Shown here one piece after another: positions 1-34,491 of a stretch of 34,491 nucleotides of DNA. Within the stretch, counting starts at the first letter, position 1; each line of letters starts with the position of its first letter. The stretch lies in the NCBI GenBank assembly GCA_036229005.1, contig JAZAMN010000051.1:1-34491 (forward strand), in the 5' to 3' direction. Under the pieces are notes generated by a model. The model was given only the letters and a program-made list of their open reading frames with translations, was not told where the DNA came from and made no database searches. The translations under genes were made by a program, and so were the position numbers. This DNA comes from Myxococcota bacterium. GTDB taxonomy: Bacteria; Myxococcota_A; UBA796; CAJQPC01.

Positions 1-1
1 A

Positions 2-10
2 TGTTAATCT
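2..10 (+). promoter_or_regulatory. Candidate extended -10 promoter (TG-n-TAATCT) for the four-helix-bundle gene
   Basis: TGTTAATCT at 2-10 matches TGnTANNNT and is AT-rich in a very GC-rich background. Any -35 region lies outside the window. Confidence 0.45.
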
Positions 11-28
11 GAATCGGCTGGGGGTGAC

Positions 29-98
29 GGCCGCCGGGACTCAGAAGAGTCGGCCCCGCTTCGCTTTGAGGGGCCGCCTCTTCTGAATCCCGGCGGCC
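29..98. repeat. 29-bp inverted repeat (hairpin) with 12-nt loop
   Basis: Arms 29-57 and 70-98 pair at 27 of 29 positions (mismatches 40/87 and 50/77). Loop 58-69 is GCTTCGCTTTGA. GGAGG follows at 100-104. Confidence 0.9.
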
Positions 99-112
99 TG
101 GAGGATCCCCAG

Positions 113-427
113 ATGCCGCTGACGATTGAGAATCTCGACGCCTACAAGCTCGCCATCCAACTGAACCGACTCATCGCCTCCCTCGACTTCCCAAAGCACC
201 GCACTCACCTCCGCGACCAAGGGCTCCGCGCCGCCGACTCCGTGGTCCTGAACATCGCCGAAGGCATGGGCAGGGGCATGAGAACCAACGCAGGCCGGAA
301 CCACTTTCGAATCGCCCGCGGCTCCCTGCTGGAGGTCTACGCAGTGCTCGACATGCTGGGCCACGCCGACACCCACCGGGAACGCATCCGGACGCTGGAC
401 AAGCTGCTCTACGGGCTCCAGCGCTGA
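113..427 (+). CDS. Four helix bundle protein (23S rRNA intervening-sequence protein / bAvd-like family)
   Basis: 104 aa with family motifs ENLDAYKLA, LRDQGLRAADSVVLNIAEGMGR and HFRIARGSLLEV. SD GGAGG upstream. Confidence 0.85.
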   Translation: MPLTIENLDAYKLAIQLNRLIASLDFPKHRTHLRDQGLRAADSVVLNIAEGMGRGMRTNAGRNHFRIARGSLLEVYAVLDMLGHADTHRERIRTLDKLLYGLQR

Positions 428-434
428 CGCCCGC

Positions 435-911
435 TCAGAGGCCCGCCAGGACGGCCTCCACCGCCCGGGCTCGCTCGATCCAGTAGCTGCGGGCCTCGCT
501 GGGAGAACGCCAGCGGTGCTTGCGCCTGCCGCTGTCCTGTTCCTCCCAGATGCCAGGGGTGTGGGTATCCAGCGGGCGCTCGGCGTTGCGGGTGTACTCC
601 TGCAATCGCAGCTCCAGGAAGCTCCGCAGCGCTCGCGGATCCCGGGGCCGATACCCGGGCCCCGAGCAGCCGCAGGAGTGGAAGGTCTGCCCGGCCTCGT
701 AGAGCGACTCCAGGGTGCGCCAGGCCTTGACGGCGCGCATCTTGGGCGGCGCGAAGTCCTGGCCCATGTCGGCCATGGGGCCTTGGCATTGGGGGCAGCG
801 GAAGGGTTTGTCCTCCTGAGGCGGCAGATCGCCCAGCAGCCGCCGCTTGTAGGCCTTGCGGCACAGAAAGCAGGCGTAGTGGGGCATGTAGGGGAGCGCG
901 TATCGACACAT
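435..911 (-). CDS. Conserved hypothetical Cys-rich (zinc-ribbon-like) protein
   Basis: 158 aa with CFLC...CPQC pairs, MGQDFAPPK and FHSCGCSGPG. Lies in tandem with the upstream minus-strand genes. Confidence 0.75.
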   Translation of the reverse strand: MCRYALPYMPHYACFLCRKAYKRRLLGDLPPQEDKPFRCPQCQGPMADMGQDFAPPKMRAVKAWRTLESLYEAGQTFHSCGCSGPGYRPRDPRALRSFLELRLQEYTRNAERPLDTHTPGIWEEQDSGRRKHRWRSPSEARSYWIERARAVEAVLAGL

Positions 912-922
912 GGGGAGGGCCT

Positions 923-1240
923 TCAGGGCAAAAGCGCGACCAGCTTCTCGGGATCCGCGGCGAGCTGCTCGAAGCGCTCGGGGGAGACCTGCAGGGGCTC
1001 CGCGTCACCGTCCTTGATGCAGGCGGCGCTGTCGTCCTGCTGAACGTAGACACAGCCGCGCCAGGTGTCTCCCTCAACTGTCGAAAACCAAGGGTCCCCC
1101 AGGTCAGCGGGGAGCGCGCACGCCTCCAGCGCACAGCCGCGCAGGGGCTGCTGCGCGAGTTCCTGGACCCTCACGCTCCGGACGGTGGACGAAGCCGCGC
1201 TTGGAGGCGGGGTCAGACACGCGAGAAGAAGCCAGATCAT
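923..1240 (-). CDS. Small hypothetical lipoprotein
   Basis: MIWLLLAC lipobox-like N-terminus and GGAGG SD. Alternative GTG start at 1243. Confidence 0.6.
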   Translation of the reverse strand: MIWLLLACLTPPPSAASSTVRSVRVQELAQQPLRGCALEACALPADLGDPWFSTVEGDTWRGCVYVQQDDSAACIKDGDAEPLQVSPERFEQLAADPEKLVALLP

Positions 1241-1258
1241 CACACCTCCACCACCGAC

Positions 1259-2110
1259 CTACTGCCACGCGCCCAACCCCGGATCCACTGTCCCACCCGA
1301 GAGCGCCATCCACTCCGCCGCGACGTCGGCCCAGAGCTGCTCCGCTTCTCCGGGCAACGCGGCACCGCCGGGCTCCACCCGGAGCTCGATCACGGCGGCC
1401 GGCTGCTCCTCGCAGAAGAGAAACTCAAGGTTGGTCAGCACTGTGGCACGGTCCTGGTCGGTGCACTCCAAGAGCGCCGCCAACCCCATCGCCGAAGGTG
1501 AAGGCACGGGCACTCCGCTGGCCTGCGCTCCGTCGATCACCGAGCGAAGGTCGGCGGCCAGTGGGCACTGGACTGGCCACTTCATGGCCTCCCCCTCCGA
1601 GAGGCCCTGGCCATAGGCGCGGTCGGTCCAGTCGGGCGGCCCCCCCTCTGAGCTACGGACGACAAGTTGCACCGTCGGAAAGGACTGCGCAGCCAGCACC
1701 CGCATGGCTTCGTGGACCCGCTGCACAGGCACATCCGACTCCACCACCAGGTTGACCTTGAGGCGCGCAGGCATGTCTCCGCTCTGGCGCTTTCGCTCCG
1801 CGGAGAGGGTCTCGACCAGCGACTCCCACAGGGTGGGGATCTGCAGCTCTGGAGGCGGAGCTGCCTTGCTCCCCAGCATGAAGGACACCGAGCGCCCCTC
1901 AAGACCCGGATCCGAGCTCTCCGCGCTCCAGCCCTGAGCGCTCAGGCGCAGGGTGAAGGCGACCGGAACGGCAGCGGCGGGGTGCTCCAGGGCGGGAGCA
2001 GCAGCGAGGTCCAACACATGGGTGCGGGGCGCCGGGCAGCGCACAGTGGGGGTCACCGGCTCAGGCGCGGAGCGGAGGAAGCAGGAAAGGAGCAGGACAA
2101 GGCCAGGCAC
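1259..2110 (-). CDS. Hypothetical lipoprotein with possible ExbD/TolR-like domain
   Basis: 3' part of ORF 1259..2725; its 5' part is the antisense shadow of tetR. GTG start gives MPGLVLLLSC. The segment VNLVVESDVPVQRVHEAMRVLAAQSFPTVQLVV resembles the ExbD C-terminal motif. Confidence 0.55.
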   Translation of the reverse strand: MPGLVLLLSCFLRSAPEPVTPTVRCPAPRTHVLDLAAAPALEHPAAAVPVAFTLRLSAQGWSAESSDPGLEGRSVSFMLGSKAAPPPELQIPTLWESLVETLSAERKRQSGDMPARLKVNLVVESDVPVQRVHEAMRVLAAQSFPTVQLVVRSSEGGPPDWTDRAYGQGLSEGEAMKWPVQCPLAADLRSVIDGAQASGVPVPSPSAMGLAALLECTDQDRATVLTNLEFLFCEEQPAAVIELRVEPGGAALPGEAEQLWADVAAEWMALSGGTVDPGLGAWQ

Positions 2111-2156
2111 ATCACCCCCGATTTGTCGGCCGCCGCAGTGTACTTCACCAAAATCA

Positions 2157-2188
2157 TGGCACTCAATGCCAATTGGCACTAAGTGCCA
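2157..2188. promoter_or_regulatory. Tandem palindromic operators, probably for the adjacent TetR
   Basis: TGGCACT-C-AATGCCA (2157-2171, one mismatch) and perfect TGGCACT-A-AGTGCCA (2174-2188) lie directly before the tetR ATG in a divergent intergenic region. Confidence 0.75.
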
Positions 2189-2191
2189 GCC

Positions 2192-2755
2192 ATGACCCGC
2201 GTCACCAAACGCCAAGCCACCCGAGAGCGCATCGCGCAGGCCGCCTTCACGCTCTTCCTGAAGCGCGGCTTCGACGCCGTGACAATGGACGAGATCGCGG
2301 AGCTGGCGGGGGTCTCCCGGCGAACGCTGTTTCGCTACTTCCCCACCAAGGTCGAGCTCGTGTTCCCCGAGCACGAGCGGCGGCTGGGTCTGTTCCAGTC
2401 TGTCCTCGCCGATGCCCAGGAGCTGCCTGCGCGGTTGCGGGTGCAGCGGGCGCTCTTGGGGTTGGTCCAAGACTGTCAGGACAGCAGCGAGCACCTCCTC
2501 TCCCAGGCACAGATCATCGGCGAGCACCCCGTCCTGGTGGCGGCCGAGCTGTCCCGAGATGCCCAGTGGGAAGCCGCGATGGCCCAGACCCTGGCCGCCG
2601 AGATGCCGACGCTGCGCGCGCAGATGCTGGCGGGCGCCCTGGGAGGCCTGATGCGGGCGGTGATCCGCGCGTGGGTGGCCTCCGACTGCAGCCTTCCCCT
2701 CTCTGAGTTGGCCGAACAGGCCCAAGCCCTCATCGACCTGGAGTCCCAGCCATGA
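2192..2755 (+). CDS. TetR/AcrR family transcriptional regulator
   Basis: HTH motif AAFTLFLKRGFDAVTMDEIAELAGVSRRTLFRYFPTK. ATG 2192 preferred over GTG 2183. ATGA overlap with the next gene. Confidence 0.92.
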   Translation: MTRVTKRQATRERIAQAAFTLFLKRGFDAVTMDEIAELAGVSRRTLFRYFPTKVELVFPEHERRLGLFQSVLADAQELPARLRVQRALLGLVQDCQDSSEHLLSQAQIIGEHPVLVAAELSRDAQWEAAMAQTLAAEMPTLRAQMLAGALGGLMRAVIRAWVASDCSLPLSELAEQAQALIDLESQP

Positions 2756-4206
2756 AGACCCTCCCCGCCCAAGGCCAGAAGGCCGCCGACATCCTGCAGC
2801 AGCTCCAAGACGCCAAGGCCCAGGACCTGGACTGGCAGTCCGGCCGGGCCATGGGCTTTGTGTACGTGCCCGACCCCGAGACCCAGCGGGTGGCCAAGGA
2901 GGCCTTCATGGCCTTCCTGACCGAGAACGGCCTGGACCCCACCAGCTTCCAGTCGCTGCTCCGCCTGGAGAACGACCTGGTCGCCATGGGCGCAGCACAC
3001 CTGCGCGGGGACGAGCACACGGTCGGGAACTTCACCAGCGGGGGCACGGAGTCCTGCATGCTGGCGGTCAAGTCGGCCCGGGACTACGCCGCCGACCGCA
3101 AGGGCATCACGGCCCCCGAGATGGTGCTGCCGGTGACCGCGCACGCCGCCTTCCACAAGGCCGCCCACTACTTCGGCATCAAGAAGGTGCTGGTGCCGGT
3201 GGACCCGGAGACCTTCAAGGCTGACCTGGACGCCGTCCGCGCGGCCATCAACGAGAACACCGTCCTGATCGTCGGCTCCGCGCCCGCCTACGCCCACGGG
3301 GTGGCCGATCCCATCCGCGAGATGGGCCGGATCGCCCTTGAGCGCGACGTGCTCTTCCACGTGGACGGCTGCATCGGCGGCTGGCTGCTGCCGTACATGC
3401 GGCGGCTGGGCGTGGACACCCCGGACTTCGACTTCTCGGTGCCGGGCGTGACCTCCATCTCCATGGACCTGCACAAGTACGCCTACACCCCCAAGGGCGC
3501 GTCGCTGGTTCTCTACAAGTCCAAGGAGATCCGGCGCTATCAGATCTTCACCTGCCCCGACTGGACCGGGTACACCATCATCAACCCGACCATCCAGAGC
3601 TCCAAGTCCGGGGGCCCCCTCGCCGCCGCCTGGGCCGTGCTCCACCACATCGGCGACGAGGGCTACCTGCGCATGGCCAAGGGTGTGCACGAGGCCACCC
3701 AGCGCTTCGTCCAGGGCGTCCGCGCGATCCCCGGCCTGCGCGTGATGGGCGAGCCCGAGATGTGCCTGGTCGCGGTGACCAGCGACGAGCTCGACATCTT
3801 CCACGTCATCGACGAGATGAAGGTGCGCGGCTGGTACATCCAGCCCCAGCTGGCCTTTGGCGAGTACAAGGAGAACTTCCACGTCTCCATGCAGCACTCC
3901 AGCGTCGGTCTGGTCGACGACATGCTCGCCGCCCTGCGCGAGTCGGTCGAGGCCGCCCGCAAGATCCCCGCCACCGGCGTGGGCAAGAACATCGCCCAGA
4001 TGGCCCAGGGCATCGACCCCAGCACTCTGACCGACGAGATGCTGGAGAACCTGCTCAAGCTGGCCGGCATCGGAGGGAGCGCCCAGCAGGGACTGCCCGA
4101 CCGCCTGCAGCAGGTCAACGAGATCCTGAACAACCTGCCGGTGGAGCTCAACGGCGCGCTGCTGACCGCGTACTTCAACCAGATGTTCACCCCCACCCAG
4201 GACTGA
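2752..4206 (+). CDS. PLP-dependent decarboxylase/lyase, sphingosine-1-phosphate lyase-like
   Basis: 484 aa with FTSGGTES, TAHAAFHKAAHYFG, HVDGCIGG and the PLP-lysine motif SISMDLHKYAYTPKGAS. Confidence 0.85.
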   Translation: MKTLPAQGQKAADILQQLQDAKAQDLDWQSGRAMGFVYVPDPETQRVAKEAFMAFLTENGLDPTSFQSLLRLENDLVAMGAAHLRGDEHTVGNFTSGGTESCMLAVKSARDYAADRKGITAPEMVLPVTAHAAFHKAAHYFGIKKVLVPVDPETFKADLDAVRAAINENTVLIVGSAPAYAHGVADPIREMGRIALERDVLFHVDGCIGGWLLPYMRRLGVDTPDFDFSVPGVTSISMDLHKYAYTPKGASLVLYKSKEIRRYQIFTCPDWTGYTIINPTIQSSKSGGPLAAAWAVLHHIGDEGYLRMAKGVHEATQRFVQGVRAIPGLRVMGEPEMCLVAVTSDELDIFHVIDEMKVRGWYIQPQLAFGEYKENFHVSMQHSSVGLVDDMLAALRESVEAARKIPATGVGKNIAQMAQGIDPSTLTDEMLENLLKLAGIGGSAQQGLPDRLQQVNEILNNLPVELNGALLTAYFNQMFTPTQD

Positions 4207-4245
4207 GCGCACAGGGGTTAGGCTCCCCGTCAAAGGAGCCCCCCA

Positions 4246-4962
4246 ATGCAGCCTCTGGGCACCCCCTGCTGGCTCGACATGCAGACCGATCTGGACCGCG
4301 CCGTCCCCTTCTACGCCGCGGTCCTGGGCTGGGAGCTGGTCCCCGTCGGCGAGCACCGCATGGCCTTCGCCGGCGGCGCCCCGGTCGCACTGCTCAGCCC
4401 CTCGGACAGCCCGGGCCCCTGGCGGGTCTACCTGGCCTGCCAGGACATCGACCTGATCTGCGGAAGGGCCCAGGACCTGGGCGCGCGGGTGGTGCTCGCC
4501 GGCGGCCGCCTCGGTGACCTCGGGCGCATGGCCAGCTTCCAGGATCCCGGGGGGACCCTGACCATGCTGTGGCAGGCCGACAAGCACCAGGGCTTCCAGA
4601 TCCGCGCCTCCCCCGGCTTCCCCGTCTGGTTCGAGAACTGGAGCGCCGACCGCGCCCGCACCCGCGACTTCTACGCGCAGCTCTTTGGCCTGCAGGCCCA
4701 GCCCATGCCCGGGATGGACTACGGCACGCTGCACAGCCCCGATGGCGCCCCCAGGTTCGGGGTCGGGCAGAGGGAGGAGGACGGTGGCCCCCCCGCTTGG
4801 ATGGTCTACCTCCACACCCCCGACTGCGACGCCGCCTCTGCGCAGGTCTCCGCCAGCGAGGGCACCGTCAGCCAGCCCCCAACCGACACGCCCTTCGGCC
4901 GCATCGCGGTGTGCGCGGACCCGCTGGGGGCGCGGTTCACGCTGATCACCCCCGCGGGCTGA
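4246..4962 (+). CDS. VOC/glyoxalase family protein, two-domain
   Basis: Duplicated VOC motifs (GTPCWLDM...FYAAVLGW; GFPVWFE...FYAQLFG; PPTDTPFGRIAVCADPLGARF). AAGGAG SD. Confidence 0.9.
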   Translation: MQPLGTPCWLDMQTDLDRAVPFYAAVLGWELVPVGEHRMAFAGGAPVALLSPSDSPGPWRVYLACQDIDLICGRAQDLGARVVLAGGRLGDLGRMASFQDPGGTLTMLWQADKHQGFQIRASPGFPVWFENWSADRARTRDFYAQLFGLQAQPMPGMDYGTLHSPDGAPRFGVGQREEDGGPPAWMVYLHTPDCDAASAQVSASEGTVSQPPTDTPFGRIAVCADPLGARFTLITPAG

Positions 4963-5232
4963 GCGCAACGGGGGGCGAACGCAACACGGGCCCGCGCAAG
5001 TCGGGTCGAACGCAACAAGGCCCAGCGCAACCCTGCCCGAACGCAACAATGCGGCGGGCCGACGCGCCGTTCCGACCGGGCCCCTACGCGATTTCAATAC
5101 CTTGCGCAACCGCCCTGGCCGCGCTGCCCTCGCAGCAGCCCGGATTTGTCGCACTCAGGCCCACTTGCGCAGCCCGCTGTTGCGTTCAGGCCCACTTGCG
5201 CAGCCCGCCGTTGCGTTCAGGCCCACTTGCGC
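4963..5232. repeat. Symmetric repeat element copy 1: 3x31 bp, spacer with IHF-like site, inverted 3x31 bp
   Basis: Units GCGCAA-N8-GAACGCAACA start at 4963, 4994 and 5025. Reverse-complement units start at 5147, 5178 and 5209. Central ATTTCAATACCTTG at 5091-5104. Confidence 0.9.
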
Positions 5233-5235
5233 AGC

Positions 5236-8200
5236 CTATTTGGAGCGGTTCTGCATGAACTGCTCCACCGCCGCGTTGTTCTCGGCGCGGTAGACGTGGT
5301 ACGGCCCGCTGCGGATGGGGTTCCCGTCGGTCTTGCCCTCGGCGTCGCTGTGTCGGAAGGTCTTTCCGTCCCAGATGTACCAGCGTCGGGCGACCCCGCT
5401 GTTGCCTGAGCTCTCCATGCAGTCCATCAGCGGGCGGTTGCCCTTGTCGGTGTCCACGAACTGCACGTCGTAGATCACGATGATGTGCCCGTCGGACACG
5501 ATGCAGTCCATGGTCCGCCAGTCCTTGGGGTCGTCCAGCCGCAGCGCCGACTTGTTGAAGCCCGCGCAGGCAAAGGTCATCATTCGGCTGTTGCGCCCAG
5601 TCTTGGGGGTCGCCTCGGACGTGCCCAGCTTGTAGACCGGCGTGAAGTCGTCGTACATGCCGGAGCCGTTGATCACGTTCCAGGCAAAGCCGATGCAGTC
5701 CAACCCCAGCTTGAGGTGCAGCCACTGCTGCAGGTGCGCCTGGGCCTTGTCGGGGTCGTCAAAGGCAGCCAGCTCGTCGCCCAGGCTGGGGTCGGTGGCG
5801 ATGGCCTCCTGGATGGCTGCCTGCAGCTCTTCGGGGGTCCCCTTGCCCTGCCAGGCCTTGAGGAAGGACGCGCTGTGGGCCACCCCGTCGTCCGTGTCCC
5901 CGTTCAGGATGGCCGCCGAGTAGGTGCTCACCTTGTAGCCGGCCGTGGTGCCCTCCAACTGGTCGATGAGCCCCAGGTAGTCGTTGTTGTGCTTCTTGTT
6001 GTGCTCGGCGCCGAAGTTCCTGTATTCGCAGGAGATCTGCACCTTGGCCTGCACGCCCCCTGCCAGCGTCAGGGTGACGGGCACCTGCGTGTACGCCTCA
6101 AAGAGCTCCTCCATCCACTGCTTGGCCAGGGCCTCGTCGTACTCGCGCGTGCCGTAGGCGCTGGCCGGGCCGTCCACCTTGGCGCGCTCATGCCCTGCCT
6201 GCTTCTCCAGGTCGATGAGGTAGCGGTCCACCTCGTCGGCGACCCGCCCCAGGCCGACCAGGTCCAGCAGCCGCTTGCGCTCCCAGAGGCCCGCCAGCCC
6301 CTCGGAGAGATCGGGCAGCAGCGGGAGCAGGTCGGGGGCCTGCTCGAGCCCCTTGAGGATGGCCATGTGGATCCCCGCCTCCCGGCCAAGGTCCCGGCTC
6401 TGGGCCATGCGCTGGCGGAGCTCCGGCCCGTAGACCGCCCCAATGGGCACCCCCCTGGCTTCCGCCAGCACCCCCCGGGGATCGGCCACACAGATGCTCT
6501 GCTCAGGCTCCGCCTTGGCCAGGCCAGTCTCCCGGCTGTCCCGCCCGGTCCCCAGATCCGGCACACCGCGCAGCATCAGCGGCCTGAGATCCTGGCCCAG
6601 CTCCGGCAGCCCCAGGCTGAAGCCGCCCCACCCGGCTCCCGCGCCCACGTCCTTGTCGTTGGCCGGCACCGGCTGCCCGACCGCCTGGGCCAGGTGGGTC
6701 CCGCCCTGCACGTTCCCAGCGATGTCGGACAGCCGCGTCCCGGACTGCCCCTGGAAGGTCGTCCCAAAGACCACGCCCTTCTCCTCCAGCTCGTCCGCCG
6801 CGTCGAGCCAGTCCTGCGCGCGGTGCAGCTCCACGCTCTTGTCCTTCTCCACTCTATAGGCGGCCTCGGCGACCACGATGGCGTCCTCCAGCGCGCTGTT
6901 GTAGGTCGCCGCCTGGTTCCCCCAGCTCGTCTCCTTGGCGTCGGGGTGTGCAGCCACAAGCTGCGCGAACGCCCGCCGCGCGATGTCCTTCCCGCCCTTG
7001 CTCCCCAGCGAGTTGCTCAGCTTGCCGATCACCCCCGCGACTCGCTCCGAGATCGGGTAGTCCGTCAGCGCGCGTCCCTGGACCTTCACGCCCTTCACGT
7101 CGCCCAGCTTGGACCTGGCCCAGCTCACCGCGCAGGCCGCCTGGATCCGCGGGTCCGCATAGATCGCCGAGAGCACCCCCAGGCGCTCCGGGCTGGTCCG
7201 CACCGCGAAGGCCGCCAGGTTCTGCTTGTCGTGGCTGAGCCCCGCCACCACCTGCTCAAAGGCCGCCTGTCCCGGCTCCGCGCTGCGGGAGAGCATCACG
7301 CGGTCCGCCTCGTACAGATCCCGCACGTGGGTCCACTTGATCGGCTCCTGGATGCCCACGGGACCCAGGACCTCGTCGGCGGTCACCACCAGCCCGTAGT
7401 GCTTTGTGCCAATGGGCTCCAGGGCCAGGCCCACCATGCTGAGCGCAGCCTCGATGTCCTCCATCCCCTCGCGGAGCTTGCCGTCCTCCCCGTACATCAC
7501 GCCGCCCAGCATCTCGGACACGTTGGAGTAGCCCTCCCCAGACTCGTCCACGAGCGTGTTCTGGTTCAGCCCAAAGGAGGCATAGACCGCGTCGTACCCG
7601 TTGACGTCCGACCCGATCCCGTCCTCCATCTGCGCCCGCACCCGCACCAGCCGGATCTCCGTCTCGTTGAGCCCGACCGCCGCCAGCGCCTCGTCCGAGG
7701 GCAGGTTCGCGAAGGTCTCCCCGTTGATCGTCGCGGCCTCTCCCCCCGCGTGCCAGCCGTAGTTCTCCTTGAACATGTCCCCGTCGAACTGCACGGAGAA
7801 CCCACCCACCGACACCCGGAGCAAGTCCCCGTAGAGCGGCTTGTCCCCGTCGCTCGACTTCCCCCGATCCGCCTTGCCGTGCTGCAGCTCCCCGACCTGG
7901 ACGCCGGGCCCCGAGGCCTGGAGAGGAGCGGACTTCTGGGTGGCCTTGGAGTTGCCGCCCCCATCCTTGGGCTCCTGGGTCTTTGCAGACTTCTGCGACA
8001 CCTTCTGCGCAGGCGAGGCCACCACGAGTTGGGCCTTGAGCACGTCCCGCAGGTACTCGCCGCCCAGCGGCTCCCCCATCACCGTCAGCCCCTCGGCCTG
8101 GTCGATGAACGCCACCGCGGCCCCCAGGTCTCCCCGCGCCAGGGCGGCCATTCGCCGGCCCAGCGCCCCCTTGAGCTCGGCGATCAACGCCTGCACCAGC

Positions 8201-11160
8201 TCCTCTCGACCGCTCTGCGCGTAGCCCCACTCCTGGACCCACTCGCGCCCGGCCTCGAAGGCGTCGTCGACCCCCTTGGACCCCGCCAGGTGCCGCTGCA
8301 GCACCTCCATGACCTTGTCGTCCGGGCTGCTGACGAAGGCACAGACGTCCTCCGCTGTGGGCAGCCAGCCCCCCAGCGCCTCGCCCTGCTCCGCCAAGGC
8401 CTCGTCCGCCCCGAGCTGCGCCAGGTACCAGGCCGACTGCCCGCTCGTGGTCTCCGCATAGAGGGTCTGCCAGCGCTCCCCCCGCTCCTGGGGCGTGGCC
8501 TGGACCTCCGCCTGCAGCGCCGCCAGCGCCTGCGCGCGCCCCTCGCTCTCCAAGGGGACCCCCAAGGCCCACGCGGTCCCCAGCTTGTCCGCGTCCACGG
8601 TCTTCTGTCCCTTGGGACCGTCCAGCAGCACGCGCCCCTGCGCATCGACCCCCACAGCCCGGAGCACCTGCCCGCCCTGCTCGACCAGCACGCTGCGCCC
8701 CTGCCCCATGCTGGCCAGCGCATCCGGCGCCGCCTCCATCGAGGCCCCCGCCGCCACCGCCAGCGCCCGCGTGTCCCCCACCGCGATGCCCTTCTCCATG
8801 CGCACCATCTCCAGCGCGTCGGCGTAGCCGTGCCCCGGGTACGGGTTCGGCAGGCCCAGGTGGTGCAGCGCGTCCGCCAGCGCGTTGAGCTCCCCCCGGT
8901 TCGCCGATCGCGAGCTGCTCTCTCCCTCCGCCACCGGCGAGATGGCCAGCAGCCGCAGGTGGTAGTCCGCCCGCCGCTGGGGCTCCGCCTGCAAGTCCGC
9001 GTCGTGAGCCAGCGCGTCCCGGGCCGCCAGGAGCTGCGCCTCGTCCAGCGCCGCCGTGTTCATCAGCAGGTCGACCTCCTTGGCCTCCCGCACCCCACTG
9101 CGCGGCACGTAGCGCGGAGCGCCATTCACCAGCAGCTCCGCGCGCGCCGACGACCCCGGCCCCGTCTCCCCGTGCAGGGTCCAGCTCTGCGCGGGCAGCT
9201 CCCCCTCGGCCCCCTTGGCGTACACATCCGGGAACACCGGCAGGCTGCCGGGCGCCCGGCTCACCATGAAGCGCCGCACGCTCAGTCCCGGGGGAGGGTC
9301 GAAGAGGGCGGCGGGGTCCCGCTTCTCAGGGGCCACGTCCACCAACTGGGCCTCATCGAGCCCCGCGCTGGGATCGACCTCCTGCCCCCGCGAGGTCACC
9401 TCGGCCGACACCGGCCCGCCGTTGGTGTAGCGCGCCTCCACCCAGCCCAGGCCTTCGCCCACCCGCACCTGCAGCCAGGCCACCCCGCCCTCCTCCTGCA
9501 GCCGCCCGGTCCACGCCAGGCGGTCGCCCAGGTGAACGGAGCCGATCACCTCGCTGGCGCCCAGATCGCCAAAGATGGGCATGTCGAGCTCCAGCAGGTT
9601 CGGTAGGCCCTCGACTGTGAGCCACCCAGCGACCTCTCCCTCCTCCCCTTGGGACTCCCAGCCCTCCGTCCAGTCTGTGGACCGGCCCAGCGCCTGCTCC
9701 GCCTCCCCCTTGAGGGTCTGCTCCTGGGGCATCTCCTCCAGCGCCGAGCGCACCACCTTGTTCACCGTCAGCTCGTGCTTGGGGGCCAGCTTACGCTTCC
9801 GGGTCTCGCTCTCCACCACCAGCGGGGGCGCCCCCAGCACCTGCATGTGCTCGCTGAGCACCGCCTTCCAGCCCTCCGCCGTCTGGATCTGACCGGGCGC
9901 CGGCAGCGGCGTCACCCCTCCCCCCTGGATGCCCCCCGCGTGCCCCAGATCCAGGCTCAGGGCCTGCTCCAACCCCGCCTCAATGGCCGACTGGACGGCG
10001 TCGTGGCCCTCTACCAGCCAGGTGATCTCGTCCAGCGCCGGGCCCTCGGGGGGCGCCATCTTGAGCAGCCCGCGCACCCACTTGACCGCCGGCAGCTCGT
10101 TGGCCTTGCGCTGGTTCTTGCGCAGGGTCTTCCAGTCCTGGTTCTTCTTCTTGAACAGCGCCTTGAGGCCCTTGTAGTCCTGGCCGTCCTCGAACTTCAC
10201 CAGCATCGGCTTCCAGTGGTCCCGCACCTGGTCCACGTGCTTGAGCAGGTACTGACCGGCTGCGTAGCGCTCCAGCATGCGGTCCTGCACCGCGCTGAGA
10301 TGCCCGAGCTCGACCGACTCCCCAGTGCTCTGTCCCATCGGCGAGGAGAACACGGCCTTGTTCGCCTTCTCCCGCACGCCGCCGCGGATGATGTCCCGCA
10401 CGCCCTTGTCCTGCGCGAAGGGCTTGTAGGGCTCGGCCAGGCCCCCCGGACTGAGCTCGCTGTCCATCAGCGTGTTGGGGGCGCTCCCCCCATCCAGGGC
10501 GGCGCCGCGACGGTCCCGTAGCGCCCGGATCTGCTGGTCCTGCGCCGGGGAGCCGGGGTCGCCGAGTTCGCCGTTCAGATCCTCCAGGGTCCGACCACGC
10601 ACGTTGCCGTGCAGCGCCGCGAGCTTCTCGGCCTTGAGCTGCTCCACGCGGCTCTGGGGGAGCGCGGCTTCGCCCTCCAGGTTGGACGCCGCGGTGTACA
10701 CGTGCACGCCGGCGCCGGCCTGGGTGTAGCGGAGCTCCGCCAGCATCTGCTTGCCCTTCTTCTCCAGGGACAGCAGCTCACAGAAGGTGCCGTCGGGCAC
10801 CCGGGCCCCGGTCGTCTTTCCGTCTGCGTCCCGGGTCAAGGCGTTGCTGTCGGTGACCAGCGCGTACCCGATGGCGGCGTGGTCGGGTGCGCCCCCGGGG
10901 TCGGGGTTGGGGAGCTCCGCTCCGACGCTGGGGTCGGAGCCTGCGGTGAGCGCGAACTCCACGTCGTCCTCGACCGGGCAGGTGGCCTGCTCGACCTCCT
11001 CGATCAGCGCGGGCTGGCTGGGGAGCCACATCGCGCCGGCCAGCGGGTCGGAGAGCGGGTTGCTCAGGTAGTCCGTCGCCGCCGGGCCCTGGAGGCTCCC
11101 CATGGGGAGCGCCTGGTCCTGCGAATGTGCCGTTTCGTCCAAGGTCAGGGGGCCGCCCAT
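5236..11160 (-). CDS. Giant multidomain protein, putative cell-wall hydrolase/effector (SH3-like, lysozyme-like and C-terminal NlpC/P60-like modules)
   Basis: 1974-aa ORF with strong SD (GGAGGAGAG). C-terminal motifs LGLDCIGFAWNV, DCIVSDGHIIVIYD and MESSG. SH3b-like segment WLQVRVGEGLGWVEARY. The CDS is secure; the domain calls are tentative. Confidence 0.75.
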   Translation of the reverse strand: MGGPLTLDETAHSQDQALPMGSLQGPAATDYLSNPLSDPLAGAMWLPSQPALIEEVEQATCPVEDDVEFALTAGSDPSVGAELPNPDPGGAPDHAAIGYALVTDSNALTRDADGKTTGARVPDGTFCELLSLEKKGKQMLAELRYTQAGAGVHVYTAASNLEGEAALPQSRVEQLKAEKLAALHGNVRGRTLEDLNGELGDPGSPAQDQQIRALRDRRGAALDGGSAPNTLMDSELSPGGLAEPYKPFAQDKGVRDIIRGGVREKANKAVFSSPMGQSTGESVELGHLSAVQDRMLERYAAGQYLLKHVDQVRDHWKPMLVKFEDGQDYKGLKALFKKKNQDWKTLRKNQRKANELPAVKWVRGLLKMAPPEGPALDEITWLVEGHDAVQSAIEAGLEQALSLDLGHAGGIQGGGVTPLPAPGQIQTAEGWKAVLSEHMQVLGAPPLVVESETRKRKLAPKHELTVNKVVRSALEEMPQEQTLKGEAEQALGRSTDWTEGWESQGEEGEVAGWLTVEGLPNLLELDMPIFGDLGASEVIGSVHLGDRLAWTGRLQEEGGVAWLQVRVGEGLGWVEARYTNGGPVSAEVTSRGQEVDPSAGLDEAQLVDVAPEKRDPAALFDPPPGLSVRRFMVSRAPGSLPVFPDVYAKGAEGELPAQSWTLHGETGPGSSARAELLVNGAPRYVPRSGVREAKEVDLLMNTAALDEAQLLAARDALAHDADLQAEPQRRADYHLRLLAISPVAEGESSSRSANRGELNALADALHHLGLPNPYPGHGYADALEMVRMEKGIAVGDTRALAVAAGASMEAAPDALASMGQGRSVLVEQGGQVLRAVGVDAQGRVLLDGPKGQKTVDADKLGTAWALGVPLESEGRAQALAALQAEVQATPQERGERWQTLYAETTSGQSAWYLAQLGADEALAEQGEALGGWLPTAEDVCAFVSSPDDKVMEVLQRHLAGSKGVDDAFEAGREWVQEWGYAQSGREELVQALIAELKGALGRRMAALARGDLGAAVAFIDQAEGLTVMGEPLGGEYLRDVLKAQLVVASPAQKVSQKSAKTQEPKDGGGNSKATQKSAPLQASGPGVQVGELQHGKADRGKSSDGDKPLYGDLLRVSVGGFSVQFDGDMFKENYGWHAGGEAATINGETFANLPSDEALAAVGLNETEIRLVRVRAQMEDGIGSDVNGYDAVYASFGLNQNTLVDESGEGYSNVSEMLGGVMYGEDGKLREGMEDIEAALSMVGLALEPIGTKHYGLVVTADEVLGPVGIQEPIKWTHVRDLYEADRVMLSRSAEPGQAAFEQVVAGLSHDKQNLAAFAVRTSPERLGVLSAIYADPRIQAACAVSWARSKLGDVKGVKVQGRALTDYPISERVAGVIGKLSNSLGSKGGKDIARRAFAQLVAAHPDAKETSWGNQAATYNSALEDAIVVAEAAYRVEKDKSVELHRAQDWLDAADELEEKGVVFGTTFQGQSGTRLSDIAGNVQGGTHLAQAVGQPVPANDKDVGAGAGWGGFSLGLPELGQDLRPLMLRGVPDLGTGRDSRETGLAKAEPEQSICVADPRGVLAEARGVPIGAVYGPELRQRMAQSRDLGREAGIHMAILKGLEQAPDLLPLLPDLSEGLAGLWERKRLLDLVGLGRVADEVDRYLIDLEKQAGHERAKVDGPASAYGTREYDEALAKQWMEELFEAYTQVPVTLTLAGGVQAKVQISCEYRNFGAEHNKKHNNDYLGLIDQLEGTTAGYKVSTYSAAILNGDTDDGVAHSASFLKAWQGKGTPEELQAAIQEAIATDPSLGDELAAFDDPDKAQAHLQQWLHLKLGLDCIGFAWNVINGSGMYDDFTPVYKLGTSEATPKTGRNSRMMTFACAGFNKSALRLDDPKDWRTMDCIVSDGHIIVIYDVQFVDTDKGNRPLMDCMESSGNSGVARRWYIWDGKTFRHSDAEGKTDGNPIRSGPYHVYRAENNAAVEQFMQNRSK

Positions 11161-11237
11161 TCTCTCCTCCGAGCCACAGCAGTGTGCCGGAGGGGGGCGG
11201 GGCTTTCATCCCACGCGGATCCTAGTCGGAGCCCCCG

Positions 11238-12020
11238 TCAGAAGCACCAATCGTTGCTCGAACCCGGGTTCCCGTAGTCCCCGTTGCTCAGGAAGCCGCC
11301 CTGCTCGCACCAGTTGTCCAGGTCGTCGTTCTTGGTGGCGCTGACCTTGCCGCCGTCGACCCCCATGGACGCGCCCTGGGCGGCCCAGCCGCTGGGGTAG
11401 CGCACGCGGTCTACGCCGACGCTGCCGCAGACCAGCAGGACCTCGTCCGCGCCGCTGCCCATGCTGAACTTGCTGGGGTCGAAGCGGCCCTCGCAGTCCA
11501 CGTTGCCGTTGTCCCAGGTGTCGTCGTTGGCGCAGAGCACCACCCGGGCGCCGGGCTTGAGGCGCAGGCCGTCGCTGACCGAAGCGCTCAGGGTGCTCTT
11601 GTCCGAGCCCTCATCGCGGAGGGTGCAGCCGGACAGGGTCAGCCAGTCCTCGCTGGTGGACTCCAGCTCCACCCACTCTCCGTCCGCGTCGCTGGACTCC
11701 AGGGGGTGGACCATGATCTCGGTGATCACCACCTCCCCCACCTCCGGGACCTTGGGATTGTCCTTGCTGCCGACGGGGGGGCCGGGGTCGCCCGTGTCCT
11801 GGGGCTCCTCGGTGTCGCCGGTGTCGTCTCCAGCCTGCCCGGAGTCGCTGTCCTGGGGCTCGTCGCTGTCTTCCGGGAACCAGGGGTTGTCGCCCGTGTC
11901 TTCGGCGCCGATGCCCTGCCCGGGCCCCCAATCGGGCAGGAAGCTCCCGTCCTCCGAGCTGCCGGAGCAGCCCAGGAACAGGAACAGACCACCAAAGAGA
12001 ACCGGACCGCGCAGCCTCAC
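11238..12020 (-). CDS. Lamin-tail-domain-containing lipoprotein
   Basis: 3' part of ORF 11238..14186. GTG start overlaps the upstream stop (GTGA). LFLFLGC lipobox, acidic DTG-rich linker and LTD motif GEVVITEIMVHP...DGEWVEL. Confidence 0.8.
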   Translation of the reverse strand: MRLRGPVLFGGLFLFLGCSGSSEDGSFLPDWGPGQGIGAEDTGDNPWFPEDSDEPQDSDSGQAGDDTGDTEEPQDTGDPGPPVGSKDNPKVPEVGEVVITEIMVHPLESSDADGEWVELESTSEDWLTLSGCTLRDEGSDKSTLSASVSDGLRLKPGARVVLCANDDTWDNGNVDCEGRFDPSKFSMGSGADEVLLVCGSVGVDRVRYPSGWAAQGASMGVDGGKVSATKNDDLDNWCEQGGFLSNGDYGNPGSSNDWCF

Positions 12021-12706
12021 TCGCCCTCCGTGGTCCCCAGAGTGCCCAGGTTCACCTCCTGCCGCAAGAGGGGGGGCGCCGGATCGACGCTGGGCAGGGG
12101 GATTCGGGCCGAGAAGCGGTCGACCTGGACCAGCTTGTCCCCCTCTGGGGCGAAGCTGGAGAGCAGCAGCAAGCTCACGTACTGCTCCTTCTGCCCGGTG
12201 GCGTCCACGATCAGGTCGAGCTGGCCGTCGCCGTCCAGGTCCCCGGCGAAGCGCAGGCTGGGGGTGCCCTGGGTGCTGGAGAGCTCGAGCACGGGCTGGG
12301 CCAGGCCATGCTCCGAGAGCATCAGGCGGTAGCCATCCTGGCCGTCCGCGACCAGGCGCAGGCCGGAGCCCAGCTTGATGCTGGTGTAGCGCGGCAGGGG
12401 CTGGGGGGTGGTGTGCGCGGCGGAGACCTCGCCGGGCTGGAGGTTCTGGAGCAGCGCCAGCGCGGGCTCGCCCTCGACCGAGACGATGCTGCCGGAGCCG
12501 ACGGAGGCCACGATGACGTTGGCGGGCTCGAGCGTGCAGGTGGACGCCCCGGTGCAGCGCAGCGCCAGCCACTCCCCGGGGGCCTTGACCGACTCGGCGT
12601 AGTGGCCGGTCAGCAGGATCCGCGGGGTGGCGGCGACCTCTGCGGTCTCCTGGGCAGCGACCCCGGGGAGCAGGCTGGAGAGGAGCAGGACGGACAGGGG
12701 CGACAT
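12017..12706 (-). CDS. Secreted hypothetical protein with an FG-GAP/VCBS-like motif
   Basis: ATG 12706 with GGAG SD, signal peptide MSPLSVLLLSSLLPGVAA, and motif FAGDLDGDGQLDLIVD. Confidence 0.7.
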   Translation of the reverse strand: MSPLSVLLLSSLLPGVAAQETAEVAATPRILLTGHYAESVKAPGEWLALRCTGASTCTLEPANVIVASVGSGSIVSVEGEPALALLQNLQPGEVSAAHTTPQPLPRYTSIKLGSGLRLVADGQDGYRLMLSEHGLAQPVLELSSTQGTPSLRFAGDLDGDGQLDLIVDATGQKEQYVSLLLLSSFAPEGDKLVQVDRFSARIPLPSVDPAPPLLRQEVNLGTLGTTEGE

Positions 12707-12782
12707 GGGGGACTCCAGTTGCCCGAAACCACGACGGGTCCCCGGCATCCGCCAGCCTATCCGACCAGCCCGGAGCCATCCC

Positions 12783-14255
12783 ATGATTCTCCTCGCCCTC
12801 GCTCTGCTCGCCTGCGACAAGGACCAGCCCGCGGACGACACCAGCCCGCCCGACACCAGCCCCGCGCTCGCGGACCGGGACGGCGACGGCGCCACCGAGG
12901 ACGTGGACTGCGACGACAGCGATCCCTCCGCCTACCCCGGCAACGTCGAGGCCTGCGACGGCGTGGACAATGACTGCGACGGCCTGGTGGACAACGGCGC
13001 GACCGACGCCCCGACCTGGTTCCCCGACCTGGACAGCGACGGCTACGGCGACGACAGCGGCGCCCTCCAGGCCTGCGAGGCCCCCAGCGGCTACGTCTCG
13101 ACGGGGGGCGACTGCGACGACAAGCAGGCCCTGTTCCACCCCGGCGCGGCCGAGACCTGCACCGACCCCTACGACTACAACTGCGACGGCAGCGTGGGGC
13201 TGGTCGACAGCGACAAGGACGGGTTCGCCGCCTGCGAGGAGTGTGACGACGGCAACGCCCTGATCTTCCCCGGCGCCGACGAGTTCTGCGACGGCGTGGA
13301 CAGCGACTGCAACGGTGTGCTGGACGACGAATACGCCCTGGACGCGCAGACCTGGCATGTCGACGACGACGGCGACGGCTACGGCACCAGCGACACCCTC
13401 CAGGCCTGCGCGCAGCCCGCCGGCACCGCGGACAACGACGCGGACTGCGATGACAGCGACGCCAGCATCTCCCCCGCCGCCAGCGAGATCGACCTGGACG
13501 ACATCGACCAGGACTGCGACGGCTACGACGGCGGCGTGGACACGGACGGCGACGGCCTCGAAGACGCCGACGAGGTCAACACCTACGGCAGCGACCCCAC
13601 CAAGACCGACAGCGATGGGGACGGTCTGGCGGACGGAGATGAGGTCCTCACCCACGGGACCGATCCGGCGGCCGCGGACACCGATGGGGACGGCTGGGAT
13701 GACGGCGAGGAGATCGACGCCTACACCGACCCCGACGACAGCAGCGACCACCCCTACACCGGCGGTTGGGAGATCGACTCCTGCCGCAGCTCCATCACCG
13801 CGACCGGCAGCAGCGTCGGCGACGTGGCCGCCAACTTCTCCCTGAGCGACCAGTACGGCGACACCGTCAAGCTCCACGACTTCTGTGGAAAGGCCGTGCT
13901 GCTGGACCTCTCCAGCATGTGGTGCGGCGTCTGCCAGGCCAAGGCCCCCACCATCGCAAGCTGGCAGAGCACCTACGGCAGCTACGGCTTCATCGTCATC
14001 AGCGTGCACGACCAGAACACCTCGCGGGGGACCCCCACGACCTCTGAGCTGCTCGCCTGGGACAGCGCCTACGGCCTGGGCGCGCCCGTGGTCTCCGACG
14101 GGAGCGCCAGCGTCGACTCCCTCTACGACCCCACCGGCAAGTCCCGTCCCACGCTGGTGCTCATCGAGCCCGGCGGGGTGATCCACTCCATCGGCAGCGG
14201 CAGCAGCGTCACCGCCTCGGACATCGAGGGCATCCTGCCCACCGCCTACCCCTGA
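12783..14255 (+). CDS. Lipoprotein with MopE-related Cys/Asp repeats, TSP3-like repeats and a C-terminal thioredoxin-like (redoxin) domain
   Basis: MILLALALLAC; repeated DCDD..P...E.CDG.D.DCDG; DTDGDGL.D.DE repeats; ANFSLSDQYG...GKAVLLDLSSMWCGVC. Confidence 0.88.
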   Translation: MILLALALLACDKDQPADDTSPPDTSPALADRDGDGATEDVDCDDSDPSAYPGNVEACDGVDNDCDGLVDNGATDAPTWFPDLDSDGYGDDSGALQACEAPSGYVSTGGDCDDKQALFHPGAAETCTDPYDYNCDGSVGLVDSDKDGFAACEECDDGNALIFPGADEFCDGVDSDCNGVLDDEYALDAQTWHVDDDGDGYGTSDTLQACAQPAGTADNDADCDDSDASISPAASEIDLDDIDQDCDGYDGGVDTDGDGLEDADEVNTYGSDPTKTDSDGDGLADGDEVLTHGTDPAAADTDGDGWDDGEEIDAYTDPDDSSDHPYTGGWEIDSCRSSITATGSSVGDVAANFSLSDQYGDTVKLHDFCGKAVLLDLSSMWCGVCQAKAPTIASWQSTYGSYGFIVISVHDQNTSRGTPTTSELLAWDSAYGLGAPVVSDGSASVDSLYDPTGKSRPTLVLIEPGGVIHSIGSGSSVTASDIEGILPTAYP

Positions 14256-14332
14256 GCCGGCTCTCGGCGCAGGGACTCCCAGAGCGGGCCGCCCCGGTGG
14301 TAGGCTCCGGCGACGAAAAGCCGGAGACCTCC

Positions 14333-15145
14333 ATGCGCCCCATCGCCCTGATGCCCCTGCTCCTCCTTGGCCTGGTCGCCTGCAATGGCCAGGGGGACGG
14401 CGAGATCGACCCCGAGCGCCCCGAGCGCAACTGCAGCGACGGCACCGACAACGACCAGGACGGCCTGACCGACTGCGACGACGACGACTGCGACGACCTC
14501 TGTGAGAGCGGCGGCGCGACCGAGGTCTGCGACAACGGCAGCGACGACGACGGCGACGGCGCGGTCGACTGCGACGACAGCGACGGCAGCGACTCCTGCG
14601 CGGAGACCTGCGACGACGGCGTCGACAACGACGCAGACGGCCTGGTGGACTGCGACGACGACGAGTGCGCGGATGTCGCGCCGTGTTGGTGGCCGGAGAC
14701 GATTCAGCACAACGGCGACTTTGTGTTCAAGGGCCGCACCGTGACCTGCGAGACCTGGCTGGGCGACTTCGACGAGAAGGTGGACGACTGCACGGAGGCC
14801 TACACGACCGTGCTCAGCCAGACCACCGGCGAGCCCTGCCCCACCTGCGACCAGACCTACGACGGCACCTTCAACTGGACCTCGACCGCCTGCAACGACG
14901 CCTTCGGAGACGGAGCCCCCACAGCCAGCGGACGCTTCGGCTTCAAGTTCGTCAGTCAGGACAAGTGGGTGCTGTTCGCCCAGGACGATGGCGGCACCTG
15001 GAGCGAGGCGGCCACCATGAACCGTCAGGGCGGCAACTTCCAGATCAACTCCACGGACCGCGTCGACATCGAAACCGGCGACTGCGACAACGACCCGCTC
15101 TACGTCGGGGACCTGACCACCACCCTCACCTTCTCCGAGGGCTGA
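14333..15145 (+). CDS. Lipoprotein with three Cys/Asp-rich (CxDGxDNDxDGxxDC) repeats
   Basis: GGAG SD, LLGLVAC lipobox, and repeats CSDGTDNDQDGLTDC, CDNGSDDDGDGAVDC and CDDGVDNDADGLVDC. Confidence 0.82.
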   Translation: MRPIALMPLLLLGLVACNGQGDGEIDPERPERNCSDGTDNDQDGLTDCDDDDCDDLCESGGATEVCDNGSDDDGDGAVDCDDSDGSDSCAETCDDGVDNDADGLVDCDDDECADVAPCWWPETIQHNGDFVFKGRTVTCETWLGDFDEKVDDCTEAYTTVLSQTTGEPCPTCDQTYDGTFNWTSTACNDAFGDGAPTASGRFGFKFVSQDKWVLFAQDDGGTWSEAATMNRQGGNFQINSTDRVDIETGDCDNDPLYVGDLTTTLTFSEG

Positions 15146-15193
15146 GGGTGCGGGCGCTCCGGAGGGCACCCCCTGGAGCGCCGCCAACAGCCT

Positions 15194-15628
15194 CTACTGC
15201 GCGTGCTCCCACGCGTACTCCAGCTCCCGAATGAACACCTCGCCGCCGTTCATGGGCGCGACCTCGATGTGCATCGCCTGACCGCTGGTGGGGCGGATGT
15301 CGATGATGTGACCGATCAGTCCCTCCTCGCGGGTCTCGATGCTCTCGATGTCGGAGAGCTCGATGTAGGTGGTGTTGGGGGCCTTGTGGTAGGCCACGCG
15401 CTGGTCGGTGACCCAGGCGGCCTCGGTGCCGTCCAGGGCGATGGTGTAGTCGTAGTAGGCGCGCAGGTTCTCGCCCGGCTGCACCAGCACGTTGTTGTTC
15501 AGGTAGTCGGTCGCGTAGGCGTCCATCTCGTTGGGGAGCAGCGTGCCGCCCTGCTTGCTGGCGTCGGAGCCGACGGCCAGGCCCAAGAAGAGTGCGAGGG
15601 TGGCTGCGGAGAGGATGTGGCGCTTCAA
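15194..15628 (-). CDS. Exported or membrane-anchored hypothetical protein
   Basis: TTG start with AGGAGG SD gives MKRHILSAATLALFLGLAVGS. It is the 3' part of ORF 15194..16072. Confidence 0.7.
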   Translation of the reverse strand: MKRHILSAATLALFLGLAVGSDASKQGGTLLPNEMDAYATDYLNNNVLVQPGENLRAYYDYTIALDGTEAAWVTDQRVAYHKAPNTTYIELSDIESIETREEGLIGHIIDIRPTSGQAMHIEVAPMNGGEVFIRELEYAWEHAQ

Positions 15629-15654
15629 AGGAGCCTCCTGAGGGTCTGCTGAGG

Positions 15655-16173
15655 CTAACCCAGGGAGGGAGCGGCTGCCTCGCTGTCTCTCGCCGGGTCG
15701 GTCCACCCCCGGGGATCCAAGCCCACCCACACCCCGACACCTGCGCCCACCAGCGAGGTCAGGGCGTCCATGAAGTCCGGCGTGCCGGGCAACCAACCCA
15801 AGAGCTGCAGGCCCTCGCCGCCCACGCCAATCAGCAGGCCGGCGCCCACCCAAGCCCAGGCCCCGAGTCCCCCGAGAGGGCTCCCGAGTGGGCTCCCGAG
15901 TGGGCCCCCCAGCCGGCCCCGCCAGATCCGCGCCATCGCCGCGCTCAGCGCCAGCGCCCAGAGGCCATCGGGCAGGCTGTAGAGCACCCAAGCTGGCAGA
16001 GCCTGGCCAAAGGGGAGGGCCAGCTCCCGCGCACCTCGCAGGGGCCCATCCATCCCGAGCTGTCCCAGCCACCCAAAGACCCGGAGCGTTGTGGGCCGCC
16101 AGAGCAGGTAGATGCCCGCCCCCGTCAGCACCGGAGCGAACACGGCCAGCACCCAGAAGGCGGCGCGGCGCAC
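15655..16173 (-). CDS. Hypothetical integral membrane protein
   Basis: Four hydrophobic segments; motifs LYSLPDGLW and EGLQLLGWLPGT.D..D. Starts 2 nt after the acyl-CoA dehydrogenase stop. Confidence 0.72.
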   Translation of the reverse strand: MRRAAFWVLAVFAPVLTGAGIYLLWRPTTLRVFGWLGQLGMDGPLRGARELALPFGQALPAWVLYSLPDGLWALALSAAMARIWRGRLGGPLGSPLGSPLGGLGAWAWVGAGLLIGVGGEGLQLLGWLPGTPDFMDALTSLVGAGVGVWVGLDPRGWTDPARDSEAAAPSLG

Positions 16174-16175
16174 CC

Positions 16176-17810
16176 TCAGGCCAGAGGGGCCATCAGGCGC
16201 TGCTCGACCAGGAGCTGGAAGCGGTCGATGCTCTCGACGTCCCCGGCGGCGGTCTCGCCGACGAACAGGGCCTCCGCGGCGTATCCGGTGGTCAGCGCGA
16301 GGCGGCGCGCGTAGCGCTCGAGGCCCGCCTTGTCACCGCCAGACACCAGGGTAGCCGCCGTCTTCCCGACGCGCTCGATGGCATCGACGAGGGCCTGCTT
16401 GGCGCGGGGGTCCAGCCGGGCGCTGAGATCGGCCGCGCGCGCGGACAGGTCGGCGAGCAGGGCGGAGAAGGCGCCGCCGCGGGCCTCGGCGCGGAGCAGG
16501 TCCAGGCTGAGCACGTTGGTGGTGCCCTCCCAGATGGGGAAGACCTGGGCGTCGCGCAGCATGCCGGGCAAGCCGGTGTCCTCGACGTAGCCGGCGCCAC
16601 CGAAGCACTCCAGGGCCTCGCTGACCACCGACACGGACTGCTTGCCCAGGGTGAGCTTGGCCAGAGGGACCAGGGCGCGCAGGCGCTGCTGCTCGGCCTC
16701 GCTGGCCTGGCCGGCCTCCTGCTTGCCCAGGAGCTGGGCGACCTCCATGCACAGGGCCAGGCCGCCGTGGAGCTCGGCCTCCAGGCAGTTCAGGGTGTGC
16801 TGGTGCAGGGGCTGCTGGGCGATGGGCTTGCCAAAGGCCACGCGGCGCTTGGCGTAGTCCTGGGCCATCCAGACGGCCTTGGCCATGGCCGAGGCGGAGC
16901 TGACCGCGTTGTAGTAGCGGGTGATGTTCAGCATGGTGGAGATGGTCGCGACGCCGCGCCCGGTCTCGCCGATCTGGGTGGCTCGGAGTCCGTCCAGGGT
17001 GAGCTCGGCGGTGGGCAGCGCCTTGGTGCCCAGCTTGTCCTTGAGGCGGTTGACCTGGATGCCCTGCAGGGCGCCCGCGCCATCGCGGGTGACCTCGACC
17101 GCGAAGACCGTCAGGCCCCTGGATCCGGCAACGGTGCCCTCGCCGGCGTCGATGCGTGCCAGGGTGAGGGCCATCTCACTGGTGGTCGAGGAGGTGAACC
17201 ACTTGACCCCGTGCAGCGTGAAGACCCCCTCCTCCCCGGGGACCGGCCGGGCGATGGTCTCGGTGCCGCCAACGTCGCTGCCGCCGCTGCGCTCGGTCAT
17301 CCACTGGCCCGAGGTGATGAACTCCTGTGGATCCTGGCTGGTCAGGCGGGGGAAGAGGCGCTCGCGCAGAGGGGCCTCCGCGGAGTCCAGCAGCACGCGG
17401 GCGGCGGCGTCGGTCATGGCCAGCGGGCAGGCGAAGATCGCGGAGTTCGCGGCGAAGAGGTAGAGCCGCGCGGCCTGGTCGATGCGGTGGAAGGGGCGGT
17501 GCTGCTCGCGGTAGCCGGAGGCCACGATGCCCCGCGTCGCGGCGTAGTCCTGGAGGCTCTTCCACGCGGGGGAGAGGCGGATCTCGTCGACCCGGCGCCC
17601 CCAAGGGTCGTAGGGGACGTGCTCGGGGGGCTGGGCCTCGGCGGCGCGCATCCAGCGCTGCAGGGGGCCGGTGGTGTCCTGGCCCATCTCGGCCAGCTCC
17701 GGGGCGATCTCGGCCAGCACGCCGTCGGGGAGGCGGCGGCGGAGTTCGGCCTGCAGGGGGCCGTCCACGGCGAAGAGATCGGGGACCTGGGGGGCGTCTT
17801 GGATGAACAT
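16176..17810 (-). CDS. Acyl-CoA dehydrogenase family protein (AidB-like subgroup)
   Basis: CPLAMTD, GQWMTERSGGSDV, GVKWFTS, RLKDKLGT, RRVAFGK, ECFGGAGYVED and IWEGTTNV. Start at MFIQDAP with GGAG SD. Confidence 0.93.
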   Translation of the reverse strand: MFIQDAPQVPDLFAVDGPLQAELRRRLPDGVLAEIAPELAEMGQDTTGPLQRWMRAAEAQPPEHVPYDPWGRRVDEIRLSPAWKSLQDYAATRGIVASGYREQHRPFHRIDQAARLYLFAANSAIFACPLAMTDAAARVLLDSAEAPLRERLFPRLTSQDPQEFITSGQWMTERSGGSDVGGTETIARPVPGEEGVFTLHGVKWFTSSTTSEMALTLARIDAGEGTVAGSRGLTVFAVEVTRDGAGALQGIQVNRLKDKLGTKALPTAELTLDGLRATQIGETGRGVATISTMLNITRYYNAVSSASAMAKAVWMAQDYAKRRVAFGKPIAQQPLHQHTLNCLEAELHGGLALCMEVAQLLGKQEAGQASEAEQQRLRALVPLAKLTLGKQSVSVVSEALECFGGAGYVEDTGLPGMLRDAQVFPIWEGTTNVLSLDLLRAEARGGAFSALLADLSARAADLSARLDPRAKQALVDAIERVGKTAATLVSGGDKAGLERYARRLALTTGYAAEALFVGETAAGDVESIDRFQLLVEQRLMAPLA

Positions 17811-17882
17811 GGCTTGGCTCCGTCCCCCGCCTCCTAACCGGCCCTTGACCCCCTTCACGCCGCCTCTGTGTAGGCTCTGCCC

Positions 17883-18134
17883 ATGGATGTACGCGAGCGC
17901 CTGCTGCTGGAGTCGACCCGGAACCGTCTCAAGATGGCCTGGGTGCTGATCGGAATGTCCGGCCTGCTGGTCGTCGGGGGCATCGTGGGCCTGGCCGGCT
18001 ACGAGCTGAGCTTCCTGAGCTGGAAGGCGCTGATGGGCGCCGGCCTGCTGGGGGCCGCCAAGGGGGGCTACGACCTGCGCAAGGCGCAGAAGACCCTGGA
18101 CACGCTCCAGGAATCTCTTTCATCCTCTGATTGA
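17883..18134 (+). CDS. Small two-TM membrane protein
   Basis: 83 aa with two hydrophobic segments. TAGGCT ends 6 nt before the ATG. Confidence 0.65.
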   Translation: MDVRERLLLESTRNRLKMAWVLIGMSGLLVVGGIVGLAGYELSFLSWKALMGAGLLGAAKGGYDLRKAQKTLDTLQESLSSSD

Positions 18135-18218
18135 CGGCCACAAGCGGCATTGCCTGGGCATTTGCCCTGTGCAATCATCCGCGGCGTCACCCTTCTGCCA
18201 CAATTCAGGAGTCTGTCC

Positions 18219-20000
18219 ATGATCCCCGAGCGGACCGTGATGGAGGTCTTCGAGAAGACCGCCAGCGCCAATGCCAACAGCCCCGCCCTCAAGGTCAAGC
18301 GTGGGGGCCAGTGGAAGACCTGGACCTGGTCGCAGTACCGCGAGGACGTCCACAAGGCCGCCAAGGCGCTGCTCCACCTGGGCGTGGAGCGGAACACCGG
18401 CGTCTCGATCATCGGCTTCAACTCCCCCGAGTGGGCCATCAGCGACATCGGCGCGATCTACGCGGGCGCCTTCCCCGCCGGCATCTACACCACCAACAGC
18501 CCCGAGCAGTGCCAGTACATCGCCGCGCACTCCGACAGCTCGGTGGTGATGGTCGAGAACGCGCACCAGCTCGACAAGTTCCTGCAGATCCGGGACCAGC
18601 TCCCCCTGCTCAAGAAGATCGTGATGTTCGAGGGCAGCCACGCCGACCCCGACGTGCTGTCCTGGGACGAGTTCCTGGCGCTCTCCGAGAACACCGCCGA
18701 CGACGCGCTCCAGGCCCGCATCGACGAGCAGGGGCCGGACGATGTCTGCACGCTGATCTACACCTCGGGCACCACCGGCGACCCCAAGGCGGTGATGATC
18801 AGCCACGACAACATGACCTTCACCGCGCAGGCGGCCATGAACAGCTTCGACGGCTACGCCGGCAAGCTGCAGCACCGCTTCCTGAGCTACCTGCCCTTCT
18901 CGCACATCGCCGAGCAGATCGTCTCCCTGCACTGCCCGGTCATCTGCGGCGGCGAGACCTGGTTCGCCGAGAGCATCGAGAAGCTGGGCGACAACCTGCG
19001 CGAGTGCCACCCCACCATCTTCCTGGCCGTCCCCCGCGTCTGGGAGAAGATCCAGGCCAAGATCGTGGCCGCCGCCGCCGGCAACACCGGCCTCAAGAAG
19101 AAGATCGGCGCCTGGGCCCGCGCCAAGGGCCTGGAGGCTGGCTACGCCGACCAGGCCGGCAAGCCCCGCCCCATGTTCACCGGCATCGCCGACAAGCTGG
19201 TGTTCTCCAAGGTCAAGCAGCAGCTCGGCCTGGACCAGTGCGTGGTGCAGATCACCTCGGCCGCGCCCATCTCCAAGGACACCCTGGAGTTCTTCCTGAG
19301 CCTGGGCGTCCCCATCATGGAGGTCTACGGCATGTCCGAGTGCACCGGCCCCGCCACCCTCTCCCTGCCCAACCGCTACCGCACCGGCAGCGTGGGTTGG
19401 GTGCTGCCCGGCGCCGAGATCAAGGCCGCCGAGGACGGCGAGATCTGCATGCGCGGCCGCCACGTCTTCAAGGGCTACCTCAAGAACGCCGAGGCCACCG
19501 CCAGCACCCTGGACGACCAGGGGTGGCTGCACTCCGGCGACCTGGGCGAGGTCGACGGGCAGGGCTTCGTGCGCATCACCGGCCGCAAGAAGGAGCTGAT
19601 CATCACCGCGGGCGGCGAGAACATCGCGCCGAACTACATCGAGGGCAAGATGAAGGCCATCCCGGCCGTCAGCCAGTTCGTGGTGGTCGGTGACCGCCGC
19701 AAGCACCTGGCCGCCCTGGTGACCCTGGATGAGACCAAGCTCAAGGAGGCCATCGCCGCCAGCGGCTCCAGCGCGAGCACCATGGCCGAGGCCGCGGTGG
19801 ACGCCAAGCTGCACGGCTGGCTGATGGAGCAGGTCAACGAGGTCAACTCCGGCCTGGCCCGCGTCCAGACCGTCAAGAAGATCAAGATCCTGCCCCAGGA
19901 CCTGAGCGTCGACGGCGGCGAGCTGACCCCCACCATGAAGGTCAAGCGCCGCATCATCAACACCAAGTACGCCGACGAGATCGAGAGCTTCTACTCTTGA
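18219..20000 (+). CDS. Long-chain fatty acid--CoA ligase (AMP-dependent synthetase)
   Basis: LIYTSGTTGDPKAV, SYLPFSHIAEQ, EVYGMSE, GWLHSGDLG, ITGRKKELIITAGGENIAP and ELTPTMKVKR. AGGAG SD before ATG 18219. Confidence 0.95.
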   Translation: MIPERTVMEVFEKTASANANSPALKVKRGGQWKTWTWSQYREDVHKAAKALLHLGVERNTGVSIIGFNSPEWAISDIGAIYAGAFPAGIYTTNSPEQCQYIAAHSDSSVVMVENAHQLDKFLQIRDQLPLLKKIVMFEGSHADPDVLSWDEFLALSENTADDALQARIDEQGPDDVCTLIYTSGTTGDPKAVMISHDNMTFTAQAAMNSFDGYAGKLQHRFLSYLPFSHIAEQIVSLHCPVICGGETWFAESIEKLGDNLRECHPTIFLAVPRVWEKIQAKIVAAAAGNTGLKKKIGAWARAKGLEAGYADQAGKPRPMFTGIADKLVFSKVKQQLGLDQCVVQITSAAPISKDTLEFFLSLGVPIMEVYGMSECTGPATLSLPNRYRTGSVGWVLPGAEIKAAEDGEICMRGRHVFKGYLKNAEATASTLDDQGWLHSGDLGEVDGQGFVRITGRKKELIITAGGENIAPNYIEGKMKAIPAVSQFVVVGDRRKHLAALVTLDETKLKEAIAASGSSASTMAEAAVDAKLHGWLMEQVNEVNSGLARVQTVKKIKILPQDLSVDGGELTPTMKVKRRIINTKYADEIESFYS

Positions 20001-20030
20001 GGTCGGGCGCCGGGGGGATAGATTCCCCCC

Positions 20031-20606
20031 ATGCCCAAGACCCGTGAGATCGAGCTCATCGTCGACGCCAGCCCCCTGGAGCTGCGCGAGCGCCTGCGCG
20101 GCAGCGTGCGCTTCCGGCTGCTGCCCTACCAGTCCTCCATCCTGGGGACCGGCGGCCTGGGCGGGCGGGTGAGCCCAGAGGGGTTCACGGTCTCCCTGGA
20201 CGACCGCCGCGTCCTCCAGAGCGTGCAGGCGGTGGCCTCGGGCAAGATCGAGCCCACCGCGACCGGGGGCTCCAAGGTCACCGCCACCCTGGGCATCCCC
20301 CCGTGGCTGACCTGGTCGCTTCGCCTGTCCCTGGGCGCGCTGCCCTTCTACCTGGGCATGGTCGCCTGGCTGATGCTGCAGCAGTCTGGCCTCGCCGTCG
20401 CCAGCGGGTTTTTGGGCGTGTTCCTGGCCATCGCGGTCGGGACGGTGGGCTGGATGGTGAACCGCGCCGACGACTCCCTCCCTGAGCTCGAGCAGCGCCT
20501 GACGCGCGCGCTGGAGGGCCCCATCCAGATCTCCGGCCAGACCGAGAGCCAGCCGCAGGAGCAGGGGAAGAAGAAGGCTGCGGGGCGTCGCAAGCAGCGG
20601 GGCTGA
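20031..20606 (+). CDS. Hypothetical membrane protein
   Basis: 191 aa with two TM segments in the C-terminal half and a basic tail. Confidence 0.7.
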   Translation: MPKTREIELIVDASPLELRERLRGSVRFRLLPYQSSILGTGGLGGRVSPEGFTVSLDDRRVLQSVQAVASGKIEPTATGGSKVTATLGIPPWLTWSLRLSLGALPFYLGMVAWLMLQQSGLAVASGFLGVFLAIAVGTVGWMVNRADDSLPELEQRLTRALEGPIQISGQTESQPQEQGKKKAAGRRKQRG

Positions 20607-20705
20607 CCGCTCGGGCTCGGTGGCCCACAGACCTCCGGATGACCCCGGTGTAAGCCGAGGTGCGGCTGGTGCATTAGCTCAGTGATGACCCAAGGAGCTT
20701 GACCC

Positions 20706-21950
20706 ATGACGCACCTGTTCCTCCTGCTGGCCTGCGCCGGACGCACCGAGCCGGACCCCGCGCCCATGACCGAGGTCGACCCCCAGGTCAAGCCCGTGGA
20801 GATGCCTCTGGTGGACCCCGACGTCCCGCGGCCTGACGAAGGGGACAGCCCCACCTCGCCGACGCCAGGGTCCATCGGGGGTGCGACCAACGCGTTCGCT
20901 CAGGGGTTGTACGCGCAGCTCCCGAGCGACGGGAACCTCTTCTTCTCCCCGGCCTCCATCGAGACGGCGATGGCGATGACCCTGGCGGGGGCCAATGGGG
21001 AGACGCAGCAGGCGCTGGCGCAAGGCCTGCACCTGGACTTCCCGGACGCGCACCAGGCGATGGGCGCGTGGCTCAAGGCGCAGAACAGCAGCGACGGGGA
21101 CTTCACGCTGCGCATGGTGAACCGCATCTGGCCGGCACAGGGCCTGGAGCTCAAGCAGGAGTTCGTGGACACGACGCAGACCCACTACGCGGTGGACTTC
21201 CAGGCCTTGGACTACAGCCAGGCGGAGGCCGCGCGGCAGACCATCAACGGCTGGGTGGAGACCCAGACCGAGGAGCGGATCCGGGACCTGATCCCCAAGG
21301 GCAGCATCCTGCCTTCGACCCGACTGGTGCTGACCAACGCGGTGTACTTCCTGGCGGACTGGGAGTCCCCCTTTGAGCCGGCCAGCACGCGCAAGCGCGC
21401 CTTCCAGACGCCAAGCGGAGAGGTGCAGGTGGACATGATGCGCCAGACCGGCGGCTACGGATACGCCAAGCTCAAGGGGGCCCAGGCGCTGGCGATCCCC
21501 TACAAGGGCGGCGAGCAGGAGATGGTGTTGGTGCTGCCTGACCCTGACGTCCCGGTCTCGGAGCTGGGGCTGGAGACGCTGAGTGCAGACACCTCCCAGA
21601 GCGCCCGGATCGATCTGGCCATGCCCAAGCTGGAGTTCGGCTGGGGCGACACCCTGCGGGCGCCGCTGTTCGCGATGGGCATGGCGCCGGCCTTTGGAGA
21701 CCAGGCAGACTTCTCGGGGATGAGCGATGAGCGGCTGTTCATCGACGAGGTCGTGCACAAGGCCTGGGTGCGCGTGGACGAAGAGGGCACCGAGGCCGCG
21801 GCCGCCACGGCGGTGATGATGCGCGCGACGGGTATGCCGATGCCGGCGCAGCCCTTTGTGGTGGACCGCCCCTACCTGTTCGGGATCCGGGACGTGGCGT
21901 CGGGCGCGCTGCTGTTCGTGGGCCGCGTGGAGGACCCGACGGCCAGGTGA
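20706..21950 (+). CDS. Serpin family lipoprotein
   Basis: NLFFSPASI, INGWVETQTEERI, LVLTNAVYF, hinge VDEEGTEAAAAT and FVVDRPYLF. N-terminus MTHLFLLLAC. Confidence 0.95.
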   Translation: MTHLFLLLACAGRTEPDPAPMTEVDPQVKPVEMPLVDPDVPRPDEGDSPTSPTPGSIGGATNAFAQGLYAQLPSDGNLFFSPASIETAMAMTLAGANGETQQALAQGLHLDFPDAHQAMGAWLKAQNSSDGDFTLRMVNRIWPAQGLELKQEFVDTTQTHYAVDFQALDYSQAEAARQTINGWVETQTEERIRDLIPKGSILPSTRLVLTNAVYFLADWESPFEPASTRKRAFQTPSGEVQVDMMRQTGGYGYAKLKGAQALAIPYKGGEQEMVLVLPDPDVPVSELGLETLSADTSQSARIDLAMPKLEFGWGDTLRAPLFAMGMAPAFGDQADFSGMSDERLFIDEVVHKAWVRVDEEGTEAAAATAVMMRATGMPMPAQPFVVDRPYLFGIRDVASGALLFVGRVEDPTAR

Positions 21951-21963
21951 GCGGGGCTTGGGC

Positions 21964-22285
21964 GCGCAAGGGGGGCTGAACGCAACACGCGGGCGCGTAA
22001 GTCGGGCTGAACGCAACACGCCGGCGCGTAAGTCGGGGTGAACGCAACACGCCGCCGCGCAAGTCGGGCTGAACGCGACAAGGCGCCAGGTCTGCGGGCC
22101 GCCATCCCCGCCAAGTAGCTGAAATCCCGTTCACGCCCCGGGAGTCCCCTGCCTACCCTGGGCTCGCTCGTTGCGTTGGGAGGCACTTGCGCAGCCGGCT
22201 GTTGCGTTGGGAGCCACTTGCGCAGCCGGCTGTTGCGTTGGGAGGCACTTGCGCAGCCGGCTGTTGCGTTCGAGCCCACTCGCGC
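21964..22285. repeat. Symmetric repeat element copy 2: 4x31 bp, spacer with IHF-like site, inverted 4x31 bp
   Basis: Units start at 21964, 21995, 22026 and 22057. Reverse-complement units start at 22169, 22200, 22231 and 22262. Central CAAGTAGCTGAAAT at 22112-22125. Confidence 0.9.
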
Positions 22286-22350
22286 GCCCAGTCCGCGCCA
22301 CCCGGCCGCGGGCCACGCAGGTTAGGCCCAGAGCACCTGGAGGCAGCACC

Positions 22351-23958
<1,608 letters not shown>

Positions 23959-23967
23959 GTCTCCGGC

Positions 23968-24654
23968 TCAGGCCTCCGCCTCCCAGGGGGGCGGGGGCAG
24001 AGGCGTGTCCCGGGGGCGCTCCAGCAGCCAGGCCCCCAGGAGCTGGAAGATGAACACGACCAGCAGCGCGTCGAACACCGCGAGCACGCTGCCCAGGTCC
24101 GAGTAGGTGCTCAGGACGCTCAGAAAGGGGTACCAGAGGAGCGCATAGGGGACGCCCACCAGCAGCAGCACCCCCATGCTGGGCCCGATCTCCTGGCCCC
24201 AGCGGTGCCCAGGCCGCAGCGCCACGGCAGGCACCGCGACGGCGAGCAGCAGCGCGGCGGCGATCCCCGGGAGCACCAGCACCAGCCCCAAGGCGACCAG
24301 CGGCACCACCCAGACCCGCAGCTTGAGCAGGCGCCCATAGACCAGGGCGAAGGGCTCTGTGCTGCCCTCCAGGCGGGGGAGGTTCCAGGCCAGCACCGCG
24401 CTCAGCCCGAGGACGTTCACAAGCACCGTGGCCCCTTGGATGCTCAGCTCACTGACCCACTGCTGCTCCTCTGCGGCCAGCAGGGCCCGAATGCCCACCT
24501 GCAGCGCGGCGCTCAGGGCCCCCACCGCGCACGCTGCCAGCATCCCGGGCCAGCCGGAGGCCAGCGCTCGGCGGATGCTCCGAGCCAGGGTGTCGATGAA
24601 CGCGGGCTTGGGCGCCACCTGCGGCGCCCCCGGTGGCTTGTAGGGCTGATCCAT
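23968..24654 (-). CDS. Multi-pass membrane protein (paralog 1, N-terminal QPYxxP)
   Basis: MDQPYKPP followed by several TM helices. GGAGG SD. Confidence 0.75.
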   Translation of the reverse strand: MDQPYKPPGAPQVAPKPAFIDTLARSIRRALASGWPGMLAACAVGALSAALQVGIRALLAAEEQQWVSELSIQGATVLVNVLGLSAVLAWNLPRLEGSTEPFALVYGRLLKLRVWVVPLVALGLVLVLPGIAAALLLAVAVPAVALRPGHRWGQEIGPSMGVLLLVGVPYALLWYPFLSVLSTYSDLGSVLAVFDALLVVFIFQLLGAWLLERPRDTPLPPPPWEAEA

Positions 24655-24721
24655 CTCCCCTCCGCGGCCACTCTACCTGAAAGCACCCGCCCCCCTCCCA
24701 CGTTGTCCTGGCGAGGTCCCC

Positions 24722-25885
24722 ATGCTGTACGCCCTGCTGTCCTGCCTCCCCGCGCCCCCCACCCAGGCCGCCGACGCCCAGGTGTCAGAGGGGGCGCCGC
24801 GCGCGCTGCTGATGACCTCGCTGGTGAGTCGGGGTTCGCTTGAGGGTGGGGTGGGCCCCGAGTTCGCCGAAGGCGAGGTGGTGCGCCTGCTGGCCTGGAG
24901 CACCACGATCCCCTCGGTCCCCCCGGACGACTGGACCTTGGGCTACCGACTCGCGCTGGTGGAGGGCCCCAGCGGACGGGGCTGGGTCAGCGGCGAGCAC
25001 CTGATGGTCGAGCAGTCCTGGGGCCTCCCCGAAGCGCCCAACTGGCCCGGAGACCTGCTCCCGGAGCGCCAGGTCGACGACGCGCAGTGGTGGCCCGCGA
25101 CGCGCTCGGGGCGGGAGTACACCCAGAAGTTCGGCTGGGACCGCCGCTGGACCGACGGCGGCTGGGTTCGCCAGGTCGGCCAGAGCGGCGCGCTGCTGGA
25201 GCTGGTGGACGAGAACGGCTGGGGCTCGGCGCACAGCGTCGCGCTCACCACGCAGCACGACTTCAACGGCGACGGCGTCCTGGACCAGCTCGTCCTCGTG
25301 CATGAGACGGTCACCGAGGCCGGCAGCGTGGGCCACACGCTCTTGGTGGTGGACCCCACGCGGCCCGTGGGCCAAGGCACCCTCCTCTCCCAACCCGTCT
25401 TCGATCCCCACTGGAGCGGGCTGGACGTGGTCGACCGCTGGGGCTGGATGGCGCTCGATCTGCCCGGCGCCACGCTCACCCAGCACTTCGCCGAGCGCGT
25501 ACGGGTTGACGGCGAGTCCCCCACCCTGCGGCACGTCGAGCAGCGGTGGACCTGGGGGGAGGAAGGGTTTGTGAGCGCTGGACCACGCGCGTCCCCACTG
25601 TCCGGGACTCTGACCGCAGGCCCCACCTGGCAGTCACCCCCTGGCTTCGGCGAGGACAGGCTGTCTGCGAGCGACCGGGTGTCCGCGCAGCGCGTCTGCG
25701 TGGATCACATCCGCGGCCCCCTGGGCACCGGGGACACCTGGTGGCTGGAGGCGACGGACTGCGCGGGCGGCGTGCTGGGCTGGGTCCCCAATGACCGCGT
25801 CACGCTGGAGCCCGCCGGCCTCAGCGAAGTGCTGGGCCCCTGGCCGGAGCACCCCGAGCCGGCGCTTCGGGTCACGTGGCGCTGA
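24722..25885 (+). CDS. Hypothetical lipoprotein, Trp-rich, possible SH3-like modules
   Basis: MLYALLSC; GRGWVSGEHL and LGWVPNDRV SH3-like ends; DFNGDGVLD motif. Confidence 0.7.
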   Translation: MLYALLSCLPAPPTQAADAQVSEGAPRALLMTSLVSRGSLEGGVGPEFAEGEVVRLLAWSTTIPSVPPDDWTLGYRLALVEGPSGRGWVSGEHLMVEQSWGLPEAPNWPGDLLPERQVDDAQWWPATRSGREYTQKFGWDRRWTDGGWVRQVGQSGALLELVDENGWGSAHSVALTTQHDFNGDGVLDQLVLVHETVTEAGSVGHTLLVVDPTRPVGQGTLLSQPVFDPHWSGLDVVDRWGWMALDLPGATLTQHFAERVRVDGESPTLRHVEQRWTWGEEGFVSAGPRASPLSGTLTAGPTWQSPPGFGEDRLSASDRVSAQRVCVDHIRGPLGTGDTWWLEATDCAGGVLGWVPNDRVTLEPAGLSEVLGPWPEHPEPALRVTWR

Positions 25886-26570
25886 GAGCGCTCGCGTCCG
25901 CGCCGTCCTGTCCGGGGTTGCGCTCCCGGAACTCCAGCATCCAGGCCGCCAGCGTCAGGATCATCGTGCCGCTGAGCACCGCATCGACCACGTAGACGCC
26001 CACGATCCACCAGGCGGCGGGAAACTTGAGCCGGAGCAACAGGGAAGCGAGAGCGAAGAGCGCGAAGGGTCCCCCGACCACCAGCAGGGGGCGCCAGAGC
26101 TGCTCCCGCAGGTTGAAGATGGAGCCGCTGCGTCCCAGCGCCTTGAACGCGGTGCCGACGGCGAGCGGTACGTAGGCCAGCATCCCCGGCAGGGCGCACA
26201 CGCCGGTCAGGAGCGCGGCGACCGGGAGGGCCACCAGCCGAAAGCGCAGCACCTGGGAGATGTTCCGCTGGGCGGGCGCACCCCGGAGCTGGGGCACCGC
26301 CCAGGCATACAGGGGGCCAGCGACCAGCACCTCCAGCGCCAAGCCGAAGAGCCCCAGGAGCAAGAAATCTGCCCCTCCGAACTCCCCCGAGCTGCCGGAG
26401 ACCCCGGCGATGCCAGCGGCCACGCCCCCCTCAAGGAAGCCCAGGCCGGCCAAGGCCACCCAGACCCCCGCGCCGAGGCGTCCCAGCCGCGAGAGGGAAT
26501 CCCCAATCCGGGGGGTGACGACGGCGGGCTCGCTCCTGGCGACCCCGGGTGCAGCGTAGGGATTCTCCAT
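25872..26570 (-). CDS. Multi-pass membrane protein (paralog 2, N-terminal NPYxxP)
   Basis: MENPYAAP followed by several TM helices. Confidence 0.75.
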   Translation of the reverse strand: MENPYAAPGVARSEPAVVTPRIGDSLSRLGRLGAGVWVALAGLGFLEGGVAAGIAGVSGSSGEFGGADFLLLGLFGLALEVLVAGPLYAWAVPQLRGAPAQRNISQVLRFRLVALPVAALLTGVCALPGMLAYVPLAVGTAFKALGRSGSIFNLREQLWRPLLVVGGPFALFALASLLLRLKFPAAWWIVGVYVVDAVLSGTMILTLAAWMLEFRERNPGQDGADASALSAT

Positions 26571-26574
26571 GGAC

Positions 26575-27267
26575 TCACTCCCCCTCAGGCGCCCGCGTCT
26601 GGGTGAGCCCCAGGGCCTCCCGCTGCAGGAACCACGCGCCCACCGCCATGGTGAACAGCACGACGGCGACGCCGTCCAGGCCCCAGAGTAGCGCCATCCA
26701 CCACGGCGTGCGCGGCCAGAGATCCACGCCCAGCAGCAACAGCGCCCAGACCGCGTAGGGCAGCCCCAGCACCAGGATGGGGCGCAGCAGGCCCCGGCTC
26801 TCCACGTCCCAGCGGGCGTCGGCCCGGAGGGTGAGCTGCGCGGTCACCGCCATGGCCAGGGCGTGGAAGGCCAGCCAGGGCAGGAAGCAGGCGATGCCCA
26901 GCTTGGCGCCCAGCACCCACAGCAGGCGGCGGGGCAGCACCCGGCGGAGGGCGTCTCCCAGCTCGGGCTCGCGGGCCTCCAGGCGCAGCAGCCCCCAGAC
27001 CATCACCGCGCCCACCACCAGCGCCAGGTAGGGCAGGTCCAGCAGCACACCGACCACCCGCCACAGCTCGTTCTGCTCGCCCCAGGGGGTGTCGGCCAGG
27101 TTGCCCAGCGCGCGGCGCATCAGCCCGCGGCCCACCCCCACGGCGAACGCGACCGGGGCCACCGGCTTGAACACGCCCAGCGCCCGCCGCAGCGCGCCGA
27201 ACACGCTCATGTCCGCCGGCTCGCGCTCGACGGCCTGCGCGGGGGCCCGGTAGGGGTTGTCGCTCAG
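26575..27267 (-). CDS. Multi-pass membrane protein (paralog 3), probable CTG start
   Basis: The ORF track starts at ATG 27210, but the frame extends 19 codons to CTG-AGC-GAC-AAC-CCC-TAC (MSDNPYRAP), which overlaps the upstream TGA. Confidence 0.7.
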   Translation of the reverse strand: MSDNPYRAPAQAVEREPADMSVFGALRRALGVFKPVAPVAFAVGVGRGLMRRALGNLADTPWGEQNELWRVVGVLLDLPYLALVVGAVMVWGLLRLEAREPELGDALRRVLPRRLLWVLGAKLGIACFLPWLAFHALAMAVTAQLTLRADARWDVESRGLLRPILVLGLPYAVWALLLLGVDLWPRTPWWMALLWGLDGVAVVLFTMAVGAWFLQREALGLTQTRAPEGE

Positions 27268-27782
27268 CGGGAGCGAACCCGCAGCGCGAGCCCCCCGAGC
27301 GCGACCAGCACCGCCCCACCGGCGACGGCGACTTGGATGGGGCGCTGGGACTGGCCCCGGACATCGATCCGCTTGACCTCGGGCTCGCTGAGGGTCCCCT
27401 CTCCCGCGCCCCTCAAGGTCCAGTGGACGTGGATGTCCTCCTCGGGCTCCGCGACCGCGACCAGGAAGTCCCGCTCATAGCCGTCGATCCGCAGGGACAT
27501 GTTGTGGCCATGGCGGCTCTCCCTGAGCCACTCCGGGCCCCCGGGCTCATAGACGCCCACCAGCACGCCGTCACCAGCAATGTCCCCCTCCAGCTCGCCG
27601 TCGTCTCGGAGCCAGACGCGCTCGCCGCCCTCAAAGCCCCAGATGTCCACCGCGGCGCTCAGCCCCTGGCGGTGCTCCGGAACGCTCAGCTCCAGGCGCA
27701 CCTGACGCGCCTGCGCCACCTGAGGCAGCAGCAGCGTCAGCACCAAGAGCCCTTGAAGCAGTCGACGTCCCAGAGTCCGCAT
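27264..27782 (-). CDS. Exported protein with choice-of-anchor-X-like motif and C-terminal TM anchor
   Basis: Signal peptide ending VAQA; LRDDGELEGDIAGDGVLVG; C-terminal hydrophobic helix followed by RVRSR. Confidence 0.72.
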   Translation of the reverse strand: MRTLGRRLLQGLLVLTLLLPQVAQARQVRLELSVPEHRQGLSAAVDIWGFEGGERVWLRDDGELEGDIAGDGVLVGVYEPGGPEWLRESRHGHNMSLRIDGYERDFLVAVAEPEEDIHVHWTLRGAGEGTLSEPEVKRIDVRGQSQRPIQVAVAGGAVLVALGGLALRVRSR

Positions 27783-27893
27783 GTGTCCTCCCGATCCCGC
27801 CAGTCACTCAGACCGGCGGATAGGGAGAGCATAGACACCGCGCGGGCCAAGGCAGGCCTCAGCCCGTCAAGCGTCTCTCAAATCCGGCGCGCC

Positions 27894-28571
27894 CTACTTG
27901 GCCAGCGCGGTCAGCATCCCGGACAGGCGGGTGGCCTCGCCGGTCACGCTCGCGGCGCGGTCCTTGAGGCCAGCGGCGGCGTCCTTGTTGTGCTTGACGA
28001 TGTCCAGCTCACCCTTGAGGTCCGCGACCTTGAGGCCGTTGCTCTTGAGGGTGTTCTTGTCGACCTTCTCCACGGCAGCGGCGCCCTCGGTGCCGACGCG
28101 GGTGATGTCGCCCTCCAGGCTCTGGGCCTGCTGCGCGACGGCGTCCAGCTTGGCCACCGCGCTGTTGCCGGCCTCCACAAAGGCCTTGACGTTGTCCGGC
28201 GCGTCCTCGGTCGCGTCGAACTTCACCTTGCCGCCCTCGAGGGCCACGATCAGCTTGTCGCCGGCCATCTCCTGGAAGTCGGTCAGCGCCTTCTCCAGGG
28301 GGGCGTCCTCGGCCACGCCGATGGCGGCCTTGAGGTCGGGCTCGATGGTGGCCAGGTCCGCCTCCATCTGGATCAGCTTCTCCTGGATGTCCTCGCCCTC
28401 CTTCCAGGTCGGCGCGAGCTCCTGGACGCGGCCGCTCAGGTCGAAGCAGGGGATCTCGACGCACTCGGCCCGGGGGCCCTCATCTTCTCCGCCCTTGCGG
28501 TCCTGAGCCACCGCGACGCTGGTCAGCGCAAGCGAGGTGATCAGGGCAAAGGCAATCTTTCGTGCGGACAT
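27894..28571 (-). CDS. Secreted alpha-helical hypothetical protein
   Basis: GAGGAG SD, signal peptide MSARKIAFALITSLALTSVAVA, and an Ala/Lys/Glu-rich helical body. Confidence 0.8.
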   Translation of the reverse strand: MSARKIAFALITSLALTSVAVAQDRKGGEDEGPRAECVEIPCFDLSGRVQELAPTWKEGEDIQEKLIQMEADLATIEPDLKAAIGVAEDAPLEKALTDFQEMAGDKLIVALEGGKVKFDATEDAPDNVKAFVEAGNSAVAKLDAVAQQAQSLEGDITRVGTEGAAAVEKVDKNTLKSNGLKVADLKGELDIVKHNKDAAAGLKDRAASVTGEATRLSGMLTALAK

Positions 28572-28648
28572 GGGGGTCTCCTCGGTCGGATGGGAAGCAG
28601 CACGACAACACAACGCGCGCTCCGGCACTTCCTTACAACCGCGGCACT

Positions 28649-29263
28649 CTACTCCACCCGCTCGCAGTCCAGGATGGGGTGGTCCACCAAGGGCCGATCC
28701 GCGCTGTCGGTGTCCAGCCCCACCAGGGCGTCCACGACCTCCATGCCGCTGACCACGCTGCCGAACACCGCGTAGCCGGGCGGGTAGCTGCCATCGATGT
28801 CCAGGAACTCGTTGTCCACCACGTTGATGAAGAACTGGCTATTCGCCGAGTCCGGCTCGCTGGTGCGCGCCATGGCGATGGTGCCCCGCAGGTTGCTCAG
28901 GCCGTTGTCCGACTCGTTGGCGATGGGGTCGCGGGGGGTCTTGAGCTCCCCGCTGGCCAGCACGCCGCCGCCCTGCGCCATGAAGTCCGGGATCACCCGG
29001 TGGAACAGCGTGGCGCCCAGCCCGTCGTCCCCGTCGTAGAAGCCATCGTCCACGTACTGCAGGAAGTTCTCCCCGGTGACGGGGGCCTGCTCGGTGTCGA
29101 TCTCCACCACGACGCTGCCCAGGTCGGTCACGATCTCCACCAAAGGGAGCCCGGAGGGCGTCGACGAGTCGGTGACCTCGCTGGTGTCGGAGTCTGTGGG
29201 GGTCTTGTCGCCCACGCAGGCGGCCAGAGCGGTGAGGAGCAGTGTGGGCAGCAGACGGGTCAT
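28649..29263 (-). CDS. Cyclophilin-type peptidyl-prolyl cis-trans isomerase, lipoprotein
   Basis: APVTGENFLQYV, FHRVIPDFMAQGGG, NLRGTIAMART, SQFFIN and GYAVFG. LAAC lipobox. Confidence 0.93.
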   Translation of the reverse strand: MTRLLPTLLLTALAACVGDKTPTDSDTSEVTDSSTPSGLPLVEIVTDLGSVVVEIDTEQAPVTGENFLQYVDDGFYDGDDGLGATLFHRVIPDFMAQGGGVLASGELKTPRDPIANESDNGLSNLRGTIAMARTSEPDSANSQFFINVVDNEFLDIDGSYPPGYAVFGSVVSGMEVVDALVGLDTDSADRPLVDHPILDCERVE

Positions 29264-29309
29264 CCTTCCTCCAGAGACCCAGCCTACTGGACTTTCTGCC
29301 CCCCGGGGC

Positions 29310-29340
29310 TTGACCCTCACGCAGCGTGAGGCCCCACATT
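29310..29340 (+). promoter_or_regulatory. MerR-type promoter/operator
   Basis: TTGACC (29310-29315), 19-bp spacer, CACATT (29335-29340). Perfect dyad CCTCACGC-A-GCGTGAGG at 29315-29331. Confidence 0.88.
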
Positions 29341-29358
29341 GGCCCCAGGAGGACCCCA

Positions 29359-30126
29359 ATGCCCCACAAGATCGGCGAGCTGGCCCGCCTGGCCGGCGTC
29401 TCGGTGCGCACCCTGCGCCACTACGACGACATCGGCCTGCTGCCCCCCAGCGCCCGCAGCGAGGCCGGCTACCGCCAGTACGACGACGAGTCGCTGATGC
29501 GCCTGCAGGCCGTCCTGTTCTGGCGCTCCCTGGGCTTCCCCCTGGAGGAGATCGGCGCCCTGCTCGACGCCTCCGAGGACGCCCCCCTCGAGGCCCTGCA
29601 GGAGCACAGGAGGAGGCTGACGGAGCAGTCGGCGGCTCTCCAATCCCGGATCACCGCTCTGGATCGGGTGATCCAGCAGCGCCTGTCCGGACTCCCCTCC
29701 ACCAGCGAGGACATGCTGACCATCTTCGAGGGCTTCGACCCCTCGGCGTTCGAGGCCGAGGCCGAGCAGCGCTGGGGCGACACCGAGCCCTGGAAGCAGG
29801 CCGCCGCGCGCACCAAGCGCTACGGCCCCAGCGAGTGGAAGGAGATCAAGGCCCAGCAGGAGGCCCTGGAGGCCGAGCTCGCCGAGCTGCTGGTCCAGGG
29901 GCTGCCCCCCACGCACCCCCGCGCCATCGCCCTGGCCGAGCAGCACCGCCTTCACACCGAGCGCTGGTTCTACGACTGCCCGGCGGAGATCCACCGGGGC
30001 CTGGCCGAGATGTACGTGCAGGACCCGCGCTTCGCCGAGCACTACGACGAGCGCCAGCCGGGGCTGGCCGCCTACCTGCGGGACGCCATCGTGGCGCTGC
30101 ATGGACCCCGGGGCAAGACGCTCTGA
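29359..30126 (+). CDS. MerR family regulator with TipAS-like effector domain (TipA/Mta-like)
   Basis: KIGELARLAGVSVRTLRHYDDIGLL, EAEQRWGDT and GLAEMYVQDPRFAEHYD. AGGAGG SD. Confidence 0.93.
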   Translation: MPHKIGELARLAGVSVRTLRHYDDIGLLPPSARSEAGYRQYDDESLMRLQAVLFWRSLGFPLEEIGALLDASEDAPLEALQEHRRRLTEQSAALQSRITALDRVIQQRLSGLPSTSEDMLTIFEGFDPSAFEAEAEQRWGDTEPWKQAAARTKRYGPSEWKEIKAQQEALEAELAELLVQGLPPTHPRAIALAEQHRLHTERWFYDCPAEIHRGLAEMYVQDPRFAEHYDERQPGLAAYLRDAIVALHGPRGKTL

Positions 30127-30127
30127 C

Positions 30128-30760
30128 TCAGTCTTCGACCAGCCGGTAGACCCCCCGCTCCACCTTCTCGAAGCACCCCGCGTGGTTGTCGCGCAGCATC
30201 CGGGTCGCGTACTTGACCCCGGTGGCTTGGGCGACCACGGAGCCCTTGGTGGGGCCGTGCTCGCGCAGGTAGTCGCGCAGGCGCTCGATCTCCTGCTTGT
30301 AGGCGGTGGTGACCGGACCGCGGGTGCCGCCCAGGTTGGGGTCCCCCTCGCGGCGCTTGAACTCGCTGAGCAGGCGGCGGCGCTTGACCTTGGACTTGCG
30401 CGGCACGAAGCCGGTGGGCTCGCTGTGGACCTTGACCGTGCCGTCGTCCAGCTTGACCGAGAGCACGCCCACGCCCAGGCGCTTGCACAGGCCCACGTTG
30501 CCCTTGAAGGCCCTCCAGCCGGCCTTGCCGGACCAGCGCGGGACGGCCACGTAGACCCGGTCGGTGATGGCCTGCCGGGCGACCGCCTGCTGCAGCAGTG
30601 TGAGCGAAAAGCCGGTCTTCAGCTCCACGATCAGTGGCTCGCCCTGGGCGTCCAAGGCGACCACATCGGCGGGGCCCACCTCGCCCTTGACCTGGAAGCC
30701 CTGGGCCTCCAGGAAGGCCTTCACGGGCGGATAGAGCGCGGTCTCCTTGGGCTTGCCCAC
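30128..30760 (-). CDS. DUF2161-like putative PD-(D/E)XK-type protein
   Basis: ETALYPPVKAFLEAQGFQVKGEV, DVVA, IVELK, RREGDPNLGG and TAYKQE. Confidence 0.82.
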   Translation of the reverse strand: MGKPKETALYPPVKAFLEAQGFQVKGEVGPADVVALDAQGEPLIVELKTGFSLTLLQQAVARQAITDRVYVAVPRWSGKAGWRAFKGNVGLCKRLGVGVLSVKLDDGTVKVHSEPTGFVPRKSKVKRRRLLSEFKRREGDPNLGGTRGPVTTAYKQEIERLRDYLREHGPTKGSVVAQATGVKYATRMLRDNHAGCFEKVERGVYRLVED

Positions 30761-30763
30761 GGC

Positions 30764-31615
30764 TCAGAGGGGGGCGACGCTGCCCTGGAGGCAGACCTTT
30801 CCGGAGCGGGCCTCGCGCAGCTCGAAGCCCAGGGACTCGCCGCGCTCGCCGGACTCGAAGATCAGGGCGCTGGGCAGGAACACCGGCCGCCGGAAGCTGG
30901 CGGTGATGCCGACCCCGTGCTGGGGCAGGTCCTGATCCAGCTCGCCCAGGGCCCGCGCCAGAGTCCACATGCCGTGGGCGATGGCCCGCTTGAAGCCAAA
31001 GAGCTTGGCGGTCAGGGCGTGGGCGTGGATGGGGTTCCAGTCACCGGAGACGGCGGCGTAGCGGCGCCCCTGGCTCTCGGGGACCTGCCAGGTGGTGCTG
31101 CGGGAGACCCGCATGGGGGGCTGCTCGGGGGGGCGGCGCTTGAGGCCGTCGCCGGGCCCGTGCTTGGAGAGCACCGTGCTGGTGCCGCGCCAGATGACCT
31201 GGTCTCCCCTGTCGCGCAGGGCGGTGTGCATGTCGAACTCCACCCCTCGGCGGGCGGGGCGCTGGCCTTCGACCCAACAGGTCACGGACACGCGCTCCCC
31301 CTCCTGGACCGGGCGGACCTGGGCCACGCTCTGCCGCATGTGGACCATCCCGGCGGCCGGCAGGGGCATCTCGGGGTGCGCCAGGATGGCCCTGTGCAGG
31401 GACTCCGCCAGGATCTGGGGGTAGAGGGGCGGGAGGCCCCCTTCAGGGAGACCGCACACCGCCCGGTACTCTGGGACAGCCGGCACAACGAGCTCGCGCA
31501 GATGGGCCTGAATGCGAGGAATGGAGTCGCCCGGCTCCAGGCCGGGCTTTCGCTGCAGGACCACCTGGCCCAGGGAGATCTCGGGCGGGCTTTCGAACTC
31601 GAGGCTGAGGCTCAC
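30764..31615 (-). CDS. MaoC-like (double hot-dog) acyl dehydratase
   Basis: Hydratase motif YAAVSGDWNPIH...AIAHGMW and FRRPVFLP. GTGA overlap with the upstream gene. Confidence 0.9.
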   Translation of the reverse strand: MSLSLEFESPPEISLGQVVLQRKPGLEPGDSIPRIQAHLRELVVPAVPEYRAVCGLPEGGLPPLYPQILAESLHRAILAHPEMPLPAAGMVHMRQSVAQVRPVQEGERVSVTCWVEGQRPARRGVEFDMHTALRDRGDQVIWRGTSTVLSKHGPGDGLKRRPPEQPPMRVSRSTTWQVPESQGRRYAAVSGDWNPIHAHALTAKLFGFKRAIAHGMWTLARALGELDQDLPQHGVGITASFRRPVFLPSALIFESGERGESLGFELREARSGKVCLQGSVAPL

Positions 31616-33420
31616 TGCGACTCTCCGGCCCAGGGGTGCTCGGAGGCCCAGCTCCGCGGCCAGGGGGAGCCCAGGTTGCCCGGGATGTCCTCGCCGGCGG
31701 GGTCCCGCACGAAGTTGTCCAGGTCGCCATAGGCGCGCTCAGCGTTGAGCCGACCGTCCCGCTTGCGCATGGGCACCTGCTTGCCCTCCACCCGCAGGGA
31801 GACGACCTCGTGCGGGGCGGCGCGCAGGTCCACCAGGGCCCCCTTGCGGCGGGCGTTGAGGAGCTGCTCTTCGTTGCCGATGGGGTCGCCCACGGTCTTG
31901 GCCTTGAGGGTCCACACCAGCAGCGAGGTGGGGTCCTTGTCCGGGAAGGCCTGGCAGAGCAGGTCCTGGTAGCCAAAGAAGGACTTGCCCACGTCGTTCT
32001 GGTTGACGGGGCCGGCCATCAGGCAGATGCCGGCCAGCAGGTCGCAGTCGGCGGGCAGCTCGGTGACGCCGGCCAGCTCGCAGTAGAGCGCGGAGCGGGA
32101 GGCGGCGGCCCCAAACGCGCGCACGGCCTGGTTCCAGTCCAGCCCGGCGGCCTCGATCTCCCCCCGGTCCAGGCCGCCGATGTAGATCCGCTGACCGGCC
32201 AGGGCGAAGGCCTTGCGGCCCCGAGCGGCGGAGCGGGAGAGCAGCTTGCCGGTGGGCAGGTCGGCCCAGAGGGGCAGGTTGTCCACCACCTTGTCGGTGA
32301 TGTCGCCCAGCTCCTGGCGGATGTCCCGCAGGCGCTCCTTGCCGCCGTCGGTGAGCACGTCCACGCGCTCCATCAGCAGCAGCTCCTTGGCCTTGTCGCG
32401 GTCCACGCCGGTCCAGTGGGCGAAGGCGTTGTAGCCCGCGCGGCCGGCCATGTACGCGGTCTCATCGGAGACATCCATGTCCTGGCGCTGGTGGTAAGGG
32501 GCGGGGGCCTTCTCCTCCATGTTCACGCCGGGCTGGATGCGCTCGGAGCGGAAGGAGAGCAGGTTGGCACCCAGCTTGCGCCAGAGCTTGCGCGGGAGCT
32601 CGATGGGGCGCTGCACGCCTCCGACCTGGGCCACCATGTGCACGCGCCAGCCCAGACGCCGCTCGCTGTCGGTCATGCCGGCCAGGCGCTCCAGCTCAGC
32701 GCGGACCTGGGGCTGCTCATCGCGGCGGGCTTCGGTGCAGAAGGGGCCCACGAACACGTTGGCCTGGCGCTTGCCGCTACTGGCGATGACGGCGGCCCGC
32801 TCGATGGCGTCGGCCCAGATGCCCAGGTGCAGGTGCTGCAGGTAGCCGATGGTGGGGATGTCGTCTTCGTGCCACAGGGTCTTGCGGATGCCGCGCAGGG
32901 GCACCGTCCCCAGGGACAGGCCGGGCTTGTGGCCGATGAAGGTCAGCAGGAAGGTGAAGGGCGTGCGGTAGGGCCGACTCAGGCACAGGTGGGTGTGCGT
33001 TGCGCCGTCCAAAACGGGCCCCTCCAGGTGGTCCAGCCCGCGCAGCAGCTCGGCCACGCGCGCGCTCTCGGCGGGGCCCAGGGTGACCTGGCGGTGCCCG
33101 CGGAAGTTGGTGGACTGCCGGGCGGAGAGCACCCCCAGCGAGGCCTCTTCGAAGAGCTCCTGCTCGGTGGGGGTCGGGTCCAGGCCGAAGGCGCCAAAGG
33201 CGGTGGGCCGCTCCAGGCTGAGCAGGGGCAGCGCCGCGGAGACCTCGGCGGCGGACAGGGGCACCCGCATGCGGAAGCCGACGGGGCTGCCCGAGTCCAG
33301 CGCGCTGGGCAGGTGGTAGCGGTTCCGCTTCTCCCCCTCGGCGGCGAACACCGCGTCTCGACGGACACGCTGAGGGGCGGGAGGCGGCGCGATCGGCACG
33401 ATGGAAAGGGGCTTCTGCAT
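31612..33420 (-). CDS. 602-aa soluble hypothetical protein
   Basis: Long ORF with GC-rich third positions and enzyme-like composition, translationally coupled to the MaoC gene. No family recognised. Confidence 0.82.
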   Translation of the reverse strand: MQKPLSIVPIAPPPAPQRVRRDAVFAAEGEKRNRYHLPSALDSGSPVGFRMRVPLSAAEVSAALPLLSLERPTAFGAFGLDPTPTEQELFEEASLGVLSARQSTNFRGHRQVTLGPAESARVAELLRGLDHLEGPVLDGATHTHLCLSRPYRTPFTFLLTFIGHKPGLSLGTVPLRGIRKTLWHEDDIPTIGYLQHLHLGIWADAIERAAVIASSGKRQANVFVGPFCTEARRDEQPQVRAELERLAGMTDSERRLGWRVHMVAQVGGVQRPIELPRKLWRKLGANLLSFRSERIQPGVNMEEKAPAPYHQRQDMDVSDETAYMAGRAGYNAFAHWTGVDRDKAKELLLMERVDVLTDGGKERLRDIRQELGDITDKVVDNLPLWADLPTGKLLSRSAARGRKAFALAGQRIYIGGLDRGEIEAAGLDWNQAVRAFGAAASRSALYCELAGVTELPADCDLLAGICLMAGPVNQNDVGKSFFGYQDLLCQAFPDKDPTSLLVWTLKAKTVGDPIGNEEQLLNARRKGALVDLRAAPHEVVSLRVEGKQVPMRKRDGRLNAERAYGDLDNFVRDPAGEDIPGNLGSPWPRSWASEHPWAGESQ

Positions 33421-33476
33421 GACGGCCAGCTAACGCGCTGTGCAGCCGCCTGCCCTGGTGGGATACACCCCCAGCC

Positions 33477-34436
33477 ATGCTCCTGCTCCTGGCTCTGGCC
33501 TGCAAAGACGGCCCCCTCAGCGACGACACCGCCGCCCCCGCCGCGGACACCCTGCGCGTGGTGACCTGGAACATCCAGTCCCTGGGGGAGCCCGACTCCG
33601 AGGAGTACGGGGACGCCCTCACGGTCCTGAGCTGGATCGACGCCGACGTCATCCTGCTCAACGAGATCGACGGCTACGAAGACGACCAGCTCGAGACCTT
33701 CGCCCAGGCCCTGGGCCACCAGGTCGTCAGCGAGTCCAACAACGACTTCGGCGCCCTCCACAACGCCGCCCTCACCCGCCTGGAGCTGGCCAGCAGCACG
33801 GTCTACGACGGCGAGACCCTCAGCGGCGACAGCGGCGCCCGCGACCTGACCCGCCAGATCCCCGAGCTGCGCGTGCTCGGCCCCCAGACCGGCGAGACCG
33901 TCACCTTCCTGGGCGTGCACTTCAAGTCCGGCTTTGACGAGGACGACGCCTTCCGCCGCAACGTGGACGCCGAGCGCGCCGGCCAGGCCGCCCGCCTGGG
34001 GGGAAGCCGCGTGGTGGTCATGGGCGACTTCAACGAGCAGGTCTCCGACGTGCCCGGCAGCCCCGCGAGCTGGTCCAGCCTCCCCAGCGGTCTGCCCAGC
34101 AGCTACAGCCTCGGCGACGACCTCAGCGACCAGCTCAGCGACCAGGGCCTGCGCAACGACCCCTTCGCCCCCCTCACGGACGCCGGCCTCCGCCTGGTCC
34201 AGGCCGCCCAGATCGACGGGGACCTGGGCACGCGGCCCAGCTCGGGACGCCGCATCGACTACATCTACGCCAGCGACGCCGTGGAGCCCCAGGCCGCGAT
34301 GGTCTACTCCTGCCTGCTGGAGGGCACCGCGGACGCCCCCATCGCCTTTGAGGGGGACAGCCCGGGTCGGGGGGCCTGCGAGGATGCCTCGGATCACCTC
34401 CCTGTCATCGCGGAGCTCCGCATCATCGCGGACTGA
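33477..34436 (+). CDS. Endonuclease/exonuclease/phosphatase family lipoprotein
   Basis: LRVVTWNI, DVILLNEI, GVHFKS, VVMGDFN, RIDYIY and SDHLPV. N-terminus MLLLLALAC. Confidence 0.92.
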   Translation: MLLLLALACKDGPLSDDTAAPAADTLRVVTWNIQSLGEPDSEEYGDALTVLSWIDADVILLNEIDGYEDDQLETFAQALGHQVVSESNNDFGALHNAALTRLELASSTVYDGETLSGDSGARDLTRQIPELRVLGPQTGETVTFLGVHFKSGFDEDDAFRRNVDAERAGQAARLGGSRVVVMGDFNEQVSDVPGSPASWSSLPSGLPSSYSLGDDLSDQLSDQGLRNDPFAPLTDAGLRLVQAAQIDGDLGTRPSSGRRIDYIYASDAVEPQAAMVYSCLLEGTADAPIAFEGDSPGRGACEDASDHLPVIAELRIIAD

Positions 34437-34491
34437 TCGGCATCGGCGAGGTGGGGCTGGGTGTGAGGCCCCCCAGATCCCCTCCTCCCCT

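Follow-up and report, generated by a model that had tools for sequence, protein, structure and literature searches.

RESULTS AND DISCUSSION

Organization of the element and its flanking genes

The window is a stretch of 34,491 nucleotides, contig C51 of a Myxococcota bacterium genome (G000; 6.4 Mb in 74 contigs, 70% GC, 94% complete). It carries an element of 270 bases at positions 4963 to 5232, here called copy 1, which consists of three units on the plus strand, a 98-nt spacer and three inverted units. The left arm (4963 to 5048, plus strand) holds three 24-nt two-box cores (box 1, GCGCAAG/C; box 2, GAACGCAACA) with a 31-bp period, starting at 4963, 4994 and 5025, and the right arm (5147 to 5232, minus strand) holds three inverted cores with the same period, starting at 5147, 5178 and 5209. 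The spacer (5049 to 5146) has a sequence unique to copy 1 and a length that falls within a 10.5-bp series; it contains an IHF-like site, ATTTCAATACCTTG, at 5091 to 5104 on the plus strand, 42 nt from each arm and with one mismatch to WATCAANNNNTTR. On the left, the stop codon of a glyoxalase-family gene (4246 to 4962, plus strand), a host gene outside the element, lies at the edge; on the right, a convergent 1974-aa open reading frame (5236 to 11160, minus strand), also a host gene, stops 3 nt from the edge. The large reading frame has only a marginal Pfam match (BPL_C, E 2.7e-4) and an orthologue in the related genome G001.

The initial annotation had given the same coordinates, unit number, 98-nt spacer and inverted right arm, all of which were reproduced, and had stated that the element fills the gap between two convergent stop codons; indeed, it begins 1 base past the stop at 4962 and ends 3 nt short of the other. 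The core consensus proposed there fits for the most part, but left units 1 and 3 read GCGCAAC and not GCGCAAGT; likewise, CGCAA occurs twice in five of the six units, as claimed, but only once in the innermost right unit, which has three mismatches.

A second copy in the window has four units in its left arm (21964 to 22080, plus strand) and four inverted units in its right arm (22169 to 22285, minus strand), separated by an 88-nt spacer (22081 to 22168). The IHF-like site of this spacer (22112 to 22125, minus strand) is separated by 43 nt from the arm 5' of it and by 31 nt from the opposite arm.

The window gave no match to Rfam 15 (RNA families and CRISPR repeats) at the gathering score, none of the plasmids searched by blastn matched the element, and the two-unit patterns had no matches in viral contigs or in JGI metagenomes. 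In other strains, one contig crosses copy 1 gap-free, and a second has at least three substitutions in the copy 1 spacer, none of those listed falling in the IHF-like site.

Five families of head-to-head arrays

A genome-wide scan with the core, allowing up to four mismatches, returned 263 units in 48 clusters; requiring at least two units and a best unit with no more than two mismatches left 32 clusters, which form family A. Every one of these is a plus arm followed by a minus arm, head-to-head. The symmetry in unit number suggested by copy 1 is not a property of the family, whose arms range from one to six units. The spacers measure 14 nt (one copy), 24 nt (two), 35 nt (14), 45 nt (four), 56 nt (two), 87 nt (two), 88 nt (two), 98 nt (four) and 99 nt (one), and the nine different values follow a 10.6-bp phase (R 0.97; p 2e-4 in 5000 random draws). 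Thirteen 35-nt spacers are unrelated to one another (mean identity, 0.41), and the 6-nt gap between the boxes has an identity of 0.80 within arms and of 0.44 from one element to another; conservation in family A is confined to the two boxes. We postulate that arms would grow and shrink through duplication of 31-bp units, with bases that make no contacts free to drift.

The arrays are not a product of chance, since the two-unit pattern has 84 + 85 matches in the genome and the same pattern read backwards has 0 + 0, and since 187 noncoding regions emerged at period 31 from a de novo scan that yielded none at period 29 or 32. Five families were distinguished with profile models: A, with 31 elements and one mixed copy that was scored with B; B, with 13, including the mixed copy; C, with 20; D, with 44; and E, with 12. 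All 120 paired elements are head-to-head, 11 orphan arms lie mostly at contig ends, and 619 of the 628 unit steps across the five families are exactly 31 bp. The genome-wide search for the core that the initial annotation had called for thus uncovered a dispersed family (32 copies in family A and 120 elements over five families), and the dispersed, helically phased protein platform that it had envisaged gains credence from the 32 copies, the 31-bp period and the spacer lengths one turn apart.

In family D (e.g., the spacer at G000:C8:79034), a conserved inner inverted motif, CCACCGAT, is found 5 to 12 nt inside each arm; it is absent from family A. On the opposite strand, box 1 contains GTAG in families D and E, GATG in C, GTTG in B and CTTG in A, which recalls the GTAG guide of REPs and may be a coincidence.

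Spacer geometry and two proposed modes of bending

The IHF-like site had been described as exactly central. This is true of copy 1 (42/42), but it is not a rule, the site being centered in only four of the nine long copies. In all nine long family A spacers, a local motif derived from them is separated by 42 to 43 nt from the arm that lies 5' of it, so that the copy 1 motif is kept at an equal 5' distance throughout, and its distance on the 3' side is 42 nt in five copies and 31 nt in four. Exact centering is thus a special case of a fixed geometry stepped by one helical turn, and with regard to its constant 5' distance in 9/9 long family A spacers the putative IHF site does appear to be positionally fixed.

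Sites were scored against the E. coli IHF consensus with up to two mismatches. By this score all nine long family A spacers contain the site and none of 22 short spacers does; in shuffles that preserve dinucleotides, the mean count is 0.8 and the highest 4. Of the 32 family A copies, 23 are short-spacer copies without it. In relatives, spacers next to enzyme homologues could be read at 36 of the 48 scored loci (both arms legible); they are mostly 72 to 94 nt long, and the consensus is found in 1 of the 36. The earlier view of the IHF-like site as a constant part of the element therefore has to be given up: only 9 of 32 family A copies have it, all with long spacers, and it is nearly absent from the relatives' spacers. 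As a universal part it is ruled out by the short family A, the family D and the relatives' spacers. Long family C spacers have the site in three of five cases by the local motif and in one of five by the consensus, and family D has it in 4 of 43 spacers (5.8 in shuffles); this rarity outside families A and C counts against the docking-site reading developed below.

The family D spacers of 86, 87 and 97 nt show strong helical phasing of A/T dinucleotides, with a power at 10.4 bp of 1.07 versus 0.157 ± 0.024, and the 36 relatives' spacers show it as well (0.49 versus 0.127 ± 0.023). In the long family A spacers, A/T periodicity was not significant (p 0.12). We infer that an IHF site and phased A/T tracts may be two ways of bending spacers of equal length. 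The central A-run motif GAAAA-N5-GTT, possibly another bending site, is seen in spacers of other families of the order (L030, L039, L083, L099, L100, L113 and L114).

The genome encodes an IHF alpha gene above its NCBIfam cutoff and a beta-like gene that scores 96 against a cutoff of 115. A motif similar to the local one has 38 matches genome-wide, 31 of them outside predicted genes in a genome that is 91% coding, and intergenic IHF-like matches have a sigma-54-like site within 75 nt in 3 of 20 cases, versus 15 of 1024. Two matches (G000:C8:34567 and C8:74102) lie upstream of a DnaN-like gene, a possible origin region, and upstream of comEC.

Candidate partner enzymes

Searching G000 with the PF01797 profile gave no matches, and the enzymes were therefore located by a motif search, which found five paralogues, 49 to 69% identical, with LMPNH[VI]H, YI[HY]LNP and PWS. 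The HuH motif NHVH and the tyrosine motif Y[IV]HLNP are present, one paralogue having NHIH and YIYLNP. Both the missing PF01797 match and the scores against NF047646, which at 31 to 36 bits (E 1e-7 to 4e-9) lie far below the cutoff of 80 bits, count against a RAYT-like assignment. For a profile of 69 sequences the best solved match is E. coli TnpA-REP (4ER8; E 1e-6), which is also the best fold match of the predicted structure (pLDDT 94; E 5.5e-5). Its C-terminal part can be superposed on the DnaA DNA-binding domain with an rmsd of 1.7 over 65 columns (E 0.26; model helices 191 to 223), and HTH Pfam matches, weak and all below the cutoff, occur in three of the five paralogues. The model thus predicts the C-terminal HTH that distinguishes subclass 2.1/TIRYT proteins, and by their motifs and this putative HTH the enzymes fit that group. 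Among 69 homologues, the catalytic residues H, H, Y and NP hardly vary. Named homologues include Myxococcota MAGs. A homodimer prediction for the family A enzyme scored 0.00, which speaks neither way.

For each of the five genes the nearest array is of a different family and lies within 164 nt; in the background, 195 of the 5389 genes have an element within 200 nt. The end of the family A gene (G000:C32:32302-33138) is overlapped by a family A array, the family B gene has an array at 5 nt, the family C gene (on C24) has arrays on both sides at 4 and 120 nt, the family D gene has an orphan arm at 117 nt, at a contig end, and the family E gene has an array at 164 nt. Only one of the five genes is therefore flanked on both sides, and the other four, including the family A gene, on one. 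The closest protein pairs are A and B (68%) and D and E (69%), and box 1 is common within each pair. It had been suggested that a copy might lie beside a transposase-like gene, and one HUH/Y1 (RAYT-like) gene per family indeed adjoins an array. The presence of a cognate gene next to a copy of each family also agrees with the idea of a nonautonomous element with iterated enzyme sites. At L016:3303-3349, the family A enzyme reading frame enters its own array by about 47 nt, so that array units encode the low-confidence C-terminal tail of the enzyme.

All five enzyme genes have upstream a sigma-54-like site and the palindrome TGTCG-N6-CGACA, which we take to be of the CRP-family shape. The palindrome is found upstream of 53 of 69 enzyme loci, compared with 34 of 600 random genes, and also upstream of comEC and radC, a distribution that suggests co-regulation of the enzyme genes with DNA uptake.

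Enzymes and arrays in related genomes

Homologues of the enzyme occur in 27 of 61 genomes, G000 included. Among the 64 best-scoring loci of a larger list, arrays lie within 600 nt at 49, 41 with a 31-bp period and eight with a 32-bp period; the 15 loci without arrays count against the docking-site reading. Arrays were found at 0 of 14 control loci and at 12 of 300 random G000 genes. The eight loci with the 32-bp variant are L023, L030, L037, L049, L094, L095, L104 and L105. Across the relatives, box sequences vary freely and the arrays mostly take a 2+2 head-to-head form. The units found next to enzyme genes are scattered over G008 (33 matches) and G021 (21 matches), and have no matches in G003, G005 and G018. 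Seven further loci of the same order all have arrays (7/7), the lag-31 peak was absent from the two best lags at 26 loci beyond the order, and a GTDB-wide scan with the pattern returned 10 loci in three MAGs.

A possible recognition code was noticed in these data: Arg 219, in the recognition helix, accompanies 14 of 14 boxes 2 that end in CA and 3 of 30 others (44 rows, labeled by eye). On independent pairs, three to four agree and none is opposite (p 0.125), and the link was picked after the data had been seen; we regard it as a suggestive lead only.

These pairings bear on a different view of the arrays, namely, that they serve an unrelated factor, such as gyrase, a partition or nucleoid protein, or a DDE transposase acting on a MITE, and that the HUH genes are bystanders. 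A 35-bp spacer with phased flanks recalls gyrase sites, 35 bp is the commonest spacer here, also with phased flanks, and most family A copies have inner ends of the form CA...TG. However, there is one enzyme per family in G000, the arrays at 49 of the 64 best-scoring loci differ in sequence while keeping the same geometry, and the elements have neither target duplications nor conserved outer termini, all of which makes such a factor very improbable. The initial annotation had proposed an undescribed class of system and had mentioned parS and topoisomerase loading; those suggestions yield to a partner that is most likely a RAYT-like HUH enzyme, which places the system beside REPtrons/TIRtrons and E. 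coli BIME-1.

In our judgment the most probable reading, at roughly 0.65, is that copy 1 is one of 32 head-to-head arrays that would act as a double-stranded docking site for the RAYT-like HUH/Y1 enzyme encoded at G000:C32:32302-33138 and that would have been spread by that enzyme. Enzyme subunits would use their C-terminal HTH to bind the boxes and would sit along a single face of the helix. A short spacer would let the arms meet directly; in long family A spacers an IHF U-turn would bring them together, and in family D and the relatives the curvature of phased A/T tracts would do so. The assembled complex would then nick and rejoin a strand through the catalytic tyrosine, so that the element would be copied to gene ends and neighboring genes at times reshaped, and the enzyme would be expressed together with the DNA-uptake genes. 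The presence of copy 1 in the other strains that cover it counts against this docking-and-spread reading.

Recognition of duplex or single-stranded DNA

Recognition might instead proceed by a REPIN-like single-strand fold-back, in which the arms pair as a long imperfect hairpin that the enzyme recognizes and cuts, like TnpA-REP. The copy 1 single strand does fold arm-to-arm (-86 kcal/mol, z -5.8), which counts against the duplex reading, although such folding would be expected of any inverted array. The competence-type promoter would coincide with incoming single strands, and the studied Y1 enzymes require single-stranded DNA, according to the accessible parts of PMC6006769 and PMC3333891. However, real arm pairs form weaker duplexes than random ones (-66.4 versus -75.3 ± 2.0 kcal/mol; a perfect duplex, -139.7 kcal/mol). 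At variable positions in all five families, an element's own arms are less alike than random arm pairs (0.27 versus 0.436 ± 0.025 in family A), since both arms carry the G/C skew of one strand. Neither would the length of a hairpin loop be quantized at 10.5 nt, nor would the loop carry a positioned IHF site or phased A/T tracts. Single cores fold like shuffles (-2.2 versus -1.6 kcal/mol), with no hairpin, and a GTAG/CGTC tag is found in box 1 of 0 of 237 family A units, in line with the earlier remark that the units are not REP-like palindromes. Low arm complementarity together with helical quantization favors recognition of duplex DNA over a REP-type hairpin, and we consider the fold-back decidedly unlikely. 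In the available text of PMC3333891, E. coli TnpA-REP did not shift or bind double-stranded substrates; by this precedent, a duplex reading departs from the studied enzymes.

The strand skew of the elements had no association with transcription and agreed weakly with the inferred replication strand (66/112, r 0.3).

Possible mobility and rearranged gene junctions

Recent copies of entire elements, with near-identical spacers and unrelated flanks, were found in family D at C20:283379 and C58:1012 (92%) and at C27:33192 and C58:6356 (88%), and near-identical elements lie near each other in family A (C4:163464 and 164326, 97%) and in family B (a pair on C57, 97%). No target duplication was detected among 119 elements (longest flank repeat, 4.68 versus 4.54 ± 0.09), nor did the same 119 have a conserved outer end or cleavage motif, so that the mobile unit would be one without defined ends, a point counted against the main reading. 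A classical DDE-transposase MITE was rejected on the lack of target site duplications and conserved termini, an identity of 0.41 among 35-nt spacers, and the presence of a few recent pairs only.

Gene junctions were compared with 2.0 of the 6.9 Mb of G001, where both orthologues were present for 13 gene pairs that flank elements. In five of the 13, two of them at family A elements, the genes are adjacent without an element, with gaps of about -6, 16, 87, 104 and 165 nt; the empty orthologous sites that the initial annotation had recommended looking for were thus found. The other eight junctions, both window copies among them, are rearranged (an extra gene, an inversion or an order swap), compared with 8 of 71 element-free gaps of at least 150 nt (Fisher p 2.3e-4). 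The elements hence appear to be linked to rearranged gene junctions; the sample is small, and labile junctions may simply be where elements settle. An exact empty site for copy 1 was not found in G001, because the glyoxalase gene has a different position there. In G001 it sits between the large gene and the gene that follows; in G000 it is found across the large gene from that position, and the new junction is where the element lies (window positions 4246 to 11160, L057). At the position of copy 2, between the serpin and fumarase genes (window positions 20706 to 22351), G001 has about 950 nt that are apparently a gene (G001:C10:95515-96467). At G000:C57:93000-107500, coverage lapsed between a pair of family B elements in run X2 and between one B and one D element in run X3; no contig bridges these stretches, and they are not evidence.

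One explanation for the junctions may be competence-regulated, site-specific gene exchange, in which HUH/Y1 enzymes would read helically phased duplex arrays through a re-programmable HTH, assemble on a platform bent by IHF or by curvature, and join incoming or neighboring DNA there. The arrays would then resemble cassette sites spread over the genome, at which genes are gained, lost or locally reordered. The rearrangement of 8 of 13 element junctions versus 8 of 71 element-free ones speaks for this explanation, which we regard as possible but doubtful.

The setting of the elements also invites a reading as host-serving 3' elements, that is, as transcription roadblocks, RNA stem-loops or chromosome-organizing sites, with the HUH protein a domesticated binder that moves nothing now. 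By gene calls from a purpose-written script, 114 of the 120 elements have a gene that ends towards them, 83 within 30 nt, and 19 of 32 family A elements lie between convergent genes, compared with 107 of 518 gaps of at least 200 nt. Copy 1 persists in other strains, and E. coli REPs act as terminators and mRNA stabilizers, as stated in the accessible portion of bioRxiv 2026.03.23.713779. However, the near invariance of H, H, Y and NP in 69 homologues, the existence of empty sites and recent copies, and the 2.0 Mb of G001 in which no convincing arrays were found all argue against such a role, and helical phasing and avoided arm complementarity would be senseless for an RNA hairpin; we consider a purely host-serving element unlikely.

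Relation to known repeat systems

The enzymes and arrays are closest to the TIRtron/TIRYT systems (Di Nocera 2013, PMC3733652), which correspond to TnpA-Y1 subclass 2.1 (Quentin 2018, PMC6006769) and to RAYT group 1 (Bertels 2017, PMC5581495), as these are described in the available texts. The enzymes share with that group NHVH, Y[IV]HLNP, a serine motif after the tyrosine, a DnaA-related C-terminal HTH and a long protein, and the arrays share with TIRtrons the lack of a GTAG hairpin at the gene, dispersed inverted-repeat families, and several paralogues, each with its own repeat. Unlike the subclass 2.1 enzymes as characterized there, those studied here form a divergent clade without a PF01797 match; unlike TIRtrons as described in the same texts, which have inverted repeats on both sides of the gene, the arrays are one-sided in four of five cases and are built of tandem two-box units with a 31-bp period and quantized spacers that carry putative IHF sites or phased A/T tracts, and the enzyme genes have a putative competence-type promoter. 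In the tested register, the TIRtron motif GGGGWSAS is found in only 4 of 237 family A units and 14 of 93 family B units.

The E. coli BIME-1/RIB elements and their REPtron (TnpA-REP, PDB 4ER8) likewise have two inverted halves at gene 3' ends and a related HUH enzyme. Going by the accessible text of PMC3333891, BIME-1 has an IHF site in the long linker and none in the short one, as family A does by sequence alone. In addition, as with REPs, the elements are dispersed as extragenic inverted pairs at the 3' ends of genes, and one copy adjoins the cognate enzyme gene. However, REP halves are single GTAG-footed hairpins read as single strands, whereas the halves here are arrays of nonpalindromic units; furthermore, the sequence of the BIME-1 L linker is conserved, whereas here every copy has a linker of its own, in which nothing but the length and the position of the IHF site is preserved.

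Phased protein boxes on either side of an IHF bend are also known from IHF-assisted synaptic sites, such as P1 parS, lambda attP and transposon ends with iterated sites. Such sites are single or paired and are tied to ParB, an integrase or a DDE transposase, unlike the approximately 120 dispersed sites here, which are tied to Y1 HUH enzymes.

Tandem two-box 31-bp units, quantized spacers and a switch between IHF and curvature are not described in the open texts consulted and did not turn up in searches of the open literature, although the TIR sequence lists of PMC3733652 might hold similar units. On our best reading, the element is a TIRtron/BIME-1-like variant, and the IHF-versus-curvature rule and the link to rearranged junctions would be new.

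Among the Y1 HUH proteins, subclass 2.1 ranks second in size; it occurs in about 15% of species (PMC6006769, as available) and has no defined target or activity in the accessible parts of PMC6006769, PMC3733652 and PMC5581495. In the present case, precise candidate substrates can be named for five enzymes of a single genome and for dozens in relatives, together with a geometric rule that a 5-bp insertion could break. If an HUH relative does read bent duplex DNA through an HTH, this would be a departure from the hairpin-reading IS200 and REP enzymes. The occurrence of an IHF site or of phased A/T tracts at equal spacer lengths is a natural experiment on DNA looping, and the system may bear on how REP-type repeats spread and on their use to the host. 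If the gene-exchange reading were true, the five enzyme-array pairs would be natural orthogonal tools.

Other observations in the window

Over positions 3500 to 6500, the three best-covering data sets are marine metagenomes from three studies, and no RNA data set is among those listed. Taken with the Myxococcota MAGs among the named enzyme homologues, this points to a probable marine relative of the myxobacteria. In runs X2 and X3, a contig that covers the copy 2 spacer (window positions 22047 to 22213) has 16 differences in 153 to 167 nt, gap-free. This divergence is about 10 times the 1% of neighboring contigs and would reflect either a divergent allele or a contig from another copy. At positions 29 to 98 the window also carries an inverted repeat that is unrelated to the arrays, with 29-nt arms that are 93% complementary and a 12-nt loop.
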